Sequence record: NC_047885.1
Origin: Escherichia phage chee24
Length of the DNA: 64,000 nucleotides
Direction: 5' to 3' (one strand)
Shown here: positions 1-64,000 of the stretch, piece after piece
How positions within the stretch are numbered: the stretch's first letter is position 1
Layout of the letters: each line of letters opens with the position of its first letter
Translations under genes and position numbers: made by a program
Notes under the pieces: generated by a model
What the model was told of the DNA's origin: nothing
The model's database searches: none
The model's input: only the letters and a program-made list of their open reading frames with translations

Positions 1-16
1 ATTTCAACTTTAATTA

Positions 17-751
17 TTACGCAACTTTTAATTTCTCAATATATTGTTGCGGGCTGCAACTATATTCTGCGCGTTCTTCTTCGGTCATACCTTCCCAACA
101 TAATTGCAGGCGGTCGGCTAGGAACTGATAATCATTATCATCCTCAAGAGATTCATCAATAAAGGTTTCACCTATCAATGTCACGCCGATTGATAGAATA
201 TCGTTAACGGCTTGTGCGTCCAGCGTTTTAAATCCGTATGACGCTGCCGCTGATAGCACGCCTTTATGATCATCAATCATTGTAAAATCAGCGTTCGGAT
301 ATAATTGTTTGAATAGCCCAAAATAGTAACTTTTATAAACTGCGTCTTTGCTGTGGTATATCTCGCTAACTTTATCAGCCTCAAAATATTTGTGTAGTGT
401 ATCGCGGGAAAATACACGGATATTACTATCACCACGACCGCGCAAGCCTTGTTTGCGCAAATAATAATAGTCCGACTTGCTCATCAGTCGAGCGGTGCAA
501 ATAATGTTTAATGTATTTGCGTCATTCATGCACTGGCGCATATATGTAACAAGGGGCAATAAAGTATCTTGCATTATTAAATCATGTTTGCAGGCTTCAT
601 TTTTATACTTATTTAAATCTAAATTGCCCTCGCTATCAAAGCAAGGCGCTACACGATGGAAAGAATTAATGATAGTGCCGTCCAGATCCCAAATCATGAC
701 GCGGGAAATATGCGGGAAATTACGGGTAATATTCATTTTAACTTGATTCAT
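17..751 (-). CDS. dmp: 5'-deoxyribonucleotidase (Dmp-like HAD-family phosphatase)
   Basis: 244 aa ORF; N-terminal HAD motif IWDLDGTI; first gene of a T5-type pre-early block; RBS-like GGAGAA upstream. Confidence 0.7.
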   Translation of the reverse strand: MNQVKMNITRNFPHISRVMIWDLDGTIINSFHRVAPCFDSEGNLDLNKYKNEACKHDLIMQDTLLPLVTYMRQCMNDANTLNIICTARLMSKSDYYYLRKQGLRGRGDSNIRVFSRDTLHKYFEADKVSEIYHSKDAVYKSYYFGLFKQLYPNADFTMIDDHKGVLSAAASYGFKTLDAQAVNDILSIGVTLIGETFIDESLEDDNDYQFLADRLQLCWEGMTEEERAEYSCSPQQYIEKLKVA

Positions 752-831
752 TTTGTTACGTTCTCCATTAAAGGGATTAGATTAATTCAGCATTACCCGC
801 TATTTATAAGCGGGTAATAATAAATTAACTA

Positions 832-1224
832 TTAAAGACCATACGCCAACGCATCAGCAATAAAACTAATATCTTCACCAGATACACCGGAACGAATCCC
901 CGCACAAGTATATACCTTTGCGCTGGTCAATTGATCATCGAGGCAAGCGGGGCAAGGTGCGACTACTGCGAAAGCTAAACCAGATTTTACCGCGTCAATA
1001 ATGATGGTTTCTTGTTTCACCGTATCAACATAAACGCCTGCGGCCTTAATGTAACTACTTGCGCGGCCTTGCGTATAGGCAAAGGTAGTAACCTGCAAAG
1101 CGTCATTGAAATCTAATAGGTCATCAATAACGTGCCCCGCCTCGACGTGGTAACGTTCGCCATTAGAATAAACCAGAACAATTGAGGATTGAGCGCGATC
1201 GAATGGAATATTTTGCTTTTTCAT
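832..1224 (-). CDS. hypothetical protein (130 aa; HxE and PCxxC motifs)
   Basis: ORF co-directional with pre-early block; HVEAGH and PCPAC motifs, spacing atypical for a deaminase. Confidence 0.5.
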   Translation of the reverse strand: MKKQNIPFDRAQSSIVLVYSNGERYHVEAGHVIDDLLDFNDALQVTTFAYTQGRASSYIKAAGVYVDTVKQETIIIDAVKSGLAFAVVAPCPACLDDQLTSAKVYTCAGIRSGVSGEDISFIADALAYGL

Positions 1225-1262
1225 ATTTATAAAACTCCAATTAGTTTAATAAGGGGTTTAAT

Positions 1263-1553
1263 TTACTTGATAATAATTTGCATTTGATACGGCGTTAATT
1301 CACCGTTTACGGGTAAATTATTATCGCTTAGCCACTCATAAAAAGCACCATCATCATCAAAAGGGACAATATCGTTATCACGGGAATCGACGGAAATAAT
1401 ACCATCCGTATTAGTTTTGGCGGCTAGGATAGGCCCGAAGCTGTAAACTTTATCAGATTCCATTTCATCCGGTGAAATGAATACTTTTTCGTCCAATGTT
1501 TTGGGTAATGTAACTTTCATTTTTTGACTCCTATAATAGCGGCTATATTTCAA
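1263..1553 (-). CDS. hypothetical protein (96 aa)
   Basis: ORF in pre-early block, tight spacing with neighbours. Confidence 0.45.
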   Translation of the reverse strand: MKYSRYYRSQKMKVTLPKTLDEKVFISPDEMESDKVYSFGPILAAKTNTDGIISVDSRDNDIVPFDDDGAFYEWLSDNNLPVNGELTPYQMQIIIK

Positions 1554-1573
1554 GCCGCTAGGGTATTAATTAT

Positions 1574-3238
1574 TTACGCGAAAAATTTACCGTTTTTAAA
1601 GTCGATCAAAGTGCGCTGACCGTTTGCATAGGTAATAACATGCGTTTGCGTCCAGCTTGACGCGCCAACGTTGTAACCCATGTCCAGACTACCAGACACG
1701 CCAGCGGTGTATACGCCGCCGTAAATGCTGGCGGTATGAGTGTGCCCCGTGTTTAATTTGCCCAATTTCTTAAACTGTTTCGGATTGCCACGGCTCCCGT
1801 TTATGCCATTGTGACCGTGTACGCCGCATTCAATACCTGCAATCTTGAAAGATTGATCAGTGGTCAGAAAAATGGCGTTAAATTCACAACCTGCAACCTT
1901 GCGCAGCGCATAATCTAGCACGTTGAAAGTATCGTCATGATCACCGATTGCCGCGTAAATTGCAGCATTTAGGCGGTGATATAGTTCCGCGTTTGCTGGA
2001 TCGTCTTTAATGTTAGCATTACGATCATCTAACCAGCGGGATAGCGCCAGATCATGATTAGACTCAACAATGATTGTTTGCGAAAAATCGCGCTCCATTG
2101 ACTCCAGCACGCGACCGGTATCGATAAGATCATCCAGAACTTTATCACGTCCGGCGGCATACTGTTTTGCTAGGAATACACCCGAAGCGCGGTTGTGATG
2201 GTTGCGTGATGTAAAGTCGTGAACGTCATGGATAAACTGATATTTTGGTTTAAGAATATCAAGCAAGCTATTTTCGCCAGCCCATGACGCAACGGCGCAA
2301 GCGTCATCCAATTTTTCGGCGTGTACGTCGCCATATTGTAAACCTAAAACGTGCCCCGTTGTTTCATAACATCCGGCGGGAGTGGCGCAAACATTCAGAT
2401 CATAAAACACCCCGCTTTCGTCCATTGTTTCAAGCTGGCGCACAAAAAACTCACCGTCTTCGTCGAACTCAACAATCAGCGCCCCGAAATTATGCAGTGC
2501 TTCCGCTTTCTGTCCTGCTTTCTGCTGAATGTAGTTTTTAAGCGTTGCCGTTCCGGTTGAATACATACGGCGCACAATTTCACCTTTTAAAGCTGGAACG
2601 CTTTCGGCGGTAATTTTTGCCGCTCCAATTGCCAGACCTTCGATATTTAAAGCCGTTGCAGTTTCTGCAAATCCAGAAAGCGGATAATCTGCGGTTGGCA
2701 AAACATTAATTTCAGCCATGAAAGCAAAGCGGCGGTTATTTAAAAACACGTTTTTGCTGCAAATATATTTATCGAACGCGGAATCATATTTGATTCCGTC
2801 GGCGCCCTCGCCATTTTGAAAACCGTTTTTATTATAAATATACTTGCTAACTAGCAAATCAGCACCAATAAATTGGGCGTATTGTTCAAGCGAGGCTAAA
2901 AAGTTTTTATGAGGGAACGTATTATTCTGAATCGATGTAATAATAAAGCGTTTACCCTGCTTTACTTCCCATTGTTCAACCGTGCTAGAAACAATCCCCG
3001 CCGCTTCTGGGCGCTCATCGTTTTTAATGGCTTTTGCTACTTTCGCCGCTTTCGGTTTCGCTGGTTTATTTGCTTCCAGCCAATCGCAAATTGCGGTGGA
3101 GTGTTTTGTTGTATCATAAACCGCTTTAGAAATATCGTCGCACACTTCCAGCTTAGTAGCGCGCAGGCGTTTACCGTAGAAATTGAAATCAGCGGCCATT
3201 TTCAGGATAACGGTTTGTTTTTCTGCGGAAATAACCAT
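1574..3238 (-). CDS. A1: A1-like pre-early protein with calcineurin-like metallophosphoesterase domain
   Basis: 554 aa; phosphoesterase motifs GDVHAE and GHTHT; size and position match T5 A1. Confidence 0.75.
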   Translation of the reverse strand: MVISAEKQTVILKMAADFNFYGKRLRATKLEVCDDISKAVYDTTKHSTAICDWLEANKPAKPKAAKVAKAIKNDERPEAAGIVSSTVEQWEVKQGKRFIITSIQNNTFPHKNFLASLEQYAQFIGADLLVSKYIYNKNGFQNGEGADGIKYDSAFDKYICSKNVFLNNRRFAFMAEINVLPTADYPLSGFAETATALNIEGLAIGAAKITAESVPALKGEIVRRMYSTGTATLKNYIQQKAGQKAEALHNFGALIVEFDEDGEFFVRQLETMDESGVFYDLNVCATPAGCYETTGHVLGLQYGDVHAEKLDDACAVASWAGENSLLDILKPKYQFIHDVHDFTSRNHHNRASGVFLAKQYAAGRDKVLDDLIDTGRVLESMERDFSQTIIVESNHDLALSRWLDDRNANIKDDPANAELYHRLNAAIYAAIGDHDDTFNVLDYALRKVAGCEFNAIFLTTDQSFKIAGIECGVHGHNGINGSRGNPKQFKKLGKLNTGHTHTASIYGGVYTAGVSGSLDMGYNVGASSWTQTHVITYANGQRTLIDFKNGKFFA

Positions 3239-3336
3239 AATAATAAAACTCCATTAAAGGGATTAAAAAACGTTTGTTATTGGCAAATATTGCCAAATAT
3301 AACGCCGCTCATTTACAGCGTTATAATTTGCAACAT

Positions 3337-3582
3337 TTAACTAATTGGCACTAGGCTAGAACTAACACCACAAACAACGGCAGCAATAAAACAAAGTAAG
3401 CCCAAACGCTTTGCTAATTTAGATTTACGTTTAAAATAATACGAATCTAAATCATTTTGAAAATAAGCGAACAATAGGGAGGCCGCTACAATAAATAAGC
3501 CTAAAATTAGCGATTCAGTGGGAAAGAAAACCATTTTAATAACTCCAGTCAAAGGGAAATTATAGTGGGGAATATTCCCCAC
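3337..3582 (-). CDS. small hydrophobic membrane protein (81 aa)
   Basis: ORF with two hydrophobic segments; in pre-early operon. Confidence 0.45.
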   Translation of the reverse strand: MGNIPHYNFPLTGVIKMVFFPTESLILGLFIVAASLLFAYFQNDLDSYYFKRKSKLAKRLGLLCFIAAVVCGVSSSLVPIS

Positions 3583-3591
3583 TAATTAAAT

Positions 3592-3999
3592 TTATTCGCC
3601 TGCGGCTTGTTTTACTTCATCGGCAACGCCTAACAGTTGCGCCACGGCGTCCAGCGTTTCTAATTTTGCGCTTTCCAGCGATGCCAGATCGTCGGCGTCT
3701 TTGATAATGCCGGAATCAATAGCATGTTTAGCGATAACGCGCACATAGTGAGCCTTACGAATTGAACTGCCGCCGCCAACTTTGCGCGGCTTATCGCTTT
3801 TCTGGTACGCTTTTGCGCTGGTCAATTTTGAGCGAACAGACACGGGAGAAGCCGCACCAACTGTTTTTGCGATCTCTTTCAGGCCGTCGCTGTTGGCGAA
3901 CTCCAAGCCGTTTTCATTGATCAACTGTTGATACATGGTAACAGCCTGCTGGGTGTTTTCTTCATTCCAAGAGAATTTTGCGGTTTTAGCGTTAGTCAT
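3592..3999 (-). CDS. A2: A2-like pre-early protein (135 aa)
   Basis: 135 aa ORF immediately downstream of A1 on same strand; size and position match T5 A2; no catalytic motif seen. Confidence 0.55.
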   Translation of the reverse strand: MTNAKTAKFSWNEENTQQAVTMYQQLINENGLEFANSDGLKEIAKTVGAASPVSVRSKLTSAKAYQKSDKPRKVGGGSSIRKAHYVRVIAKHAIDSGIIKDADDLASLESAKLETLDAVAQLLGVADEVKQAAGE

Positions 4000-4097
4000 G
4001 ATTATAACTCCTATTGATTTAATTTAAGGGATAAGATTAACATAATGTTAATCGTTATATACCCCGAACTACTGGGGTATATAAAGTTAACACTAAA

Positions 4098-4349
4098 TTA
4101 TAAAACAGCTTCCCATTTTTCGTTGCGCTGGGCAACCTTTACAACGTCGCCGGATTTAACCCGAACGCTATAAATAGTTTTCCCGTTGTTACTCCGTTCC
4201 GTTTCAGCGTATACCGCATCAATTACATCAAACGGCATAAGCGCCGCGCCTTTAATGCGTTCGGCCTTTCCGGTTAATTCGTCCGTTTTAGTAACGAAAG
4301 GAATAAAAACGGATTGACCAATTTTTGGCGCATTAGTAACGTTTTTCAT
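4098..4349 (-). CDS. hypothetical protein (83 aa)
   Basis: ORF in pre-early block. Confidence 0.45.
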   Translation of the reverse strand: MKNVTNAPKIGQSVFIPFVTKTDELTGKAERIKGAALMPFDVIDAVYAETERSNNGKTIYSVRVKSGDVVKVAQRNEKWEAVL

Positions 4350-4577
4350 GGTATAAACTCCAGTTTATTCAGTGGATTGTTCCGCATTACCTGCTAGAAA
4401 GTAGCAGGTAATAAGCAACAATCCGCTCGCCATTATAATCAATTTAAAGAACTCCACTCAGGCCGCTATATCCCAGTTAGGGGGCGGGACACATTATGGT
4501 AAGTGCCGACCGTCAAATTTTATCAAGTTATCGCTCTCATCGAACTGGGTACATCTTAAAGCCTATCGGCTAGGGTG

Positions 4578-4781
4578 TCAAACAGTTTTTTGCAGTTTTT
4601 TATGATTTTCTTTCAGGTCAATCATAATATTGCGCCAGATCATTTCCAAACCTTGCTGGCGGCCTTTCTTGTACTGCATGAATCTGAATTTTACGGATTG
4701 TTGAGCTATTGTCAACAGCTTTCTAGTATTGCCATCCAATTTTTTGGCGGGTTTACCAGTGATTAATAAAGTTTGTTTCAT
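4578..4781 (-). CDS. hypothetical basic protein (67 aa)
   Basis: ORF with GGAGGG RBS; start ATG overlaps stop of upstream small ORF (ATGA). Confidence 0.45.
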   Translation of the reverse strand: MKQTLLITGKPAKKLDGNTRKLLTIAQQSVKFRFMQYKKGRQQGLEMIWRNIMIDLKENHKKLQKTV

Positions 4782-4936
4782 TCCACGCCCTCCAGTGCAT
4801 ACAGACCTTTACCATCATTACAGAATACAACCGCTTCTGAATGGTTGGCGTGATATTCGTTTGCCGCTTTTACCCATTGCTCGATCTTTTCGATCGTGTC
4901 ATGGGTTGCTGGATGATCGTTATATATTGTTTGCAT
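4778..4936 (-). CDS. hypothetical small protein (52 aa)
   Basis: Hand-translated ORF (below track cutoff) with AAGGAA RBS; translationally coupled to 4578-4781. Confidence 0.35.
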   Translation of the reverse strand: MQTIYNDHPATHDTIEKIEQWVKAANEYHANHSEAVVFCNDGKGLYALEGVE

Positions 4937-5372
4937 ATCTGCGATTCCTTATAATGAATAAGTTTACCGCCGATAGACTTTAAGATATACCCAATTTTTA
5001 AAGAGCGCGGCGGTAAACTTCCCGCCGTGTAGTTCGTCATTGCCGCCCTACGTGATAAATAATAGGGTATTCCCGAAAATGGCGCAACCTTATTTTTGTA
5101 AAGAAACGTAAAGAAAGCAACACGTTCGGCGCTCACCTAAGTTTAAAGGAAACGGGCGCGCGAATACCATAAAACCAAGCAGATAGGCAAGTAATTTTTT
5201 CATTTATATTTGCCTTGCCCTACTTGACAAAATCTAAAAAGCTCGTGGTAGCGATAAACGGCTTATCCCCTTATGATGGGATGGCTAAAAACTTCATCGC
5301 GTTCTAGGACGTTTTAGGCGCATTCTAGCCTTGTTGATAACTTATCCCCAAAAGCAAAAATGAAATTTTCCT

Positions 5373-5410
5373 AGTTATCCACTTGACTTTTATTTTCCAG
5401 TGGATAACTA
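5373..5410. repeat. inverted repeat containing two facing DnaA-box-like sequences
   Basis: AGTTATCCAC ... GTGGATAACT, perfect 10-bp arms. Confidence 0.6.
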
Positions 5411-5720
5411 CTTATTTTATAAAATTAATTAATTGACTTTTATTTGTTAGTGTGTATCGGAAAGATAGCAGACTAATAATTGTTAGGATTATAATCATGC
5501 TGGTGGATTGTAACAGCCTGAACTATTAGCAGACTATTAATCTCGGAAAATCTCATTAGCCAACTAACTATTTCATATTATATAATATACATATAAATTA
5601 ATGAGAAATAATAATTATAAGAAATCGTAACCGATAGAAATAATAACTACAAAAATAATCACCGTTATAATAATAACGATAAGAAACTATCGGCCTAAGT
5701 GAGAACCACTATCATTTAAG

Positions 5721-5813
5721 TTATTCACAAAGTTATCCACAGCACAAAATGATTTGACACGATAGGCGGCGATATAAGGACTTATCCACAGACTTATCCA
5801 CATGTTATCCTAC
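5721..5813. promoter_or_regulatory. cluster of five DnaA-box-like 9-mers
   Basis: TTATTCACA, TTATCCACA (x3), TTATCCTAC within about 90 bp. Confidence 0.6.
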
Positions 5814-5828
5814 TGTATATTTATACAG
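5813..5828. repeat. 16-bp perfect palindrome CTGTATATTTATACAG (copy 1)
   Basis: Exact palindrome adjacent to DnaA-box cluster; identical copy at 9368-9383. Confidence 0.7.
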
Positions 5829-6094
5829 GGTAAAAAGGTAGTGTTAACAACTGCAATCAATTTTAAGCGGCCTAAAACGCTTTCTAACGAGCAAAACGCT
5901 ATAGGGTAATATTAAAGTAAAGCCTCAACGCGTCGCCCTGGTGACTTCGCCGTGTTTTGCTCTTTACTATACCGCTGCGCGTTTAACATAAAAATAAGCG
6001 TTAGGCAAGGAAAATAAAAAGGTAAAATAATATTTGCCCCTAGAAAGAAAATACCTTTATCATTCACTCACCGATTAACGAGGGAGGCCAACAA

Positions 6095-7087
6095 ATGCGG
6101 CTATATAAACCAGATAACGCAACCGTCTTAAAAGGTGCGTTGCGTAACCTGCTGGATGGTAGCAGAACAACCAGCATTAAACATTTTGTTTTCAATATTG
6201 AAACACTTCATCGTAATTTTCTTGATGATTACGATGCTTATAATATGAATAGTTTTCTACCGTTATATAATCAAGGGGCAACGCTTGTTTTATATAATCA
6301 GGAATCTCACTTGCTTACTAGTCGAGGGCCAGATACTGATTTTATTATAGTGAAAGGCAGTACAGTAAAAGCCTATGATGCGGGGGCGGGCTTAGAAGTT
6401 TTCACGATAGAAAATTATGAGCCTTATGATAAGGATCTTTATGACGTAGAAAATTTTCTCGATTCATTTTGGCGTTATTTATCAATTGGGTGGAATCGAT
6501 CAGATTATCACGGGTATCGTTTTGCGGCTATAATGGCTTTTGATGATAACGGTAATTTTTTGCTACCGTCGGAATTATACCCGTATGTATATAATGATTT
6601 AATAGAGGAGGCTGGTTTTACTTTCTGGAAAGATGAAGATCAGCCTATTGACAACACGGAAAAACATGCTGTAAATTCTAACACTCAAAGCGTTAACACT
6701 CAAATTACTGAAAACAAAGGAAAAAATACCATGACCAAGATCGCTAATATCGTTGCCGCCAATAAGTCTGCTGTTGTAAATGCTGCAAAACTGGAAGCGG
6801 GTAAAATTGCATTAACTCAAATCACGAAAGTAGCGGCTAAAAAAGCGCCGTTTATGATTAAAGGTTATATTGATACGCCGATTGGTCGGGTAGTTATTGC
6901 CAACCTGCTGAGCGTAGCGGTTGACCAGTACGCCCCAGCTAACCAGAAAGCGAAAGCGGTAGCAGGTGCAGCTATGGAAGCGGCTATGTTAGAAATGGTG
7001 CAAAGTTTTAACATCGCTGAAATGATCGATGAAATGGTGAAAGGTATTGATATTTCTACTTTTACCACTAGCACCGAAAGCGAGTAA
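6095..7087 (+). CDS. hypothetical protein (330 aa, Ala/Lys-rich C-terminal region)
   Basis: ORF with GAGGGAGG RBS; first gene of rightward cassette bounded by inverted DnaA-box/palindrome repeats. Confidence 0.6.
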   Translation: MRLYKPDNATVLKGALRNLLDGSRTTSIKHFVFNIETLHRNFLDDYDAYNMNSFLPLYNQGATLVLYNQESHLLTSRGPDTDFIIVKGSTVKAYDAGAGLEVFTIENYEPYDKDLYDVENFLDSFWRYLSIGWNRSDYHGYRFAAIMAFDDNGNFLLPSELYPYVYNDLIEEAGFTFWKDEDQPIDNTEKHAVNSNTQSVNTQITENKGKNTMTKIANIVAANKSAVVNAAKLEAGKIALTQITKVAAKKAPFMIKGYIDTPIGRVVIANLLSVAVDQYAPANQKAKAVAGAAMEAAMLEMVQSFNIAEMIDEMVKGIDISTFTTSTESE

Positions 7088-7151
7088 TAATATTAAGCGG
7101 GGATTGTTACCCCGCTTTACTATTCCCTTGTTAATTAATAGGAGGCTAATT

Positions 7152-7646
7152 ATGCCAGAAGAAAAATATGGCTTCTCACTGGGAGAAGTGAGTACGGCTA
7201 AACATGATATGATTGTTTTAGTCGATTGCCATACCGGTTATTGCGGGGAAGGGAATACTGAGGAATATTTTGTTCCTGCTGGTACGGATCTCGACGCTTT
7301 CGCCCATGAAATGGCTGTTGATAATGCTTCTCGTTTTGGTAGCGATGGTTACGAAGACGAAGAAACGGGCGATTGGTATGAGAATGATAATGTATATGCA
7401 AGCCTTTATCATTATCAATTAAGTAAATCCGGCACATATGTAAACGGCGGTGATCCTATTAATTCCGTCATGAAATTAATTATTAAATATGGCGGCGTCG
7501 AGATAGTCGATAACAAAGCGGTAATATATGCAAACCGATTAAAACAGCTTGTTTATATCCCTGATAGTACCCGATGGGAGGAATATGCTGTTTTGCATGA
7601 TGAATTAAAACGATGTTTCAATATTGAAACCTTACAAGTAGTTTAA
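7152..7646 (+). CDS. hypothetical protein (164 aa)
   Basis: In-frame ATG with GGAGG RBS inside track ORF 7047-7646; followed by hairpin plus T-run terminator. Confidence 0.6.
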   Translation: MPEEKYGFSLGEVSTAKHDMIVLVDCHTGYCGEGNTEEYFVPAGTDLDAFAHEMAVDNASRFGSDGYEDEETGDWYENDNVYASLYHYQLSKSGTYVNGGDPINSVMKLIIKYGGVEIVDNKAVIYANRLKQLVYIPDSTRWEEYAVLHDELKRCFNIETLQVV

Positions 7647-7661
7647 TGTAAAGTTTTGTAA

Positions 7662-7690
7662 AGGCCGCCTCTTATGGTGGCCTTTTTTGT
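7662..7690 (+). terminator. rho-independent terminator
   Basis: Hairpin AGGCCGCC..GGTGGCCT followed by TTTTTT. Confidence 0.65.
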
Positions 7691-7754
7691 TATAATGCCT
7701 TTACACCGTTTAAGGACGGTTGAAAATTTTCCCAAAAAATTTTGGAGGCTTATA

Positions 7755-7985
7755 ATGGTTGCTTATTCTTCTTCTGACGCTCTTTTCACTGGAAAAGGCT
7801 GGGTATCAAATCGCTGGATCATTCAAGAAATGGTGCAAGAATATGGCATTGCTAAAACTTACACTACCATTCAGGCGCTTTATGATAATGATCAAATTGA
7901 TCAGCAAACGGCGGGCTTTTTGCTGGATACCCTAAAAGCGGAACACTGCACCAAAAAACAAGCTGCAAAAATTGTTTTAATGTAA
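7755..7985 (+). CDS. hypothetical protein (76 aa)
   Basis: In-frame ATG with GGAGG RBS inside track ORF 7674-7985. Confidence 0.5.
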   Translation: MVAYSSSDALFTGKGWVSNRWIIQEMVQEYGIAKTYTTIQALYDNDQIDQQTAGFLLDTLKAEHCTKKQAAKIVLM

Positions 7986-8181
7986 TTAATAAAGGGGGAT
8001 ACTATATCCCCCACTAACTAGAGAGAATAAAAATGGTTATTTTTCGAGCTATTCTAGCAGGTATCTTGGGCGCTATTTTATCACTTTTTGCAATAGCTTT
8101 CGGCGTTCACGCGGTTATTATTGGCGCGGGGATTGCCGTTTTTTCTTATCTGCTGGGCTGCATGAATAAAGGAGAATAAAA

Positions 8182-8394
8182 ATGATCCGCAACGTTTCCC
8201 TTGCCCGCTCCAAAGGCTTTAAGCTGGTGGACGTTAACACGTTTGAGCGGGAGGATTGTAAAATCGAATATGTAGCACGCAACAAAAATGCCTTTCGTGT
8301 TACAGAAAAGAAATTTGACAAGCGCGGCAACGTGATCGCTGAAACGGTTAAACACTTTGCCACCTTTTACGCTGCGTTTCGTGGGGTGTTATAA
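8182..8394 (+). CDS. hypothetical protein (70 aa)
   Basis: ORF with AAGGAG RBS. Confidence 0.5.
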   Translation: MIRNVSLARSKGFKLVDVNTFEREDCKIEYVARNKNAFRVTEKKFDKRGNVIAETVKHFATFYAAFRGVL

Positions 8395-8395
8395 A

Positions 8396-8740
8396 ATGGT
8401 TATTTATGAGGGCAATCGTTTTGTTGCTAATTGCCGTCCGGCATTACTAGCAAACTATTTAAATCAGGTTTCACCTGAATATAAAGGCGTCATTAATATT
8501 TACGAGGGTAAGGCGCACTATAAAATTAATGCGGTCGTTGCCCGTGAATTAGCATTTCAATTTTTGACCTTTGCATCTTGTGACGTTCAGGTTATGGGTG
8601 AAGCATTAATTGCAGAAAATGAAGATGATTTTATTAATATTTTCCGCAAGATATGCACCGAGCGCCTGATCATGAAAGGCGCATATATTCAATCCACTGC
8701 GGATAGCATTGAAACAGCGTTTCGAAAGGTGGCGCAATGA
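8396..8740 (+). CDS. hypothetical protein (114 aa)
   Basis: In-frame ATG overlapping upstream stop (coupled); inside track ORF 8357-8740. Confidence 0.5.
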   Translation: MVIYEGNRFVANCRPALLANYLNQVSPEYKGVINIYEGKAHYKINAVVARELAFQFLTFASCDVQVMGEALIAENEDDFINIFRKICTERLIMKGAYIQSTADSIETAFRKVAQ

Positions 8741-8913
8741 AAAAGTTTTTAATAGCTGGTATGTTTCCTTTGTTGCCTTATGTAATTTGCTGGGCTTTAT
8801 ACGCTCATGGTGCTAGTGTTCCCGGTGTGGCCTCGTTTGGTGTATCGGCTGGTTTTCTAACCGGACTATTGGCAAGCGTATATCTGCGCAAATAATTAAT
8901 AACGGGAGTTATT

Positions 8914-9108
8914 ATGAGCAATAAAATTGTTGTAACCAAAATCAGTACAATGGTTGACGTTTTTTATGTGCCCGATACGCCGGAAAACCGGCAAGCGGTC
9001 GAGCGTGGCGAGTATGATAAAGTGATTTATGATCACGATGGTTACTATCAACATTTGGTGGATTCCTACGGGGAGGGGGAAAAAATCACGCATCGACTAC
9101 CAGACTAG
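8914..9108 (+). CDS. hypothetical protein (64 aa)
   Basis: ORF with GGGAG RBS; last gene of rightward cassette. Confidence 0.45.
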   Translation: MSNKIVVTKISTMVDVFYVPDTPENRQAVERGEYDKVIYDHDGYYQHLVDSYGEGEKITHRLPD

Positions 9109-9367
9109 TAATCACGGGGGCGCAACTACCAGGGAGTGCCCCCAATTCTCAAATGAGAATGATTCTCATTTGACCGCGCCCGCGATGGTTAGCCTGCTAA
9201 TGATTAGGGTGTTACGTGTCGCCTTGTGTGATCGTTAGCAGGCTAACTAATTTTTAAGCCTCCTCCAATTTTGCCCTTGTTTTAGTATCCCCATCAAAAT
9301 TAAACGCGTTAGAATGCGATTCAGGACGTTTTAGGCCTATATTAGAATTATTCACTACATAGGAGTA

Positions 9368-9383
9368 CTGTATATTTATACAG
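9368..9383. repeat. 16-bp perfect palindrome CTGTATATTTATACAG (copy 2)
   Basis: Identical to 5813-5828; followed by reverse-orientation DnaA boxes. Confidence 0.7.
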
Positions 9384-9405
9384 TAGAATAACCTGGGGAT
9401 AAGTC

Positions 9406-9475
9406 TGTGGATAACGCCTCAAAATGGCTAGGATTCTGTCAAGTCAAATCGTGCTGTTGATAAGTCTGTGGATAA
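9406..9475. promoter_or_regulatory. two DnaA-box-like sequences in reverse orientation (TGTGGATAA)
   Basis: Each within the motif GATAAGTCTGTGGATAAC, mirroring 5781-5803. Confidence 0.6.
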
Positions 9476-9500
9476 CTTAAATAACAGTGTTTCTCACTTC

Positions 9501-9680
9501 CATTTTTAAATGCGAATCATTATCATTTGCATTTCACTGTCTAACTGATAATCATTTCACTTTTTAAATGAGAATCATTTCACTTTTTGAATAGTTCTCA
9601 TTCCGCTTTTTAAATGAGAATAATTATCATTCGCATTTCACTTTTTAAATGAGATTGATTCTCATTATCATTCGCATTTA
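9501..9680. repeat. AT-rich repeat array (five copies of CACTTTTTAAATGAGAAT-like unit with palindromic AATGAGAATCATT cores)
   Basis: Visible repeated units at roughly 20-40 bp intervals. Confidence 0.6.
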
Positions 9681-9709
9681 GGCGAGCAGGGCAATTGCCC
9701 TGCGCTTTT

Positions 9710-9932
9710 GTGCAAATCCGACATTGCTCCACGGGTGTTACGTGCGGGCGTGTATGTGCGAATCCGACAATTTTTGGTAGTGTGCGAATCCGACCCGAAA
9801 AATTTTTATAGTGTGCAAATCCGACAATGAATTTTCCCAAAAACTCCAGCAATCTCGAACTGCGTTCGAATCCTGTGGAATTAGCTAGAATATGTGCAAA
9901 TCCGACATGTGTTGAGATGTGCGAATCCGACA
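9710..9932. repeat. iteron array: six direct copies of GTGC(A/G)AATCCGAC(A/C)
   Basis: Copies at 9710, 9756, 9782, 9813, 9894, 9919; irregular spacing. Confidence 0.75.
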
Positions 9933-10261
9933 AGATTTTTGTGACTTCGATTGGAGGGTGTGTGATTGTATGGGTTTGAGGAGAAGGTGAGAGAGCGAGA
10001 GAAATTTTGGTACTAGAAGGGTGTGGGCGCAGGATTGGTGCGGAGCACCTGATTTGCGGGGATTTTGGGGAAGATGTAAGATAATTTGGGAAGATTTGAG
10101 ATAGGTGCAGAAAAAGTGAAATTTTATTAGCAAAATGGGGCAAAATAGCTTGACAAGTGAAAATTCCTGTGGCTCTAAAAACTCAGGCAATCATGGGCCT
10201 TCGGCCCGAAATAATGCTGCTATTTTCAGGGGAGTAAAAGTTCCTAAAAACTTAGGCGTTT

Positions 10262-10310
10262 GTGCAAATCCGACCATAAATTTCTAGAAATGCAGTGTGC
10301 AAATCCGACA
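10262..10310. repeat. two further copies of the GTGCAAATCCGAC iteron
   Basis: Copies at 10262 and 10297, each followed by a TTCTAGAAA or TTCTGGAAA palindrome-like motif. Confidence 0.7.
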
Positions 10311-10339
10311 GTAATTTCTGGAAATGTGTTTTCAAAAAA

Positions 10340-10440
10340 TGTCTTCTAGAAATAACCGCCCTCCCTATAACCGCCCTGTATTAACCGCCTAGTATATGTT
10401 CCTAGAAACTTAGGAGAACCGCCCACTAGAAGTGTGATAT
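10340..10440. repeat. AACCGCC short direct repeats (four copies) interleaved with TTCTAGAA-type palindromes
   Basis: ATAACCGCC, ATAACCGCC, TTAACCGCC, GAACCGCC seen within 100 bp. Confidence 0.55.
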
Positions 10441-10787
10441 TTCGTGAGAACTCTGGAGTTTCTAGGAAAGTGTTATGCCATCCTAGCAGATGAGCGACAA
10501 CAGGTGTATCATCTTGAATGTAAATTATGTGGACAAAAGTTTTACCTTTTATTTAAATAAAAGATCCCCCAATCTCGTAAGTCTGCTGCTCTAGGCGTTC
10601 AAGATCTGTATGCTAATCCCGTGAAAACTGCTGCAGAATACATCCTAACGCCAGGGGCGCTGGTGTACTCTTCGAGTTGGGATAGCAATAATCTTGTTGC
10701 CTAGAGCTAAAAACAGAAGTTGTTTTTAATCTATGAGATTATTATAACATGTGCCTTAATGAGTTGTCAAGAAGATTTTGTTAACGT

Positions 10788-11519
10788 TTATTCCTTCCGC
10801 TTGTATTTGAGAACGATACCCTTCGAGACCATGAAGAGGAAAGTTGCAAGATAGGAATGTGGGGATTTTAGCGCATCATAATCTACAGTTCCGAAAGAAC
10901 CTTCGCCAAATACCTCAGAGTTCTCAAATGTAGGAAGTAAACGTGCCAATCCTACAGCTCCTATAATCTTAAAGAATTGATCCCAGTCATTTAACATTGC
11001 TTTATGTGCAGACTGTAAGATTAATGGCATCTCTAGGTTCTTTTCGAGACATAGATGAACCTGCGCAATCGTAGAAGCAATCCCTAGCAACACTTCATCT
11101 TTTGTATAAGGGAATCCAGTATCTTTTCTTTGGAGTCTAGGAAGATGATCATATTCACAACGTTTAGGTGGGATGAACTTTTCCTCGGGATATAATTCTA
11201 ATGCAACTCTAACGTTTCCTTCTTTAAATACTGGAAGTTCCTGATCTGCAAAGACATGATATGAATCTGCCTTGAACCCTACAATCTTATCACCAACAGA
11301 ATTGATGATCTTTCTCATTGCAATATAAGAAGGGGATAGAGTTACGAATTTTTCTTCTTTATTATATTTAACAATTCCAGCTTCTGTATAAGCTGCGGGA
11401 TGAAACTCAGAACAGAATGCTACTGCATGAGCTTCATCAGGAGTTAGTTCAGAAACACATTTGCCGTCAGCATTCTTAGCCAGCTTAATAATAGTCTTTA
11501 AATTCTCACTAATACTCAT
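10788..11519 (-). CDS. hypothetical early protein (243 aa)
   Basis: ORF; first in a run of tightly packed leftward ORFs. Confidence 0.6.
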   Translation of the reverse strand: MSISENLKTIIKLAKNADGKCVSELTPDEAHAVAFCSEFHPAAYTEAGIVKYNKEEKFVTLSPSYIAMRKIINSVGDKIVGFKADSYHVFADQELPVFKEGNVRVALELYPEEKFIPPKRCEYDHLPRLQRKDTGFPYTKDEVLLGIASTIAQVHLCLEKNLEMPLILQSAHKAMLNDWDQFFKIIGAVGLARLLPTFENSEVFGEGSFGTVDYDALKSPHSYLATFLFMVSKGIVLKYKRKE

Positions 11520-11875
11520 ATATCGCTCGCTTGTTCTTCTAATGGGTTGGTAGGGGAGGTTTTCTTCTGTTGACTAGGTTTCTTAATTGTACTTGGCTGT
11601 TTACCTCTAGAAGTTTCAGCGTTATAAACATCTGCACCTCTGTTTCTAAGAACACTAGCAATCCCTGCTAGTGTTGGCCAAGCATATTCTGGCATTTCAA
11701 CAATCTGAGAAACAATATCTTCCATAACTAGATCTTCTGTAAATACAATATATTGAGGCCAATCTATATCTATCTCATCCTCTTTCCAATATTTATTAAG
11801 CGTCCAGCCATTTTCAGAGAATCTCTCTATTTTGAACTTTCCTTCTTTAATATAGCTTGTTAACTTTTTATTCAT
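11516..11875 (-). CDS. hypothetical protein (119 aa)
   Basis: ORF overlapping neighbours by 1-4 nt (operon-like). Confidence 0.55.
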   Translation of the reverse strand: MNKKLTSYIKEGKFKIERFSENGWTLNKYWKEDEIDIDWPQYIVFTEDLVMEDIVSQIVEMPEYAWPTLAGIASVLRNRGADVYNAETSRGKQPSTIKKPSQQKKTSPTNPLEEQASDI

Positions 11876-12489
11876 TAACTACCTCTCTTATTCTCGTCAA
11901 TAACAGCTCCCAATGCCTCCATAATAGTATCTTCTAAGCTTCCATGTTTACTAGGATTATTAAAATGAATAGTATAAACAGAGTTCCTAGAAACTCCAGC
12001 ATCCGCAGGTGCTACGCTTCGCATATCAGATTCAAAAGCTTCTTGGGTATGTTGCAGCTGTACAGAAGGGCCGTAATCTTCACCAAACTTATATGACTTC
12101 GTACTACTTACCACACCCCCACAAGGAACATTGTGCATATCCGACATTAATCTTTTATCGGAGTTATTCAGCATTGAGATTGTCCCTGACTGCCACGGAT
12201 CTCTAATAGTCACTGGAGTACTAGGGCGGTTCACCTCAGTCTTCACAAGTTTGTATCCTGCATCGATCAGTGCATTAATCAGGTTATCCGCCGGGATGCG
12301 AGCCGTACCAAAAATCTTACGAGCGTCCTCGAGCTTACCTTCAAGATCTTTACATGCTCTAAGGTCAGTGTGTGCAAATGTTAGCTTCATAGATTTGAAT
12401 TGTACAGTAGCAGTCAAATCTTTAAAGCTATAATCCCATGTGTTCAGTTCATGGTCTGGTACTACTTGAATAGGTTGTTGTGTAAACAT
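11875..12489 (-). CDS. hypothetical protein (204 aa)
   Basis: ORF in leftward operon. Confidence 0.6.
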   Translation of the reverse strand: MFTQQPIQVVPDHELNTWDYSFKDLTATVQFKSMKLTFAHTDLRACKDLEGKLEDARKIFGTARIPADNLINALIDAGYKLVKTEVNRPSTPVTIRDPWQSGTISMLNNSDKRLMSDMHNVPCGGVVSSTKSYKFGEDYGPSVQLQHTQEAFESDMRSVAPADAGVSRNSVYTIHFNNPSKHGSLEDTIMEALGAVIDENKRGS

Positions 12490-12674
12490 TATTTATTCTC
12501 CAGTTTGTCTAATAGTTTATGGGCTGCTAGGTTATATTGCTCAAGTTCACGATTAAGGATTTGGTTTTCACACTTTAGCTCTAGATTCTTATTATTAAGA
12601 ATATTGCAGATCAGTAGAAGTGCTAATATAACTAGCAAGGAACCTACGAGCATTAAAATAAAAAGAGTTTCCAT
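12489..12674 (-). CDS. small membrane protein (61 aa)
   Basis: ORF with N-terminal hydrophobic helix. Confidence 0.45.
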   Translation of the reverse strand: METLFILMLVGSLLVILALLLICNILNNKNLELKCENQILNRELEQYNLAAHKLLDKLENK

Positions 12675-12907
12675 TATTTAATTCCCATATAACGTTTGAG
12701 ATATATGATGAAGTCTTCTGCTGTATGCTCTACGCTACCTTGAGCTACAAATAGCTTGAGGGCTTCACGTTGTAGTTTAAGAGCAGCCAACTCACCACGT
12801 AATTTTATTAGATCTTCTGCTAGTTCTCTAGCTCTACGCATAATAGCAAAAGATACAAGTACTACGATGAATAACATAACTACTAAAATAATTGCTATGA
12901 TTTCCAT
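12674..12907 (-). CDS. small membrane protein (77 aa)
   Basis: ORF with N-terminal hydrophobic helix. Confidence 0.45.
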   Translation of the reverse strand: MEIIAIILVVMLFIVVLVSFAIMRRARELAEDLIKLRGELAALKLQREALKLFVAQGSVEHTAEDFIIYLKRYMGIK

Positions 12908-13185
12908 ATTAACATCCAGCTTTTATCACACATTTGGGCATGATCTATCAGTTCATTCATTGATGTATTGTTATCATAAATGCACTCTAGTATATACCTT
13001 CTGTCAAATTCGTCAACCAAATATTCTACATTATTTATTACTACTTTATACAGATCTGGGACTAGAGAGCATGTATTTGGTATTGGTCGACTGCTTAAGT
13101 CTATTTCATTATAGCCCCATGTTGTTTTAAATAGTTTGTTACTAAGTGCTGCTAATGGATTTGACCATATAATATAGCTACTCAC
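12895..13185 (-). CDS. hypothetical protein (96 aa)
   Basis: ORF in leftward operon. Confidence 0.45.
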   Translation of the reverse strand: MSSYIIWSNPLAALSNKLFKTTWGYNEIDLSSRPIPNTCSLVPDLYKVVINNVEYLVDEFDRRYILECIYDNNTSMNELIDHAQMCDKSWMLIWKS

Positions 13186-13726
13186 TACTTATCTCCATTC
13201 TTAGCTTTGAAAACTTATTATACCAAACTATGTGATTATCGTCAATTACAAATTTATGGTAACATGCTGGTACGGTATAAGTTCCATAATCCGTGACACG
13301 CTGCACAACCTTGTGTGCACACAGTCGACAACCATGACCTTCTAAATGAGATCTAGCAGTTTGCCAGTAATAACCATTATGGTCTGGACAATAGATCTCG
13401 ACTTGCTGTTGCATTGTCTTATAATTTACACGCTCATACCCGAAGAAAGCTCCATGAGCTGCAACAGCTTTCTTGATAAATATAAGGTTTAGCGCTTCTT
13501 GCTGGAAGTCGGGATGTAGTTGCTTAATCTTAGTTCTATTAATAGACCCATCCGATTTTACGAATCTATTTATAGGGAAGTTGTTAGCTTCCTCGATTAA
13601 TAATTCATTTACTTTTTCTCTCATACTAAATAGTCTCACAGCTAAGGTGGAAACATTCGTAAGCATCTCCAGTAAACTCTTTATCTTGTAGTATACACTT
13701 AGCCTGGTCTTCCGGTACTCCAACAT
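13178..13726 (-). CDS. hypothetical protein with Cys/His cluster (possible HNH-type nuclease fold)
   Basis: 182 aa; CPDHNGYYW ... GHGCRLCAHK Cys/His motifs. Confidence 0.45.
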   Translation of the reverse strand: MLEYRKTRLSVYYKIKSLLEMLTNVSTLAVRLFSMREKVNELLIEEANNFPINRFVKSDGSINRTKIKQLHPDFQQEALNLIFIKKAVAAHGAFFGYERVNYKTMQQQVEIYCPDHNGYYWQTARSHLEGHGCRLCAHKVVQRVTDYGTYTVPACYHKFVIDDNHIVWYNKFSKLRMEISSE

Positions 13727-13850
13727 CTAATAATTGTTGTTTACTTGGCTTTTCAGCGAATACTTTTACAAAATACTCACCATCCTGATTATACTCATTT
13801 ATATCTCTAGTAAGAACATACACTTGCATTTGAAGTTCCTTGAAACACAA
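13626..13850 (-). CDS. hypothetical protein (74 aa)
   Basis: ORF; overlaps upstream gene end. Confidence 0.4.
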   Translation of the reverse strand: MCFKELQMQVYVLTRDINEYNQDGEYFVKVFAEKPSKQQLLDVGVPEDQAKCILQDKEFTGDAYECFHLSCETI

Positions 13851-13883
13851 AAGGCCAGAACAATTAAGTCCTGGCCTCTAGAA

Positions 13884-14255
13884 TTAATGAAGTTGTTTAC
13901 CACTTCTTAACATAGTGGCCGTTTCCATAAGACCTAGCGTAGCATCACGCTTATTGATCTGTTTACCAAGTTCATCAGTACGTTTACTGATGTAAGCATT
14001 AATAGCCATATTCATAGCTGTAGCGAGATCTTCTTTGGTTATCTCTTCATCGTCTAAAGCTAATTTAGCCAAAGAATCAAATGTGTTAGAGAGTCCTATA
14101 AGATCTGAGGTTTCTCCAGCCAAAATAGGATTAATATTATCTACTGTTACTTCTAGCATGGAGTTGACAATATCTTCACCGTCTATTAGACCAGTTTCAA
14201 TATTACTCTCCCACTCCTTCATCTGCTCCAATAATGGATTTTTCTTTTCTGTCAT
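13884..14255 (-). CDS. hypothetical acidic protein (about 123 aa)
   Basis: Track ORF 13884-14321; internal ATG (MTEKK) preferred because it avoids overlap with 14203-14664; printed text and track differ by one base near 14220. Confidence 0.5.
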   Translation of the reverse strand: MTEKKNPLLEQMKEWESNIETGLIDGEDIVNSMLEVTVDNINPILAGETSDLIGLSNTFDSLAKLALDDEEITKEDLATAMNMAINAYISKRTDELGKQINKRDATLGLMETATMLRSGKQLH

Positions 14256-14664
14256 GGTAGAGGTTTCCTGTGTCAGTCGGTAAGAAGGATGATTGCGTTT
14301 TAGGTGGATGTTGCTTAGCAATCCAGTTAAGAATCAGCACGCGACTAGGAACAATATCGGTGTTATACCAAAAATCGTGAACCCATTGACGAGCGTCTTC
14401 AAACTTACCAAATTTATATGCTTTCTTAAACAATTCAAATCCAAAACAATCTGGTGTAAAGTCTACTTCGCGATATTGAATTACTTTAGAACCAGTTAGG
14501 TCTTGGATCGCTGCATTAATTTCTGTATGTGAGAATTTTGTTTCATGAAACTTATTAAAGAATCGGTAGTTGAAGCGTCCGTTCGTTTCGACAAACAACT
14601 GGATGAAAAGATCGTTAAATTGGTTATCAAACCAGTAATTCTGTAGTTGTTGTAGTGCTGTCAT
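14203..14664 (-). CDS. hypothetical protein (153 aa)
   Basis: ORF in leftward operon. Confidence 0.55.
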   Translation of the reverse strand: MTALQQLQNYWFDNQFNDLFIQLFVETNGRFNYRFFNKFHETKFSHTEINAAIQDLTGSKVIQYREVDFTPDCFGFELFKKAYKFGKFEDARQWVHDFWYNTDIVPSRVLILNWIAKQHPPKTQSSFLPTDTGNLYHDRKEKSIIGADEGVGE

Positions 14665-14861
14665 TTACGAACCCCGTTAATTGCCATAATGATGCCTTCG
14701 TACATAAAAGGAAGTAACCCAGAAGTATAGAATATATTTTCCGTTATTCCTAGATGTCGAAAAAGTATATTAAATAATGCTGTTAGAAATACAATCTGAG
14801 GCAGTAATACAAAATACTCAGTTACAATCTTTGGTGCCTGATAAACAAGACGTTTTACCAT
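14661..14861 (-). CDS. small membrane protein (66 aa)
   Basis: ORF, hydrophobic. Confidence 0.4.
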   Translation of the reverse strand: MVKRLVYQAPKIVTEYFVLLPQIVFLTALFNILFRHLGITENIFYTSGLLPFMYEGIIMAINGVRK

Positions 14862-14960
14862 TGTTTTTAAGTCTCCTTATTACTTTGGCCTGCTCCACAA
14901 TAATGAAAACTGCGAGCACTAATAGTGCTATTAGTCCCGCAGTAACTGGTACTAGATCAA

Positions 14961-15338
14961 TCATGGTAGACGCCATACATAATTAGCTGTCTGTAGAACT
15001 TCGGAAACACCATCATGTTGCATCACTACAGACGTTGGAGAGTAACTATTCGCCAGTTCTGTACGAACCATCTCACGTTCTTCTCCAGTTTCAATATTTT
15101 TAACAACCACCTTCATTTTGAGAGGTGTCAGTTCAGAGAGCGGTTTCCAAGAGTCCTCAATTTCAATTCCTACCTTTTTCTCGATTACCATGAGAACTTC
15201 TAGTGTGTCATCTGGAATACTAATATTATTATTTACAAACTGTAACAGCTCATGCAAAGTATTTAATTCGTTAAAATTAAGTTTCATCTTTAAGAATATC
15301 CTCAACCATATCACAGGACTGTTGCAATTCGTCAGCAA
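14961..15338 (-). CDS. hypothetical protein (125 aa)
   Basis: ORF. Confidence 0.5.
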   Translation of the reverse strand: MLTNCNSPVIWLRIFLKMKLNFNELNTLHELLQFVNNNISIPDDTLEVLMVIEKKVGIEIEDSWKPLSELTPLKMKVVVKNIETGEEREMVRTELANSYSPTSVVMQHDGVSEVLQTANYVWRLP

Positions 15339-15522
15339 TGCGCTTAATATCGGTCTTCGTCACTTTACCGATTAACATCACCAGTAACATAGAAAGTATA
15401 ATAAGTGGGACTGGAATAACAAATAATGCTACCTTAGCTATATTCTTTGGTGTCCATGTGTGATACTTAGTAACTATAACTCCTACCACGATTAGGTAAA
15501 ATGCTAGAATAAACATCATCAT
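15277..15522 (-). CDS. small membrane protein (81 aa)
   Basis: ORF with two hydrophobic helices. Confidence 0.45.
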   Translation of the reverse strand: MMMFILAFYLIVVGVIVTKYHTWTPKNIAKVALFVIPVPLIILSMLLVMLIGKVTKTDIKRIADELQQSCDMVEDILKDET

Positions 15523-15800
15523 TTTTTAATCTCCGTGATTACCTGTGCACGCATTACTTTAGCAGGTAATTTATTATTCCCGACTATTGCTTCTATACTA
15601 TTTAGTTTTTTCTTAAGAATATCCGAGCGTCTTTGTGCTAATTCAATATCTTGCTCTTGCTCTAGTAAGCGGTGGTGTAGTCCATCATTAGTAATAAGCA
15701 TGCTTTCCATGTTTTTTCGTGCGTTTACAATCCCAATAACTCCACCAATCGCTACTAGCGTAGTAAGAATTAGTAACCCAATAAGAATTTCAATCAACAT
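15519..15800 (-). CDS. small membrane protein (93 aa)
   Basis: ORF with N-terminal TM helix then charged region. Confidence 0.45.
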   Translation of the reverse strand: MLIEILIGLLILTTLVAIGGVIGIVNARKNMESMLITNDGLHHRLLEQEQDIELAQRRSDILKKKLNSIEAIVGNNKLPAKVMRAQVITEIKK

Positions 15801-15963
15801 TAAATATCCTTACATTTTTCATTGTTTGGAACTAGGTTACATAACTCCACATTTAACTCGTGGATAGAATTGTCTAGTTCTGCTAAACGTGTGTGAAGAG
15901 AAACTATACTATATATTAACACTCCTAAAAGGAGTGACAACATAAAAATGGATAGTCTTTCCA

Positions 15964-16233
15964 TTATTTCTTACCTTTCAGTTGTTTAACTTCACGCTCA
16001 AAAGATGCCGCACGACGTTCGGCAGTTGCCTGATGCTCTTTAGCAAAACGTGCTTCTTGTTTTGCAAGGTTGAATGCCATAGCATTCTTGTTAAGAGAAT
16101 CGTACATCTTTTTCATTGCCGGAATAGACATCTTCATGAGCTGTCCTTCAAAACCCTGCATATCGAGGAGAATTGCCAGAACGTTAGCCATTTCATTTTT
16201 AGTCATGTTTTCCATTAGAATTTCCTCTCTCAT
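15964..16233 (-). CDS. hypothetical protein (89 aa)
   Basis: ORF preceded by T5-type promoter at 16248-16276. Confidence 0.5.
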   Translation of the reverse strand: MREEILMENMTKNEMANVLAILLDMQGFEGQLMKMSIPAMKKMYDSLNKNAMAFNLAKQEARFAKEHQATAERRAASFEREVKQLKGKK

Positions 16234-16247
16234 TAATTTATGAACTT

Positions 16248-16276
16248 ATTATACAGAATTTTAAGGCTTAAAGCAA
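16248..16276 (-). promoter_or_regulatory. sigma70-type early promoter (-35 TTGCTT, 17-nt spacer, -10 TATAAT)
   Basis: Reverse complement of ATTATA-N17-AAGCAA; A/T-rich upstream tract. Confidence 0.6.
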
Positions 16277-16293
16277 CTGAATTTTTTAATTAT

Positions 16294-16725
16294 TTACCAA
16301 TCGTTAACAACACCAGAGAACTCAGAAGCAAAAACTTTTTCAAATTTTTCTGCAATTTCAGGATGATCTTTACAGATCAACTCAATACATGCTTCTGGAG
16401 TCATTCCTTCGTCTTCAGGATCACCGTAATATTTGTCCCAAAGATCATCAGGGATGATGTGCTCTGCCAAATCTTGGAAAGAGATTAACTGATAACGTTC
16501 TGCTTCCTCGGCGATAAGGATTTCACAAAGATCTTTACCTATATCGCTACGGTAATCAGCAATTAGCAGGGCATTGCAAGCATGACATTCCCAGACCATC
16601 AAACGTTCAGAGATAGGATTAGACTTATCCTGAACGTAAGACTGGAACAAGGTTCGGAAAGTTGCCTTAACTTGTTCAAACTTATCTGCTGCTGCGAAAA
16701 CTAGAGCTTTATCAACTTTGTTCAT
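16294..16725 (-). CDS. hypothetical acidic protein (143 aa)
   Basis: ORF preceded by promoter at 16756-16784. Confidence 0.55.
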   Translation of the reverse strand: MNKVDKALVFAAADKFEQVKATFRTLFQSYVQDKSNPISERLMVWECHACNALLIADYRSDIGKDLCEILIAEEAERYQLISFQDLAEHIIPDDLWDKYYGDPEDEGMTPEACIELICKDHPEIAEKFEKVFASEFSGVVNDW

Positions 16726-16755
16726 TTTGATTCCTTCTCATCAATTTATAAAGTA

Positions 16756-16784
16756 ATTATACAGAAACTTAAGCATTTTAGCAA
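16756..16784 (-). promoter_or_regulatory. sigma70-type early promoter (-35 TTGCTA, -10 TATAAT)
   Basis: ATTATA-N17-TAGCAA on plus strand. Confidence 0.6.
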
Positions 16785-16892
16785 ATAAAACTTTCAATTA
16801 AAATGCCTAACCCTGTACCAACAGCAATACAAATAATTATAAGTATTGCAACTAATTGTACTACTCGTTTAATAATAGCCTCAGCTATATAC

Positions 16893-17414
16893 TTAGACAT
16901 TTAACATCCAGCTAGTTTTACCATGTGAAGTATACTTACCACTCATGATGTCTTCCAGTCGTACTGGTGATTTTGCATACTCAACACAAATGTTAATATA
17001 ACGAGGGTCTCCCATTAACTCAAAGTGAGTATGCCCATGTAAGTTCTTTTTACCCCTCAGCTCCTCTGGATGTACTGGAGCATGGGAAAGCCAAAAGTTT
17101 TTATATTTAACTAGTGATTGTATGTTATCTACAACTCCTACTAAGTCTTTGAAAGATAATCCTTCTCGCTCTAAGTCGTGGTTCCCCAAAACTAATGTAG
17201 TTCTAACATTGCTAAAGAGTTTTTCGAACTTCTCCAAGCCATTTCTAGATACAAATGCATCTCCTAAAATATAAAATACTGTACGCTTATCTTTCATGGA
17301 TGTAATAGTATCCATAATAAATTCATCATGCTCTTCCATAGTAGAGAAGATTGGTCTGAATTTAGTAATATTTGCATGTCCTAAGTGGAGATCACTCCAA
17401 AAGCAAACTTTCAT
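16893..17414 (-). CDS. metallophosphoesterase (calcineurin-like)
   Basis: 173 aa; motifs DLHLGH, GDAF, LGNHD, GHTH. Confidence 0.65.
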   Translation of the reverse strand: MKVCFWSDLHLGHANITKFRPIFSTMEEHDEFIMDTITSMKDKRTVFYILGDAFVSRNGLEKFEKLFSNVRTTLVLGNHDLEREGLSFKDLVGVVDNIQSLVKYKNFWLSHAPVHPEELRGKKNLHGHTHFELMGDPRYINICVEYAKSPVRLEDIMSGKYTSHGKTSWMLNV

Positions 17415-18289
17415 TAAAGAATCCTCTGTATGCCACAGCTATCTTCTCGAAGCGTGGTAAATGTTGTGATTTTCCCAGTTTCATCATTAACTTGCGCAAC
17501 CGTCAACTGCCCGTTGAAAACACCGCCAGTATCTAAGTAAACACGATTTTGGTGTAAAATAGGGTAAGGTACTCCAGTATGTCCATGAAACACAAAGTCT
17601 ACCCCACTAACTGGAGGTACTTCTACCATGTATTTTTCTTTAAACCCAGAATAACGCTGGAAATAGGGGTGTTCCTCACCATTTTTGGACAAATGGAAGC
17701 CTATTTCTTGTACTACATCTCGATCCCATAAATATGGCTCAACATGGTATCCAGGATGGTCATGTGGGTCTTCCTTAGCTGCTTCTACTTGTGCAATAAG
17801 GTTATCCCATACTGGAGTTTCTACTTCGTTACCACATTCTTTGTATGTAAAAGGTACACCACCATGAACAACACCATACTTCTTGCCACGATGCAGCACA
17901 GTCAGAAATACTGGAAGTTTTTCAGCCATGTCTTCGGCAATATTTTTAATGGTATCTGCGTCCAGCTCATTCATAGCCCACATACCACCATTATACATCC
18001 AGTTAGCCCAATCTCCTACAATCATAAACTGGTCATGATTTCCACGAACGCTACAAAAACGTGGATTATATAAGAATTTAGCTAAAACTTGTAGGTTCTG
18101 CGTGCCTCGATCAATTAAGTCACCAACACATACTACGCAATCTTTCTTGCCGTTATAGCCAGCTAATTGTAGGGCATCTTCTAGCAAATCATTGCATCCA
18201 TGAATATCGCCAACAAAGAATAAGTTAACATCATCAGGTACTACTAGTGTTTTATGCACATTAAATTCTTTTTTCATAATTATTCCCAA
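17414..18289 (-). CDS. serine/threonine protein phosphatase-like metallophosphatase
   Basis: 291 aa; motifs GDIHG, GDLIDRG, GNHD typical of PPP-family phosphatases. Confidence 0.7.
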   Translation of the reverse strand: MGIIMKKEFNVHKTLVVPDDVNLFFVGDIHGCNDLLEDALQLAGYNGKKDCVVCVGDLIDRGTQNLQVLAKFLYNPRFCSVRGNHDQFMIVGDWANWMYNGGMWAMNELDADTIKNIAEDMAEKLPVFLTVLHRGKKYGVVHGGVPFTYKECGNEVETPVWDNLIAQVEAAKEDPHDHPGYHVEPYLWDRDVVQEIGFHLSKNGEEHPYFQRYSGFKEKYMVEVPPVSGVDFVFHGHTGVPYPILHQNRVYLDTGGVFNGQLTVAQVNDETGKITTFTTLREDSCGIQRIL

Positions 18290-18525
18290 ATAACATTTAA
18301 AATAGTTGTGCCATATTCATTAGATAGTTGGAGAGTATAACCCTCTTTATAGAGGGTTTTTATAGCTTCATAACTAATTTCGTCACGATTAAGCTGTACA
18401 AAAGAACCTCCAATCTCTACAGAAGATACTATCCTCCGCTTAACCCATCTATACGTTTTCTTTCGGCTCTTAAGGGACGCGGCTCTATTTATCCTAGCTA
18501 AACGTTTTGCTTGTTCCGCTAACAT
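18280..18525 (-). CDS. hypothetical protein (81 aa)
   Basis: ORF. Confidence 0.45.
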   Translation of the reverse strand: MLAEQAKRLARINRAASLKSRKKTYRWVKRRIVSSVEIGGSFVQLNRDEISYEAIKTLYKEGYTLQLSNEYGTTILNVIWE

Positions 18526-18529
18526 TTAA

Positions 18530-18964
18530 TTATCTCCAATGGTTAGTATGTTTTTCAGCCTCTTCATCATTAGGCTCAAATACTACGTGGCAATCTACAG
18601 CTTCCCAAAAGGCTTCACGGATTAAGGAGTTTTTAGCTGAGATATCTAACTCTTCCCACTCCTCCAAAGTCTCTAAGTCTGTATCAACTTCGGTATCACA
18701 GCCAACCAAACCCAGAGACACAACAAGAGTAAGACGATCTTCACGTTCTTCGGGATAAACCTCAGCATACTCCCAAGCAGCTTCTTCAACATAATATTGT
18801 TGTTCCTTTTCTGGAAGTGACTTATACTTTTCCTCTGTAATACCCATCTCAACAGCGCGAGTACCACAAACTACGTTATTATTAATAATTAGATATGCAT
18901 AGTTCATTGGAATACTCCTATTTCTTGTAGTGCGTAGATAGCCCTTAGTATGACTAGAACCCAT
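18530..18964 (-). CDS. hypothetical acidic protein (144 aa)
   Basis: ORF preceded by promoter at 18998-19026. Confidence 0.5.
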   Translation of the reverse strand: MGSSHTKGYLRTTRNRSIPMNYAYLIINNNVVCGTRAVEMGITEEKYKSLPEKEQQYYVEEAAWEYAEVYPEEREDRLTLVVSLGLVGCDTEVDTDLETLEEWEELDISAKNSLIREAFWEAVDCHVVFEPNDEEAEKHTNHWR

Positions 18965-18997
18965 ACGAAGATAGCCTTCTCATCAATTTATACAAAT

Positions 18998-19026
18998 ATT
19001 ATACCAAAATTTTTAGCAAAAAGCAA
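18998..19026 (-). promoter_or_regulatory. sigma70-type early promoter (-35 TTGCTT, -10 TATAAT)
   Basis: ATTATA-N17-AAGCAA on plus strand. Confidence 0.55.
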
Positions 19027-19067
19027 GTAAAATAAAAGCCTGATCCGCTAAGATCAGGCTTGGTTTA

Positions 19068-19358
19068 TTAATCCTCTGGATTATCATCCAGGAAATTTTT
19101 AATAGCTTCGTGCATAGTTTCTTTACGAAGCTGACGTCCAATCAAAATATGATTAGCTTCTACTCGACCATTAGGTAAGCGATCCGCTAGAACTACTACA
19201 GGAACTTGGCGTACGCCAAATTTCTGCATTAATTCTGTATTATCAGTCTCTTTATGGACTTCCAAATTATACTCATTGACTACTTTATCAAATACTGGCT
19301 CAAACATTTTGCAAGGATTGCAAGTAGAACCTTTCAATAGATATACTAATTTACTCAT
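19068..19358 (-). CDS. thioredoxin/glutaredoxin-like protein
   Basis: 96 aa; CxxC redox motif (CNPC); thioredoxin-fold size. Confidence 0.6.
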   Translation of the reverse strand: MSKLVYLLKGSTCNPCKMFEPVFDKVVNEYNLEVHKETDNTELMQKFGVRQVPVVVLADRLPNGRVEANHILIGRQLRKETMHEAIKNFLDDNPED

Positions 19359-19782
19359 AATTATTAATGGCCTCTAAGAAGTTTTTCATAGTTTTTACGG
19401 TTGCGGTGCTCAGATCAAGATTTACACCCAAACACTCGGTTAATGCTTTCTGATAAGGAGCCTTTAATCTGCCTTCTGGGACTTCTACCTTCTTATATTC
19501 TTTATTTTTGACCTTTTTAATCATAGTCTCTAGTACAAGAAGTGGTAATTTAGCACCTTCAATATCAGTACCCAAAAGTTCAGTTAAAATTTTATTAAGA
19601 TCAAGACGAGTTAACTTTTTGCCCTTAGACATAGATGCACCTACCTTTGTATCAATAGATTTTTCCGCTTTCTTTTCGAGCTTTTTGTACTCAGGAGAGT
19701 CATGATCACGGAGTGCAATGTTTAGCTCGTAATGTGGTATACGAAAATGTTCCGCCATTTGAGTGTAGAAACGATCAGACAT
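19351..19782 (-). CDS. hypothetical protein (143 aa)
   Basis: ORF. Confidence 0.5.
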   Translation of the reverse strand: MSDRFYTQMAEHFRIPHYELNIALRDHDSPEYKKLEKKAEKSIDTKVGASMSKGKKLTRLDLNKILTELLGTDIEGAKLPLLVLETMIKKVKNKEYKKVEVPEGRLKAPYQKALTECLGVNLDLSTATVKTMKNFLEAINNYE

Positions 19783-19857
19783 AATATATACCTCTCTTAA
19801 CTAATTTATGTATATATTATATAATAACTAGGGCTAAAAGTCAACTACTTTTTTATC

Positions 19858-20274
19858 TTAATCTACTGCATGTATAAATCTTTTCCTAACTAGATACATA
19901 GTTATTGGGTAAATTGAGTACATAAGTATCGGGGAGAAAAGGGTGAAATACGCTGTAACTCCCCCAGCTAACATCAAAGGTATTAATGCTAGAGTAAGGG
20001 CCATAAGAATCATACCGAATGAAACAGCCAAAGCTATGGATATAGGATTCTCTAGTTCCATCCATAACCAACAATATTTCGTATCTCTATGGCAATTGCA
20101 TTTACAAACGCCGAATGAACCCATAATTATATACTCTAGTCCGTGAATAACCTTTATTAATAAGCTATTTCGGGTAGTTAATGCAACGATAGTAAAGACT
20201 ATCATTAAAACGAATACTACTAGACTTATTTTCCAGATACCTAGTAGCATCATAGTGAATAGTTCTGCAAACAT
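19858..20274 (-). CDS. multi-pass membrane protein (138 aa)
   Basis: ORF with 3-4 hydrophobic helices; directly downstream of endolysin. Confidence 0.5.
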   Translation of the reverse strand: MFAELFTMMLLGIWKISLVVFVLMIVFTIVALTTRNSLLIKVIHGLEYIIMGSFGVCKCNCHRDTKYCWLWMELENPISIALAVSFGMILMALTLALIPLMLAGGVTAYFTLFSPILMYSIYPITMYLVRKRFIHAVD

Positions 20275-20351
20275 GGCTTTCTCCTATCTTCAAAAGTTAT
20301 TAAAGCCCCCTTTGCCTAAAAAGGCGGGAATATTCCCGCCTAAGTTATTAA

Positions 20352-20765
20352 TTAAACTAGTTCGACATGACCGCCATCATAGGTACCACGTTTTATTTCA
20401 TCGTGATAATCTCCCGAAGCATTCCAATCAGCACCAAAACGAAGTTTAATGCCTAGTTCTTTACCTGCTTGTTCAAAAGCCTTTTTAACTGCCCAAAATG
20501 CTTCTAAATCATTCCAATCAATCTTACCATTAATGTATGGAGCAAAATCAAGAGCATCCCCAGTAATATGCTTGCTTTTACTAGGATCTTTTAAGAATGA
20601 AGTACCATTAGCAATATTCTGGGCACTTTGTGCTACTGTACGAATACCCTGTACGATCGTGAAATCATAAGGAGATAATTCTAAAGCTCTACGAGCTACT
20701 TTTTGTAGCTCTGGCTTAACGGTAGCTAATTGTTTTTCGCTATTTTTACCAAATTTAAAACTCAT
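20352..20765 (-). CDS. lys: endolysin, L-alanyl-D-glutamate peptidase
   Basis: 137 aa; peptidase M15-like residues (H..D..H); size matches T5 endolysin; adjacent holin-like gene. Confidence 0.75.
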   Translation of the reverse strand: MSFKFGKNSEKQLATVKPELQKVARRALELSPYDFTIVQGIRTVAQSAQNIANGTSFLKDPSKSKHITGDALDFAPYINGKIDWNDLEAFWAVKKAFEQAGKELGIKLRFGADWNASGDYHDEIKRGTYDGGHVELV

Positions 20766-21418
20766 ATTGATCTACCTAAAGATCTCTGTTGTGGGGAACA
20801 GAGCTTTGTTAAATACTCGTTAAATTTCTCAGAATCGGCTGCATCTACAGGATTATCTTTCCAAGCAATACCAATATATCCAGCATAGATATTGTTTAGA
20901 TTGAAGTACGGACAAGTGTATATGTAATTAAAAGTAACGTTCTTAAACGCAGGTATATTTAACCCCATGTATTTATTTACTTTTACACTTAAATCCGATG
21001 CGTAGTTAAAGCCGTCTAAGTGACGTCTATATAGCTCAGACGTCTTATTTACCGCTTTATCGGCCAAGTCAGCCCTATCTAATTGCGCATTGCTTTCCCA
21101 TGCAATAATGTTAGAATAATCATTAATGGCATCGGGTTTATACTTGACTACAAAAACAGCATCCGCACCCGTTTGGGAAAAAAGCACCATGCTCTTTTCT
21201 CTAGCTACGTTAGGAAAATTACTTATCCTTTGAGTTTGAACATCCTGTAGAACCGCAGACGTGGAGAAAGTCTTTAAGAACGACATCACCTCACTAGTAT
21301 TACTAACAAATAAGAAAATAATGACAGCAACTAAGATAGTTAGCAGACGTTTAAGAAGCGATGCTGGATCTTTCGCTTCTTGGAGCAGTACCGTTAATAA
21401 TTGTAAGAACTTTTCCAA
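20762..21418 (-). CDS. putative holin (single-TM membrane protein)
   Basis: 218 aa; N-terminal TM helix; overlaps endolysin start by 4 nt. Confidence 0.5.
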   Translation of the reverse strand: MEKFLQLLTVLLQEAKDPASLLKRLLTILVAVIIFLFVSNTSEVMSFLKTFSTSAVLQDVQTQRISNFPNVAREKSMVLFSQTGADAVFVVKYKPDAINDYSNIIAWESNAQLDRADLADKAVNKTSELYRRHLDGFNYASDLSVKVNKYMGLNIPAFKNVTFNYIYTCPYFNLNNIYAGYIGIAWKDNPVDAADSEKFNEYLTKLCSPQQRSLGRSI

Positions 21419-21574
21419 TTGTAACCTCCTCTAACCAGTACCATTATACTAATTTTGGAGGAAAATTACAATGTGTTTTTAAAGATCACTTCTGGAGCAT
21501 AAAATTTTGTCGTTGTCAAGAAGAATTTTAGATAAAAGAAAAGCCAGGGTCGTTAAACCCTGGCTTAAAATTAC

Positions 21575-22174
21575 TTACTCTTCGTTATGCTCCTCGGATT
21601 GAGGTAACTGGGCTTTATTATATTGCTCAGATCGATATTTTGCCAAGATTTCAATACGCTTATGGATTTCTTTGCTATCTAGATAGATATTTTTGTTGTC
21701 TTTTACCATCTCGTCGATTTCGTCTATAGAGAAGAACGGATAGTAGACATCTAGCATCATATCTTCTACGAACTTGTTGTAAGATTCATAAGCTTTCTTG
21801 ATTTCTTGACCCTTCTCACAGAATCCGCCAGAGAACGTGTGTCCCATTAGCGTAGCATGTGGATGTACTACCCATCCATGACAGGATAGGAAAATTGTGC
21901 AGTAAGCAGAAGCACTAGGACCAATCAGGTGTCCTATAACTGTTCCACGGCAATTAGCAATTAAGTTAGATAACTGTGCAGCAGTATCAACATAACCACC
22001 AGGGCCATTAATCATCAGATTAATTTCGTCGTCCTCATTTGCTTGCATAAGTACCATTGATAAATCACGGTATTCATCCGGCGGGCCTAATTCTTCATCA
22101 AAGAAAAAGGTATACTCATTAGATTGGCGAATGGAGTGAAACAGGTTAGTCTTTTCTTCTTTTTTATTAGTCAT
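21575..22174 (-). CDS. ClpP-like serine peptidase
   Basis: 199 aa; ClpP-family motif INGPGG plus Ser/His region. Confidence 0.6.
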   Translation of the reverse strand: MTNKKEEKTNLFHSIRQSNEYTFFFDEELGPPDEYRDLSMVLMQANEDDEINLMINGPGGYVDTAAQLSNLIANCRGTVIGHLIGPSASAYCTIFLSCHGWVVHPHATLMGHTFSGGFCEKGQEIKKAYESYNKFVEDMMLDVYYPFFSIDEIDEMVKDNKNIYLDSKEIHKRIEILAKYRSEQYNKAQLPQSEEHNEE

Positions 22175-22186
22175 AGCGATCCTTGA

Positions 22187-22939
22187 TTATCCAACTAGTG
22201 GTTCTAGCTCTAAGTCACAGAAGTTATAAACTTCTAGTTTAAGGTTATTGATACCATCGAATTTATTAACTAATTCGTGAGTAATATATTTTGCAGGAAT
22301 ACCACTTTCAGATGGATGATCTGATTTAATAGTGAACTTCTGCTCAGCGGGTACTACATTTACTATCAAAGAATCCATATCTAAATGATTTGTTTCTCTG
22401 AGTAACTCTCCTTCATTGGGGAATCTAACATCTGTTATTACGGCGACATCTGGGTCGTCTTTAGCGATGGATTGCTCCAGAATTATGAGCCAAATGCGTT
22501 CATGCACCAGCTGCCTTCCTAGCTCTGTTCCTACGAGCTGTAACATTTTTCTCGGAGAAATAAATAAACTATAAAGTCCGTCTTTTTTATTCTCTGAGAT
22601 AAGTTGTTGAGGATTAAGATATTTTTCCTCAAAAATAGGCCAAACGTACGAGAAGTCTTCAAACTTATCGATACCGTACTTAAACCACACATCTCTGGCT
22701 CGCTCCAGTTGAGATTGTGTGACCGTAAACCATTGGTCAATCTCTTTTCCCCTGCGCTCTCCTAGAAACTCTGGAGTTACACCGAGGATTACGGATGCAA
22801 GTTCATAAACGGGCTTAGCAAAACTATAACGACGGGATAAACACGTTGGATACGTGTCATTACACCAATCGATAATTAATTTTGCAACGGTATCTTTTCC
22901 CGAACCAGCTTCACCATGTAAACCGACTAATACTGACAT
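22187..22939 (-). CDS. deoxynucleoside monophosphate kinase
   Basis: 250 aa; P-loop GEAGSGKDT at N-terminus. Confidence 0.65.
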   Translation of the reverse strand: MSVLVGLHGEAGSGKDTVAKLIIDWCNDTYPTCLSRRYSFAKPVYELASVILGVTPEFLGERRGKEIDQWFTVTQSQLERARDVWFKYGIDKFEDFSYVWPIFEEKYLNPQQLISENKKDGLYSLFISPRKMLQLVGTELGRQLVHERIWLIILEQSIAKDDPDVAVITDVRFPNEGELLRETNHLDMDSLIVNVVPAEQKFTIKSDHPSESGIPAKYITHELVNKFDGINNLKLEVYNFCDLELEPLVG

Positions 22940-23292
22940 TAATCTTTCCTATTGTTAATTGGTGGATAATATACTAAACAACGTTTTTCATGCAAATCTT
23001 GGCGGTAGAAGCAAACCATACTTGTCAGTCGTGAGATATATGAATATTCTGCCTCACGGCATTTTGCCAACATATTCCAATCTTTATATGGTACGACTAC
23101 TACTACGCCATCTTCCCCATCTGTAGCTAATTTCTTTTCAAACTTAAAGTCAAAGCTACAAGGTTGAAGTCCTTTAGGCCAATCTACGTGAGCTGTTGGT
23201 AGCTCATGTGTAGGTTCTGGCTTTATTTCTTGTGCACAGCCTGTGATTGTGATTGCGGCTGCGAGCAGTATTCCAAGTTTCCAGTTAAACAT
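22939..23292 (-). CDS. lipoprotein, candidate o-spanin
   Basis: 117 aa; signal peptide with lipobox ITGC; start embedded in end of upstream TM/coiled-coil gene. Confidence 0.4.
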   Translation of the reverse strand: MFNWKLGILLAAAITITGCAQEIKPEPTHELPTAHVDWPKGLQPCSFDFKFEKKLATDGEDGVVVVVPYKDWNMLAKCREAEYSYISRLTSMVCFYRQDLHEKRCLVYYPPINNRKD

Positions 23293-23672
23293 GCTAATCT
23301 TTCCTCGAACTCCTTACTCTGCTTTTTAGCAATTAATGTAACCAATCCAGGCTTTGCAGCTATAATATCTTGACGACTAAGTGCTTTATCAAGCTGATTA
23401 ATTTTCTTGTCTAGATCTGCTTGCGAAACATTATTCATTGTGAAATACTGATTCATTCTAGTCTCACGAAGTTCGCTTTCAGCTTTCACCTTATTGAGGG
23501 AAGTCTCTAGAGAAGAAATCTTTTTAGTAGCTACCGCAAGATCTCCTGCTAAAGTCTCCACTTTATCTACTAAGTGATAAGCACCGAACCCGATGCCTAT
23601 CGCTAGACCTGCTCCCAGGATATACCACTTACCGTGCCATATTCCTGAAAGAAGTTTTTGTATCAAATCCAT
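23223..23672 (-). CDS. TM plus coiled-coil protein, candidate i-spanin
   Basis: 149 aa; N-terminal TM helix then predicted coiled coil; 70-nt overlap with lipoprotein gene. Confidence 0.4.
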   Translation of the reverse strand: MDLIQKLLSGIWHGKWYILGAGLAIGIGFGAYHLVDKVETLAGDLAVATKKISSLETSLNKVKAESELRETRMNQYFTMNNVSQADLDKKINQLDKALSRQDIIAAKPGLVTLIAKKQSKEFEERLACLTGNLEYCSQPQSQSQAVHKK

Positions 23673-24327
23673 GCGCTGCTAACCTGTCTTTATCTGATAC
23701 TTTAATCATATCAGGCTCACCAGTTCCTAGTACACCGAAGATATACTGTTCGAGAACTTGGTGTAAACGGTATAAGTTACTTTCAATTTCCTGCCACGGA
23801 ATACCGGACTGATGGAAACGAATGTTAGTCTGAATTACGAAGTTACGAACATCATCGTTATCGTTCTTCTTAATACCTTTCACATATGCAATTGGTACAC
23901 GCAGTTCGGATAAGATACGTTCTGCTTTAGGTTTTGCTTCAGCGAGCAAATCACGCATTGTTTCACGAACATCTCCGCGACTCTTATCCATTAAGTAAGA
24001 GCGAGCATGTAATCCCATCTCTTCCATTTTATCGAACATAGTGTCGAGGTTGAACGTTTTGAAGCTAAATGCTGGATGCCAGCAGTATAGCTCGTGTAAC
24101 CAGTAAACTTCACCTGCAACAAATAGTGGGTTTACAAAATATTCGAAATCACCACGGAAAGATAGCGAACCATCACGAAATACCTGGCGACTATGCACGA
24201 TGTTCTTTTCTGCATCATCAGTTACTTTAACTAGTAGCTCTTCAGTTTTACGCTCCCAAACACGATCTGGGTCGAACAAACTGTTCTGCAAATCATACAC
24301 ATCGGCGAACTTAGAAATAATCCTCAT
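23629..24327 (-). CDS. hypothetical protein (232 aa)
   Basis: ORF. Confidence 0.55.
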   Translation of the reverse strand: MRIISKFADVYDLQNSLFDPDRVWERKTEELLVKVTDDAEKNIVHSRQVFRDGSLSFRGDFEYFVNPLFVAGEVYWLHELYCWHPAFSFKTFNLDTMFDKMEEMGLHARSYLMDKSRGDVRETMRDLLAEAKPKAERILSELRVPIAYVKGIKKNDNDDVRNFVIQTNIRFHQSGIPWQEIESNLYRLHQVLEQYIFGVLGTGEPDMIKVSDKDRLAAHGFDTKTSFRNMAR

Positions 24328-24481
24328 ATTTAATCCTCTTGCCTCAATCTATAAACATATTATACAAAAGTTTGGGCATCTAAGCAACTAAAATTTTATT
24401 ATAAAAATAGCCCAGTCGCAAAAGTGCAGGCTGGGCTTTGTCATTATTTGCTTTTGCTAGTAAGCTGACTTAGTGTCAATC

Positions 24482-24862
24482 TTATGTAATATTAGTTTTT
24501 CTAGCTTTGTGCAGTACCCCTGCATTTCTCCATAACTTAATATCGTCTACTGTTTCTTTATAAGGAGCTATGGTAAAACCTAGTGGGCCAGCACTAAATA
24601 ATCCTAAGAATCCTATTGCACGCATATAGAATACGCATTCTTCGCCTGTCATTTCTTCAACTGCTTTTCTTTGTTTTTCGTTTTCAAACTCGTGCTCCTT
24701 GTTGTCTATACGAAGGTGTTTAATGAACCATTCAGCAGAATATTCATCTAAATGTCTAAGTATAGCTACTGCATACCCAGCGCCGATTAAAAACCAAGTG
24801 GTAACAAGAATTAGTACTATAGTCATATAATCTCCAGTTAAGGTCAGCGACCAACTCACCAC
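24482..24862 (-). CDS. membrane protein (126 aa)
   Basis: ORF with hydrophobic helices. Confidence 0.5.
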   Translation of the reverse strand: MVSWSLTLTGDYMTIVLILVTTWFLIGAGYAVAILRHLDEYSAEWFIKHLRIDNKEHEFENEKQRKAVEEMTGEECVFYMRAIGFLGLFSAGPLGFTIAPYKETVDDIKLWRNAGVLHKARKTNIT

Positions 24863-24936
24863 TTACCGCACTAAGGGGCACGACTCCCTTATCCGTAACA
24901 GTTGCAGGTGACGCAACTCGGTCCTACGCGAGTTCT

Positions 24937-25221
24937 TTAATTATTCTGCATTTCTGCTTTAAATTTTTTCATATTACGAGTTTTTCGGTAATAGAAAAAT
25001 ACAGATGCTGGTCCTAGCAGAATATCCATAATAAATATCACAGACATACCACATCTTAATAGTGTTTTATCATCAAGAGGTGCTAGATCTAGTGGACGTG
25101 TTTTATGTATAACATATAAAAGTACATCTTTGTTCTTAGAGATATACAGATCATCAATCAAGCTGTAAATAGCAACTATAGACCCAATGACGAACCAAAG
25201 AGCAAATGGAGAGATAATCAT
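24937..25221 (-). CDS. membrane protein (94 aa)
   Basis: ORF with hydrophobic helices. Confidence 0.45.
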   Translation of the reverse strand: MIISPFALWFVIGSIVAIYSLIDDLYISKNKDVLLYVIHKTRPLDLAPLDDKTLLRCGMSVIFIMDILLGPASVFFYYRKTRNMKKFKAEMQNN

Positions 25222-25514
25222 TTCAGATCCTTTTCATTAACTAGAATATTTGTAAATAATGGAGTATTTCCTAAGCACATGGTAGGCCCAAAGGTTTGCA
25301 TAGCTATCCACAACTGCATAGTAATCATACCATCCTTAATCTCTGGATCTTTATACTCCTCAATACGTTTTTTGGCAAAGGCAACTACATCTGGATTATT
25401 TTTATTTTCCTGAATATAGTCATGCCAAAATTGTGTATTCTCACTACGCAGGAATGTTAAGACATCCTTAGTTGCTGGAATCTGCACTGTGCTATTGATG
25501 TTTAGCTTTTTCAC
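25218..25514 (-). CDS. hypothetical protein (98 aa)
   Basis: ORF. Confidence 0.45.
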   Translation of the reverse strand: MKKLNINSTVQIPATKDVLTFLRSENTQFWHDYIQENKNNPDVVAFAKKRIEEYKDPEIKDGMITMQLWIAMQTFGPTMCLGNTPLFTNILVNEKDLK

Positions 25515-25911
25515 GTTCTTCTCTCCGACGTTTGCATTCTTTCATCATATGAGCTGCTACAACTTCATGGTAGTAGTCATTAATGTTATCTTCTGGCAAG
25601 AAATGCTTAATAGTCTCTAGCTGACAAATAACTCGATGAAGATGGTTATTTGGTAGACACAATTTTATACCTGCAACAAATCCAGAGAAGCCTGGAACAC
25701 TGAACATGGGTTGGGCTTCTACTCTACCTTCAGAGTTGATATTAAGCTCAATTGAGATACCCATTTTCATGCTATAAAGCTGGCAATATTCTCCATTACC
25801 AGACCTTGACCAAACGGTGAAGTCCTCATCAATTTGATCTTGGATTTCTGTAATTGCAAATTTAATTCTAGGATCTAAATTATTCATCTTCACCTTCAAA
25901 GTCGCAATCAT
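25492..25911 (-). CDS. hypothetical protein (139 aa)
   Basis: ORF. Confidence 0.5.
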   Translation of the reverse strand: MIATLKVKMNNLDPRIKFAITEIQDQIDEDFTVWSRSGNGEYCQLYSMKMGISIELNINSEGRVEAQPMFSVPGFSGFVAGIKLCLPNNHLHRVICQLETIKHFLPEDNINDYYHEVVAAHMMKECKRRREEREKAKHQ

Positions 25912-26290
25912 AACGACAAGTAAAAGAACTAGAGCTATTAGTACGTTGAGTAGTTATCTCACCACGTTTGCTAACAGTAACAGCCGGAGTAGAGAAGTTT
26001 TTATTAGTATATATTTCTACTTTGCCGTTACGTTCCTTAACATCACGCACTTTACCATACTCAGTAATGATGCCGTTTTGTTGGACTTTAACATTGCCGT
26101 TTTTCATAAAAACTTTGGTAGATGCTAGAGAACCGAAACTAACTGCCGAAACCATCAGTGCAATAATAAACTTATTCATCATGATCTTCCTCATTACAGT
26201 CACGGCATACATCATAATCGTTGAAGGAATGTTCGTGAGCTTCACACCACCAAGAACAAGAATCACAGAGGAATATTTCGGTTTTCTCAA
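25880..26290 (-). CDS. secreted/periplasmic protein (136 aa)
   Basis: ORF with signal-peptide-like hydrophobic N-terminus. Confidence 0.45.
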   Translation of the reverse strand: MRKPKYSSVILVLGGVKLTNIPSTIMMYAVTVMRKIMMNKFIIALMVSAVSFGSLASTKVFMKNGNVKVQQNGIITEYGKVRDVKERNGKVEIYTNKNFSTPAVTVSKRGEITTQRTNSSSSFTCRYDCDFEGEDE

Positions 26291-26453
26291 GTGCTTGGCC
26301 TAAAAGATCATCAGCTTCCTCAGCAGTAATCTTCAATCCACACACATCTGCCACACGTTCTTTAATTAAGCGACCTGCTTCATGGTAAGACATACAGGTT
26401 CCAACAACACTATGCTCGACAACGTGAATAGCACAGTCTAGACGAGTTTTCAT
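26172..26453 (-). CDS. Cys-rich zinc-finger-like protein (93 aa)
   Basis: ORF with CxxC..CxxC arrangement; promoter at 26484-26512. Confidence 0.45.
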   Translation of the reverse strand: MKTRLDCAIHVVEHSVVGTCMSYHEAGRLIKERVADVCGLKITAEEADDLLGQALEKTEIFLCDSCSWWCEAHEHSFNDYDVCRDCNEEDHDE

Positions 26454-26483
26454 TTCAAACCTCTCTCATCAATTTATATAAAT

Positions 26484-26512
26484 ATTATAACAAGAAAAGA
26501 GAGGTTTAGCAA
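26484..26512 (-). promoter_or_regulatory. sigma70-type early promoter (-35 TTGCTA, -10 TATAAT)
   Basis: ATTATA-N17-TAGCAA; shares 27-nt core AATTTATATAAATATTATAACAAGAAA with two other sites. Confidence 0.6.
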
Positions 26513-26529
26513 ATGAATTATTTCAGAAA

Positions 26530-26877
26530 TTAGTCATAGCACCACCATAATCCACGCTTACGCATGTCATGATCGCGATTATAGTCGTAATTTTCTGGAT
26601 CTTTCATCACGCGGTGGAGTTCTTGACGATTTCCTTGACGAACCATTTTATTAGAATGCCACTTAACATTCTTACTAATGGAATTCCAGTTATAACCATC
26701 CTTTTTCTCATTACGAATGGTTGCTTCCTTCATTTCTTTTTTGATGTCGTCCCAGGATTTAGCATAAGTAACACGAATCCAGTAGCCATTTTCTTTGAGG
26801 AAAGAATATTCTTGAGAGAATTGTTCTTTAGACTTCCACCACTGATCACCAGATTGTTTACGATAAGTACGGCTCAT
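26530..26877 (-). CDS. hypothetical protein (115 aa)
   Basis: ORF. Confidence 0.5.
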   Translation of the reverse strand: MSRTYRKQSGDQWWKSKEQFSQEYSFLKENGYWIRVTYAKSWDDIKKEMKEATIRNEKKDGYNWNSISKNVKWHSNKMVRQGNRQELHRVMKDPENYDYNRDHDMRKRGLWWCYD

Positions 26878-26998
26878 ATTACCTCCATTAAGTCTTTTAA
26901 ATTAACCTAATGTGGATGAATTTTATTATACATAAATTATTTACCTGTATATAGAAAAACCCCAGACTACTTATTCAATAGCTGGGGTTTGTTGTTAA

Positions 26999-27313
26999 TT
27001 ACAGATCGGGGTGGTCATCTTCGAAACAGCCTGAGCTAATTCCTTCTCCGAATCCTACGAAGCCATCAAATTCATCATTTGAAATATCCGTAATCATTGC
27101 TTCCATTTTCCTAATCTCCGAGGTTTTCATCCCTGCTTTACTATTCTTAAAGTGTTTGCGAGGATTCCCGCACATCCAACAAGAACAGATACAAGGAGTA
27201 GTAGTGATAATACCTAACCGTTTAGGGCTTTCTTCATGTGGGAAGACTGTCCAATACTTCTTGCGGTTGTTCTTTACACGTTGCCGGTGATGACGTCTTA
27301 ATGCTCGATCCAC
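26999..27313 (-). CDS. Cys-rich protein (104 aa)
   Basis: ORF with CICSCWMC Cys cluster. Confidence 0.45.
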   Translation of the reverse strand: MDRALRRHHRQRVKNNRKKYWTVFPHEESPKRLGIITTTPCICSCWMCGNPRKHFKNSKAGMKTSEIRKMEAMITDISNDEFDGFVGFGEGISSGCFEDDHPDL

Positions 27314-27394
27314 ACATTTCTCCTAAAACTTGGGAGATAAATGGAGTTTGCTCGACTACCTTACGTAGTTCGTAGAAACCGTATCCAAGCCCCA

Positions 27395-27763
27395 TTACAT
27401 CGCCTGAGTAAATGTACGACTAATAACGTCGTTCTGCTGTTCACGCGTCAGTGAGTTAAAACGTACAGCATACCCTGAAACACGGATAGTTAATTGAGGG
27501 TATTTTTCAGGATGTTTCTGTGCATCCAAAAGCTGATCACGACTTAACACATTGACATTTAGGTGCTGACCTCCCTCGATTTGAGGAACTACTTCCACCT
27601 TGACTTCACGGAAGGATTCGGGGTCAAAATGTGGTGTGATACCTTCTAGATCCTCAACTAGAACTTTTTGTTTAAGTTCACCATCTTTAGAGTACAGTTG
27701 AATAATCTGATTATCATGAACAAGATTAATTACGCCAGACTTAAGATTTTGATATGCTTTCAT
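27395..27763 (-). CDS. grcA: autonomous glycyl radical cofactor (GrcA/YfiD-like)
   Basis: 122 aa; C-terminus [11 protein letters not shown]...[32 protein letters not shown] closely matches GrcA as recalled, including the RVSGYA glycyl-radical motif. Confidence 0.8.
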
Positions 27764-27805
27764 TAGCTCTCCCCGATGTTAGAAATTGGCTCAGCTCTTT
27801 ATTCT

Positions 27806-28000
27806 TTATAGTTTACCACGATATACAGAAACTGTCTTACCAGTTTGGTTCATAACGTATGCTACTTCATCTTCTTTTAAGAAGATTGCTTGATCTATTC
27901 CAGAAATAGCTATGCTTTTATTTCTGGGATTAAACCCTACGCTTTTACCAACATGAATCTGCTCACCACCATCAGTGGACATTATTTTAACTGTTAACAT
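27806..28000 (-). CDS. hypothetical protein (64 aa)
   Basis: ORF. Confidence 0.4.
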   Translation of the reverse strand: MLTVKIMSTDGGEQIHVGKSVGFNPRNKSIAISGIDQAIFLKEDEVAYVMNQTGKTVSVYRGKL

Positions 28001-28027
28001 AATTGCTCCTATATTTAGCTATCTCTA

Positions 28028-28104
28028 GCTCTTTTAATGGTAGTTAGTAGTGGATTTGAACCACTATAGTCGCTCCGTATGAAGGAGGTGCATAACCACT
28101 CTGC
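28028..28104 (-). tRNA. tRNA-Met (anticodon CAT; could be fMet, Met or Ile2-type)
   Basis: Hand-folded cloverleaf: 7-bp acceptor, T-loop GGTTCAAATCC, anticodon loop TTCATAC, encoded CCA. Confidence 0.7.
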
Positions 28105-28209
28105 CAACTAACTATTATGTTTTACTAGACTAAGTAAGTATTCTTTGTACTCTTTAGGCCAATTAGCTTTTTTAAACTTTCCTGGACGCATAGTCTTAAT
28201 TCCTAAATT

Positions 28210-28286
28210 TGGTACTCCGGGAGGGATTTAAACCCCCGATCTCTCGGTTATCAGCCGAGTGCTTTAGATCGCTAAGCTACCGAAGC
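28210..28286 (-). tRNA. tRNA-Ile (GAT)
   Basis: Hand-folded; anticodon loop CTGATAA; acceptor with G-U pairs; CCA encoded. Confidence 0.65.
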
Positions 28287-28287
28287 A

Positions 28288-28494
28288 TTAATATTTGGTT
28301 GCAGAACGTTTACCATTTCTAGGCGCACCGGGAAGTCGGGCACATTCCGCCATTTTTCTTTTTATTTTGCGGATGTTTTCAGGTGTTTGATCTTCTGGTT
28401 TTAGGCCAGATACATTACACCATAGTTTACCCTCCCATGCTGTAATGATCATTACGCCGTTACACATAATCTTTTCTGTAAAAGAAATTCTCAT
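28288..28494 (-). CDS. hypothetical protein (68 aa)
   Basis: ORF between tRNA genes. Confidence 0.4.
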   Translation of the reverse strand: MRISFTEKIMCNGVMIITAWEGKLWCNVSGLKPEDQTPENIRKIKRKMAECARLPGAPRNGKRSATKY

Positions 28495-28787
28495 TATCGT
28501 ATCTCGTTTAGGTAAGAAGTATAATGGAATTTAGCTTCTCCAGTCTTATCTATTTCTACCTCAGTTCGTGGTACTTGACGAACTACATCATGAATCATCT
28601 TATAGCGAATGCCTTTAGCTGGTTCATGATCTTTTGGAAATACCTGTTTAACCGTTACTACTTTATACTCTTCACGCGGTGTTAACACAACTACTTGATC
28701 ACCTTCTTTGATTTTCCAAGAAGATGGAAATTCATAGGTATATCTTTGGCCACCAGTTTGGAATACTACAGAAAGATAACGCTTCAT
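28494..28787 (-). CDS. hypothetical protein (97 aa)
   Basis: ORF preceded by promoter at 28818-28846. Confidence 0.5.
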   Translation of the reverse strand: MKRYLSVVFQTGGQRYTYEFPSSWKIKEGDQVVVLTPREEYKVVTVKQVFPKDHEPAKGIRYKMIHDVVRQVPRTEVEIDKTGEAKFHYTSYLNEIR

Positions 28788-28817
28788 TTGGTTTCCCTCC
28801 CATTAATTTATATAAAT

Positions 28818-28846
28818 ATTATAACAAGAAATAAGAGAGAAGGCAA
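28818..28846 (-). promoter_or_regulatory. sigma70-type early promoter (-35 TTGCCT, -10 TATAAT)
   Basis: ATTATA-N17-AGGCAA; same 27-nt conserved core. Confidence 0.55.
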
Positions 28847-28861
28847 ATGAATTTTTAAATT

Positions 28862-28936
28862 TGGTGCTCCCACCAGGAATCGAACCCGGTTCAGATGCTT
28901 ACAAGGCAACTGCATCGCCAGCAATGCTTTAGGAGC
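28862..28936 (-). tRNA. tRNA-Thr (TGT)
   Basis: Hand-folded; T-loop GGTTCGATTCC; anticodon loop CTTGTAA. Confidence 0.65.
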
Positions 28937-29103
28937 GATAATCCCATTATTTCAATGGGATTTCTTTTTCAAATACAGGGGATTTATCTGACATTACTGT
29001 CATTGCCAACTGCTGAAGAAACTCGAAAGTTAGCTTTAAACGTTCTTCGCCTAATTCAATCTCAACGTATTTCTTTTGTTTGTCAACCTTTAATTTTAGG
29101 TTA

Positions 29104-29325
29104 TCAGCCATCTTCGGATTCTCGTTGCTTGGCTACTGCTAGCCAGTCTGGTAAAAGAAACTTAGTACGAAACTCTTCATACGTTTCTTCTGGGTAAAAG
29201 CTAAAACCTCCTTTCTCATCATTCAAGATAACAGAGCCGTCAGTTTGTTCATAAGCTCGGTATGTTTCCCCAATAATGATAACTCGTTTATCGGTACTTT
29301 TATTACGAAACTCAAAAACGTGCAT
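29104..29325 (-). CDS. hypothetical protein (73 aa)
   Basis: ORF between tRNA genes. Confidence 0.4.
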   Translation of the reverse strand: MHVFEFRNKSTDKRVIIIGETYRAYEQTDGSVILNDEKGGFSFYPEETYEEFRTKFLLPDWLAVAKQRESEDG

Positions 29326-29339
29326 AGAGATTCCTTATT

Positions 29340-29414
29340 TGGTGCGGGATACGAGAGTCGAACTCGTGTCTACTGGTTGGAAGCCAGTTATTCTAACCAC
29401 TGAACTAATCACGC
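29340..29414 (-). tRNA. tRNA-Gly (TCC)
   Basis: Hand-folded; anticodon arm ACTGG-CTTCCAA-CCAGT; T-loop TTCGACT. Confidence 0.65.
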
Positions 29415-29421
29415 ATTAATT

Positions 29422-29497
29422 TGGCTGGAGAAGGAGGAATCGAACCTACCATTAACGGAGTCAAAGGCCGTTGTGCTAACCGTTACACTACTCTCCA
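29422..29497 (-). tRNA. tRNA-Gln (TTG)
   Basis: Hand-folded; anticodon loop CTTTGAC; T-loop TTCGATT. Confidence 0.6.
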
Positions 29498-29503
29498 ATA
29501 ATT

Positions 29504-29579
29504 TGGCTGGGATGCCACGGATCGAACGTGGAACCTTCGGAGTCAGAGGCCGACGATCTGCCAATTGATCTACATCCCA
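29504..29579 (-). tRNA. tRNA-Gln (CTG)
   Basis: Hand-folded; anticodon loop CTCTGAC; perfect T-stem CCACG/CGTGG. Confidence 0.65.
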
Positions 29580-29592
29580 ATAATTCTTTACT

Positions 29593-29787
29593 CTACGGAA
29601 GTGGAGTAGTTGGCTCAGGTTCTTCAAGGCGCTTACCTTCATGATCTACTCGAATGACTCCGCATCCTTCGCAAACCACAACTGCACCATAACCTTCTTT
29701 GACTTCGGCTTCTGTAATCAGACCAGATAAGTCACCAGTATCTCTGCCCCACATATCAAGGGAGCATTGCTTGCAGAAATCAGCCAT
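29593..29787 (-). CDS. Cys-rich small protein (64 aa)
   Basis: ORF with CxxC..CxxC; between tRNA genes. Confidence 0.4.
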   Translation of the reverse strand: MADFCKQCSLDMWGRDTGDLSGLITEAEVKEGYGAVVVCEGCGVIRVDHEGKRLEEPEPTTPLP

Positions 29788-29811
29788 ATTTTATTTCCTA
29801 TTTAAGTTAAT

Positions 29812-29889
29812 TTGGGGTGGCTAGTGGAATTCGAATCCACATAGGCCTGATTCACAATCAGGATCATTAACCAATTATGATATAGCCAC
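29812..29889 (-). tRNA. tRNA-His (GTG)
   Basis: Hand-folded; anticodon arm CCTGA-TTGTGAA-TCAGG; extra 5' G typical of tRNA-His. Confidence 0.7.
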
Positions 29890-30117
29890 AATTGAAAACT
29901 CGCAGGGTTAGCGAAACCATCCTCAATTAGCATGTTCTAGAATACTAATCAAGTTATCTCCTATTGCACGCAGCTCAAGACGAGTACGAATTTTCAATTG
30001 TGGCGGCTCTCAGAAACTCTTCTATTCTAGCCCCAGAAGCTTACCCCCGAACGCATGTCGGGAAAGTCTTTCCAAGCGCATCAAATAGCACCGTTACACT
30101 TTGAGCCATTGATATAT

Positions 30118-30203
30118 CAAGGAACAGAAGGAGTTGAACCTTCACGAGATAGACCATTTATCTCAACCGCTTTTAAGGTATATTTCTAGGAGTGGATGTT
30201 CCT
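30118..30203 (-). other. tRNA-like element (perfect acceptor and T-arm, non-canonical D/anticodon region)
   Basis: Acceptor AGGAACA/TGTTCCT, T-arm GAAGG-TTCAACT-CCTTC, internal hairpin GAGATA..TATCTC; no standard anticodon loop found. Confidence 0.35.
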
Positions 30204-30257
30204 AGTAAACCTATTCGGCAGTCCCGTCTACCAATTCCGGCATATTCCAAGAATTTT

Positions 30258-30431
30258 TTATAAACCAGCAGAAGCCTCATTTAAAGCATCAACAATAGCT
30301 TCACGCTGGGTCATTCCGTACCCGGTGGAATCTAGGTGCGGCAAATAAGCCATCCACCCCTTATCTGTTTCATGAAGACATGCTTTAAATTTTTTACCAT
30401 CCTTCATTGTTACAGTAACTGTTTTGCTCAT
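30258..30431 (-). CDS. hypothetical small protein (57 aa)
   Basis: Hand-translated ORF with AAGGAAG RBS. Confidence 0.35.
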   Translation of the reverse strand: MSKTVTVTMKDGKKFKACLHETDKGWMAYLPHLDSTGYGMTQREAIVDALNEASAGL

Positions 30432-30451
30432 AAGACTTCCTTATAGTTAAT

Positions 30452-30541
30452 TGGCAGAAGATAATGGAGTCGAACCATCACCGTATCACTACAGCGGGCT
30501 GGTTTTCAAGACCAGTTACGTACCACTACGTCCTATCTTCT
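30452..30541 (-). tRNA. tRNA-Ser (TGA), class II
   Basis: 90 nt; anticodon arm CTGGT-CTTGAAA-ACCAG; long variable arm. Confidence 0.65.
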
Positions 30542-30554
30542 AGTATTTATTATA

Positions 30555-30902
30555 CTAATAGTCACTCGTACTAGTGAAATCTTCTACTTTTCCACAAATT
30601 TTACAAGTCCTACGATGATAGTAGGTAATTTTTACTTTAGACCAGCCATCGTGATCATTACCTAGGTTTTCTGTTACTCCCCAAGTATGGGAACACTCAT
30701 TTTCAATTTGCTTAGTAAGAGCGTTATAGCGAGTATAAAACTCCTCCTGGGCAATAGCAAACTCTTTCTGTAGTTTATCACGAGCAATAATAGCACGTTC
30801 CAGATATGTTAAATCGGGCATTCCAGCTTTTTCAGCAGCATCTATAACCTTATCTTCATCTAAAGATGCTAAAAACTCTAGAGCTTTATCTTTTGCTAAC
30901 AT
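30555..30902 (-). CDS. hypothetical protein (115 aa)
   Basis: ORF. Confidence 0.5.
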   Translation of the reverse strand: MLAKDKALEFLASLDEDKVIDAAEKAGMPDLTYLERAIIARDKLQKEFAIAQEEFYTRYNALTKQIENECSHTWGVTENLGNDHDGWSKVKITYYHRRTCKICGKVEDFTSTSDY

Positions 30903-30924
30903 TATTATTATTACCTCAAGTGTT

Positions 30925-31015
30925 TGGCGGAAGAGGAGAGATTTGAACTCTCAAGCCGTTTTACCAGTCAGCCACTTTCCAAGCGGTTTTCGTCGCCAAT
31001 TCGATTTGCTCTTCC
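30925..31015 (-). tRNA. tRNA-Ser (GGA), class II
   Basis: 91 nt; perfect T-arm GAGAG-TTCAAAT-CTCTC; anticodon loop TTGGAAA; long variable arm; resembles E. coli tRNA-Ser architecture. Confidence 0.55.
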
Positions 31016-31127
31016 AATAATAAGATGATGCCTCTATCACGCCAGACAGTTACGCCTCGCTGGGATTCGAACCCATTAAAACAGCTCAACCGAGATAGTA
31101 GGTTTAATTTACTCTGACCATCAAATT

Positions 31128-31204
31128 TGGTGCGTGACAAGGGATTCGAACCCTCAAAACCCGACTTCTAAGGACGGTATGTATGCCAATTCCATCAATC
31201 ACGC
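31128..31204 (-). tRNA. tRNA with anticodon TAG (Leu-type anticodon, class I shape)
   Basis: 77 nt; 7-bp acceptor, T-loop TTCGAAT, anticodon loop CTTAGAA, discriminator A; short variable arm. Confidence 0.5.
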
Positions 31205-31209
31205 GTATT

Positions 31210-31288
31210 TGGTGGAGGATAACGAATTCGAATCGTTCTGATGTCCTCGGTGCAAGCGAGGTGTCCACTCCCAGCAGACCCATCCCCC
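31210..31288 (-). tRNA. tRNA-Ala (TGC)
   Basis: Hand-folded; anticodon arm CCTCG-CTTGCAC-CGAGG; G3-U70 pair in acceptor stem. Confidence 0.65.
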
Positions 31289-31546
31289 AAAATCTTTAGT
31301 TTACTAAGGCTATTAGCTCGGCGTAACTACAGCACCTTCGCTTCGAGCGGAAGGAACTGCGTCATCTCGCAAACCCGATACACTATTCAGTTGCCATGAA
31401 TCTAGTGGACTAATCTAGAACTTCTCCCAAATCGTAGGGATCGTGCTTTTTGGCAGCCAGTCCTAGGTCGAGCTAATACCTTAGTGAACTATGATGAGGA
31501 TTTCTCCCCATCAATTTATATAAATATTATAACAAGAAATTAAGCA

Positions 31547-31906
31547 TTAAGCAAGTACATTTTTGCAGATTTCTTGTAATTCCTTTACATCACGAACGTA
31601 AAGGTAGTCTGAACTTCCAGAGTGCATACTTTGCATAAACACACCCTCATCTGGCGCAGTATCCTTCAGAGTAATTCCTAACCAAAAAGCGGCAAAACGA
31701 GGTGTTACCTCACCTTGACTTGCCTTGAATACATCGGCTTCTGTGATCTCCTGACCAGTAGAAAGTCCCATATACGGTACGTTCAGATCAATATCTTTGT
31801 AGAATTCAGCTAGGTCTTGTTCGAAGTCCCAACCTTTAGAGATAGCGAACTCTATTGTTACATGACCGAAATAGCCTTGAACCTTGCTTGATAATTGCAT
31901 TTGCAA
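31547..31906 (-). CDS. hypothetical protein (119 aa)
   Basis: ORF. Confidence 0.5.
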   Translation of the reverse strand: MQMQLSSKVQGYFGHVTIEFAISKGWDFEQDLAEFYKDIDLNVPYMGLSTGQEITEADVFKASQGEVTPRFAAFWLGITLKDTAPDEGVFMQSMHSGSSDYLYVRDVKELQEICKNVLA

Positions 31907-31925
31907 TTCCTTATTTTGAGTTAAT

Positions 31926-31999
31926 TGGTACTCGGTGATAGAATCGAACTATCGCAACCGCCGTGTAAAGACGGGGTTCTCCCATTAAACTAACCGAGC
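31926..31999 (-). tRNA. tRNA-Val (TAC)
   Basis: Hand-folded; perfect T-arm GATAG-TTCGATT-CTATC; anticodon loop TTTACAC. Confidence 0.6.
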
Positions 32000-32132
32000 A
32001 AAAGATTTGCTACTAAAAATGCTTCGAACAGAAATTCACAAAATCCCGCTAAAAACATACCTATTGTAAAATCGGCAGAAAATACATAGGAATCTTTTAT
32101 TTTCTGCTTCATTAAGTAAAACCAGATAGTCA

Positions 32133-32450
32133 TTAAAATCTCTCCATTCTAAAGCCAATGAAGTAAGGTGCATTACACGGAACATGCTTAAGATCTTTAA
32201 GAGTAATTTTACGTCCTAAGCGTCGTTCCATACAAGTGAAACATAGAACAATATCTTTGGGCTGCTCTTTTCTTATCTGATCCCAGACCCAATCTTCAAC
32301 CATACACATTTCATGGTATTGTTCACAGTCTCGACAATAATGACACTGATGTTCTGGTACTTTTTGATTTTTAATACACAGTTCAGTAAAGCGTTTTCCG
32401 GCTCTGCCAGACATTTCTGATATTGTTTCTAGAACTTTGTTAATATTCAT
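32133..32450 (-). CDS. Cys/His-rich protein (105 aa)
   Basis: ORF with several Cys/His clusters. Confidence 0.45.
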   Translation of the reverse strand: MNINKVLETISEMSGRAGKRFTELCIKNQKVPEHQCHYCRDCEQYHEMCMVEDWVWDQIRKEQPKDIVLCFTCMERRLGRKITLKDLKHVPCNAPYFIGFRMERF

Positions 32451-32467
32451 AACAAATTCCTTTAAAT

Positions 32468-32546
32468 TGGTAGATCGCCTGGGACTCGAACCCAGAACCT
32501 TCCGATTAAAAGTCGGATGCTACTAAACCTATTGAGCTAGCGACCT
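32468..32546 (-). tRNA. tRNA-Lys (TTT)
   Basis: Hand-folded; anticodon arm TCCGA-CTTTTAA-TCGGA; T-arm CTGGG-TTCGAGT-CCCAG. Confidence 0.7.
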
Positions 32547-32739
32547 ATTAGTAGCCATTATATACTTCTTTAATAGAATAGACTTTTAGGTAAGAATGAT
32601 TAATCCCAAACTCCGCCATTACTTCTTTTTCATTTTTTCCATAATGTGCAAGTAAGAATCTTGAGGTATTATTACCTAAACGTTTGTCACTTACTACTAA
32701 TCGAAATACTTTCATTTCGAAATCCTCTATTAAAAGGGA

Positions 32740-32813
32740 AGCGGGTGCAGGAATCGAACCTACCTCTTTCTAGCTTATGAGACTAGCGATCTCTACCAGA
32801 GATCTAACCCGCA
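32740..32813 (-). tRNA. tRNA-Met/Ile2 (CAT)
   Basis: Hand-folded; anticodon arm CTAGT-CTCATAA-GCTAG; CCA not encoded; acceptor register uncertain. Confidence 0.55.
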
Positions 32814-32819
32814 ATTGTT

Positions 32820-32895
32820 TGGTCAGTGCGGCAGGACTCGAACCTGCGACCCGAAGCATCCAAGGCTCCCACGCTACCAACTGCGCTACGCACTG
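32820..32895 (-). tRNA. tRNA-Pro (TGG)
   Basis: Hand-folded; perfect acceptor; D-arm GCGC-AGTTGGTA-GCGT; anticodon loop CTTGGAT. Confidence 0.7.
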
Positions 32896-33347
32896 TTAAT
32901 TTTGTTAACTCACTTTATAAGATATATTATACAGAGAATTAAGTAAAATAGCAAATGAATTTTTAATAAATTTACTTATTATGTAGGCCGCCTGGAGGCT
33001 ACCAACCCCACGGCTGACAAAGAAGTTTGCGAGACTTCTCTTAAAAGCCAGAATAGACCCGCCGGTCTATCGGAACCTACATAATAAGTAAACTTTATAG
33101 TGTCATTCTAGGCAGGACTCGAACCTGCTATCACTTGTGCGGACTTACGAGAACCATTCTTTCACTCGAATCGAACGAGCTTCTGCCCTCGCCAAGCTGG
33201 TTTCCCCCATCAACCACGCTAGAATGTTAGATTGTTTTCAGTGCAAGAGTCCGAGTCTTGGACACGACCGCTTCGCAAGTACATAGGCAGCTTATCATGA
33301 GTCAGCACTTCCGAATTGCTAGCTCCGTGTTCTGCACTGAAATTTTA

Positions 33348-33695
33348 TTAGTTTAATCGTAAAGTATTATCTACTTCACCATTAATTGTTCGGCATTCCT
33401 CTGGAATTGCCGGGGTGGCCTTGTATTCCCACCATTCAGCACCGTCATATTCCCCACGTTCTAGCCAAGTTCCATCGGCAAACCATACATTACCATAAAG
33501 TAATTGTCCGCCGTATCCAGAATCATATTCAAAGTCTAGGTTATTAAGAAAATCCTCAATATCTTCTTCTGTATAGCCTAAAGGTAATACCCAGACTTTT
33601 TTGTCCCCATAATACCCAAATTCTATTTTAATACACTTAACTTCAGAATTAGTATTTTTTAAGGCAAGTAACAGCTCTTCTTTAGCATTACGCAT
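33348..33695 (-). CDS. hypothetical protein (115 aa)
   Basis: ORF. Confidence 0.5.
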   Translation of the reverse strand: MRNAKEELLLALKNTNSEVKCIKIEFGYYGDKKVWVLPLGYTEEDIEDFLNNLDFEYDSGYGGQLLYGNVWFADGTWLERGEYDGAEWWEYKATPAIPEECRTINGEVDNTLRLN

Positions 33696-33720
33696 AATAT
33701 ATTCTCATACTGAATTAATT

Positions 33721-33797
33721 TGGCGCGACCGATGGGATTTGAACCCACATTCTCTCCCGTGACAGGGGAGTACCATTACCAAGCCAGCCCCGGTCGC
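33721..33797 (-). tRNA. tRNA-Asp (GTC)
   Basis: Hand-folded; anticodon arm CTCCC-CTGTCAC-GGGAG; T-loop TTCAAAT. Confidence 0.7.
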
Positions 33798-33806
33798 ATA
33801 ATTTAT

Positions 33807-33992
33807 TTACTCAGCTTTGAGTTTTTCAATAGCTGCATTAAGTTCTTTAAGAAACTCTTTTCGTACATTAAGACGATTGAGACTTACTAGTATATCATGT
33901 TTAAGTTCTTCGATGTATTTCTTCTCAACTTCAATATTGTTGATAGTACTATCACGATGAACTTCTAGCTGCGCAATCACATTCTTGGACAT
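33807..33992 (-). CDS. hypothetical protein (61 aa)
   Basis: ORF. Confidence 0.4.
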   Translation of the reverse strand: MSKNVIAQLEVHRDSTINNIEVEKKYIEELKHDILVSLNRLNVRKEFLKELNAAIEKLKAE

Positions 33993-34094
33993 GCTTGTTT
34001 CCTCAGTTATTAATGAAAATGGTATCTGTGGCTGAATTCGATGTCAGCAATGATAGCTGGTTGGCTACCGGTTTACTTAACTCTACACAGAATT

Positions 34095-34172
34095 TGGCGG
34101 TTCCTGCTGGATTCGAACCAGCAACCCTCAACTTAACAAGATGCCGCTCTAACCAATTAGAGCTAAGGAACC
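34095..34172 (-). tRNA. tRNA-Asn (GTT)
   Basis: Hand-folded; perfect T-arm GCTGG-TTCGAAT-CCAGC; anticodon loop TTGTTAA; anticodon stem imperfect. Confidence 0.55.
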
Positions 34173-34667
34173 ATATAAGTCAGAACTAGAGTTAATACGT
34201 CCTAGATATTTACTAAGATCCCTAGAATTTATACTAAACCACTCATGTTCTTTTAAATCTTTGAAATACTGGTGAATTAGTTTTTCACCTTTTCGTTTGT
34301 CAAACCAAAAAGACCAATGCTCTAACTTATAATCCCTATAGGGGGAATAAGTCTGATATTGAGCTAATCTCTCTTTTGGATTTTGACTCATACCTATTTT
34401 ATACTGATTTTTCCATGCAGGATTACTAATACAGTATACAAAACCTTCGGAAATAGGAAGTTTATTTTCCTGCTTAAACTTTATAAAGGAAAGTGCAGCA
34501 AGTTTTCTTGAATACATAGTATTCGTATTCTTTTTGGTATTACCATTGGTTCCTGAAAGATTTATATATTCTTCTATAAATCTCTGGATTAGTTCTGCGG
34601 TTATATAGAAGGGCTCATTAGTAACAACGCCTTTCTTTACCAAACTATCAAAAACTTTTGTATGCAC
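34149..34667 (-). CDS. T5orf172-domain (GIY-YIG-like) protein
   Basis: 172 aa; the Pfam T5orf172 family is named after a 172-aa ORF of phage T5; 3' end overlaps tRNA-Asn call by about 24 nt. Confidence 0.6.
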   Translation of the reverse strand: MHTKVFDSLVKKGVVTNEPFYITAELIQRFIEEYINLSGTNGNTKKNTNTMYSRKLAALSFIKFKQENKLPISEGFVYCISNPAWKNQYKIGMSQNPKERLAQYQTYSPYRDYKLEHWSFWFDKRKGEKLIHQYFKDLKEHEWFSINSRDLSKYLGRINSSSDLYGSLALIG

Positions 34668-34688
34668 TACTTCTTTCCTTTAGTAATT

Positions 34689-34764
34689 TGGACGACCGCA
34701 TGAGATTTGAACTCACATAAAAAGGATTTGCAATCCTTCGCCTAAGCCATTCAGCCAACGGTCG
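34689..34764 (-). tRNA. tRNA-Cys (GCA)
   Basis: Hand-folded; anticodon arm AAGGA-TTGCAAA-TCCTT; T-loop TTCAAAT. Confidence 0.7.
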
Positions 34765-34942
34765 ATTTATCTTGTTTTTCGAGATCTTCAAATTCTAAAT
34801 CATTGAAGTTCCCTAGAGTACGGGAGTAGAACCCGTCTCCTACGTCATAGCCTGATTTACCACAATCACACATTTTAAACTCTCTATAACGAGTGAAAAT
34901 ATGTTCAGAACCACAACACTTAAATTTAACTAACATTTTCAT
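34751..34942 (-). CDS. Cys-containing small protein (63 aa)
   Basis: ORF. Confidence 0.4.
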   Translation of the reverse strand: MKMLVKFKCCGSEHIFTRYREFKMCDCGKSGYDVGDGFYSRTLGNFNDLEFEDLEKQDKSTVG

Positions 34943-35181
34943 TTAACACGCTCCGGTAAATCTTCGAGTTTATATTGGGTAGCCACATTAGCAGCATCTA
35001 GTAACAAACCCATATGTTTAAGAATCCTGGTGATAGCCTCGCCTTCTGCTTCTTCTACAAAGCAACGTAGATTAACGAAGTCAATACCACCATCCATACC
35101 AGAGAAAATGTTTAGTAAGCGAAACATTACCAGCTTACGTTCTTTCAATTCTTGTTCTGTCATGTTGCTTCTCCAGTTCAA
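34939..35181 (-). CDS. hypothetical protein (80 aa)
   Basis: ORF. Confidence 0.45.
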   Translation of the reverse strand: MNWRSNMTEQELKERKLVMFRLLNIFSGMDGGIDFVNLRCFVEEAEGEAITRILKHMGLLLDAANVATQYKLEDLPERVK

Positions 35182-35213
35182 TTTATGTAATTATTATATA
35201 GAACTTTTGGAAA

Positions 35214-35501
35214 CTAAGCAACTACATTTTTTAGGAATTTGATCCCTTTCTTTTTCTTCTTATATTTCCACGTTAATGGATTCTGTCGATTATGAACGCT
35301 TGAGATCTTTGTCTCGTCAAAGTTCTTCAATATCATGTAATCACAGGATAATTGTTCTAGTGGAATGTGATCACCGTCAAAAGCGTATACATAAGGCTGT
35401 TGACTAGCACGATAATGATAGACTTTGTTAATTCTACGTTTCAGCGACTTATCCGCGCAGTAAATAAAGAAGTTTTCAGGATGCATCAGCATCTCCTTCA
35501 A
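35214..35501 (-). CDS. hypothetical protein (95 aa)
   Basis: ORF. Confidence 0.45.
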   Translation of the reverse strand: MKEMLMHPENFFIYCADKSLKRRINKVYHYRASQQPYVYAFDGDHIPLEQLSCDYMILKNFDETKISSVHNRQNPLTWKYKKKKKGIKFLKNVVA

Positions 35502-35503
35502 TT

Positions 35504-35578
35504 TGGTGCACCCTGTTCGTATCGAACGAACCTCTCAAGCTCTTCAGGCAAGCGCTAATCCATCTCAGCTAAAGGTGC
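35504..35578 (-). tRNA. tRNA-Phe (GAA)
   Basis: Hand-folded; anticodon loop CTGAAGA; T-arm GTTCG-TTCGATA-CGAAC; anticodon stem has mismatches. Confidence 0.5.
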
Positions 35579-35584
35579 AAATTT

Positions 35585-35660
35585 TGGCAAACCCACTAGG
35601 ACTCGAACCTAGACCGTACGGTTTTGGAGACCGACATGCTGTCCAGTAACACTCTAGGAA
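35585..35660 (-). other. tRNA-Trp-like 3' portion (anticodon CCA) lacking a pairing 5' acceptor strand
   Basis: T-arm CTAGG-TTCGAGT-CCTAG, CCA end and CGGTCTCCAAAACCG anticodon region resembling tRNA-Trp; no complementary 5' acceptor found. Confidence 0.35.
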
Positions 35661-35669
35661 TGCAGAAAT

Positions 35670-35763
35670 TGGTACACCCACGGAGAATTGAACTCCGATT
35701 CTCAGATTGAACTCCGATTCTCAGATTGAAATCCTGATGTCCTAGCCATTAGACGATAGGTGT
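35670..35763 (-). tRNA. tRNA-Glu (TTC) carrying a 19-nt tandem duplication
   Basis: 94 nt; acceptor, D-arm and anticodon arm TCAGG-ATTTCAA-TCTGA intact; unit ATTGAACTCCGATTCTCAG repeated at 35687-35705 and 35706-35724. Confidence 0.5.
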
Positions 35764-35771
35764 ATTAAATT

Positions 35772-35859
35772 TGGTGGGCGTTAATGGAGTCGAACCACTC
35801 GAGTCGCAATGACCAGGGATTTACAATCCCCTCCGCTACCACTTACGGAATAAACGCCC
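35772..35859 (-). tRNA. tRNA-Tyr (GTA), class II
   Basis: 88 nt; anticodon arm GGGGA-TTGTAAA-TCCCT; long variable arm; perfect acceptor. Confidence 0.65.
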
Positions 35860-35987
35860 ATATTTAGAAGCATTCAAATACTTGTTTAAACACTTTTAAA
35901 TATGTTTCCGAATTAGATAACTATTATACCAAGTTTTAAGGCACTGAGCAAGTCAAATTTTAAAGAACTTGCTCAGTGCTGTATTAG

Positions 35988-36263
35988 TTAGTCGAACTTA
36001 GGAGTGATAGTTAAGGAGAACGGAAGTTCGAAAACTTCTTCGCCCTCATTACTAACGGTAACTACACGACCTTTAAGTTCAGACATTAAAATATCAATAT
36101 CAGCTTTTGCATCTGGAGCCATGCCAGCTTCAATACATTTAGCTTTAACTTCCGGTAAAAGCTCTACGTTATAGAGATAGAGCCACTCAATCTCACCTTC
36201 CCAGTCTTCCCAGGATTTGCAGATTGCACTTTCAATACCAGTTGCTACAACACGATTTTGCAT
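35988..36263 (-). CDS. hypothetical protein (91 aa)
   Basis: ORF. Confidence 0.5.
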   Translation of the reverse strand: MQNRVVATGIESAICKSWEDWEGEIEWLYLYNVELLPEVKAKCIEAGMAPDAKADIDILMSELKGRVVTVSNEGEEVFELPFSLTITPKFD

Positions 36264-36353
36264 TAATTAACTCCTTCATCAATTTATATAACTATTATAC
36301 CAGAAATTTAAAGTAAAAGGCAAGTACATTTTTAAAAATTCTGTTTGGAGGAG

Positions 36354-36560
36354 CTAAACTCCAGATTTTTCGGCCAAGTCTAGACTAATAAGAGTTATAG
36401 CCATAATTGCTGCACCGTGTTCTTTTTCTCCGGTGTTTTTAGCAGAGTCTATAATATCCTTAATCTGTTCGTAATAACTTTTTACTTCTTGTTCAATGCC
36501 TGCCTCGGCTATCATGCCTTTAGCCATGAATCGTTGCATGGTAATTTCAGGATTAGCCAT
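36354..36560 (-). CDS. hypothetical protein (68 aa)
   Basis: ORF. Confidence 0.4.
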   Translation of the reverse strand: MANPEITMQRFMAKGMIAEAGIEQEVKSYYEQIKDIIDSAKNTGEKEHGAAIMAITLISLDLAEKSGV

Positions 36561-36735
36561 GTTGTTTCTCCAGTTTCATTTTTAATAGTTTACAGATGAA
36601 ATCAACGTCTTCATCTGTGCCTAAGTCTCTATCCTCAAGGGTCGCCTTGAAGTTTTTCGTCAATTCCATGAGGATGACTTCCCTAGAACGACGTGTTGGC
36701 GGAGGTGGATGTCTATACATCTTATTTCCTTAATT

Positions 36736-36812
36736 TGGTAGGGGTGGTGGGATTCGAACCCACAAAACCTGAATTTTAAGTCCAGTACCTATGCCAATTC
36801 GATTACACCCCC
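36736..36812 (-). tRNA. tRNA with anticodon TAA (Leu-type anticodon, class I shape)
   Basis: Hand-folded; acceptor GGGGGTG/CACCCCT, T-arm GTGGG-TTCGAAT-CCCAC, anticodon arm CTGGA-CTTAAAA-TTCAG, discriminator A. Confidence 0.5.
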
Positions 36813-37107
36813 ATGTAATCAGTTTATTAGTTGATACATATTATAGCCTAAAGAAAACCCTACTACTAATCCTACGAACCAACCAATATAATAATCTTTT
36901 AATTTCACGGGTGTCAACCTCGTTCAATATCTAGAGAAATACCACAGGTAGGATTAATGCCTGTGCCTTTGCACGTCGGACAAACCCAGATATTACAGAA
37001 TGTATCCCCTGCTTCTGCATCAGAACTTTTCCAACTCCTAGACAGTTAGGACAGGCACATTCTTCTAGCTCTTGCTTGAGTTCTTGAAACTTAGACATAT
37101 AGTTTCC

Positions 37108-37296
37108 TTATTCAATTACTTTTGAGGCTTCAAGGGAGTCGATATAGTGTACGTTTTCTACCATGATCATATAATCTGCCACTTTATCCATAGCCTGAGC
37201 TTCAGAGGTAGCCCTGGCTAACCTATATCCTTTTTTATATTCATCCGGGTATTCCCTATCTGGAATAAACACAACACAAACTAGGTATAGTTCCAC
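37108..37296 (-). CDS. hypothetical protein (62 aa)
   Basis: ORF. Confidence 0.4.
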   Translation of the reverse strand: MELYLVCVVFIPDREYPDEYKKGYRLARATSEAQAMDKVADYMIMVENVHYIDSLEASKVIE

Positions 37297-37317
37297 TTGT
37301 AACCTCTCTAATCAAGA

Positions 37318-37395
37318 TGGTGGCTCCCCGAGGATTCGAACCTACGTACCTTCCGGTTATGAGCCGGATGCTCATACCATATGAGCTTGAGAACC
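37318..37395 (-). tRNA. tRNA-Met/Ile2 (CAT)
   Basis: Hand-folded; perfect anticodon arm TCCGG-CTCATAA-CCGGA; D-arm GCTC..GAGC; T-stem weak. Confidence 0.6.
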
Positions 37396-37401
37396 AGAAT
37401 T

Positions 37402-37490
37402 TGGCGGAAGAAGTGGGAATCGAACCCACAAGGCTATATTTCAAACCGACAGATTAGCAATCTGCTGCAATACCGTTATGCTATTCTTCC
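37402..37490 (-). tRNA. tRNA-Ser (GCT), class II
   Basis: 89 nt; perfect acceptor GGAAGAA/TTCTTCC; anticodon arm GCAGA-TTGCTAA-TCTGT; long variable arm. Confidence 0.65.
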
Positions 37491-37511
37491 GAATTTATAA
37501 GATATATTATA

Positions 37512-38030
37512 TTAGAAATTTAGCTTCATAGCAAGAAAATTTTTCAAGTTTTCGGTAGACATCTCATCCACATCTACAGGAGAAACAAATCCATTTAATT
37601 GTCTAGCAAATTTTTCACCAGCAGGATCATTATCCCCAACAGCTACCAATTTAAAAGGTAGTAATTTCAATTGCTTTAACAACGCTTTTCCTGGAGAAGA
37701 ACCCAACATTGCCAGGGCTGGATAACCAGCGTTATGTAATGCTACGGCCTTAAATACAGATTCCGCAACCAATACTACTTTTTCATCCCCATTGAGAGTT
37801 TCCAGCCCCCATACACACTGTGTAGTAGAATAAGTAAAATACTTAGCTTCAAAAGGAGATTTACCATGACCTTTTGGAGCAGAAGGATTATAAGTCTGAT
37901 AGCCTCTCAACATCCCAGAGAAGTCATACAATGGGACTGTTAGCCATCCTTCCGGACTTAACCAGCAATGATATTTATCTGTATCAAACCCTCTAGATAA
38001 GAGATGTTCTGTTAGTTCATCAACAGTCAT
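37512..38030 (-). CDS. Toprim-like domain protein
   Basis: 172 aa; VVLVAES ... VAVGDNDPAGEKFARQL resembles Toprim acidic motifs; promoter at 38059-38087. Confidence 0.5.
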   Translation of the reverse strand: MTVDELTEHLLSRGFDTDKYHCWLSPEGWLTVPLYDFSGMLRGYQTYNPSAPKGHGKSPFEAKYFTYSTTQCVWGLETLNGDEKVVLVAESVFKAVALHNAGYPALAMLGSSPGKALLKQLKLLPFKLVAVGDNDPAGEKFARQLNGFVSPVDVDEMSTENLKNFLAMKLNF

Positions 38031-38058
38031 ATTAGATTCCTCTCAAATTTATAAATAT

Positions 38059-38087
38059 ATTATACAGAGGATTTAGCATTCAAGCAA
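38059..38087 (-). promoter_or_regulatory. sigma70-type early promoter (-35 TTGCTT, -10 TATAAT)
   Basis: ATTATA-N17-AAGCAA; drives 37512-38030. Confidence 0.6.
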
Positions 38088-38203
38088 TTGAATTTTTTAA
38101 CTTTTTAGAGGAAAATCACAGGATGCTTACGGGTAGCAGGTAAGTGGTCAGGACCGAAATTTGTGACCCCACTAAAAATCTGGGGTCAATTTTTAAAGAC
38201 CCC

Positions 38204-38232
38204 TTGACATTTTTGCCGGGGTAGTGTAAAGT
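38204..38232 (+). promoter_or_regulatory. sigma70 promoter (-35 TTGACA, 17-nt spacer, -10 TAAAGT)
   Basis: Consensus -35; preceded by overlapping GACCCC/GGGGTC hairpins. Confidence 0.55.
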
Positions 38233-38294
38233 ATATGTTATGGATGAGTGATCAAAGAGACACACATTTTCTATATACTAGGAGGTGTCAAAAA

Positions 38295-39275
38295 ATGACA
38301 GAAGAAGTAGCTAAGAGTCCTGAAACCGTCGCTAGCGTAGCAGCAGAACTGCATCGTCACGAGGAATCAGATAAGAAAAAGTGGGAGAAAGTCAAAGCCT
38401 ACGAAGAAGAACATCGTGAACACGATGATAAAGATGAAGAAGATGACGATGATGAACATTGTCATAAATATGGAAAACATAAAATGCAAGAACCAGTAAA
38501 CGTATTTACTAATGGCTTCCCTGGCATGGGTGCATTCCCAGCTAACGCAAGTGCTTTCGGTGGAGAAGGTATGGGTCTATTCGGAGCTATCCTAATCGGT
38601 GCTCTATTAACAGGCGGATTTGGTGGTTTTGGTGGTTTTGGCCGTGGTGCTGGCGTTGCCGCTGAAGGGACTGCTGTGGACGCGATCCTTTCTAACCAAG
38701 ATACTGCAAGTATTCTAGCTGCAATCAATACTACTCGTACAGAAGCTAACCAGGGCACTGGGGCTGTTCTAAGCGCAGTAAACGGTGTGGGAGCTGCTCA
38801 AGCTGCTAGCACTCAGCAAGTTCTGACTACTATCTACGGTACAGGTGCTAATCTGTCAAACCAGATCTGTGCTGAAACTCGTAACGTTATTCAGGGTCAG
38901 TTCGATCTTTCTCGTCAGATGGATCAATCTTTCGCTGCTAACCAGATCGCACGTGCTCAAGATAAGTTTGACTCTGCTCAGATTGCTTTCCAGCAGTCTA
39001 TTCAGACCAATAACCAGTTTGCCGCTGTTCAGGCTCAGATGTGTGCTAACCAGAATGCTATAGAGCGTCAGCTTGCTGAATGTTGCTGTGAACTTCAGAC
39101 TGCGATCGCTGGTGTAACTACTGCGCGTATCCAGGACGAACTGAATGAATGCCGTCTGCGTGAAGCAATCGCTCAAGGTAGTGGTGCTAACGGTCAGGTA
39201 ATTAACCAAATCGCTGTAAGTCTTGGTGCTATCACTCAGACTCTGGCTGGTCTGCAGGCTAAACTGCCGGCTTAA
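38295..39275 (+). CDS. low-complexity protein: acidic N-terminus, Gly-rich hydrophobic segment, Gln/Ala-rich C-terminus
   Basis: 326 aa from ATG with AGGAGG RBS inside track ORF 38235-39275; consensus promoter at 38204-38232. Confidence 0.6.
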   Translation: MTEEVAKSPETVASVAAELHRHEESDKKKWEKVKAYEEEHREHDDKDEEDDDDEHCHKYGKHKMQEPVNVFTNGFPGMGAFPANASAFGGEGMGLFGAILIGALLTGGFGGFGGFGRGAGVAAEGTAVDAILSNQDTASILAAINTTRTEANQGTGAVLSAVNGVGAAQAASTQQVLTTIYGTGANLSNQICAETRNVIQGQFDLSRQMDQSFAANQIARAQDKFDSAQIAFQQSIQTNNQFAAVQAQMCANQNAIERQLAECCCELQTAIAGVTTARIQDELNECRLREAIAQGSGANGQVINQIAVSLGAITQTLAGLQAKLPA

Positions 39276-39296
39276 AATTAAGGGGAGGAGCCCATT

Positions 39297-39713
39297 ATGA
39301 GTAAATATGGTTTTGTAAACAACGGATTTAATCAACAAATGGGCTCCCAGCAGCCCGTTCCGGGTCTGGATAATCCTTACCTACAACAGTTGCAACAGCG
39401 TTTAGCAGAAGCGCAACAGATGCAGCAACAACTCCAGCAAAACCCTGGAAGTGTGAGTCCTATGCAAATGATGCAGCAAATGAGCGGGCAGTCGCAAATG
39501 CCTCAACAAATGCAGCAACAGGTGCCTCAGCAGCAAGTTCAGCAACAAACCCAACAACCGCAGGTTTCTGCGGAAGGACAGGCAGTACTAGCTCTTTTCG
39601 AAGATTTCGCAAAGACAGAGGATGGGAAACAGCTTGTATCACTTATGGGTAAGTTTAATAGCTTCTGCCAAAGCCAGGTTGCAAAAGCTCAAAATGGTGA
39701 TAATAACTCCTAA
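39297..39713 (+). CDS. glutamine-rich protein (138 aa)
   Basis: ORF with GGGGAGGAG RBS; second gene of rightward operon. Confidence 0.55.
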   Translation: MSKYGFVNNGFNQQMGSQQPVPGLDNPYLQQLQQRLAEAQQMQQQLQQNPGSVSPMQMMQQMSGQSQMPQQMQQQVPQQQVQQQTQQPQVSAEGQAVLALFEDFAKTEDGKQLVSLMGKFNSFCQSQVAKAQNGDNNS

Positions 39714-39722
39714 GGAGGAATT

Positions 39723-39917
39723 ATGTGTTGCAGAAAATCTGTTTCGTGCTGCCCAATGCCTGTAGCACGTTGTTGCTCTCCAGCAATGTTTACACAAATA
39801 CCGGCGTTCAATCCCTTTGCCTTTAAGCCTACTCTTATCCTGCCCCCTAGAGTAGATTTTCAGTCAAGATTGGCCTCCCGTATGGGTGGTTGCTGTAACA
39901 AGAGTATATGGTTCTAA
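39723..39917 (+). CDS. Cys-rich small protein (64 aa)
   Basis: ORF with AAGGAGG RBS; contains 8 Cys including CC pairs; followed by hairpin terminators. Confidence 0.5.
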   Translation: MCCRKSVSCCPMPVARCCSPAMFTQIPAFNPFAFKPTLILPPRVDFQSRLASRMGGCCNKSIWF

Positions 39918-39933
39918 AGAACCAATAATAAAA

Positions 39934-39968
39934 AGCCCCTAGTCGAAAGACTTAGGGGCTTTTCTCTT
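39934..39968 (+). terminator. rho-independent terminator (possibly bidirectional)
   Basis: Hairpin AGCCCCTAGTC..GACTTAGGGGCT flanked by AAAA upstream and TTTT downstream. Confidence 0.65.
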
Positions 39969-39984
39969 ATCTTAAATACAGAAA

Positions 39985-40016
39985 AGCCCTGCGCTCTCCA
40001 GGGAACGCAGGGCTTA
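39985..40016 (-). terminator. rho-independent terminator for leftward SPFH gene
   Basis: Hairpin AGCCCTGCG..CGCAGGGCT with T-run on minus strand. Confidence 0.6.
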
Positions 40017-40038
40017 CTTCGAATATTACGTGTGGGTA

Positions 40039-40986
40039 TTACTTGTTACGCATATCCATAATCATCTGGCCATCATAACCAGTGCCAACCACAGTCTGCG
40101 GTACACCACCTTGATACTTCTGAGCACGAATCATTTCAACTTCTAGTTGCTTCCAGCGAATCATCTCAGGAGTAATGGTACGTTGCAGAGCAGCGTTAGC
40201 TTCAGCTTCTTTCTTAGCTGCATACAGTTTAGCATCTGCATCACGTTCGTTTGCAATAGCTTGGTTGTTACGAGCTTCACGATCTGCTTCTGCTTGTTTA
40301 ACCTTCTGCTGTGCTTCTTGTTCAACGCGAGCTAATTCAGCTTTCGCAGCATTAACTTGTTCTTCGCGAACTTTGGTATTCTGTACCTGTTCCATAATTA
40401 CCGGTGGCAATGTAATATCCTGAAGGAACACTTGCTTAACTGTGTAACCATAGGGGCGTGCATACTCTTCAACTTCCTGTTGAATTGCAGTTTGCAATTG
40501 TGCTTGAATTTTAGCATCAAACAAATCTTGTGCTTTAGGTACAGACTTACCAAACTCACGAATAGTAGACAGTAATTTTTCAGTTACATACTTATCTAGA
40601 GCCTGATCTTGAGTACCCGCATTAATACGGTTGATCGGTGCCTTAGAACCATCAAACTGCAACATAACAGTCAGGTCAACAGTGGATTTAAACTTATCCT
40701 GGCTAGGAACCTGAAGTTTATCTAATTTTACAGCAATATCTTTTGTACTAAAAGTATCGAAAGATGCAAATGGGTTTACAAGATGGAAACCAGGTAATAC
40801 TGGGTTAGGATCTACTTTACCTAGAAATGTTTGGGTTTTAACCGTACCATCAGAAACAATAGTATATGAATTAAAAGCTAGGATTAAACCTGCTAAACCA
40901 ACTACAGCACCAATACTCCAACGTTTAATAGTGCGAATTACTTTTTGCTCAGAAGTCAGTTCTTTCATATTTTTAGTATTAGACAT
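40039..40986 (-). CDS. SPFH/band-7 (prohibitin/HflC-like) membrane protein
   Basis: 315 aa; N-terminal TM helix, SPFH-like core, charged coiled-coil C-terminus. Confidence 0.6.
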   Translation of the reverse strand: MSNTKNMKELTSEQKVIRTIKRWSIGAVVGLAGLILAFNSYTIVSDGTVKTQTFLGKVDPNPVLPGFHLVNPFASFDTFSTKDIAVKLDKLQVPSQDKFKSTVDLTVMLQFDGSKAPINRINAGTQDQALDKYVTEKLLSTIREFGKSVPKAQDLFDAKIQAQLQTAIQQEVEEYARPYGYTVKQVFLQDITLPPVIMEQVQNTKVREEQVNAAKAELARVEQEAQQKVKQAEADREARNNQAIANERDADAKLYAAKKEAEANAALQRTITPEMIRWKQLEVEMIRAQKYQGGVPQTVVGTGYDGQMIMDMRNK

Positions 40987-41020
40987 ATATTTCCTTTGTT
41001 TTAGTTACAGTTAATAAAAT

Positions 41021-41095
41021 TGGCCGAGGTGACAGGATTCGAACCTGCATAAAGGAATTTAGAAGACTCCTGCCTCTCCCTTAGACTACACCCCG
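41021..41095 (-). tRNA. tRNA-Arg (TCT)
   Basis: Hand-folded; anticodon arm GGAGT-CTTCTAA-ATTCC; T-arm GCAGG-TTCGAAT-CCTGT. Confidence 0.65.
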
Positions 41096-41597
41096 TTTAA
41101 GTATTTTTAAGAACTCTCGTAAAAACTCTTAAAAATACAGACGATACCGGGAGAGTCATAAGTCTCACTCATTAAGTATTTCAAGACAAAATACAGTAAC
41201 GTCTATTATTTTCCAGTTTAAGTCAAGGTGACTTAGTGGTTATGTCCTGCGGTATACTGAGGACTAGGTTAGGTTAGGGTCATGACTCCCCACCTTTTTG
41301 CTGCTACTCAACAGGAGTTATCGCGAATTACCTGTGCTATTGTGCACCATTAGTGGCATCTCTCATGCCAGCATTTCCCACTTTGTGGATAGTTTGAAAA
41401 ACTACTCCGATATGGAGAAAGAACTTCACTATCCTAGAATACCTTCTAAAGTTCTTCTTTAGCCTGGACATAGTTAAATCGTAATAAAACTATTCAGCAG
41501 ACTGGTTGGTTAGTCTGGAACCAACTACCGCGTGGTTTAGGCAGTGCGCAACTAACCTCGGAAGCTTTTACATTAAAAGCACCAGTTATCCAGTTCT

Positions 41598-41670
41598 TAC
41601 CGACCGTAGGATTCGAACCTACATCTTCCACCAGTTACGGCTTGATAATACCGTTTTATACTAGATCGGC
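41598..41670 (-). other. tRNA-like element (acceptor and perfect T-arm; anticodon arm unresolved)
   Basis: T-arm GTAGG-TTCGAAT-CCTAC and acceptor GCCGATC/GGTCGGT; CCA not encoded. Confidence 0.35.
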
Positions 41671-41893
41671 AGTGTTACTACATAAGTGATTTCCACACCC
41701 CACTATCAGTAAATTAGAGAAGAGTTTAGGGGAGAGGTTTCAGACGCCCCATTTTACACGTTCTAGCCACTAACCGGGATTGCCGCCCCCTGTGTACTAG
41801 TTTTCCAACTAACCCACCGACTCTATTCAATGCGCTCCGGTTGGGATTCTGCACTCAGCGTAATCGGCTCGCTGTTCTCTAATTTATGAATAT

Positions 41894-41922
41894 ATTATAC
41901 AGAATTTATAAGCATTTAGCAA
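41894..41922 (-). promoter_or_regulatory. sigma70-type early promoter (-35 TTGCTA, -10 TATAAT) facing an ORF-free region
   Basis: ATTATA-N17-TAGCAA; downstream leftward region 41100-41880 has no ORF of 60 aa or more. Confidence 0.6.
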
Positions 41923-41930
41923 ATAAATTT

Positions 41931-42374
41931 TTAATTAAATTCGCCAGCAATCTGAGCAGCAGTACCACCATCATAACGCCCAGGAAATTCTTCCTTAATC
42001 GCTTTCATCAGCATACCTTTTGTAATTCCAGGGTTTAGCTTAACTAATTCTGCAAAGTATTTACGAATCTCAGTATCAGATAACTGAGGAGGCAGATACT
42101 CCTGCAACCACTTATTTAGAATGTATTCATACTGAGTGGACTGCAAGCTATAACTATCAAGATCTTGACCATGAAGTTTAGCTTTCATCTGGTTAATGCT
42201 TTTTAGTTGAGCTTTGAGATAAGACACAAATTGTTCAGAAGTGATGAAATCTTTATCAATACGCTGAAGATCCCCGATTATGGTCTGATAGCTTTTAGCG
42301 ACTTCTTTATCAGAACCATTAAACTTAGAATCCTGCAAAGCTCTACGCAAAACATCTAAAATATTCTCTTCCAT
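41931..42374 (-). CDS. hypothetical protein (147 aa)
   Basis: ORF; T5-type promoter motif upstream near 42560-42600. Confidence 0.5.
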   Translation of the reverse strand: MEENILDVLRRALQDSKFNGSDKEVAKSYQTIIGDLQRIDKDFITSEQFVSYLKAQLKSINQMKAKLHGQDLDSYSLQSTQYEYILNKWLQEYLPPQLSDTEIRKYFAELVKLNPGITKGMLMKAIKEEFPGRYDGGTAAQIAGEFN

Positions 42375-42612
42375 TATTTCATTCCTAACGCTTGGTTAAA
42401 AGATTGTTCTGTCATAACTGCTGAGACTTTGGCGAAATCAAACTTTTTAGGGTTCGTAGTGATCTCAGCAACGTTGGAAGTTTTAACAGTTTTCGTAGTA
42501 CGAATACCGCGAGTATTAACACCAATAATTACAACTGATTTCATATTTCGCTTCCTCTCATTAATTTATGAAAGTATTATACAGAAGTTTAAGTATTTAA
42601 GCAAATAAATTT

Positions 42613-43080
42613 TTAAGTTTTAGTGACAACAGGCTTATAAAATGTATGTCCCTTAATCTTAGTTGTTTTCTTAAACTTCTTTGTCCAGTATGGTTTATCT
42701 TTACCACTATGGAAGTATAAAGCTCCATGTGTAGGATCTTGTGGTAAATCAACGTAGTATATCACTCTAGCTAAATTCTTGGCGGTTTGCCAAGCCTCAT
42801 CAGTTTTATCAACTTTTGGTCTCTTAGATACCCAAGAGAACTGGTTAGACTGATATACTACTTTACAGTAGGAATCTGGGAATTTACCGGAGTTTACACG
42901 GTTTTTAGTAACATGTGCAATCGCCGTCATTCCCTTTATGCCCTCACCACGACTTTCGAAATAGATATTTTTAGCAATGCAATCTATTTCTTTTGCATCG
43001 TGCGATGCCTGACTACTAAAGCTGAAGGTAAGGGCAGCTACTAAAAGCAAAGCTGCCTTCATTCTTTTTACTCCTGCCAA
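42613..43080 (-). CDS. secreted cell-wall hydrolase (SleB-like)
   Basis: 155 aa; signal peptide; SleB-like hydrolase signature. Confidence 0.6.
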   Translation of the reverse strand: MAGVKRMKAALLLVAALTFSFSSQASHDAKEIDCIAKNIYFESRGEGIKGMTAIAHVTKNRVNSGKFPDSYCKVVYQSNQFSWVSKRPKVDKTDEAWQTAKNLARVIYYVDLPQDPTHGALYFHSGKDKPYWTKKFKKTTKIKGHTFYKPVVTKT

Positions 43081-43385
43081 TCATATTCAACACGATTGGG
43101 ATTTTCTTTATACCCTAAGTCAAGCAAATCATTACGCATAGTTTGCTTAGCTACGGGATTCGAGGTTACTAGTACCACTTTCTTTGGTCTCTGCCCAAAT
43201 TCTAAGAGTAAACGAAGAATTTGATAACCTTCCATACCATCTACAGCCAAGTCATTATCCATATAAACAAAGTGGCCTGTGGTATCAGTTTTATTCAGAA
43301 ACTCGACAGCGGCTTCTGGGGTTCGAATGATAATGTCCATTCCATGAAGATTACGCACATCATCAATCAAAATATGAAAAGTCAT
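43068..43385 (-). CDS. receiver-like domain protein (105 aa)
   Basis: ORF; ILIDDV ... DGMEGYQIL resembles CheY-like receiver fold. Confidence 0.45.
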   Translation of the reverse strand: MTFHILIDDVRNLHGMDIIIRTPEAAVEFLNKTDTTGHFVYMDNDLAVDGMEGYQILRLLLEFGQRPKKVVLVTSNPVAKQTMRNDLLDLGYKENPNRVEYDWQE

Positions 43386-43827
43386 AATAGCCTCGTTTCA
43401 TCAATTTAAAAATATATTATACAGAAAACTTAATAAATTAGCAAATACATTTTTAAATTGTGAAACTAGTAAACCGATAAACAGCCTAGAGGCGCCACAG
43501 GCCATATCTTACGAGCCATGTACCTTTGATCTAGGGTTTGAATCATCAACGAATACTTTGCATCTTTTAGCTTTAGAAGTTTAGAAGTTTGAGTTCTTTA
43601 AACTTTTCAGCTTTCATACTTAAATGTTGATCTTTGAAGTTGTGTCGGTAATATCAACGACGCTTTGTTTTTACGTGTCAGATTAAATGTCTGATGTAAT
43701 AAACATAATCTCCAATAGATTATACTTTATAGTATGGTCAGCGGTCTTATTTAACCTCGTATTTCAACCGCTGCTGCGAGGTAAGATGCTTGGGCTTTCG
43801 TCTACCGATTTACTAGCTTTTAAATTA

Positions 43828-44466
43828 TTACTCTACTTCAATGAAGGTAGAGGCGTTAGACTCGGACAGAACAAAGTCAACATTTGTTGCAAAGTCCTGA
43901 TATTCCTCGTCATGCTGCTTAATCAGCTTCTCCAGTTCCAGCGGATCAATCAAGAATGGAGTATTCTTGAGTTCCAGCAGGTTGAGCTGCATTTTAACTT
44001 CATCTTCGGAAGTTTTCTTATCGCGGGTAGCCATGCTATCCTGCAAACGCTCATATTTAGCATCAAACTGTGCTTTCTGCGTATTAAACTTAACCGTAGC
44101 GGCATGGAACTGCTTACGCATGTTAGCCAGCAGCTGAGCTTTAAGCTCCATAGAACGCTTAGCTTCAATTGCTTCCGCAACAGTCATCTTACGAGAACCA
44201 ATCTCAACTACTGTTTCCGCATTGCTCTTAATCAGAGCAGCTTTGATACGATCACGCTTGGACATCATATCCATGAGAGATTGGAAATCTGCCTTAATAC
44301 GTGCAGACAGATCGTCTACTTCGATTGCAGCGCCAACTACAACCTTATTTTTATCCTTACCTTCACCAACAGCGATCAGAAGCTGTTGTTCAGTAGCTTT
44401 ACGGATTTTAGCTTCCAGAGATTTGATAGTTGCCAGAGCGCGAGTTTTAGAGATACGAGTAGTCAT
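43828..44466 (-). CDS. hypothetical coiled-coil protein (212 aa)
   Basis: ORF with protein-like composition; antisense ORF 43687-44499 rejected. Confidence 0.55.
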   Translation of the reverse strand: MTTRISKTRALATIKSLEAKIRKATEQQLLIAVGEGKDKNKVVVGAAIEVDDLSARIKADFQSLMDMMSKRDRIKAALIKSNAETVVEIGSRKMTVAEAIEAKRSMELKAQLLANMRKQFHAATVKFNTQKAQFDAKYERLQDSMATRDKKTSEDEVKMQLNLLELKNTPFLIDPLELEKLIKQHDEEYQDFATNVDFVLSESNASTFIEVE

Positions 44467-44519
44467 TATTTGCTTCCTTATATGAAGTTTGAGATTTGAA
44501 TTTGTTTAAATTTGGTATA

Positions 44520-44702
44520 TTACAGACCAATTGCCAGCAGAGTGCGCAGAACAGTATCATTACTGTTATCAATTTTAGGATTAGCACGATTTAACAGATC
44601 AAAGATTTTCTGGATACCTGATTGACGTTCAGCCATACGACGTATACCAAGATTACGAGTAGCTTTCTTACCATTTTTACGAACATTTTTAGATACTGGC
44701 AT
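44520..44702 (-). CDS. hypothetical basic protein (60 aa)
   Basis: ORF; promoter at 44743-44771. Confidence 0.4.
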   Translation of the reverse strand: MPVSKNVRKNGKKATRNLGIRRMAERQSGIQKIFDLLNRANPKIDNSNDTVLRTLLAIGL

Positions 44703-44742
44703 ATTTGTTTTCCTTTTATTGTTTTCTCAAATTTATGAATAT

Positions 44743-44771
44743 ATTATACAGAATTTTGGAGCCGGAAGCAA
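44743..44771 (-). promoter_or_regulatory. sigma70-type early promoter (-35 TTGCTT, -10 TATAAT)
   Basis: ATTATA-N17-AAGCAA. Confidence 0.6.
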
Positions 44772-44772
44772 A

Positions 44773-45474
44773 TCAAATTTTCATTTTTTCGATCATAGCT
44801 GCAACACAATAGCTTTCAACTAAGGCATCAAATGCAGGATCATGCTTAACCGGATATATCCCATAACGAATGGTGTCCATCTTCTCCATTTTAGCTATTG
44901 CCCAGCTAACACCTTCGGTCTCTAGAGCCTTATAACTGTATCCAGCTTGCATCCAGAGATTACGAAGAGATCGAACATTACCCAAATTCCAGAATTTCCA
45001 CGGAACTACCTCTTCATTGGTTCCAGCATGGAACGTGTTTGCAGAGTAGATAGTCATATCAAACTCTGGGCCATTGCCATAATACAAAGCATTTTCGCCT
45101 AGAGCCAACTCCATAATATTTTGGGCCATAGAGAAGGCAGCATAGTTTGAGCCTAATTTATTAGTGCAATGATGTTTACCATTTTGGAAGGCAATCAGTT
45201 TTGGATTACGTTCCTTCATAGCTTCCATAATATGTAGAGCTGATGGGCTATTCTTAGCTTGATCCATCCAGAATGCTAGAGTAGATGCCGTAACTTTAGC
45301 TCCAGAATTAAGCTGATCCTGCACATCCAAAGTAACAAATACTAAGTCAGGGTCTTTATCAATCCCATGCATAGCCACAAAAGCGAAAGAAGGCATTGCG
45401 ATATGAGTAGTACCACAATCTCCTGGAGTTCCTAGAGATTCAATATCTAGCATACCAAATGGTTTTACTTTCAT
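44773..45474 (-). CDS. DEDD-type 3'-5' exonuclease-like protein
   Basis: 233 aa; N-terminal MLDIESLG resembles DnaQ-like Exo I motif. Confidence 0.5.
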   Translation of the reverse strand: MKVKPFGMLDIESLGTPGDCGTTHIAMPSFAFVAMHGIDKDPDLVFVTLDVQDQLNSGAKVTASTLAFWMDQAKNSPSALHIMEAMKERNPKLIAFQNGKHHCTNKLGSNYAAFSMAQNIMELALGENALYYGNGPEFDMTIYSANTFHAGTNEEVVPWKFWNLGNVRSLRNLWMQAGYSYKALETEGVSWAIAKMEKMDTIRYGIYPVKHDPAFDALVESYCVAAMIEKMKI

Positions 45475-45502
45475 AACTTATCCTTTATTGTGTAGAAAAC
45501 TA

Positions 45503-45739
45503 TTAAAGAGCTGTCTCTTTAATAGACTCCCACTTCTTGGGGTCTTTAAAACCAGGAAGCATATCCTCACTGACATCCCAGTTCTCTTCCATAGAGAAGT
45601 CGGGCCATTCATTCCAGCTACCTTCCAGCTCTTCATAACAGGTATCCATTACCTCATGACTAGAAAGTCGTGTATAATCCCTAGCTGACTTATGGGTGCT
45701 AGCACGGTTAAAATCATTCTTTGCTACAAAATTACGCAT
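45503..45739 (-). CDS. hypothetical protein (78 aa)
   Basis: ORF. Confidence 0.45.
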   Translation of the reverse strand: MRNFVAKNDFNRASTHKSARDYTRLSSHEVMDTCYEELEGSWNEWPDFSMEENWDVSEDMLPGFKDPKKWESIKETAL

Positions 45740-45780
45740 AGTTTCTCCAAATAAGAGGGGCTTTCGCCCCCTGATTTAAA

Positions 45781-45996
45781 TTACTTGCCCAGCAGTTTAA
45801 GGATATTTTCCATAATAGTTTGGGCAGATTTTTCACTCTTGTTGGTTTCAGCCAACTTTAAAGCGAGTTCTTCCTGCTGTTTCTGAATATCCGCAGCAAT
45901 TTTTTGATCAGCCTCAATACGAGCTTGAAGCTCATCAGTGATAGTGGTAAAGGAAGCAACGATTTCAGTAACGGAACGTGGTTTCTTAGAGAACAT
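45781..45996 (-). CDS. hypothetical protein (71 aa)
   Basis: ORF. Confidence 0.45.
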   Translation of the reverse strand: MFSKKPRSVTEIVASFTTITDELQARIEADQKIAADIQKQQEELALKLAETNKSEKSAQTIMENILKLLGK

Positions 45997-46060
45997 AAAA
46001 AATATCCTTGATTAGTTAGAGAATCAGTAGATTCTAGGGGCTCTCGCCCCTATTTATCTA

Positions 46061-46576
46061 TTACTTCGCTTTACGCTTGCGAGCTGGTTTAGCAGATTTA
46101 CGAGCAGAATCACCCGTGAACTTAATGCCTACACCGTAACACAGAGCACGAACATTATCTTTACTATACTCTACGCCAAAGATATTTGGCTTAACAGAAC
46201 CAAACTGTCCACGAGTATCACGCAATACATCTGCTGTTGGTTTACGCTTCTGGTTAACTGCCTTCTCATAGTCTTTCATAGACATACCATTACGAGAGAA
46301 CAATTCAGCCCCAGCGTTGAAGCTCAGGGAAACTGGGACAGATTTGTGGCCGTAATTTTCTACATACATAACCATTTTGTAGGATTTACGGGTAGCATTT
46401 TTAGCTTTAGGCTTCTGACGAATCGGAGCCGGATTATTCAGTGCTTGCGCAGCCTGAGCATCGGTAGGATGCTTACGCAGGTGACGTTCCAGGCGAGCTT
46501 TGCGATTAGCCTCAGTCTTCGGGAAAGTTTTAACTGCCGGAGCTGCTTGAGTTTTTGCGTTTTTCTGCTTAGCCAT
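46061..46576 (-). CDS. hypothetical basic protein (171 aa), possible nucleic-acid binding
   Basis: ORF with Lys/Arg-rich termini. Confidence 0.5.
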   Translation of the reverse strand: MAKQKNAKTQAAPAVKTFPKTEANRKARLERHLRKHPTDAQAAQALNNPAPIRQKPKAKNATRKSYKMVMYVENYGHKSVPVSLSFNAGAELFSRNGMSMKDYEKAVNQKRKPTADVLRDTRGQFGSVKPNIFGVEYSKDNVRALCYGVGIKFTGDSARKSAKPARKRKAK

Positions 46577-46659
46577 TATTTATTTTCCTTTTTGTTTATC
46601 AATTTATGAAGTATATTATACGAGAATTTGAAGCGTTTAGCAACTGAATTTTTTAAAAA

Positions 46660-46938
46660 TTATCTACCAACCATCTTGGCTTGTTCTGCATCGGAAACAT
46701 ATTGATACGCTCCTTTATTATACGCTGGAGCAGTACACATTTTCTTACGCTCAATCTCTTCTTGAGCTTTTCTTTCGCGTTCAGCTAATTCTTCATCCAG
46801 ATAAACTAAACGTTGTTCTGGAGGAGGTGGAAGACGTGTTTCTGGCTCACCAATATTAGCCTTTCTTATTTGACGAGGTGATTGTGCACGTTTTCTCAAC
46901 GGTTTAAATCCTAATGAATTTGAGTTATAAATTCGCAT
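46660..46938 (-). CDS. hypothetical protein (92 aa)
   Basis: ORF. Confidence 0.45.
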   Translation of the reverse strand: MRIYNSNSLGFKPLRKRAQSPRQIRKANIGEPETRLPPPPEQRLVYLDEELAERERKAQEEIERKKMCTAPAYNKGAYQYVSDAEQAKMVGR

Positions 46939-47014
46939 AAAGCCCTCCTCACTTTCAATACGAATATTATACTAAATTAGAGGGCTTTAAGCAAGAAGAT
47001 TTTTAATTTATTTA

Positions 47015-47503
47015 TCACATCTCGGCCATTTCAGCTTCAGTAATAACTGTGTTACACAGTGCATCTACAGCTTCATTACCACTAATACCAGAATGTCCTT
47101 TAACCTTAATAAAGGTAGGATTAGTATTATGAAAGTTGATATACTTCTGTGTTAATTTAAATGCTTCCTGCCAAAGTTCTAGATTAAGAGGAACTTCACC
47201 ATCTGCTTTCTTCCAGCCTTTCCTTTGCCAAGAAAACATCCAACTTTCCATACCATTTTTGCAATAAGCAGAGTCAGTATAGATAATAATTGGTCTATTA
47301 TCTTTTTTAACGGACCAACGTAGAGCTTCTACAATAGCTGTGAGTTCCATCTCATTATTTGTAGTTTTAGGACTATAACCAGATTTAGAGCCTAAACGAT
47401 CATCGTTATCATCATAGACAATAAAGCCCCAAGCACCCGGGCCAGGGTTGGACTTACAAGCACCATCTGTGTAAATGTGGAAAACCGACATTATACCTCC
47501 CAA
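47015..47503 (-). CDS. rnhA: ribonuclease H
   Basis: 162 aa; RNase HI motifs YTDGAC, ELTAI, YTDS, GHSG. Confidence 0.8.
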   Translation of the reverse strand: MGGIMSVFHIYTDGACKSNPGPGAWGFIVYDDNDDRLGSKSGYSPKTTNNEMELTAIVEALRWSVKKDNRPIIIYTDSAYCKNGMESWMFSWQRKGWKKADGEVPLNLELWQEAFKLTQKYINFHNTNPTFIKVKGHSGISGNEAVDALCNTVITEAEMAEM

Positions 47504-47772
47504 CTAATTTTAAGACCCATGTCTACAAAGGCGGCTTCTCGGTAGTATTGTGAGAGATGATACCCCTTATCCGATAAGGTTTTTAGTACCGATTTAGCGG
47601 CTCCTGGCATTTCTCTAGGATTATATAGCCACCTAGCGTAAGGATTATCTCGAATAATTACTTCTGTATTTCCAGACTTAGCAGCTTCTACAATCTTTTC
47701 TTCTATAAACTTTAGAAATGCGGGTACTTCTGTTAATCCTGCAAGTTCTTGGGCTTCTTTGGCTGAAATCAT
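47491..47772 (-). CDS. hypothetical protein (93 aa)
   Basis: ORF. Confidence 0.45.
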   Translation of the reverse strand: MISAKEAQELAGLTEVPAFLKFIEEKIVEAAKSGNTEVIIRDNPYARWLYNPREMPGAAKSVLKTLSDKGYHLSQYYREAAFVDMGLKISWEV

Positions 47773-47865
47773 TGTATACCTCCAATTTATAAAATATATT
47801 ATATTTAAATTTCACTAAATAAGCAAATGAAATTTAAATATAATAGCCCCGAAGGGCTATTTAAG

Positions 47866-48705
47866 TTAAGAGGACATTTTAGCTTTAAGAGCTGGATGAG
47901 GATCGTACCCCTCTAAATGGAATGACCATGCTGCCGTATTATTTTCTAGTAAGTCGTAAAGATCTACAAACTCTGGCATTACTAGAGTTGGCAGAGGGCG
48001 TGGCTTGCGTTTTACCTGTTCTTCTACCTGTTCCATGTGGTCATTATAGATATGAGTATCACCGCCACTAAAGATAAGATAACGAGGTTTTAATCCTGTC
48101 AGTTTTGCTAATATATGCGTTAATAAAGCATAACTAGCAATATTGAAAGGTAAACCGAGGAAACAATCCACAGAGCGTTGTGTCCATTTAAGATCTAGGT
48201 ATCCATCGTTACTTACATAGCACTGGAAGCCATAGTGACACGGTGGTAGTGCCATTTTATCAAGTTCAGCTACGTTCCACGCAGAAACTAGGTGTCTACG
48301 ACCATGTGGATTATTCTTGAGTCCCTCAATGAGTTCTAAAATCTGATCTCGTCCGCCAAAGTTGCGCCATTGTTTACCATATACTGGTCCTAGATTACCA
48401 TTGTCATAACCCATGCTTATAGCTTGGTCTTCATAATTTGGGGTCCAGATAGTCCACTGTCCTTCGTCACGCCCAAATGTGAATATACGCAGATCATGGA
48501 GATTTGTAGACCCAGATAGGAACCATAAGAGTTCTCCAACTACCGATTTCCAAGCTAGACGTTTAGTGGTTACGGCAGGGAATCCCTCACGTAGATCGAA
48601 CTTAGCATAGGAATCAAAAATTGAAACTGTGCCTGTTCCTGTACGGTCATTACGGGGTTCACCTAGTAAAATTACATCTGTCAAAATTTTTAAGTATTGT
48701 TGCAT
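47866..48705 (-). CDS. thyA: thymidylate synthase
   Basis: 279 aa; ThyA N-terminal signature NDRTGTGT and conserved core. Confidence 0.9.
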   Translation of the reverse strand: MQQYLKILTDVILLGEPRNDRTGTGTVSIFDSYAKFDLREGFPAVTTKRLAWKSVVGELLWFLSGSTNLHDLRIFTFGRDEGQWTIWTPNYEDQAISMGYDNGNLGPVYGKQWRNFGGRDQILELIEGLKNNPHGRRHLVSAWNVAELDKMALPPCHYGFQCYVSNDGYLDLKWTQRSVDCFLGLPFNIASYALLTHILAKLTGLKPRYLIFSGGDTHIYNDHMEQVEEQVKRKPRPLPTLVMPEFVDLYDLLENNTAAWSFHLEGYDPHPALKAKMSS

Positions 48706-49238
48706 TAATAAGTAACCAATTCCTGTACAAATCGCAGGCTGTTATCACTGTTTGCGCCAACTGCATAGACTAATCGAGTGGATTCATAGTTATAATCCAG
48801 TATCATACTATCTAGGTATGTATCTGCCTCTAGCTTCTGTTCGCTAAAGATTGTAGATACAAAAGCACTTTCAATATGCCCATGTTGGTACATTTCTAGA
48901 AGAAGATTAGCTCCACCTAGAACTACTGTTTGCTGATCTTTTAGAAAAGTAGGTAATGTATCACCTATCATTGATATGGGAGTGTAAATATCGTGTGTAA
49001 TATCATCTGGCAGTGGACGATCAGCACGAATAAATAGGTCAGAAGCTCCAATCATACGTTCCCTAACGGCGTATGGAAGAGCTAAATAAGTACCTGCCCC
49101 AATAATAATATTATCAGGATTTAGTACATCTAATTGTGAATAAAAAGCATCTAGTTCTTCTTTAAAAGAACCCCAGGGAAGCTTACCTCGGAGGCCGAAC
49201 TCCCCATTCGGCCCAACTGCATACATTGCTGTAATCAT
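48705..49238 (-). CDS. dihydrofolate reductase
   Basis: 177 aa; DHFR-like GKLPW and VLGGANLL motifs; between thyA and nrdB. Confidence 0.7.
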   Translation of the reverse strand: MITAMYAVGPNGEFGLRGKLPWGSFKEELDAFYSQLDVLNPDNIIIGAGTYLALPYAVRERMIGASDLFIRADRPLPDDITHDIYTPISMIGDTLPTFLKDQQTVVLGGANLLLEMYQHGHIESAFVSTIFSEQKLEADTYLDSMILDYNYESTRLVYAVGANSDNSLRFVQELVTY

Positions 49239-50380
49239 AGGAAATCTCCAAATTCATTGCCCAGATCTTTCAGAGTATCAGTAGAGGTCTCAGTTACCTG
49301 ACCTACACGGTAAGCTGCACCAATCTGGATTTCTTGTGGAGCAGGCTGTAGAGAAGTAGTATCCAACCAGTTCATGATCCACGGAATAGGGTTTTTGGTG
49401 ATTACTGGTAAGTGACTAGGCCATTCTACACCAATGTGCATAAATGCGTTACGTCCCACAAAGTACAAGTATTCTTCTAGAAGTTCTGCATTCAAACCAA
49501 TCAGACTACGACCTTTGAAGATGAAATGACCCCATTCAATTTCAGTTTTCAGAGTTTTCAGGAGCTGTGCTGGTGCTTTAGCCACTGCTTCATCTACCAG
49601 ATCTTTGTCAAACTGCTGGAACATAATCTGGATGATTGTTTTAGACATCTGAGTATGTAGGGCTTCATCTTTAGCAATCAATTGCAGATTTTTAGCAATA
49701 CCTTGCAGAATATCGTTCTCTGCTAACGCAAAGGTACATGCAAAGGATGCGTAGAACTGCATTGCTTCCAGACCGTAGATTGCAAAATAAGCATCTAACA
49801 GTTTAGCCTGAGTTTCACGCTTAACTTCAGGGAACTCAGTTTCTGGATATGTATTGTCACCACGATGATCACGTACTGCAATGAAATACTGACCTAACTG
49901 GTACAGTTCATCAAACAGTTCAACAGAATCTGCGATACGTGCAAATGCTTCTTGGTTTTTAGTTACAGAATCAATAAATTCTGCCGGATCAGTCAGCACA
50001 TTACGGATAATGTTGCTATACGCACGGCTATGCAGGTCTTCGAAGTAGCTCCACTGTTTTAGCATTCCTTCCAGTTCAGGGCGGCTTACAAGCGGCATAA
50101 TAGCTGCTTCAGGCGCTCGACTGATAAAGGAATCAGTTTGAGTCTGCCATGCTAAGTTCAGGAGTGTAATTTCCTGAATTTCACGTGGGAGGTTAGGCCA
50201 TTGTTTCTTATCTGCTTCCAGACTGATTTCAGTTTCAGTCCAAAATTGAGAGCGTTGCAGAAGTGCCAGACGCTCTAATTCTGGATGTGCTACACGTACA
50301 TAATCTGCGATACCTAGAGAATCGCCCAGGAAAAGATCAGCGTTAGTATGATCCCAATTCAGGTTTAGTAAAGTAGTCAT
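49235..50380 (-). CDS. nrdB: ribonucleotide reductase class Ia small subunit
   Basis: 381 aa; ferritin-like R2 fold; adjacent to nrdA. Confidence 0.85.
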   Translation of the reverse strand: MTTLLNLNWDHTNADLFLGDSLGIADYVRVAHPELERLALLQRSQFWTETEISLEADKKQWPNLPREIQEITLLNLAWQTQTDSFISRAPEAAIMPLVSRPELEGMLKQWSYFEDLHSRAYSNIIRNVLTDPAEFIDSVTKNQEAFARIADSVELFDELYQLGQYFIAVRDHRGDNTYPETEFPEVKRETQAKLLDAYFAIYGLEAMQFYASFACTFALAENDILQGIAKNLQLIAKDEALHTQMSKTIIQIMFQQFDKDLVDEAVAKAPAQLLKTLKTEIEWGHFIFKGRSLIGLNAELLEEYLYFVGRNAFMHIGVEWPSHLPVITKNPIPWIMNWLDTTSLQPAPQEIQIGAAYRVGQVTETSTDTLKDLGNEFGDFL

Positions 50381-50487
50381 TGATTTTCCTCTTTCTCACT
50401 ATTTCAGGAATATTATAGCAAATCAGGTAGCGATTAGCAAGTAAAATTTCAAAGAAAAAGGAGACCCGAAGATCTCCTTGTTTTTTA

Positions 50488-52818
50488 TTATAACTGGCAA
50501 CCACCAGAAGCACAACCCGCTGCTTCTTCACCAGCTCCTCCACCATTCGCAGTGTTAAAGTTAGCATAATACCAAGTTTTTATACCGTACTTAACAGCAG
50601 TCATGAAATCACGAACTACTACTGGGCCAGGGATGATTTCATTCTCGAATTTAGAGTAATCATAATACATCTGGAAACTTGATGACTGATTCAAGAATTT
50701 TTGGTAAACGGCGTTCCACTTGATCCACTCAGTGCGATCAATATCATAGGCCAGTTTATAGCTCATGAGAGTATCCCAATCGGTTGCACCTGGAGCAATT
50801 GCAATTACTTTATTCACTGCACTACCCTTGATAGATACAATCTTACGAGGTGGCTCAATTGAGTTGGTAACACCCAATAGTACAGAAGAGCTTTCTCCCG
50901 GCATCTGCGCAGTCAGAACAGAGTTACGCATACCGTATTTCAGAATATCTGCACGCAGAGATTCCCAGTCCATTTCTAGACCTACGGATACCAGTTCATC
51001 AACAGTTTTCTTGTACGTGTCGATTACCAGAGTTCCTTTAGATGGTTTAGTACGATCGAACCATTCACATGCACCTTGCTCTTTGGCTAGACGTACAGAG
51101 GCTTTATGCAGGAAGTAAGACAGTTTTTCAGCCTCACGATGAATCCAGTTACGTGCTTCAACACCTTCGTAGGCCAAACCTTCCGCCGCCATTGCACCTG
51201 CTGCGTTCATCAGACCAATACCAACATTACGACGTTTCTTAGCCGTATATTCCATAGTTGGGAACGGATAATCCTGAATTTCAATGATGGTATCAACGAA
51301 TTTCAGAAGAATATAGCAAGTCTTTTCCCACTCAGCCAGAGATTCCATGCGTCCTAGTACAACACCACCTAAGTTACACAGAGATACTTCCCCAATATCC
51401 TCCGGCTTCATTTGATCAAGTTGTTCTTTTGTTTTATACAGCTCTGTAATGTGGTGGAATGGGCGTGTAGGCTGAGTAATTTCAACACAAAGGTTTGTCA
51501 TACGGATTGGATCAAGGAAGTTACCGTGACGATTAGATTCCCCGATGTGGTGCGCATACATACGTCCTGTTTCCATTCGGATACGTAGCCAGGTATCTAG
51601 GATTTCTTTTGCAGAGACTTTAGGAGCTGCTGGAACTGTTTTTCCTTCGTGGTCGATCTTTGTAAGAGATGCCACACGTTTCTCCGCTGCCACATAAATT
51701 TCTTCAAATTTAGCCTCGTCATCACTATAAAACGCTTCATGAACTTCTGGAGCATAGAAGTATGACATTAGCGTAATATCTTCATTTTTCAGATAACGTT
51801 TTAACAAAAGATTGTTGAAGCTCAGAGAATAATCCATCTTATCGATTTTATTCTCGTCTGTAGCACGTTGTTGCTTAACCTGCATCAACTGGATGATTTC
51901 AGGGTCAAAGTAAGGATAGGATACAGTAGCAGAACCACCACGAGTTTGCTGAGTATTAGCCTTTACTGATCGGTCAATGTGTCGATAATATGGCAGTTTT
52001 CCGGAATGCGGGAATGCCCCATTTCGCACCGGATCAGCAATTGATCGGCTTTCAAGATGATACCCGATTCCCGCTCTGGCTGCGACCATTTTAAAAACGA
52101 TGTGCTCGGCTGTGTCGATTGAATCCAATGTGTCAGTGGAATCAACGAGGCAACAACTAGCAAATCCACGATCACTAGAGCGCAAGCCAACCAATGGCGG
52201 CGTAGGAACGTTGATCTTGTGGAGCGACATTGCATTGTAGAGATCGATTGCATCTAGAATTGTCCAGTTAGGTTGAGATAACATCGCCATTGCCATACCC
52301 ATATAGGCGAATTGCGGAGTTTCGTAAATTTCTCCAGTTGCTATATTACGGCGAGAATACTTATCAAAGAATTGTTTCAGTCCTCCACTAGTGAAAAGAC
52401 GGTCACGATCATGGTCAATAACCTGATTCAAAGCCTCAAACTGCTCATCGGTAATCCATGCACTCATGTCTTCCCATGCACCTACACTAACCATATGATC
52501 ATGGAAGAAGCGTAGAGAAGGTGGTTCAAAGGAATCATAAAGGCGTTTACGCATCTGCGCAAGACGTAATTCCTTTGCTGGCACGTCGTATGCTGGATTA
52601 TCTTTGATAAGACTTTCAGCAGCCTTAATTAAAGCATCCATCAGAGTGTCGGAATCTACAACCCCTTTGGGCAGAGTTTTTTGAGCAGCCATAGTAATGG
52701 CTGACCAACTTACATCAACTGTTTTGCAACCATACTCCGCCCAACCATTGAGTTTTTCAGGAGCAAAGTCTTCTACAGTACCGTCACGTTTAATTACTTT
52801 TTCAATGCGATGGCTCAT
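50488..52818 (-). CDS. nrdA: ribonucleotide reductase class Ia large subunit
   Basis: Start at internal ATG (MSHRIEKVIKRDG, ATP-cone) with AAGGAAA RBS; track ORF extends to 52923; C-terminal Cys pair. Confidence 0.9.
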   Translation of the reverse strand: MSHRIEKVIKRDGTVEDFAPEKLNGWAEYGCKTVDVSWSAITMAAQKTLPKGVVDSDTLMDALIKAAESLIKDNPAYDVPAKELRLAQMRKRLYDSFEPPSLRFFHDHMVSVGAWEDMSAWITDEQFEALNQVIDHDRDRLFTSGGLKQFFDKYSRRNIATGEIYETPQFAYMGMAMAMLSQPNWTILDAIDLYNAMSLHKINVPTPPLVGLRSSDRGFASCCLVDSTDTLDSIDTAEHIVFKMVAARAGIGYHLESRSIADPVRNGAFPHSGKLPYYRHIDRSVKANTQQTRGGSATVSYPYFDPEIIQLMQVKQQRATDENKIDKMDYSLSFNNLLLKRYLKNEDITLMSYFYAPEVHEAFYSDDEAKFEEIYVAAEKRVASLTKIDHEGKTVPAAPKVSAKEILDTWLRIRMETGRMYAHHIGESNRHGNFLDPIRMTNLCVEITQPTRPFHHITELYKTKEQLDQMKPEDIGEVSLCNLGGVVLGRMESLAEWEKTCYILLKFVDTIIEIQDYPFPTMEYTAKKRRNVGIGLMNAAGAMAAEGLAYEGVEARNWIHREAEKLSYFLHKASVRLAKEQGACEWFDRTKPSKGTLVIDTYKKTVDELVSVGLEMDWESLRADILKYGMRNSVLTAQMPGESSSVLLGVTNSIEPPRKIVSIKGSAVNKVIAIAPGATDWDTLMSYKLAYDIDRTEWIKWNAVYQKFLNQSSSFQMYYDYSKFENEIIPGPVVVRDFMTAVKYGIKTWYYANFNTANGGGAGEEAAGCASGGCQL

Positions 52819-53161
52819 TTGGCTTTCCTTTTTATGGTTATCAGGATTTAAGGAATATTCTACTTTATTATTGGTCATTAGGCAAATAAAATTTTCTGAT
52901 AGAAAAGGCCCGAGTATTTTCATACCCAGGCCTTCTGTGTTGTCAGTCTAGTTTTTGGCCACTTAAGTTCTCAGCAGAATATCTATTGAGGTACTTAGTT
53001 CATTATAATTGAAGGGCCGATTTGGATTTGAGGTTACAATTTTCCACGCTAGGGTAGTCTTAGGACTTTCTTCCCCTTCCTTACGTGTAATCATATTAGC
53101 AGCACTCAGTGAAGTACGATGTATTTTAGTTTTACGGTGTAGATGTACAACGTCTCCCATA

Positions 53162-53923
53162 TTACACCTTCCCCATGTCTTTAAAAATATCGTAGAATGC
53201 TTTAGACTCAACAGAACGAACGTTATCAATCAATTCGATCATTGAGAATGGAGCATTTTCATATTTCTCATAAACTTCCATAAGAAGTGCTAGACCTGAG
53301 TCACCTTTAATGTCTTTCTGAGCTATATCCCCGCAGATAATTAAACGGCAGTCTTGTCCTACACGAGTTAGGAGACAAATCATTGCCTCAACGGAAATAT
53401 TCTGAGCTTCATCGACAATTACATAGGAGTTGTTGAAAGTTCTGCCACGAGCATGTTCTATAGCCAAAAATTTAATTTTCTGACGTTCGACATACCCCTT
53501 ATAGGCATGATCACCGATGGCCCATTTCATACCATCAGCTATTGGCTCTAACCAAGGCTCTAGCTTTTCTGCTAGATCACCAGGAAGCATACCAAGAGAC
53601 TTACCTAGAGGTTCATTAGGACGTACGAGGATCACTTGCTCAATATCTGAGTGAATGTCTACGAGTTCCTGAGCTGCAAGAACAGACGGGATAAAGGTTT
53701 TACCAGTACCTGGCTCACCAATACCCACAGTCACTGTGTTGTTCTTGATCATATTGATATATGATTTTTGCTCTCGGTTTTTACCTACTAGGGATTTAGC
53801 AACTGGGTTAGCGTAATCATTAGAAAAATCAGCCTGAATTACGTTATTCTCATATTTGTTGCCACGCTTTCTTGAACCATTGCGGTTCTCTCTTTTTTGA
53901 CGTGCTTTTCCCATAAATAACAC
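53162..53923 (-). CDS. phoH: PhoH-like ATPase
   Basis: 253 aa; Walker A GEPGTGKT and PhoH-like core. Confidence 0.8.
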   Translation of the reverse strand: MLFMGKARQKRENRNGSRKRGNKYENNVIQADFSNDYANPVAKSLVGKNREQKSYINMIKNNTVTVGIGEPGTGKTFIPSVLAAQELVDIHSDIEQVILVRPNEPLGKSLGMLPGDLAEKLEPWLEPIADGMKWAIGDHAYKGYVERQKIKFLAIEHARGRTFNNSYVIVDEAQNISVEAMICLLTRVGQDCRLIICGDIAQKDIKGDSGLALLMEVYEKYENAPFSMIELIDNVRSVESKAFYDIFKDMGKV

Positions 53924-54226
53924 TCCTATAGTGTACTTCGCTAACAGAGGATCAACAAAAAGATCTTGTTTATCAACTTACAAATATATTATACCAGTAT
54001 ATGCAGTAAAAAGCAACTACAATTTTAAATAAGCCTATGATATTGCATTTAAATAAAAAATTTGCTTGCTTTTAACGGGAAATGTATGGTATTAGATAAT
54101 CATTTTATACCGCGTACATAGGCGCGTGATTATACTATTTTAAGTACAAAATAGCAAATAAATTTTTTAACAATTTGCTAACCTTTTAGCACAGATCAAA
54201 ATACAATATCTAAGAGAAAAATTATA

Positions 54227-54255
54227 TTGACATTTGCCCTTGAATAAGCTATAAT
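54227..54255 (+). promoter_or_regulatory. consensus sigma70 promoter (TTGACA-N17-TATAAT) for nrdD
   Basis: Perfect -35 and -10 hexamers with 17-nt spacer, about 30 nt upstream of nrdD ATG. Confidence 0.75.
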
Positions 54256-54284
54256 AGTAGTCTTAGTTAGAGAAGGAGAGTATA

Positions 54285-56159
54285 ATGAATCGTAATGAAG
54301 AACTAAAGTATAAAGAAATGCAGGCGTTAATTAGAAACTGCAAAGAGATTATCGAAGGATCAGCAGATGAAGAGCTGCTGTTTAATAATGCCAATAAACC
54401 CTCAGAACGTTTCCCTACACAAAGGGATATGCTTGCAGGTGAATTGAGTAAGTATCTGATTCTAGAAGAAATGCCAATTCAGATTCGAAATGCTCATATG
54501 ATTGGGGATATTCATTTCCATGATGCTGATTATGCCGCGTTAGGCATGACTAACTGTTGTCTGGTAGCTCTGGAAGATATGTTGAAGAATGGTATGAAGG
54601 TTGGTAATGCTGAAATTAGCACTCCAAACTCTATCACTACTGCTGCTGCTATTACAGCTCAGATTATCACACAGGTTAGCTCCCATCAGTATGGTGGTAC
54701 TTCTGTAGACCGATTAGATGAAGTATTAGCCCCTTATGTTCGTAAGTCCTATGATAAAAATCATGCGTTTGCAAAACGTTGGACTAAGGATGAAGCCAAA
54801 GCATCCGTAATGGCTACGGAGATGACTGAAAAAGAAGTCTATGACGCTTGTCAGGGTTTAGAATATGAAATCAATACCATGTTCAACTCTAATGGTCAGA
54901 GTCCATTTATTACCTTTGGTTTTGGTCTAGGAACTTCTTGGGAAGCACGTCTAGTACAGAGGGCAATACTGAAAGTACGCATGGATGGTTTAGGTATCAA
55001 TAAACGTACAGCTATCTTTCCTAAACTGGTATTTGTACTTCGTGATGGCGTAAATATGAAACCAGGAGATGTTAATTATGACATCAAGAAGTTAGCTATG
55101 AAATGTACTGCTGAACGTATGTATCCAGATTATATCAGCTATGACAAAGTTGTAGAAGTTACTGGAGACTACAAAGTTTCTATGGGCTGCCGTTCATTCC
55201 TAGCTGCTGCAGAAGATGGTGAAACTGCTGGCCGTAATAACTTAGGTGTTGTTTCTGTAAACTTGCCTAGAATTGCTATCGAAGCTGAAGGAAATATTGA
55301 TCTATTCTTTGATTTGCTTGAGCTACGTGTGGATACAGCGTTAAAAGCATTGGAGTGGAGAGTTGATCGCTTAAAATACATCCAAGCTAAAGCTGCACCC
55401 ATCCTCTATATGTCAGGAGCCTTTGGGTTACGCTTGGAGCCTGATGAATATGTATTTGATCATTTTTATAACCGTGCTTCTGTATCTCTGGGGTATATTG
55501 GTTGCCATGAAATGCTACAGTTCATGTTTGGCAAAGATGTAGACACAATGTCCGAGACCTGCATCAAGTTTGTTCAGCGTGTATTGCAGTACATGCGGGA
55601 TAGAGTCGATCAGAAGAAGGAAGAAACTAAGTTAGGTTATAGCCTGTATGCTACACCATCAGAATCCCTATGTGACCGTTTTTGTCGTCTAGACCGTGAA
55701 TATTTCCCGGAGCATGAAGATATTCTGTCCAAAGGATACTACACTAACTCTCACCACCTTGATGTGGAACGTAAAGTTGCTCCTAACGTGAAATTTGATT
55801 ATGAATCTAATTTTACTCCAATTGCATCTGGTGGGTGTATTTCCTACGTGGAATTACCAGACATGAAACGATTCCCGGATGCACTGGAATGGGTTATTAA
55901 CTATGCTGCTAGTAAGGTTCATTACTTTGGTATTAATACTCCAGTGGATTCTTGTGGTAAATGTGGATTCTTGGGTGAGACAGTAGCATCCGAAGATGGA
56001 TTTAAGTGCCCTATCTGTGGTAATCATGACCCTGAAACTCTTGAAGTAACTCGTCGAGTTTGTGGGTATCTTGGAAATCCAGGCGCTCGTCCGTTTAACC
56101 CAGGCAAACAACATGAGGTTATGGGCAGGGTGAAACATCAGGATATTCGAGCTAAATAA
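54285..56159 (+). CDS. nrdD: anaerobic ribonucleoside-triphosphate reductase (class III)
   Basis: 624 aa; C-terminal Cys cluster and glycyl-radical motif RRVCGY; consensus promoter and RBS upstream. Confidence 0.85.
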   Translation: MNRNEELKYKEMQALIRNCKEIIEGSADEELLFNNANKPSERFPTQRDMLAGELSKYLILEEMPIQIRNAHMIGDIHFHDADYAALGMTNCCLVALEDMLKNGMKVGNAEISTPNSITTAAAITAQIITQVSSHQYGGTSVDRLDEVLAPYVRKSYDKNHAFAKRWTKDEAKASVMATEMTEKEVYDACQGLEYEINTMFNSNGQSPFITFGFGLGTSWEARLVQRAILKVRMDGLGINKRTAIFPKLVFVLRDGVNMKPGDVNYDIKKLAMKCTAERMYPDYISYDKVVEVTGDYKVSMGCRSFLAAAEDGETAGRNNLGVVSVNLPRIAIEAEGNIDLFFDLLELRVDTALKALEWRVDRLKYIQAKAAPILYMSGAFGLRLEPDEYVFDHFYNRASVSLGYIGCHEMLQFMFGKDVDTMSETCIKFVQRVLQYMRDRVDQKKEETKLGYSLYATPSESLCDRFCRLDREYFPEHEDILSKGYYTNSHHLDVERKVAPNVKFDYESNFTPIASGGCISYVELPDMKRFPDALEWVINYAASKVHYFGINTPVDSCGKCGFLGETVASEDGFKCPICGNHDPETLEVTRRVCGYLGNPGARPFNPGKQHEVMGRVKHQDIRAK

Positions 56160-56166
56160 GCTAATC

Positions 56167-56200
56167 AGCCGGGTTGCTAGTCGACCTGGCTTTTATTTTA
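56167..56200 (+). terminator. rho-independent terminator after nrdD
   Basis: Hairpin AGCCGGG..CCTGGCT followed by TTTTATTTTA. Confidence 0.55.
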
Positions 56201-56201
56201 T

Positions 56202-56230
56202 TTGCTTTCAGCTAAAAATATATGTATAAT
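56202..56230 (+). promoter_or_regulatory. sigma70 promoter (TTGCTT-N17-TATAAT)
   Basis: Upstream of 56258 ORF; preceded by A/T tract. Confidence 0.6.
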
Positions 56231-56257
56231 AGATTTATAAATTTGAGAGGAGGGTAT

Positions 56258-56617
56258 ATGGAACTAAAACCATTTATTGTTGTATCTAAGTTAGGACATT
56301 ATCACTTAGGAGTAGATACTATTCAGGAAGCTATTTTTGCTGCTACAGGTGATTACTCATTACTAGAAGGTATTGGATATCCTACATTACTAGGTGACTT
56401 TGTAGAGCAAGAATTAGATATTACTGTCTATAATCCTATATATGAAGAACCTGAAGACTTAAAAGAGACTCTAGAATTTGTATATTGGAACCACTTACAA
56501 GTATTTAATGTTACCACCAATGGCACAGAGGATTTCTCTTCTGCTATTAAATATCATATTAAGCAAGTTTACTACGATTACTTCTATGAGGATATTGGAG
56601 CGGAGCTAAAAGTATGA
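56258..56617 (+). CDS. hypothetical acidic protein (119 aa)
   Basis: ATG (MELKPF) with GAGAGGAGGG RBS inside track ORF 56222-56617; promoter at 56202-56230. Confidence 0.55.
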   Translation: MELKPFIVVSKLGHYHLGVDTIQEAIFAATGDYSLLEGIGYPTLLGDFVEQELDITVYNPIYEEPEDLKETLEFVYWNHLQVFNVTTNGTEDFSSAIKYHIKQVYYDYFYEDIGAELKV

Positions 56618-56844
56618 AAAACGTAAAACATCTTAAATATCGCTTAATCTATAACGGACGTATGGAAACTGAAGAGCTAGCTCAATTAGCTATTAACTCT
56701 AATGAGGTTATGGTGCGTGCGCTGGCAATTGAAAAGTTGCGGGCTTCTTATGAAAGCCGTATTATGCGGCTGGAGGAAACCCTTTATGGACTTCTTGAAT
56801 CAGAAGCTAAAAGCAACCCAGAGGACAGGCCTACTAAGCAATAG
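56614..56844 (+). CDS. hypothetical protein (76 aa)
   Basis: ORF overlapping upstream stop by 4 nt. Confidence 0.45.
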   Translation: MKNVKHLKYRLIYNGRMETEELAQLAINSNEVMVRALAIEKLRASYESRIMRLEETLYGLLESEAKSNPEDRPTKQ

Positions 56845-56898
56845 AAGGTATGCATATAGGGAATAATTTTACTCCCAAAACATTATCGAAGGATTTAA

Positions 56899-57738
56899 GT
56901 GAGGAATTGTACAGTGCGTAGATTAATTATTATCAGTGGTGCAGGTTTGAGTGTTGAAAGTGGTGTACGAGCCTTCCGTACTGATACTGCTAGTGGTAAA
57001 GCATTGTGGGATGATTATGACTTAGAAGAGGTATGTAATATTCATGCCTTTCGTGGTAACTTTTATCATAAAACCCATATGTTTTACAACAAGCGACGTG
57101 AAGAGCTAGAAACTGTTGAACCTAACCTTGCGCATCTTCGTATTGGTGAGTGGTATAAGAAATATCCGGGTCAAGTAGTAAATTTGACTACTAACGTTGA
57201 TGACCTTATTGAGCGTGCTGGTGTTCCCCATAATGATATTCTCCACATTCATGGATACTTAAAGGAGGTTGTTGTAGCTGATAGCTATAATAGTAGCAAT
57301 AAACGAGTTATTGATGTTGGGTATAGCTCTATTGACCCAGATGATTATAAATGGGTTAAACCTAATGTAATCTTCTTTGGTGAGCATGCTCCAGCGTACG
57401 CAGAAATGTACAATATTTTTGATGGTATTACTAGTCAAGATATGATCGTTGTAGTTGGTTGCTCTAACCAAGTAATTAATTTCTACTGGGAATTATTTCC
57501 TATTCTTAACCGTACTGCTGCGAAACTTATGGTGGTTAACTACTACGATAGTGCCCTAGCGGCAGAACCAGGCTATCAAGGTATGACTCGTAGTGATATG
57601 TACCAGTTGGAAGATCGTGGTATTCCTTACTGGAGTAAAGGTGCGGTAGATGCTTTCAGTGATCCTGGTTTTATTGCTCGTGTAGAAGCTCATCTAGAGG
57701 GTAGACCTTATATGCCGGGAAAACAAATATGTCCATAG
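56899..57738 (+). CDS. Sir2-family NAD-dependent deacetylase/ADP-ribosyltransferase-like protein
   Basis: 279 aa; N-terminal Rossmann motif GAGLSVESGVRAFR matches sirtuin GAGIS.ESG..FR; true start may be GTG at 56914 (RBS GAGGAA). Confidence 0.7.
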   Translation: MRNCTVRRLIIISGAGLSVESGVRAFRTDTASGKALWDDYDLEEVCNIHAFRGNFYHKTHMFYNKRREELETVEPNLAHLRIGEWYKKYPGQVVNLTTNVDDLIERAGVPHNDILHIHGYLKEVVVADSYNSSNKRVIDVGYSSIDPDDYKWVKPNVIFFGEHAPAYAEMYNIFDGITSQDMIVVVGCSNQVINFYWELFPILNRTAAKLMVVNYYDSALAAEPGYQGMTRSDMYQLEDRGIPYWSKGAVDAFSDPGFIARVEAHLEGRPYMPGKQICP

Positions 57739-57897
57739 TTAAATCTGTATATACACATCCCGATGATATATTTGTATGGGCGGATGGTAGTTGGTGCTAT
57801 CGATGTGAGCTATGGGAAATGGACTATAAATCCGATGACTATGGTGTCATATATGTTGATACGGTTGAGTATGATACGTTCTTAGAAAGGGACAAAA

Positions 57898-58404
57898 ATG
57901 GAAATAAGTAATACTCCAATTATTTTTCTAGATATTGATGGGGTGCTCAACTCTAGCATCTCCCATCACCATGCACCTGATGATGAGAAGATTTTCTTCG
58001 GAAGTGACTGGGTTTTTAAGCCGCTTCTCAAGGCTTTTCAGGACTTTATTCGTCCTTCTCCAATAATGATTGTTGGGGTATCTTCATGGTTCTCTGTCAG
58101 GAATGAGATGGAGAACGTTCAGATTATGACCGGATTAGATCTTATCGATCGTTTTCTTGGTACAACGGATTTTACTGGTGGTGGGCTATCTAGGGGTAAT
58201 TCTGTTCTTCGCTTCGTTGAAAAGCATAAGCTCAAACATTGGTGTGTGCTGGATGACGCTGGTGCTATGATGTATCAGTATCCAACGGTTATAGTCAACG
58301 GTAGAACTGGAATAAATCTTCAAGATTTAAGAGCTGTTAGCTATATGTTAGAATTTAGTCCAGATCTTGAAATGTGTAAAGCCCTACAACAATTTAAGGT
58401 GTAA
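57898..58404 (+). CDS. HAD-superfamily phosphatase-like protein
   Basis: 168 aa; N-terminal motif IIFLDIDGVLN (DxDG) and C-terminal WCVLDD. Confidence 0.6.
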   Translation: MEISNTPIIFLDIDGVLNSSISHHHAPDDEKIFFGSDWVFKPLLKAFQDFIRPSPIMIVGVSSWFSVRNEMENVQIMTGLDLIDRFLGTTDFTGGGLSRGNSVLRFVEKHKLKHWCVLDDAGAMMYQYPTVIVNGRTGINLQDLRAVSYMLEFSPDLEMCKALQQFKV

Positions 58405-58406
58405 AT

Positions 58407-58835
58407 ATGTTCAATAATGTATTTTCTAAAGAAGCTAACCCAATATTGGTTAATTTTTGGCGTACTCTTCCAGCCAATCTGTACAATGAGGCTATTAACT
58501 CCTTGAAAATATGGTGTGAGAATAACGAAATCTCCTTTGCTTTTAAAGATGATATTGATGAGGCTCCCTGTATTGGTTTAATTGTTCAGGTAGAGGAGGG
58601 TCTTGAAGAAATTGTCGGTTGGAAAGAGTTAGATGAAATGGGCTTAGTTTTTGCGTTAAACTATAAGCTGTTTATGCCTGCTAAGCATCGCCTCGTTGTT
58701 AACTATAAAACTAGTGAATCTCCTGGTTTTCAGGTTAATGAACGTTATGGTTGGTCTTACTCACCGGAAGAAGTAAATGAGGGGATTCAGAAACTTCGAC
58801 ATTTCGGGTATATGATCCCAGGTTTAACTGCTTAA
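58407..58835 (+). CDS. hypothetical protein, paralog A (142 aa)
   Basis: ORF; shares DDxPCIG, ELxxMGLxxALN, YxPGL motifs with the next ORF. Confidence 0.55.
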   Translation: MFNNVFSKEANPILVNFWRTLPANLYNEAINSLKIWCENNEISFAFKDDIDEAPCIGLIVQVEEGLEEIVGWKELDEMGLVFALNYKLFMPAKHRLVVNYKTSESPGFQVNERYGWSYSPEEVNEGIQKLRHFGYMIPGLTA

Positions 58836-58844
58836 GGAGGCAGA

Positions 58845-59237
58845 ATGGAACAAGTATATTGGCGTCAGATTGACCCTAGTTTGGTGAAACGTGCGGAGAA
58901 GCTGCTACAACGTTGGTTGGGGGTAAGACAAGTCTCCTTCACTTTTCCGGAGCAGCAAACGGATGATCCATGCATTGGCGTTTTCCTGTCTGGATATGCC
59001 GGGGAATGGGAATTGGATTGGAATGAATTGTCTGCTATGGGCTTGATTGTTGCCCTAAACTTCTCTTTGTTCCATCCACGTGGTTTGGCCATATGTCGTG
59101 TGCCTGATGATGGTTGTTCGCCCCATCTTTTACAGGTGGAAGATGATATTTGGGAGTACACTCCAGATATTCTCACAGAAGCTAAAGAACAATTAAATCG
59201 TGTTGGGATTTATGTTCCGGGCTTAAATGATGAATGA
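58845..59237 (+). CDS. hypothetical protein, paralog B (130 aa)
   Basis: ORF with AAGGAGG RBS; paralog of 58407-58835. Confidence 0.55.
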   Translation: MEQVYWRQIDPSLVKRAEKLLQRWLGVRQVSFTFPEQQTDDPCIGVFLSGYAGEWELDWNELSAMGLIVALNFSLFHPRGLAICRVPDDGCSPHLLQVEDDIWEYTPDILTEAKEQLNRVGIYVPGLNDE

Positions 59238-59328
59238 TTTTTATTAGCTGAACTCTGATTACCGAGTCATTTTGGCTCGGTTTTATCCGTACTCAAGACC
59301 AATGATAGCACCATCCGGAAAATTTTAC

Positions 59329-59357
59329 TTGCATGATGCCCAAAATCTTGATATAAT
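59329..59357 (+). promoter_or_regulatory. sigma70 promoter (TTGCAT-N17-TATAAT)
   Basis: Starts a 500-nt ORF-poor leader upstream of the helicase-like gene. Confidence 0.55.
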
Positions 59358-59856
59358 ATTTATATTGAATTGAGAGACATTAGTAAAAATTGATTTTGCT
59401 AATTTTTCTTGTTTACAATCCGCGATACGGAACAGTTAGGCTGCCCCATTAAGGGTTGTTTTAACTGTTACGTGTTAGTTTTTAAACAAATAGTTAATAG
59501 AATACTTAGCGATCTGCGTCCCGTAGGAACCCTGGTAAGGCCTCGAAGCAACCTAGATAGAGGTGGTTGTGAAGTGAGACGGGAGGAGTGAAAAACTCCG
59601 AGACGTGATTCTGTAAGTTATATTGCATCTAGTATGAGCTAGTATATGAAGCATTAGGTGAGCAAATCTGGCTTAGCGGCCATCCTCAAGGATTTGTGCG
59701 GTATAGCAAAGCAGCAGCGCAGCGTGAAAGTGGAAGTTGCCACCCCACTTCAGTATTTGCGATTAATTTGTTGAGAAATTGACAGTAACAGTTGTTCTAT
59801 TCTTTCTGAATAGTCCTAAAGAAAACTTATTTCATTTCCAACACAGGAGTATTGTT

Positions 59857-62646
59857 GTGTTTTCAATCCTACAAGGTCATGCAGGATTTCATCGCGATTT
59901 AGCCACAGGCAATTGGCGAGAAGTTAAAGCAGAAGATTATCTTTTTGCTAAAAGATTTTCCTCAAAGCATCCTGAAGGTAAACCAGCTTCAATGCCCTTC
60001 AAGTTTGATGTAATTGACGAAGTTGATCCTCAAACCCTAGTAGAAATGCTTCCTCTTATGAGACGTTTAACGTCTGACCCTCATATCGTTGCGGTACGAG
60101 GTCGATGTCTTGCACCTAAAAATAATGTGCGACGTAAGAAGGGCAACTTTAATGTATCTAATCCAAGTCATATAATCGCAATGGATGTGGATGGTATTGT
60201 AGATACAGGAGGTTGTAACAAGTTTGATCTTGTTGGCATGGCGCGTCATATTATTAGGATGTTGAATAGTATTAGTGAGGATATGTTTCCTCTTGATGCA
60301 GGGTTTATTGCTCATGCATCATCTTCGGCTGGACTAAAACCAGGTATCCGAATGCACTTAATACTAGAATCTAATGTTAAAGTTACACAGGGCCAGATCA
60401 AGTTCTTATTTACATCTATCAACGAAAGTAGTAGACAAAAGTATGGTTTTGATATTGCCGACTTAGCTTATTACTCTTCCGTACAGCTCCACTATTTTGC
60501 AGATCCTTTATTTACTGATGGTATAGTTGATCCGTTTAAAGCGGAGAGTGCTTCACGTCTGGTATTTGTTAAAGGCTCAAAAGTAAATTTACCTAATAAT
60601 CTAGTTGACTATGAAACAACTAGAGGAGAGTTTAAAGAGGAATTCTACTCTTTACTCGATCAAATTAAAGGTAAAAAAGCTGCCTCTGATAAAGTAGAGG
60701 AAACTATCAGTGAGCTAGAAGAGGCTGATGATGGGGTATACTTACGTATTATTCCAAAGCTATATCACCGAGCGTTAGAGGATGGGGTAGATTTTGGTTG
60801 GCTAGAGAAAGAAATCCGCCCAGCTTTATCAGAATATATTGCAACTAAAGATAATAGCCGTAATATTCAGGATTATTTCAATAACGGACGGAAGCAGGCA
60901 TTAAAAGCCTTTGTGAATAACTCTAAGCGTGAGATCCCTGAAGTATTAAAAGGTATCCCCCTTAAAAAGCTAGAAACTAACTCACTAGAGACCGACAACT
61001 TCTTGAAATTAAATACTGTACCACCAGAAGGCTATATGACTTTTGTAAAAGCAAGTCTAGGTACAGGTAAAACCACGGCTGTTGTTCGTTGGCTGGATTC
61101 AGGGGTTATTAAAGGTAATTTCTTAGCAATTACCAATACTAGGGCACTAGTGTCTTCAAATGCTAAGAAATTTAGCGCAGGTCAATATGATAAATCTGTA
61201 GATATGCTCAACTTTAAACGTGGGGCTATTGATCGTATGTCCACAACCATTCACTCTTTGCATAAGTTTAAGAGTTTTATTGGTCAAATTGATGCAATCT
61301 TTATAGATGAATGTGATGCAGTAATGAATGACCTATTATTCGCCCCGGTTGTTAAGCAACGTCGCGAGTGTATTCAGGTTCTTCGAGATATTCTTGCAAC
61401 TGCAAAAATAATTATATTATCTGATGGAGATATTAGTGCAGAAACAATTGAAGCATATGGTTCTTTGATTGAGTTTGATAAACCAGTTGCATTTTACAAT
61501 CACCACCGTAAAATGTTATCAAAGGCTCATGCTTATGAGTTTCCTGATGAATCCAGTATTTGGGTTGCACTTCAAACATCACTAGAGATGGGTGAGAAAT
61601 CTATTCTAGTATCTGATTGTGGCCCTGATGAGCTGAATGAGAAGGGTATGGCACTACGTCGTAATACTGGTGCGTTAGTTAAGGAAATCCATTCAAACTC
61701 TACCTCAGATGTGGATATTCGACGTATTCTGGATTATACAACTAATGAGCTAATTGATCAACAAATTGATTGCTTATTATGTAGTCCATCCGTAACGAGT
61801 GGTGTTGACTTCAACTATTTTGATAACGTATTCGTTATTACTAGAACCAGTAATCAAGCGCCAAACATGCGTTTTCAAGCAATCAGGCGCGACCGTGGTG
61901 CTCAGAACATCTATTATTTTATTGATAAATCCACTAGTGGATTCTCCGCAGGTTCTGAACAATATAATATTGATGAAGGTTGGCTGGAGTTAGCACAGCA
62001 ATTATACGCACGTCGCAGGGAGCTGGAATCTAGAAACTATACTAGTACCTTACGTTATTACTTGCTTGATCAGGGTGCAACTATTGATATTTTCAGCGAA
62101 AGCTGGGGAACTATTGAAGGTGCTGGTAAAGAGTACACAGAAGAGCGAATCAAAGCTATTCTACATTCAACCCCGGATTATTGTGCTCCACGTCATGCGG
62201 ATGCGTATGAAGCTAAACTACTTCTTGTTCGCTATTATCATCTTGAGTCTATTAAAGATGTAACAGTTGAGCATGTTGAACAATATATCAAAGATAAACC
62301 GAATGATCGAGCTGCATTCTTCCATAAGATGCACGAGATGTTCTGGGAAGATATTAAGAAGTGTTCAAATATAACCATTAAACCATTCATAGAAGCTCTA
62401 AAAGGTAAGAAAAAGGACTTCTTCCTTAAAACAGGTCAGAGTGCTAACCCAAAATATGCTAGAATGTATCTTGGTATGATGGGTATCGGTAAGGATATGA
62501 ACACTGAAAATATCGTAGACTGGTATAGAACCTACTGCAAAATCGAGTGTATGCCAATTCCTTATAAGTTCATGACTGATGAGGAAAAACATATGCACGA
62601 TGAAGCAATGTCAGAACTAGGTGCTAGAAATGACAGTGAAGAATAA
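59857..62646 (+). CDS. P-loop NTPase/helicase-like protein (candidate replication origin-binding helicase)
   Basis: GTG start with AGGAG RBS inside track ORF 59779-62646; Walker A GTGKTT and Walker B FIDECD in central region. Confidence 0.65.
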   Translation: MFSILQGHAGFHRDLATGNWREVKAEDYLFAKRFSSKHPEGKPASMPFKFDVIDEVDPQTLVEMLPLMRRLTSDPHIVAVRGRCLAPKNNVRRKKGNFNVSNPSHIIAMDVDGIVDTGGCNKFDLVGMARHIIRMLNSISEDMFPLDAGFIAHASSSAGLKPGIRMHLILESNVKVTQGQIKFLFTSINESSRQKYGFDIADLAYYSSVQLHYFADPLFTDGIVDPFKAESASRLVFVKGSKVNLPNNLVDYETTRGEFKEEFYSLLDQIKGKKAASDKVEETISELEEADDGVYLRIIPKLYHRALEDGVDFGWLEKEIRPALSEYIATKDNSRNIQDYFNNGRKQALKAFVNNSKREIPEVLKGIPLKKLETNSLETDNFLKLNTVPPEGYMTFVKASLGTGKTTAVVRWLDSGVIKGNFLAITNTRALVSSNAKKFSAGQYDKSVDMLNFKRGAIDRMSTTIHSLHKFKSFIGQIDAIFIDECDAVMNDLLFAPVVKQRRECIQVLRDILATAKIIILSDGDISAETIEAYGSLIEFDKPVAFYNHHRKMLSKAHAYEFPDESSIWVALQTSLEMGEKSILVSDCGPDELNEKGMALRRNTGALVKEIHSNSTSDVDIRRILDYTTNELIDQQIDCLLCSPSVTSGVDFNYFDNVFVITRTSNQAPNMRFQAIRRDRGAQNIYYFIDKSTSGFSAGSEQYNIDEGWLELAQQLYARRRELESRNYTSTLRYYLLDQGATIDIFSESWGTIEGAGKEYTEERIKAILHSTPDYCAPRHADAYEAKLLLVRYYHLESIKDVTVEHVEQYIKDKPNDRAAFFHKMHEMFWEDIKKCSNITIKPFIEALKGKKKDFFLKTGQSANPKYARMYLGMMGIGKDMNTENIVDWYRTYCKIECMPIPYKFMTDEEKHMHDEAMSELGARNDSEE

Positions 62647-62863
62647 AAAATGGGAAACAAGGAAGTTTCCAGTGAAAGAGCGTAAAGTTCCTGTTTATGA
62701 TACTTCGGAAAAGCTATGTAGGGTGGTACCACATAGATTAGCTGGTATCCCTAACATATCCGAGTGGTTACTTAAACAACGGAGGACTAACGTATCTCTT
62801 CGCATAGGGTTTGAGTTAGATAAAGTATATGCTGAACTTTCTTCTTTGCTCAAGGAATCGTAA
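62621..62863 (+). CDS. hypothetical protein (80 aa)
   Basis: ORF overlapping end of helicase-like gene. Confidence 0.4.
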   Translation: MLEMTVKNKKWETRKFPVKERKVPVYDTSEKLCRVVPHRLAGIPNISEWLLKQRRTNVSLRIGFELDKVYAELSSLLKES

Positions 62864-62871
62864 AAATTTAT

Positions 62872-62900
62872 TTGCTTTCAGGAAAATTTTTCTGTATAAT
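62872..62900 (+). promoter_or_regulatory. sigma70 promoter (TTGCTT-N17-TATAAT)
   Basis: Near-identical to promoter at 56202-56230 including flanking AAAATTTATTTGCTTTCAG. Confidence 0.6.
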
Positions 62901-62931
62901 AGATTCATAAATTTGAGAGAGGAGTTTAAAT

Positions 62932-63636
62932 ATGGCTGGTTCTCGCAGAAAGAAACATATCCATGAAATCCCTGATGAAGTCTTTAAAAAAGTTATAGAG
63001 CATCTGGAGAACGGTGGTACCAAGAAAGCAGCTTGTGAAATGCTCGGCGTATCATCCAATCCAACTATGGAAAGGATGATTGAAGAATGGCAAGATCGCC
63101 AAATTCAAGTTGCCGAGATGAAGAAAAAGAAACGTGGTACACTCATTGAAGGTATTGAGTTGGCCAACGTTATTGAACAGTATCTATCTGGCGATTCTTT
63201 TGAAGAGATTGCCGATCGTAATTACCGCTCTGTAGCAATGGTTAAATCTGTTCTGGAACGATATGGTGCTCTACTTCGTTTGAACGATATTGTAGACCCA
63301 TTGAATCCTCCAATTATCCCTGACGATGCTGTAGCAGAAGAATTTGAAGTTGGAGAACTAGTTTGGGTTCCTGGATACCAGTGTATCGGTGAAATCAAAA
63401 AAGCAATGGATAATCCTGTTGGTTGTTATCGAGTCTGGTTACTATCGGAAGGAAAACAACAGAACGTTCATTATATGAATTACGAGCTGGCTTCTGTTAA
63501 ACATCTGGAAAAGTTAGGGGTTGACGTAAAATCTCTGGGGTACAAGTGGACTCGTGAAGAAGTTATTACGTTGATTAATGAAGCTGTTAAGGCTGCCTTG
63601 AAACTTGATAAAGAAAAAGGAAAACGCCGTGAGTAG
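62932..63636 (+). CDS. putative DNA-binding protein with helix-turn-helix (234 aa)
   Basis: ORF with GAGAGGAG RBS; HTH-like segment KKAACEMLGVSSNPTMERMI; promoter at 62872-62900. Confidence 0.55.
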   Translation: MAGSRRKKHIHEIPDEVFKKVIEHLENGGTKKAACEMLGVSSNPTMERMIEEWQDRQIQVAEMKKKKRGTLIEGIELANVIEQYLSGDSFEEIADRNYRSVAMVKSVLERYGALLRLNDIVDPLNPPIIPDDAVAEEFEVGELVWVPGYQCIGEIKKAMDNPVGCYRVWLLSEGKQQNVHYMNYELASVKHLEKLGVDVKSLGYKWTREEVITLINEAVKAALKLDKEKGKRRE

Positions 63637-63880
63637 ACTAACTGATTTACTTAAAGATGGAGAAGTAAAAACTCTGTATCGTAGAAGCTGGGATAATGAT
63701 AATAATGGCTTAGTGTTACTAACTTTAGATGCTGACTCGGATGTAGCTACTCAGCATACCTGGGTAGCCGGTAACTATCCATATAGCGAGGTTGTTTCAT
63801 TAACAGTATGCGAAGCTATTGCAGACGATTGGGAGGTTGCCAGCATCGAGGATATGCTCGCTGTTGGCCTGGTGGAGTAA
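63605..63880 (+). CDS. hypothetical protein (91 aa)
   Basis: ORF overlapping upstream gene end. Confidence 0.45.
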   Translation: MIKKKENAVSRLTDLLKDGEVKTLYRRSWDNDNNGLVLLTLDADSDVATQHTWVAGNYPYSEVVSLTVCEAIADDWEVASIEDMLAVGLVE

Positions 63881-63897
63881 CTACTTAAAAATTTCAG

Positions 63898-63926
63898 TTG
63901 CTTAATCCTATAATTCTTGATATAAT
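63898..63926 (+). promoter_or_regulatory. sigma70 promoter (TTGCTT-N17-TATAAT)
   Basis: Upstream of ATG at about 63984, start of a gene running off the window. Confidence 0.55.
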
Positions 63927-64000
63927 ATTCTCATAGTTTGAAAGAACTATTCTGTTTAATTCTTAATTAAGGAAATATAAAATATGACTACTCCAACTCA

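What the first reader, a model, noticed from the sequence alone, without database searches (positions are those of the whole stretch)
38160..39970. Divergent three-gene operon of low-complexity proteins embedded in the leftward early region
A consensus TTGACA promoter preceded by two mutually exclusive hairpins (GACCCC..TGGGGTC and GGGGTC..GACCCC, 38163-38203) drives three rightward genes. These are a 326-aa protein (acidic N-terminus, Gly-rich hydrophobic segment GMGLFGAILIGALLTGGFGGFGGFG, Gln/Ala-rich tail), a 138-aa Gln-rich protein and a 64-aa protein with eight cysteines, ending in back-to-back terminators. The strand switch, private regulation and unusual composition suggest a self-contained module such as membrane remodelling, exclusion or condensate formation.
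Basis: partly seen in the sequence, partly recalled or inferred. Interest (0 to 1): 0.6.

Follow-up and report, generated by a model that had tools for sequence, protein, structure and literature searches.

The report
Mobile three-gene phage operon, function unknown
This is a real, selectively maintained three-gene operon of phage T5 and its relatives: a probably membrane-anchored helical protein with an invariant triple cysteine, a glutamine-rich partner and a tiny cysteine-pair protein. It moves as a unit between unrelated phages and is dispensable in the laboratory, and its function is still unknown.

Summary
The window is a T5-like phage (100% identical to 'T5-like pork27', about 97% to T5). 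The finding corresponds to T5 genes T5.077, T5.078 and T5.079, which are BF23 'ORF 326aa/138aa/64aa'. GenBank already annotates them with promoter P12 and a bidirectional terminator, all as hypothetical proteins.

**Confirmed**
- All three ORFs are under purifying selection (dN/dS 0.05-0.3). The antisense ORFs are not conserved.
- The order P1-P2-P3-terminator recurs in distant T5-likes, an N4-like phage, two lambdoid phages, Pseudomonas phage KPP23 and a 57%-GC contig. It usually lies opposite to its neighbours, so it is a self-contained, horizontally mobile cassette.
- It is dispensable. T5st0 lacks it, and DT57C and HildyBeyeler lost it through independent deletions.

**The proteins**
- P1 belongs to a large uncharacterised phage family (449 clusters): a Gly-rich hydrophobic segment, a roughly 195-residue helical rod with hydrophobic period 3.65, and an invariant CCC.
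- P2 and P3 occur only with P1 forms that carry the N-terminal helical/acidic domain.

**Not supported**
- The 'alternative hairpins' lie upstream of the -35, are weak, and are not conserved.

**Best reading (inferred)**
- A moron-like accessory module that builds a thiol-linked, envelope-associated complex. No homology to any characterised family was found.

The parts
38165..38203 (.). GACCCC / GGGGTC / GACCCC repeat element immediately upstream of the -35 hexamer
   Evidence: It occurs once in the window, with 0 expected by chance. The CCCC..GGGG..CCCC core is conserved, but the GGGGTC arm reads GGGGGC in T5, BF23 and five others. Folding z is -2.0 here and -0.15 in T5. It lies outside the P12 transcript.
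38204..38232 (+). Sigma-70-type promoter TTGACA-17-TAAAGT (T5/BF23 'promoter P12')
   Evidence: 10 of 12 consensus matches. Annotated as promoter P12 in NC_005859 and AJ604530. The hexamers are invariant in 8 phages. The same TTGACA-17-TA(A/G)AGT stands before P1 in the distant T5-likes L011 and L012.
38233..38294 (+). 5' leader with RBS AGGAGG (38280-38285), almost invariant among T5-likes
   Evidence: Alignment of 8 phages. No significant RNA structure: z = -1.3 and +0.3.
38295..39275 (+). Gene 1 (P1, 326 aa; T5.077 / BF23 ORF 326aa). It has an N-terminal helix with an acidic/His-rich region, a conserved EPVNVFTNGFP motif, a Gly-rich hydrophobic segment and a long helical rod with an invariant CCC.
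   Evidence: dN/dS 0.06-0.18. PHROG 8119, E = 1.6e-197, function unknown. Family of 449 clusters. AlphaFold2 helices at residues 12-44, 129-273 and 276-323.
38574..38648 (+). Codons for the Gly-rich hydrophobic segment (residues 94-118, GLFGAILIGALLTGGFGGFGGFGRG): putative membrane anchor
   Evidence: Maximum Kyte-Doolittle 19-residue mean of 1.72 at residues 94-112. Nearly invariant Gly and Leu columns. 'GLFGAI' drives weak, non-significant matches to influenza HA2 fusion peptides.
39081..39089 (+). Codons TGT TGC TGT for the Cys263-Cys264-Cys265 triplet
   Evidence: Invariant in A1, A3 and A4 and at least 90% conserved in A5.
39297..39713 (+). Gene 2 (P2, 138 aa; T5.078). It has a conserved N-terminal helix (PYLQQLQQRLAEAQ), a variable P/Q/M-rich linker, and a conserved C-terminal domain (LFEDFAKTEDGKQLVS..GKFNSFCQS) with an invariant Cys.
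   Evidence: dN/dS 0.05-0.15. PHROG 7894, function unknown. Alignment A6. A profile of P2 hits 9 of 9 long-form loci and 0 of 52 short-form loci.
39723..39917 (+). Gene 3 (P3, 64 aa; T5.079). A basic (+7) micro-protein that starts MCC, with four CC pairs, 8 Pro and an FNPF motif.
   Evidence: RBS AAGGAGGA upstream. dN/dS 0-0.30. Positional counterparts starting MCC, MCGCC or MSCNCGC follow P2 in L011, L012, L013, L073, L074, L075 and L076.
39930..39963 (+). Intrinsic terminator of the operon (A-run, 14-bp GC-rich stem, T-run), bidirectional
   Evidence: -21.3 kcal/mol, z = -4.9. Annotated 'efficient bidirectional rho-independent terminator' in T5. Every other context also has a strong hairpin with a T-run directly after P3.
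39984..40015 (-). Terminator hairpin of the convergent leftward SPFH gene. It marks the right boundary of the cassette and carries the T5 major nick site (GCGC at 39991-39994).
   Evidence: -25.8 kcal/mol, z = -5.5. The nick is annotated in T5 and BF23 at the homologous position.

Best explanation
The region is an autonomous, horizontally mobile, non-essential early operon of the 'moron' type. It encodes three proteins that most likely work together as one envelope-associated complex.

- **P1** is anchored in or on the inner membrane by a Gly-zipper-like hydrophobic segment. It projects a long alpha-helical rod (about 145 plus 48 residues, hydrophobic period about 3.65) that probably self-associates. 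An invariant Cys-Cys-Cys sits on the rod.
- **P2** is an adaptor: a conserved N-terminal helix, a flexible P/Q-rich linker and a small conserved C-terminal domain with one invariant Cys.
- **P3** is a basic micro-protein built around Cys-Cys pairs.

P2 and P3 have no export signals. They occur only with P1 versions that carry the N-terminal helical/acidic domain, so they probably dock on that domain on the cytoplasmic side. The conserved cysteines in all three proteins probably hold the assembly together, either by disulfides or by a shared metal-thiolate centre.

The complex is made early in infection from a host-RNA-polymerase promoter. It gives a conditional advantage at the cell envelope. 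The most likely roles are protecting the infected cell (exclusion of other phages, envelope stabilisation) or tuning lysis. It does not contribute to replication, virion assembly or basic lysis.

**Shown:** the genes are real, conserved and co-inherited; the unit is mobile; it is dispensable; the architecture of the proteins.
**Inferred:** membrane location, physical complex, thiol linkage and the envelope role.
For: - Real genes: third-position-biased substitution and dN/dS of 0.05-0.3 for all three.
- One unit: P1-P2-P3 in the same order, followed at once by a strong terminator hairpin, in 8 contexts. These cover T5-likes, an N4-like phage with vRNAP, two lambdoid phages (between Q and the holin-lysozyme-Rz genes, opposite strand), KPP23-type Pseudomonas phages and a 57%-GC contig.
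- Accessory and dispensable: T5st0 deletes T5p067-T5p078, which includes the operon. DT57C and HildyBeyeler carry different deletion scars. Only 216 of 392 T5-like records have the full operon.
- T5 has separate holin, endolysin and Rz-like spanin genes. KPP23 marks one neighbouring ORF 'virion protein', but ORF072-074 are only 'hypothetical protein'.
- Membrane anchor: Kyte-Doolittle 1.72 over residues 94-112. A comparable hydrophobic segment (17-residue mean of at least 1.2) was found in 90 CCC-containing family members.
- Rod: AlphaFold2 with 58 sequences gives a continuous helix at 129-273 plus 276-323 with pLDDT 65-79. Hydrophobic periodicity is 3.65, reached by 0 of 1000 shuffles.
- Cysteines: CCC is invariant. 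P2 Cys124 is invariant. P3 keeps an N-terminal Cys-rich start (MCC in most contexts) and CC pairs while the rest of its sequence diverges.
- Coupling to the N-terminal domain: the P2 profile hits 9 of 9 long-form loci and 0 of 52 short-form loci, and no genuine P3-like ORF occurs in short-form loci. The N-terminal helix 12-44 has pLDDT 89-97. The N-domain has net charge -11 and P3 has +7.
Against: - No experimental data on expression, location or phenotype were found.
- Topology is ambiguous. Both flanks of the hydrophobic segment are poor in Lys/Arg (0.3 before it, 1.0 after it). This weakly favours N-out for short forms, while the charged 90-residue N-domain of long forms argues for N-in.
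- AlphaFold2 does not model the hydrophobic segment as a helix (pLDDT below 50), so it could be a non-membrane low-complexity element.
- There is no significant similarity to any exclusion, lysis or membrane-remodelling protein in Pfam, NCBIfam, PADLOC or PDB.
- Co-occurrence of P2/P3 with the N-domain is a correlation, not evidence of binding.
- Disulfides would not form if all parts are cytoplasmic.
Confidence: 0.4

Rival explanations
1. Metal-thiolate module. The Cys triplet in an oligomeric helix, the CC pairs of P3 and the His/Asp/Glu-rich N-terminal region of P1 bind a soft metal (Cu, Zn, Cd) or an Fe-S-type centre. The complex sequesters, delivers or senses metal during infection.
For: - CCC is invariant and P3 keeps its CC pairs.
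- There are His-rich runs (HHYHHHHHEHY, HCHKYGKHK) and a conserved L-x-x-H-E motif in the N-domain.
- Neither P2 nor P3 has a hydrophobic stretch long enough for a signal peptide (maximum 19-residue Kyte-Doolittle means 0.45 and 0.85). This fits a reducing compartment, where thiols bind metal rather than form disulfides.
- A neighbour of a short-form relative gives a weak Ferritin-domain hit (E = 6e-4, below the Pfam cut-off).
- Non-T5 contexts add a divergent Zn-ribbon gene.
Against: - No match to metallothionein, copper-storage, CopZ/HMA or any metal-binding family.
- The His-rich stretches are variable insertions, not conserved.
- The ferritin hit is sub-threshold and is not part of the three-gene unit.
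- No known need of T5 for such a function.
Confidence: 0.15
2. Accessory lysis or lysis-timing device. The Gly/Ala-rich anchor behaves like a SAR or fusion-peptide segment. The long rod spans the periplasm, so the module modulates holin triggering or outer-membrane disruption.
For: - In lambdoid contexts the cassette sits directly beside holin-lysozyme-Rz.
- Short-form relatives lie near lysozyme and small membrane-protein genes (L038, L070).
- The segment GLFGAILIGALL resembles the HA2 fusion peptide, and the weak PDB profile hits are mostly class I fusion-protein stalks.
- A 145-residue helix is about 21 nm long, comparable to the periplasm width (inference).
- The rod is low in charge and rich in N/Q/S/T/A, like extracytoplasmic fibres.
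Against: - All PDB hits are non-significant (E of at least 0.016), and Foldseek finds nothing.
- T5 and the lambdoid phages have their own spanins.
- T5st0 lacks the operon yet is the standard laboratory production strain.
- P3 has no signal peptide or lipobox, so it is not an o-spanin.
- In T5 the operon is far from the lysis genes.
- The hydrophobic segment is internal (residue 94) in long forms, unlike SAR domains.
Confidence: 0.15
3. Cytoplasmic self-assembling scaffold or condensate. P1 forms intermediate-filament-like rods with Gly/Phe-rich heads. These are decorated or cross-linked by a Q-rich protein and a Cys-pair protein, analogous to keratin and keratin-associated proteins. The assembly organises or sequesters components in the infected cell.
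For: - A GGFGGFGGFG segment next to a long coiled-coil-type rod.
- A weak vimentin hit (E = 0.12).
- P2 is 28% Gln.
- P3 carries CCxP-type motifs (SCCPMP, RCCSP).
- No signal peptides on P2 or P3.
Against: - This rests on compositional analogy only. No significant similarity was found.
- The hydrophobic core LFGAILIGALL is more membrane-like than the Gly loops of keratins (Kyte-Doolittle 1.72).
- Stable disulfide cross-links are unlikely in the E. coli cytoplasm.
- Q-richness in P2 is confined to a length-variable linker.
Confidence: 0.12
4. The ORFs are not the functional elements. Either the antisense ORFs (38462-38758, 38856-39338) are the real genes, or the region is non-coding.
For: Long antisense open frames exist in this phage (98 and 160 aa).
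Against: - Substitutions concentrate at sense third positions, with dN/dS below 0.2.
- The antisense open stretches shrink to 58 aa in L6jm and vary widely elsewhere.
- The sense proteins are conserved down to 35-45% identity in other phage lineages, with RBSs and a terminator.
- Antisense openness is expected from the GCN/CAG-rich codon usage.
Confidence: 0.01

Closest known systems
Phage T5 genes T5.077, T5.078 and T5.079 with promoter P12 and the bidirectional terminator (NC_005859 / AY543070); BF23 'ORF 326aa', 'ORF 138aa', 'ORF 64aa' (AJ604530)
   Same: Orthologous: 96.9-97.7% nucleotide identity across the whole region, with the same gene order, promoter, terminators and adjacent nick site.
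   Different: No meaningful difference. These records list the proteins only as hypothetical. AY587007 splits gene 1 into two ORFs, omits gene 3 and labels gene 2 'cAMP-dependent protein kinase catalytic subunit', a low-complexity artefact.
Phage 'morons' (for example lambda bor/lom, HK97 gp15, stx between Q and S in lambdoid phages)
   Same: A self-contained transcription unit with its own promoter and terminator. It is inserted between, and often opposite to, backbone genes. It has a patchy distribution, is dispensable for lytic growth, and in two lambdoid contigs occupies the classical Q-to-holin slot.
   Different: It occurs mostly in virulent phages and is essentially absent from bacterial genomes: only 7 weak hits, all on contigs of metagenome-assembled genomes. 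It is therefore not a lysogenic-conversion element. It has three co-inherited genes from novel families.
Superinfection-exclusion membrane proteins expressed early (T4 Imm and Sp, HK97 gp15, T5 Llp)
   Same: Early, non-essential, small accessory units that act at the envelope of the infected cell. They typically have a single hydrophobic anchor. This comparison comes from established knowledge of those proteins, not from a test here.
   Different: No sequence or profile similarity. Those systems are single proteins, whereas this is a three-protein unit with conserved cysteines and a 195-residue rod. No exclusion phenotype is known.
PHROG 8119, 9288 and 16490 (uncharacterised phage protein families; for example Edwardsiella phage eiAU gp08, Seuratvirus STP-SP5, Aeromonas phiWae15)
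   Same: The same core: a short N-tail, a Gly-rich hydrophobic segment, an N/Q/S/T-rich helix, an invariant CCC(E) and a C-terminal ..IL.HL.P.
   Different: These short forms lack the N-terminal helical/acidic domain and lack P2 and P3. They sit after tail genes or near lysis genes. In the metagenomic viral-contig loci they are paired with an unrelated protein of about 97 aa, and in eiAU-type cultured phages with other unknown families (PHROGs 9157, 8329 and 7239).
Class I viral fusion subunits (influenza HA2) and phage spanins
   Same: Shared architecture of a Gly-rich hydrophobic peptide (P1 residues 94-99, GLFGAI, as at the HA2 N-terminus) followed by a long helical stalk. Cysteines sit in a helical rod, as in Rz.
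   Different: Matches are statistically insignificant (E = 0.016-0.9), and there is no structural hit. The hydrophobic period is 3.65 rather than 3.5. There is no lipoprotein partner. The host phages have canonical Rz-type spanins.

Membership tests
T5.077-T5.079 orthologous operon of Tequintavirus/Epseptimavirus | High nucleotide identity and the same position between the Toprim gene (T5.076) or the nadR-like gene and the SPFH gene (T5.080) | tested here: met
   96.9% identity to T5 and 97.7% to BF23 over 1901 nt. Flanking genes are identified by Pfam as Toprim and Band_7. Annotation tables agree.
T5.077-T5.079 orthologous operon of Tequintavirus/Epseptimavirus | Three ORFs of about 326, 138 and 64 aa with promoter P12 and a bidirectional terminator | tested here: met
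Moron-type accessory transcription unit | Own promoter and own terminator flanking the genes | tested here: met
   By sequence and annotation only: a promoter-like site with 10 of 12 matches, annotated as P12, and a terminator after P3 in all 8 contexts. No transcript mapping was available.
Moron-type accessory transcription unit | Presence/absence polymorphism among otherwise collinear genomes, and occurrence in unrelated backbones | tested here: met
   216 of 392 T5-like records carry it. Deletions are seen in DT57C, HildyBeyeler, phiR2-01, SE7 and T5st0. The unit also occurs in N4-like, lambdoid and KPP23-type phages.
Moron-type accessory transcription unit | Dispensable for lytic growth | tested here: met
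   The T5st0 record marks the st0 recombination site between the remnants of T5p066 and T5p079. T5st0 is used as a standard production strain.
Two-component spanin (Rz/Rz1-type) | Partner outer-membrane lipoprotein with a signal peptide and lipobox Cys | tested here: not met
   P3 starts MCCRKS with no hydrophobic signal sequence (maximum Kyte-Doolittle 0.85). P2 has no signal sequence either.
Two-component spanin (Rz/Rz1-type) | Match to the Phage_lysis/Rz families, or the phage's only candidate for the outer-membrane disruption step | tested here: not met
   No Pfam or PHROG lysis hit. T5 has the Rz-like spanins T5.044/T5.045, and the lambdoid contigs have PF03245 proteins.
Class I viral fusion protein (HA2-like) | Significant sequence or fold similarity to a fusion subunit | tested here: not met
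   Best profile hit is 4kps_B at E = 0.016, with the others at 0.07-0.9. Foldseek finds 0 hits in PDB and nothing significant in BFVD.
SAR (signal-arrest-release) domain proteins | N-terminal transmembrane segment rich in Gly/Ala/Ser/Thr | tested here: inconclusive
   Composition fits: 10 of the 19 residues at 94-112 are Gly, Ala or Thr. But the segment begins at residue 94 in long forms, and release from the membrane cannot be tested here.
Superinfection-exclusion proteins | Blocks infection by a second phage when expressed | not testable with these tools
   No similarity to known exclusion or defence models. A phenotypic assay is needed.
Metallothionein / Cys-rich metal-binding proteins | Match to a metal-binding family, or demonstrated metal content | tested here: inconclusive
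   No family match for P1 or P3. The Cys motifs are conserved. Metal content cannot be tested here.
cAMP-dependent protein kinase catalytic subunit (GenBank label on gene 2 in several records) | Protein kinase domain | tested here: not met
   No Pkinase hit. Only sub-threshold low-complexity matches were found. The label is an artefact of the Gln-rich linker.

The most novel reading that the evidence does not exclude
The P1 family (Gly-rich anchor, hendecad-type helical rod, invariant Cys triplet) defines a widespread but uncharacterised class of phage membrane proteins. The long-form P1-P2-P3 cassette would then be a new kind of portable, thiol-linked (disulfide- or metal-bridged) envelope machine that phages of very different lineages exchange. 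Its role would be to remodel or guard the membrane of the infected cell, for example as a new mechanism of superinfection exclusion or lysis control.
Probability: 0.25. Interest if true: 0.7.

Novelty: new variant of a known kind. Interest (0 to 1): 0.5.

Why it matters
T5 is a classical model phage, yet this operon has stood as 'hypothetical' in its records since they were deposited.

The work here turns an unexplained oddity into a defined and testable object:
- It is a three-gene cassette with fixed order and boundaries.
- Unrelated phage lineages share it: T5-like, N4-like, lambdoid and Pseudomonas KPP23-type.
- Its first gene belongs to a family of at least 449 sequence clusters with an invariant triple cysteine and no known function.

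Natural presence/absence pairs already exist in culture collections:
- T5 against T5st0.
- BASEL phages IrisVonRoten, GreteKellenberger, TrudiGerster and IrmaTschudi (present) against HildyBeyeler (absent).
- DT57C, which also lacks it.

A phenotype can therefore be sought at once. If the module proves to be a new exclusion, envelope-protection or lysis-control system, it would add a widely distributed accessory function to phage biology. It would also matter when choosing or engineering T5-like phages for therapy and biocontrol.

Tried and rejected
- **Family libraries.** For P1, P2, P3 and several distant relatives, Pfam, NCBIfam and PADLOC gave only sub-threshold noise, and the PHROGs they matched are all of unknown function.
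- **Structure.**
  - AlphaFold2 with 20 sequences was poor (pLDDT 48).
  - With 58 sequences it gave a usable helical rod, but Foldseek found nothing in PDB or BFVD.
  - Profile searches against PDB sequences gave only non-significant coiled-coil and HA2 hits for P1 and nothing for P2.
- **Literature.** Searches for T5.077-079, T5p075-077 and gp077-079 found nothing on these genes, nor did searches for T5 transcriptomes, T5 deletion mutants, Tequintavirus RNA-seq or eiAU/Seuratvirus virion proteomics. A transposon-mutagenesis preprint concerned other phages.
- **Bas33 dataset.** The RNA-seq/proteome dataset (PMC13250531) looked promising, but HildyBeyeler lacks the operon, so it gives no expression evidence.
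- **Spanin idea.** Rejected: P3 has no lipobox and T5 has its own spanins.
- **Hairpins as attenuators.** Rejected: they lie upstream of the -35, are weak and are not conserved.
- **Structured 5' leader.** Rejected.
- **Other searches.**
  - A broad-alignment scan of viral contigs failed for lack of a conserved stretch, and a narrower alignment worked.
  - The scan of bacterial genomes gave only 7 weak hits, all on contigs of metagenome-assembled genomes.
  - The homologue search for P3 returned a single cluster, because gene callers usually miss it.
  - P2 homologues are confined to the long-form contexts.


Full report
**Identity of the window.** The 1.9-kb region is 100% identical to five 'Bacteriophage T5-like' isolates from meat (pork27, pork29, saus47N, saus111K, poul124). 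It is 96.9-97.7% identical to T5 and BF23. The window carries the T5-type cluster of 26 tRNA genes on the minus strand. In the curated T5 record the three ORFs are T5.077, T5.078 and T5.079. They are preceded by 'promoter P12' and followed by an 'efficient bidirectional rho-independent transcription terminator' and a major single-strand nick site. BF23 lists them as ORF 326aa, ORF 138aa and ORF 64aa, each with a ribosome-binding site. All are 'hypothetical'. A third T5 record splits gene 1, omits gene 3 and calls gene 2 a 'cAMP-dependent protein kinase catalytic subunit'. That label has no support.

**Checking the observation.**
- Coordinates and features are as described: the repeats at 38165-38203, TTGACA-17-TAAAGT at 38204-38232, genes at 38295-39275, 39297-39713 and 39723-39917, and two strong hairpins.
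- P1 has an acidic N-terminal part (net charge -11, 7 His). Its hydrophobic maximum is 1.72 at residues 94-112.
- P2 has 39 Gln in 138 residues.
- P3 has 8 Cys as four CC pairs, 8 Pro and a net charge of +7.

**Are they genes?** I compared eight T5-like phages with synonymous divergence up to 0.5-1.0.
- Variable sites by codon position are 62/42/181 (gene 1), 32/31/80 (gene 2) and 4/3/9 (gene 3).
- dN/dS is 0.06-0.18, 0.05-0.15 and 0-0.30 respectively.
- The antisense frames are open to very different extents, 58-186 aa across gene 1, so they are by-products of codon usage.
- Gene 3 is missed by most gene callers; only one protein cluster holds it. Even so, a small ORF beginning MCC, MCGCC or MSCNCGC, with further CC pairs and often an (F/V)NP(F/V) motif, follows gene 2 in every distant context examined.

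**A portable cassette.** P1 homologues of 35-45% identity lie on contigs of quite different phages:
- two divergent T5-like genomes (L011, L012);
- a 62-kb phage with a Mu-like portal (L013), matching Pseudomonas phages KPP23 and RSP;
- an N4-like phage with a 3440-aa virion RNA polymerase (L073);
- two lambdoid phages, where the unit sits between the Q antiterminator and holin-lysozyme-Rz on the opposite strand (L074, L075);
- a 57%-GC contig (L076).

In all of them the order is P1, P2, P3, followed at once by a strong hairpin with a T-run (-20 to -41 kcal/mol). In most, the unit points against its neighbours. The T5-like versions share the TTGACA-17-TA(A/G)AGT promoter. The non-T5 versions instead have a divergent 48-67-aa zinc-ribbon gene beside P1. 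In the lambdoid contigs a palindrome also overlaps the -10 region. That is a more plausible 'private regulator' than the hairpins.

**Dispensability and loss.**
- Only 216 of 392 T5-like records carry the full region.
- DT57C joins the Toprim and SPFH genes but retains the last roughly 30 nt of gene 3.
- HildyBeyeler retains promoter fragments. These are two independent deletions.
- Some Epseptimaviruses have the operon (Seabear, IrmaTschudi, TrudiGerster, GSW6) and others do not (phiR2-01, SE7).
- The heat-stable laboratory mutant T5st0 deletes T5p067-T5p078, which includes the operon. T5st0 is routinely used to produce phage.
- T5 has separate holin, endolysin and Rz-like spanin genes.
- The operon is therefore not needed for replication, virion assembly or lysis in laboratory E. 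coli.

**The P1 family.** A profile search found 449 cluster representatives at E of 1e-3 or better, and 72 at 1e-10 or better. Most are 240-300-aa 'short forms'. They have an uncharged N-tail of about 25 residues, the Gly-rich hydrophobic segment, an N/Q/S/T/A-rich helical domain, the invariant CCC and a C-terminal ..IL.HL.P. They map to PHROGs 8119, 9288 and 16490, all of unknown function. Cultured examples are Edwardsiella phage eiAU gp08, a Seuratvirus and Aeromonas phiWae15, where the gene follows the tail genes. In 48 metagenomic viral loci the short form is followed by a conserved protein of about 97 aa. It is often preceded by an HTH-like gene and a multi-pass membrane-protein gene, with lysozyme nearby in some loci. 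Bacterial genomes essentially lack the family; only 7 weak hits appeared, all on contigs of metagenome-assembled genomes.

**Structure and physical features.**
- With a 58-sequence alignment, AlphaFold2 gives a confident N-terminal helix at 12-44 (pLDDT about 90-97). Residues 45-128, which include the hydrophobic segment, are unmodelled. A continuous helix runs from 129 to 273 and another from 276 to 323 (pLDDT 65-79).
- The family-averaged hydrophobicity of residues 129-273 has a period of 3.65 residues, reached by 0 of 1000 shuffles. This is hendecad-like rather than heptad. It fits a straight amphipathic rod that either bundles or lies on a surface.
- The rod is poor in charged residues (about 12-14%) and about half N/Q/S/T/A.
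- Lys and Arg are scarce on both sides of the hydrophobic segment, so topology cannot be decided.
- No structural neighbour was found. The only sequence echoes in PDB are non-significant matches to HA2 and other viral or adhesin stalks. They are driven by 'GLFGAI' plus a long helix.

**Linking the three proteins.** A profile of P2 finds it in 9 of 9 long-form loci and in none of 52 short-form loci, and no genuine P3-like ORF occurs in the latter. P2 and P3 thus co-occur exactly with the N-terminal helical/acidic domain of P1. Neither has a hydrophobic stretch long enough for a signal peptide, and the basic P3 is complementary in charge to the acidic N-domain. Each protein keeps conserved cysteines while much else drifts. 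I infer a physical complex organised on the N-domain of P1 and held or activated through thiols. This is inference, not observation.

**The regulatory claim.**
- The GACCCC/GGGGTC/GACCCC element is real but lies upstream of the -35.
- Its hairpins are marginal here (z about -2) and absent in T5 (z = -0.15).
- The middle arm differs in the seven other phages aligned.
- The strongly conserved part is the promoter plus leader. Only 13 of 127 positions vary, comparable to second codon positions. The leader has no significant fold.

**Verdict.** The hairpin regulation is not supported, and the function remains unknown. Genetically it behaves as a moron-type accessory cassette. Its proteins belong to uncharacterised families. 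The best-supported mechanism is an early-made, envelope-associated, thiol-linked three-protein complex that gives a conditional advantage (confidence about 0.4). The rivals are metal binding, lysis modulation and a cytoplasmic scaffold.

Noticed in passing
window 39984-40015 (GCGC at 39991-39994; nick between 39995 and 39994 on the minus strand): The T5 'major nick 3 (32.6%)' site, consensus Pu|pGCGC, is conserved here. It lies inside the left arm of the terminator hairpin of the leftward SPFH gene, so a programmed DNA nick and a terminator stem share the same bases.
   Followed up: partly
L010 (DT57C) 3391-3601; L017 (HildyBeyeler) 4100-4386; window 38118-39885 and about 38266-39963: Two independent deletion scars of the operon. 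DT57C retains the last codons of gene 3 (matching window 39886-39932). HildyBeyeler retains promoter fragments (up to 38173, and 38222-38265).
   Followed up: yes
L013 4746-4892 (-), L073 2756-2911 (-), L074 2716-2919 (-), L075 2744-2917 (-), L076 2759-2914 (-): In non-T5 contexts a 48-67-aa zinc-ribbon protein (M.RRYCP.CG..C.ECG.WF.K.R.DQ.YC.PRCRQRK) is encoded divergently right next to P1. In L074 and L075 the palindrome GGTGCTAATACTTAGCACC overlaps the -10 region. This could be a dedicated regulator that the T5-like versions lack.
   Followed up: partly
L023-L070, for example L027 6666-6959 and L038 6652-6945: Short-form CCC proteins are always followed by a conserved protein of about 97 aa (MASPITVG..RFQNTG..IYLKK..AIYET.KV). 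It has no match in Pfam, PHROGs, NCBIfam or PADLOC. This is a second, different partner system for the same core protein.
   Followed up: partly
L027 6990-7559: A 189-aa neighbour of a short-form CCC gene gives a weak Ferritin-domain hit (E = 6e-4, 20.2 bits, below the cut-off of 24.5).
   Followed up: no
L084 (KPP23) 5049-5243 versus the MCC frame seen in L013 6419-6601: The annotated KPP23 ORF072 appears to be in a different reading frame from the conserved MCC-type P3 ORF. The homologous contig L013 carries the MCC ORF overlapping a GTG-started ORF that resembles the annotated one.
   Followed up: partly
L018 (GSW6) after 2183; L021 (L6jm) gene 1; P0007, P0012 and P0014: GSW6 gene 3 has lost its stop codon and runs on for about 40 extra codons. 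L6jm P1 has a replaced stretch (NNGFSQTSQNQSRDTQS). Several P1 variants carry a His-run insertion (HHYHHHHHEHY) in the N-terminal domain.
   Followed up: no
window 40039-40986 (-) and 37512-38030 (-): The flanking leftward genes encode an SPFH/Band-7 membrane protein (T5.080; Pfam E = 2e-17) and a small Toprim-only 'primase-like' protein (T5.076). The SPFH gene is also removed by the T5st0 deletion, but it is not part of the mobile cassette in other phages.
   Followed up: partly
window 41597-41671 (-): ARAGORN calls a tRNA-Ser with the unusual anticodon ACT. It lies inside what T5 records annotate as stable 'RNAX' or a pseudo-tRNA.
   Followed up: no
L008 (phiR2-01), L009 (SE7), L018, L020 and L022: Epseptimaviruses carry leftward nadR-like and pnuC-like NAD-salvage genes where Tequintaviruses have the Toprim gene. 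The operon sits between nadR and the SPFH gene in some of them and is deleted in others.
   Followed up: partly

What the first reader, a model, noticed from the sequence alone, without database searches (positions are those of the whole stretch)
40039..40986. Phage-encoded SPFH/prohibitin-like membrane protein
A 315-aa protein has an N-terminal TM helix, an SPFH-like core and a long charged coiled coil, with its own terminator. SPFH proteins organise membrane microdomains and regulate membrane proteases. In a phage it could modulate host FtsH/HflKC or lysis timing.
Basis: partly seen in the sequence, partly recalled or inferred. Interest (0 to 1): 0.4.

Follow-up and report, generated by a model that had tools for sequence, protein, structure and literature searches.

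The report
T5-like phage SPFH membrane scaffold gene
This is the already-catalogued T5.080 gene of T5-like phages, a membrane-anchored prohibitin/HflK-like (SPFH) protein that probably builds a cage on the bacterial inner membrane. It is strongly conserved yet dispensable in the laboratory, and its actual job is still unknown.

Summary
Window 40039..40986 (minus strand) encodes a 315-aa protein with one N-terminal TM helix, an SPFH/Band_7 core (Pfam E=2e-17), a 76-residue charged helix and a strong terminator.

The window is a T5-like phage and the gene is the ortholog of T5.080. The AlphaFold model aligns over its full length with every cage-forming SPFH protein (erlin, prohibitin, HflK/C, stomatin, QmcA). 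It has all canonical elements: TM, SPFH1/2, CC1, CC2 and a conserved C-terminal tail. Charge bias predicts N-in/C-out, which puts the SPFH domain in the periplasm as in HflK/C.

It is not an HflK/HflC ortholog, and it is not a lipoprotein despite the RefSeq/PHROG label, because it has no cysteine. It has no NfeD partner and lies about 19 kb from the lysis cassette.

The clade appears phage-restricted in every member sampled (T5-, T4- and T7-like phages). It is present in about 437 of 440 close T5 relatives and is under strong purifying selection (dN/dS 0.01–0.03). It is nevertheless dispensable: one natural isolate carries an internal deletion, and CRISPRi-ART scored it "Not Fit".

FtsH modulation and lysis timing remain untested guesses. 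Identical proteins are already annotated as SPFH in GenBank, so the finding is correct but already known. Interest is modest.

The parts
40039..40986 (-). Complete CDS (315 aa plus stop), the ortholog of T5.080. It encodes an SPFH/Band_7 membrane protein.
   Evidence: ORF list. Pfam Band_7 E=2e-17. PHROG_200 E=5.5e-86. T5.080 lies at the syntenic position in NC_005859. 100% identical protein in phage IrisVonRoten and 99.4% in JLBYU40, where it is annotated 'SPFH domain-containing protein'.
40921..40986 (-). aa 1-22: basic N-terminal tail (6 K/R, 2 D/E), predicted to be cytoplasmic.
   Evidence: Charge count. The N-flank is richer in K/R than the C-flank in 107 of 115 close homologs.
40867..40920 (-). 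aa 23-40: the single hydrophobic transmembrane or signal-anchor segment.
   Evidence: Kyte-Doolittle maximum 1.79, with no other hydrophobic window above 0.9. AlphaFold helix aa 12-39.
40411..40866 (-). aa 41-192: SPFH1 and SPFH2 alpha/beta core.
   Evidence: Pfam Band_7 covers aa 52-225. AlphaFold strands and helices span aa 41-192 at pLDDT 79-94. Foldseek matches stomatin SPFH-domain crystal structures at rmsd 2.3-4 A.
40177..40404 (-). aa 195-270: CC1, one 76-residue charged helix. In solved SPFH cages this element forms the wall.
   Evidence: AlphaFold helix H195-270. About 38% of residues are charged. Full-length alignments to erlin, PHB and HflK/C chains. Architecture as described in PMC12624060.
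40117..40170 (-). aa 273-290: CC2, a short helix. In solved SPFH cages this element forms the roof.
   Evidence: AlphaFold helix H273-290. W278, L281 and A288 are nearly invariant in the family.
40042..40116 (-). aa 291-315: conserved C-terminal tail (YQGGVPQTVVG...). It is disordered in the monomer model and is a candidate for the beta9/cap element.
   Evidence: pLDDT is below 50 for aa 293-315, yet G293, P296 and G301 are invariant and Y291, V295, T298, D311 and R313 are at least 90% conserved across 54 representatives.
40992..40996 (-). Shine-Dalgarno AAGGA, 5 nt upstream of the ATG.
   Evidence: Read directly from the sequence.
39974..40015 (-). Intrinsic terminator of the gene: a 13-bp stem, a 6-nt loop and a U-rich tail. 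The T5 nick-site consensus GCGC (39991..39994) lies inside the stem.
   Evidence: Terminator scan. Fold energy -25 kcal/mol, z -4.56. T5 annotates a 'major DNA single-chain interruption' at T5 39746/7, which maps to window 39994/5.
39930..39963 (.). Second hairpin, a bidirectional terminator shared with the convergent T5.077-079 genes.
   Evidence: Folds on both strands at -21.3 and -22 kcal/mol, z about -5. Annotated in T5 as an 'efficient bidirectional rho-independent transcription terminator'.
41021..41095 (-). tRNA-Arg(TCT), immediately upstream and on the same strand. It is probably co-transcribed with the CDS.
   Evidence: ARAGORN. Rfam tRNA 49.3 bits. Only 34 nt separate it from the ATG.
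41894..41922 (-). Sigma-70-like promoter (TTGCTA, 17-nt spacer, TATAAT) corresponding to T5 early promoter P16-17. It is the likely start of the rnaX / tRNA-Arg / SPFH transcript.
   Evidence: Promoter scan, 10 of 12 matches. T5 annotation of P16-17 upstream of rnaX. The assignment to this transcript is an inference.

Best explanation
The gene encodes an accessory, early-region phage protein of the SPFH (stomatin/prohibitin/flotillin/HflK-C) superfamily.

Proposed mechanism:
1. It is transcribed from an early promoter together with rnaX and tRNA-Arg. This is inferred from the T5 annotation.
2. It inserts into the host inner membrane through its single N-terminal helix, with the basic tail in the cytoplasm (N-in/C-out). 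This places the SPFH domains on the periplasmic leaflet. This step is predicted.
3. Like every solved full-length SPFH protein, it oligomerises into a closed ring or cage. The SPFH domains sit on the membrane, the CC1 helices form the wall, and CC2 plus the conserved C-terminal tail form the roof. With a single gene, the cage would be a homo-oligomer. This step is inferred from the fold.
4. The cage fences off a patch of inner membrane and whatever client proteins sit in it.

The most likely client class, by analogy with HflK/C and prohibitin, is a membrane protease such as host FtsH. Caging it would re-tune membrane-protein turnover during infection. This last step is speculative: I put it at about 0.25, compared with about 0.95 for 'SPFH membrane scaffold' and about 0.7 each for 'periplasm-facing' and 'cage-forming'.

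The function is conditionally useful rather than essential.
For: SPFH identity:
- Pfam Band_7 E=2e-17.
- PDB sequence hits to QmcA (E 2e-6, or 3e-7 with a profile) and to prohibitin-2 and -1.

Complete cage architecture:
- AlphaFold model at pLDDT 82 shows TM 12-39, an alpha/beta core 41-192, helix 195-270, helix 273-290 and a tail.
- Foldseek alignments of 270-317 columns match erlin1/2 (E 1e-14), PHB1/2, HflK/C (7vhq, 7wi3, 9cz2), stomatin, QmcA and flotillin.
- These are the same elements described for solved cages (PMC12624060).
- The C-terminal tail is invariant at G293, P296 and G301 although it is disordered in the monomer model, as expected for an element that folds only in the oligomer.

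Topology:
- 6 K/R precede the TM and 2 follow it.
- The same bias holds in 107 of 115 close homologs.

Single gene with no partner:
- Neighbouring ORFs show no NfeD or second SPFH.
- Contexts differ between T5-, T4- and T7-like phages.

Early, non-structural role:
- The gene sits in the tRNA/early region downstream of a T5 early promoter.
- In T7-like genomes it lies among DNA polymerase, primase and kinase genes.

Functional importance:
- dN/dS is 0.01-0.03.
- It is present at >=80% identity in 437 records, against 440 for the A1 core gene.

Dispensability:
- Phage NG_S8 has an in-frame deletion of aa 18-277.
- T5.080 was scored 'Not Fit' with 7 guides in CRISPRi-ART (PMC11879866 supplement).

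FtsH analogy: HflK/C and PHB1/2 have the same orientation and both bind FtsH-type AAA proteases (PMC12624060).
Against: - No oligomer was modelled, and no experiment exists on this protein or any phage ortholog.
- Topology rests on the positive-inside rule alone.
- The best sequence match among solved structures is QmcA. By my recollection of Chiba et al. 2006, not checked here, QmcA faces the cytoplasm.
- The protein is not an HflK/HflC ortholog and is only 15-20% identical to any solved SPFH protein, so FtsH binding cannot be transferred by homology.
- Knockdown has no fitness effect on laboratory E. coli, so any effect on an essential protease like FtsH must be subtle or condition-dependent.
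- In more distant family members the charge bias is weaker: 70 have more K/R on the N side, 26 have more on the C side and 24 are tied.
Confidence: 0.55

Rival explanations
1. Same periplasm-facing SPFH cage, but the client is not FtsH. The cage would serve phage-phage or phage-defence conflict. It could sequester inner-membrane proteins that other phages need for DNA entry (superinfection exclusion). Alternatively it could shield the membrane from envelope-sensing or membrane-depolarising defence effectors.
For: The gene has the typical signature of conflict genes. It is an early-region accessory gene, near-universal in its clade, under strong purifying selection, and yet has no fitness effect on K-12 and can be lost naturally. 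It has spread across unrelated virulent phage families. The predicted periplasmic face is where incoming phage DNA and envelope sensors act.
Against: There is no match to any PADLOC defence-system model. That library holds defence-system proteins rather than anti-defence proteins, so the negative is weak. No known exclusion or anti-defence protein has an SPFH fold, to my knowledge. There is no conserved neighbour that would hint at a target.
Confidence: 0.2
2. Lysis-timing factor. The cage corrals or stabilises holin or antiholin molecules in the inner membrane, delaying or sharpening holin triggering.
For: In Pseudotevenvirus GAP161 the gene directly follows rI (the lysis-inhibition antiholin) and rI.-1. 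In an Aeromonas T4-like phage it lies downstream of tk, in the same region. The holin of the T5-like phage in this window belongs to the T4 T-holin family (Pfam Phage_holin_T, E=5e-113). By established T4 biology, the large periplasmic domain of T holin is where RI acts. A periplasm-facing cage could therefore meet it.
Against: In T5 the gene is about 19 kb from the holin, endolysin and spanin genes and lies in a different transcription unit. T7-like carriers place it among DNA-metabolism genes. The site after rI.-1 is a variable region where unrelated ORFs such as NMN adenylyltransferase are also inserted. The 87-aa ORF upstream in the Aeromonas phage has no signal or TM segment and does not look like RI. 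No plaque or fitness phenotype was seen on knockdown.
Confidence: 0.12
3. Cytoplasm-facing (N-out/C-in) QmcA-like SPFH cage, possibly working with the phage's own ClpP-fold protein (T5.042 ortholog) in the way stomatin works with the NfeD protease.
For: QmcA is the best sequence hit among solved structures. The window encodes a soluble ClpP-fold protein at 21575..22174 (Pfam CLP_protease, E=5e-8) with a weak NfeD1b_N resemblance (E=1e-3, below cut-off).
Against: The charge bias is strong and family-wide: the 22-residue N-tail carries 6 K/R and would have to be translocated. No NfeD gene lies next to the SPFH gene. The ClpP-like gene is 18 kb away, and its distribution follows Demerecviridae as a whole, plus Pseudomonas and Rheinheimera phages. 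It is not seen in the T4-like SPFH carriers (Aeromonas, Enterobacter and Cronobacter names are absent from its leading organism groups and spread rows, and its Klebsiella hits are ~113-kb phages), while SPFH is rare in Vibrio T5-likes. By fold, erlin and PHB, which are N-in with an exoplasmic domain, rank above QmcA.
Confidence: 0.1
4. A lipoprotein, as labelled in RefSeq T5 (YP_006908) and in PHROG_200.
For: Only the database labels themselves support this.
Against: The protein contains no cysteine at all. 49 of the 54 family representatives have none. Without a lipobox cysteine, lipidation is impossible.
Confidence: 0.01

Closest known systems
Phage SPFH/Band 7 ORFs already catalogued: T5.080, RB43ORF139c, 44RRORF098c, Aeh1ORF064c and GAP161_127 (PHROG_200)
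   Same: These belong to the same family. T5.080 is the ortholog, differing at about 0.5% of non-synonymous sites (pN 0.005). The RB43/GAP161 group is 77-80% identical and the Aeromonas group about 60%. The T5 record itself cites Aeh1ORF064c and 44RRORF098c. The 2006 T4-like genome paper lists them as Pfam SPFH hits (PMC1524935).
   Different: Nothing of substance differs. The copy in this window is simply another member, and none of these proteins has an experimentally assigned function.
E. coli HflK/HflC-FtsH complex
   Same: Both have an N-terminal TM anchor, SPFH1/2, CC1, CC2 and a C-terminal cap. The predicted N-in/periplasmic orientation is shared. Structural alignments cover 287-314 columns with E values between 1e-8 and 3e-12.
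   Different: The phage has one gene rather than a heterodimeric pair. Identity is 17-19%. No HflK or HflC NCBIfam model matches, and no HflK/C chain scores E<1 in sequence searches. It lacks HflK's long cytoplasmic N-terminal region (my recollection). FtsH binding is untested.
Mitochondrial prohibitin PHB1/PHB2 and ER erlin1/2 cages
   Same: These are the best structural matches (erlin E 1e-14, PHB about 4e-13 to 2e-12). PHB2 is the second-best sequence hit (E 1e-4). They share the 'N-terminal TM helix with the domain on the exoplasmic side' layout and the four-layer cap logic (PMC12624060).
   Different: They are eukaryotic hetero-oligomers with 11 or 13 heterodimers. Identity is 14-19%. Erlin's CC1 is 101 residues, against 76 here.
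E. coli QmcA-YbbJ (stomatin-type SPFH with NfeD)
   Same: QmcA is the best sequence-level hit among solved structures (E 2e-6, or 3e-7 with a profile). It forms a homo-oligomeric cage: 26 QmcA chains in entry 8z5g.
   Different: QmcA's TM begins at residue 1, with the basic residues after it (alignment). It faces the cytoplasm (my recollection of Chiba et al. 2006). It has an NfeD partner gene, and none is present here.
SPFH/Band 7 proteins of other viruses (Vibrio phage pVa5, Rhizobium phage Pasto, giant viruses such as Tupanvirus, Marseillevirus and Pandoravirus)
   Same: They share the fold and, for several, the full-length architecture (BFVD E values 1e-16 to 1e-12). All are of unknown function (PMC7760394, PMC8540360, PMC10269572).
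   Different: Identity is only 14-22%. They represent separate lineages of the superfamily.

Membership tests
SPFH / Band 7 superfamily (Pfam PF01145) | Significant match to the Band_7 profile, above the curated cut-off. | tested here: met
   64.2 bits against a cut-off of 23.6, E=2e-17, aa 52-225.
SPFH / Band 7 superfamily (Pfam PF01145) | SPFH alpha/beta fold followed by long CC1 and CC2 helices and a membrane anchor. | tested here: met
   AlphaFold model at pLDDT 82. Full-length Foldseek matches to erlin, PHB, HflK/C, stomatin, QmcA and flotillin at probability 1.00.
SPFH / Band 7 superfamily (Pfam PF01145) | Assembly into a large ring- or cage-shaped oligomer on a membrane. | not testable with these tools
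   Only single-chain prediction was available. The strictly conserved but monomer-disordered C-terminal tail is consistent with oligomerisation but is not proof.
HflK / HflC (FtsH modulator) | Sequence membership in the HflK or HflC equivalog families. | tested here: not met
   No NCBIfam model matched at E<=1. HflK/C chains are absent from PDB sequence hits at E<=1, both with the single sequence and with the family profile.
HflK / HflC (FtsH modulator) | Two paralogous subunits encoded together that form heterodimers. | tested here: not met
   There is a single SPFH gene and no second Band_7 ORF among the neighbours. The gene is also solitary in the T4-like and T7-like contexts.
HflK / HflC (FtsH modulator) | N-in/C-out topology with a periplasmic SPFH domain. 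| tested here: inconclusive
   The positive-inside bias (6 versus 2 K/R, and 107 of 115 homologs) predicts this topology. There is no experimental mapping.
HflK / HflC (FtsH modulator) | Physical complex with FtsH and modulation of its proteolysis. | not testable with these tools
   This needs co-purification or substrate-stability assays.
Stomatin/QmcA-NfeD pairs | An adjacent NfeD-family gene in the same operon. | tested here: not met
   No NfeD hit in flanking ORFs. The only NfeD-like signal in the window is a weak sub-threshold hit in a ClpP-fold ORF 18 kb away, and that ORF does not co-occur with SPFH across lineages.
Bacterial lipoprotein (the label carried by RefSeq T5.080 and PHROG_200) | A lipobox with an invariant cysteine at the end of the signal peptide. 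| tested here: not met
   The protein has zero cysteines, and 49 of 54 family representatives have none.
PHROG_200 (phage protein family) | Full-length match to the PHROG profile. | tested here: met
   E=5.5e-86, aa 4-314.

The most novel reading that the evidence does not exclude
This may be a phage-restricted, self-sufficient (single-gene, homo-oligomeric) SPFH nanocage. Virulent phages of at least three unrelated families (T5-, T4- and T7-like) would deploy it early in infection on the periplasmic face of the inner membrane. There it would wall off a specific host membrane machine, either FtsH or a defence or DNA-entry component. If so, it is a viral 'membrane-caging' host-takeover or conflict factor, a mechanism not yet described for any phage.
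Probability: 0.2. Interest if true: 0.65.

Novelty: already known. Interest (0 to 1): 0.3.

Why it matters
The existence of the gene is old news. T5.080 was annotated in 2004-2005, SPFH ORFs in T4-like phages were listed in 2006, and several GenBank records already call this exact protein 'SPFH domain-containing'.

What remains open is why strictly virulent phages keep a prohibitin/HflK-like cage protein under such strong purifying selection when it is dispensable in the laboratory. SPFH cages have only recently been solved (2022-2026), and their cellular roles are still debated. A single-gene phage version expressed at a defined time in infection could be a simple model for what such cages do to their clients. 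It might also reveal a new way for phages to manipulate the host envelope.

A practical point: the 'lipoprotein' label propagated through RefSeq and PHROGs is wrong and should be corrected.

Tried and rejected
1. Lipoprotein label (RefSeq, PHROG_200). Rejected: the protein has no cysteine.

2. HflK/HflC orthology. Rejected: no NCBIfam hit and no HflK/C hit in PDB sequence searches.

3. Defence-system relative. PADLOC gave no hit.

4. NfeD or another conserved partner next to the gene. None was found in T5-like, T4-like or T7-like contexts.

5. The phage ClpP-fold protein (21575..22174) as an NfeD-type partner. Rejected as an obligate partner because its distribution across lineages does not match that of the SPFH gene.

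6. Search for a cellular origin. The 'bacterial' relatives I sampled turned out to be phage. The Bacterioplanoides protein lies in a T7-like prophage, and the Cetobacterium 'MAG' contig is a 41.7-kb T7-like genome. Two further contigs look like phage. No cellular donor was identified.

7. Recent transfer between T5-like and T4-like phages. Rejected despite 77-80% amino-acid identity: synonymous sites are saturated, and GC content has adjusted to each genome (0.39 versus 0.46).

8. Is the small ORF upstream in the Aeromonas phage an RI homolog? It has no signal or TM segment, so probably not.

9. Literature searches for T5.080 or for phage SPFH function. They found only annotations and speculation. 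The PNAS 2026 paper on T5 does not mention the gene. HIDEN-SEQ did not include a T5-like phage.

10. Rfam on the upstream 'rnaX' region. It found only tRNA-like matches.
Full report
**What is there.**
- The window is a T5-like phage. The 3.5 kb around the finding is 100% identical to 'Bacteriophage T5-like pork27' (MF431731) at essentially the same coordinates. The window carries 26 tRNA genes on the minus strand.
- The ORF at 40039..40986 exists, on the minus strand, and encodes 315 aa. A good AAGGA ribosome-binding site lies 5 nt before the ATG.
- It is the ortholog of T5.080 (NC_005859 39791..40738) in the same gene order. Reading along the minus strand: promoter P16-17, the stable RNA 'rnaX', tRNA-Arg, the gene, its terminators, and then the convergent genes T5.077-079.

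- TM helix: there is one hydrophobic segment at aa ~23-40 and no other.
- SPFH core: Pfam Band_7 scores E=2e-17, 64 bits against a 23.6-bit cut-off.
- Long charged helix: AlphaFold (54-sequence alignment, mean pLDDT 82) gives one continuous helix aa 195-270 and a second helix aa 273-290. About 38% of residues 205-290 are charged.
- Own terminator: a 13-bp stem at 40015..39984 with a U-rich tail folds at -25 kcal/mol, z = -4.6. A second, bidirectional hairpin lies at 39930..39963.
- The one thing the gene lacks is its own promoter. Only 34 nt separate it from tRNA-Arg, so it is most likely the 3' cistron of the rnaX / tRNA-Arg transcript. This is an inference.

**What kind of SPFH protein it is.**
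- The model aligns over its full length (270-317 columns, probability 1.00) with all cage-forming SPFH proteins. In order of E-value these are erlin1/2 (1e-14), prohibitin 1/2, HflK/C, stomatin, QmcA, flotillin and the major vault protein.
- Its element order is TM, SPFH1/2, CC1, CC2, C-terminal tail. That is the order described for solved cages, where CC1 helices form the wall and CC2 plus a beta-strand layer form the roof (PMC12624060).
- The last 25 residues are disordered in the monomer model, yet they contain invariant G293, P296 and G301 and several residues conserved at 90% or more across 54 representatives. This is what one expects of a segment that folds only in the assembled cap.
- By sequence the nearest solved relatives are QmcA (E 2e-6, or 3e-7 with a profile) and prohibitin-2 (1e-4). 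HflK and HflC do not reach E=1, and no NCBIfam model matches. It is therefore a member of the SPFH superfamily but not an HflK/HflC ortholog.
- The 'lipoprotein' label in RefSeq and PHROG_200 is wrong. The protein has no cysteine, and 49 of 54 family representatives have none.

**Topology.**
- The 22 residues before the TM segment carry 6 K/R, and the 22 after it carry 2.
- The same bias is seen in 107 of 115 close homologs.
- By the positive-inside rule the N-terminus stays in the cytoplasm and the SPFH domain is exported. This holds whether the helix is a signal anchor or, less likely, a cleaved signal peptide.
- That is the orientation of HflK/C, prohibitin and erlin. From memory, it is the opposite of QmcA.
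- This is a prediction, not a measurement.

**Distribution and evolution.**
- tblastn finds the protein in 724 phage records. E. coli and Salmonella T5-likes are 90-100% identical. Klebsiella, Enterobacter and Cronobacter phages of ~175 kb, of which the one inspected (GAP161) is a T4-like Pseudotevenvirus, are 73-79% identical. Aeromonas T4-like phages are about 60%.
- Matches at >=80% identity occur in 437 records, against 440 for the T5 A1 core gene. The gene is therefore near-universal in this clade.
- A profile search of 1.8 billion cluster representatives finds 327 clusters at E<=1e-10.
- Every more distant member whose context I inspected is phage-borne. Two are in T7-like genomes, among DNA polymerase, primase and kinase genes. 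One of those two is a prophage labelled 'Bacterioplanoides'. Two more are on phage-like contigs.
- Within Tequintavirus dN/dS is 0.01-0.03. Between T5-like and T4-like copies the synonymous sites are saturated, and GC content matches each genome. The high amino-acid identity across families therefore reflects constraint, not recent transfer.
- Structure search against viral proteins shows that SPFH proteins are common in phages and giant viruses, and nearly all of the named hits are annotated as such.

**Dispensability.**
- Epseptimavirus NG_S8 carries an in-frame deletion that fuses aa 1-17 to aa 278-315, removing the TM, the SPFH core and CC1.
- The genome-wide CRISPRi-ART screen of T5 scored T5.080 'Not Fit' with 7 guides (PMC11879866 supplementary files 8 and 16).
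- The gene is thus a strongly conserved but conditionally useful accessory gene.

**Context and partners.**
- No NfeD or second SPFH gene lies nearby.
- T5's holin, endolysin and spanin genes are about 19 kb away.
- In Pseudotevenvirus GAP161 the gene follows rI and rI.-1. In an Aeromonas phage it follows tk and is followed by a pilin-like ORF and a true lipoprotein.
- The holin of the T5-like phage in this window belongs to the T4 T-holin family. This keeps a lysis-related role alive as a minor rival.
- A ClpP-fold ORF (21575..22174) with a weak NfeD-like signal was considered as a partner. It was rejected because its distribution across lineages differs from that of the SPFH gene.

**Mechanism.**
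- Best-supported: the protein is made early and inserts N-in/C-out. It self-assembles into a homo-oligomeric cage on the periplasmic face of the inner membrane and fences in membrane clients.
- Shown here: the family, the fold, the architecture, the conservation and the dispensability.
- Predicted: the orientation.
- Inferred: cage formation and early co-transcription.
- Speculative: the client. FtsH is the most likely single candidate, because the two SPFH cages of the same orientation with known partners (HflK/C and prohibitin) both hold FtsH-type proteases. I rate this at only about 0.25.
- Rivals: a conflict role such as exclusion or anti-defence (0.2), lysis timing (0.12), and a cytoplasm-facing QmcA-like cage (0.1).

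**Novelty and verdict.**
- The literature and databases already record this gene as an SPFH/Band 7 protein.
- Papers that mention phage SPFH genes only speculate about HflKC/FtsH. No functional study was found.
- Its functional suggestions remain untested and are at best weakly supported.

Noticed in passing
window 41096..41900 (minus strand), especially 41597..41671: The stretch between the promoter and tRNA-Arg corresponds to T5 'rnaX', a ~720-nt stable RNA of unknown function. Inside it, ARAGORN calls a tRNA with the odd anticodon ACT ('tRNA-Ser'), and Rfam's tRNA model scores 34.5 bits against a gathering score of 29. Other records call it 'tRNA-OTHER'. It may be a degenerate or non-canonical tRNA embedded in a longer stable RNA that is co-transcribed with the SPFH gene.
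   Followed up: partly
window 39991..39995 (inside the terminator stem 39984..40015): T5 annotates one of its 'major DNA single-chain interruptions' (nick consensus Pu-pGCGC) at T5 39746/7, which maps to window 39994/5. The GCGC lies inside the G+C stem of the SPFH gene's terminator, so the same sequence would serve as both nick site and RNA hairpin.
   Followed up: partly
window 38235..39917 (plus strand; orthologs of T5.077, T5.078 and T5.079): A convergent three-gene module has no Pfam match. The first gene encodes a 346-aa protein with an acidic, His-rich N-terminus, a Gly-rich hydrophobic stretch (GLFGAILIGALLTGGFGGFGGFG) and a Q/A-rich remainder. The second encodes a 138-aa protein very rich in glutamine. 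The third encodes a 64-aa peptide with four CC pairs. All three were 'Not Fit' in CRISPRi-ART and appear to be missing in phage NG_S8.
   Followed up: no
window 21575..22174 (minus strand): A soluble ClpP-fold protein (Pfam CLP_protease E=5e-8, with a weak NfeD1b_N hit) is encoded immediately upstream of the holin gene on the same (minus) strand. It is widespread in Demerecviridae, including Vibrio phages, and also occurs in Pseudomonas and Rheinheimera phages. Its role outside head maturation is unclear.
   Followed up: partly
window 20762..21418 (minus strand): The holin of the T5-like phage in this window is a clear member of the T4 T-holin family (Pfam Phage_holin_T, E=4.8e-113), although T5 and T4 are otherwise unrelated.
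   Followed up: no
window 42613..43385 (minus strand): Two adjacent early-region ORFs stand out. One is a 155-aa Hydrolase_2 (SleB-type cell-wall hydrolase) with an N-terminal signal-peptide-like sequence, separate from the phage's main endolysin. The other is a 105-aa protein matching the 'cyclic-phosphate processing receiver domain' cREC_REC (E=1.4e-14). A Hydrolase_2 gene also sits in the early region of the T7-like phage that carries an SPFH homolog (L007 2062..2481).
   Followed up: no
L005 (LC788711, phage NG_S8) 3750..4129: This natural T5-like isolate has an in-frame SPFH deletion that joins ...KVIR to WKQLEV... (aa 18-277 lost). It also has an unrelated 66-aa ORF inserted between tRNA-Arg and the remnant.
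   Followed up: yes
L004 (Aeromonas phage 60AhydR15PP) 6014..6862: Directly downstream of the SPFH homolog are two envelope-directed ORFs. One is a 79-aa ORF with a type IV pilin-like N-terminal motif (GFTLIELMV). The other is a 202-aa protein with a genuine lipobox (LSGC). Together they form a small envelope-directed gene cluster that is absent from T5-like phages.
   Followed up: no
hits H83 (OR847290, 'Listeria phage LM 4-11-1', 3967 bp) and H70 (OR845064, 'Salmonella phage S.Ent 1-35-3', 2650 bp): Very short GenBank 'phage' records are 93-100% identical to T5-like genes, including one attributed to a Listeria phage. These are likely fragmentary or misattributed records, which would explain the 'Listeria' entries in the BLAST summaries.
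   Followed up: no
PMC11879866 supplementary file 16 (T5.076, the ortholog of window 37512..38030): The Toprim/primase-like 172-aa ORF next to the locus is listed there as 'anti-defense, Known, Semi-Fit'. GenBank and PHROGs call it a DNA primase. The two annotations disagree.
   Followed up: no
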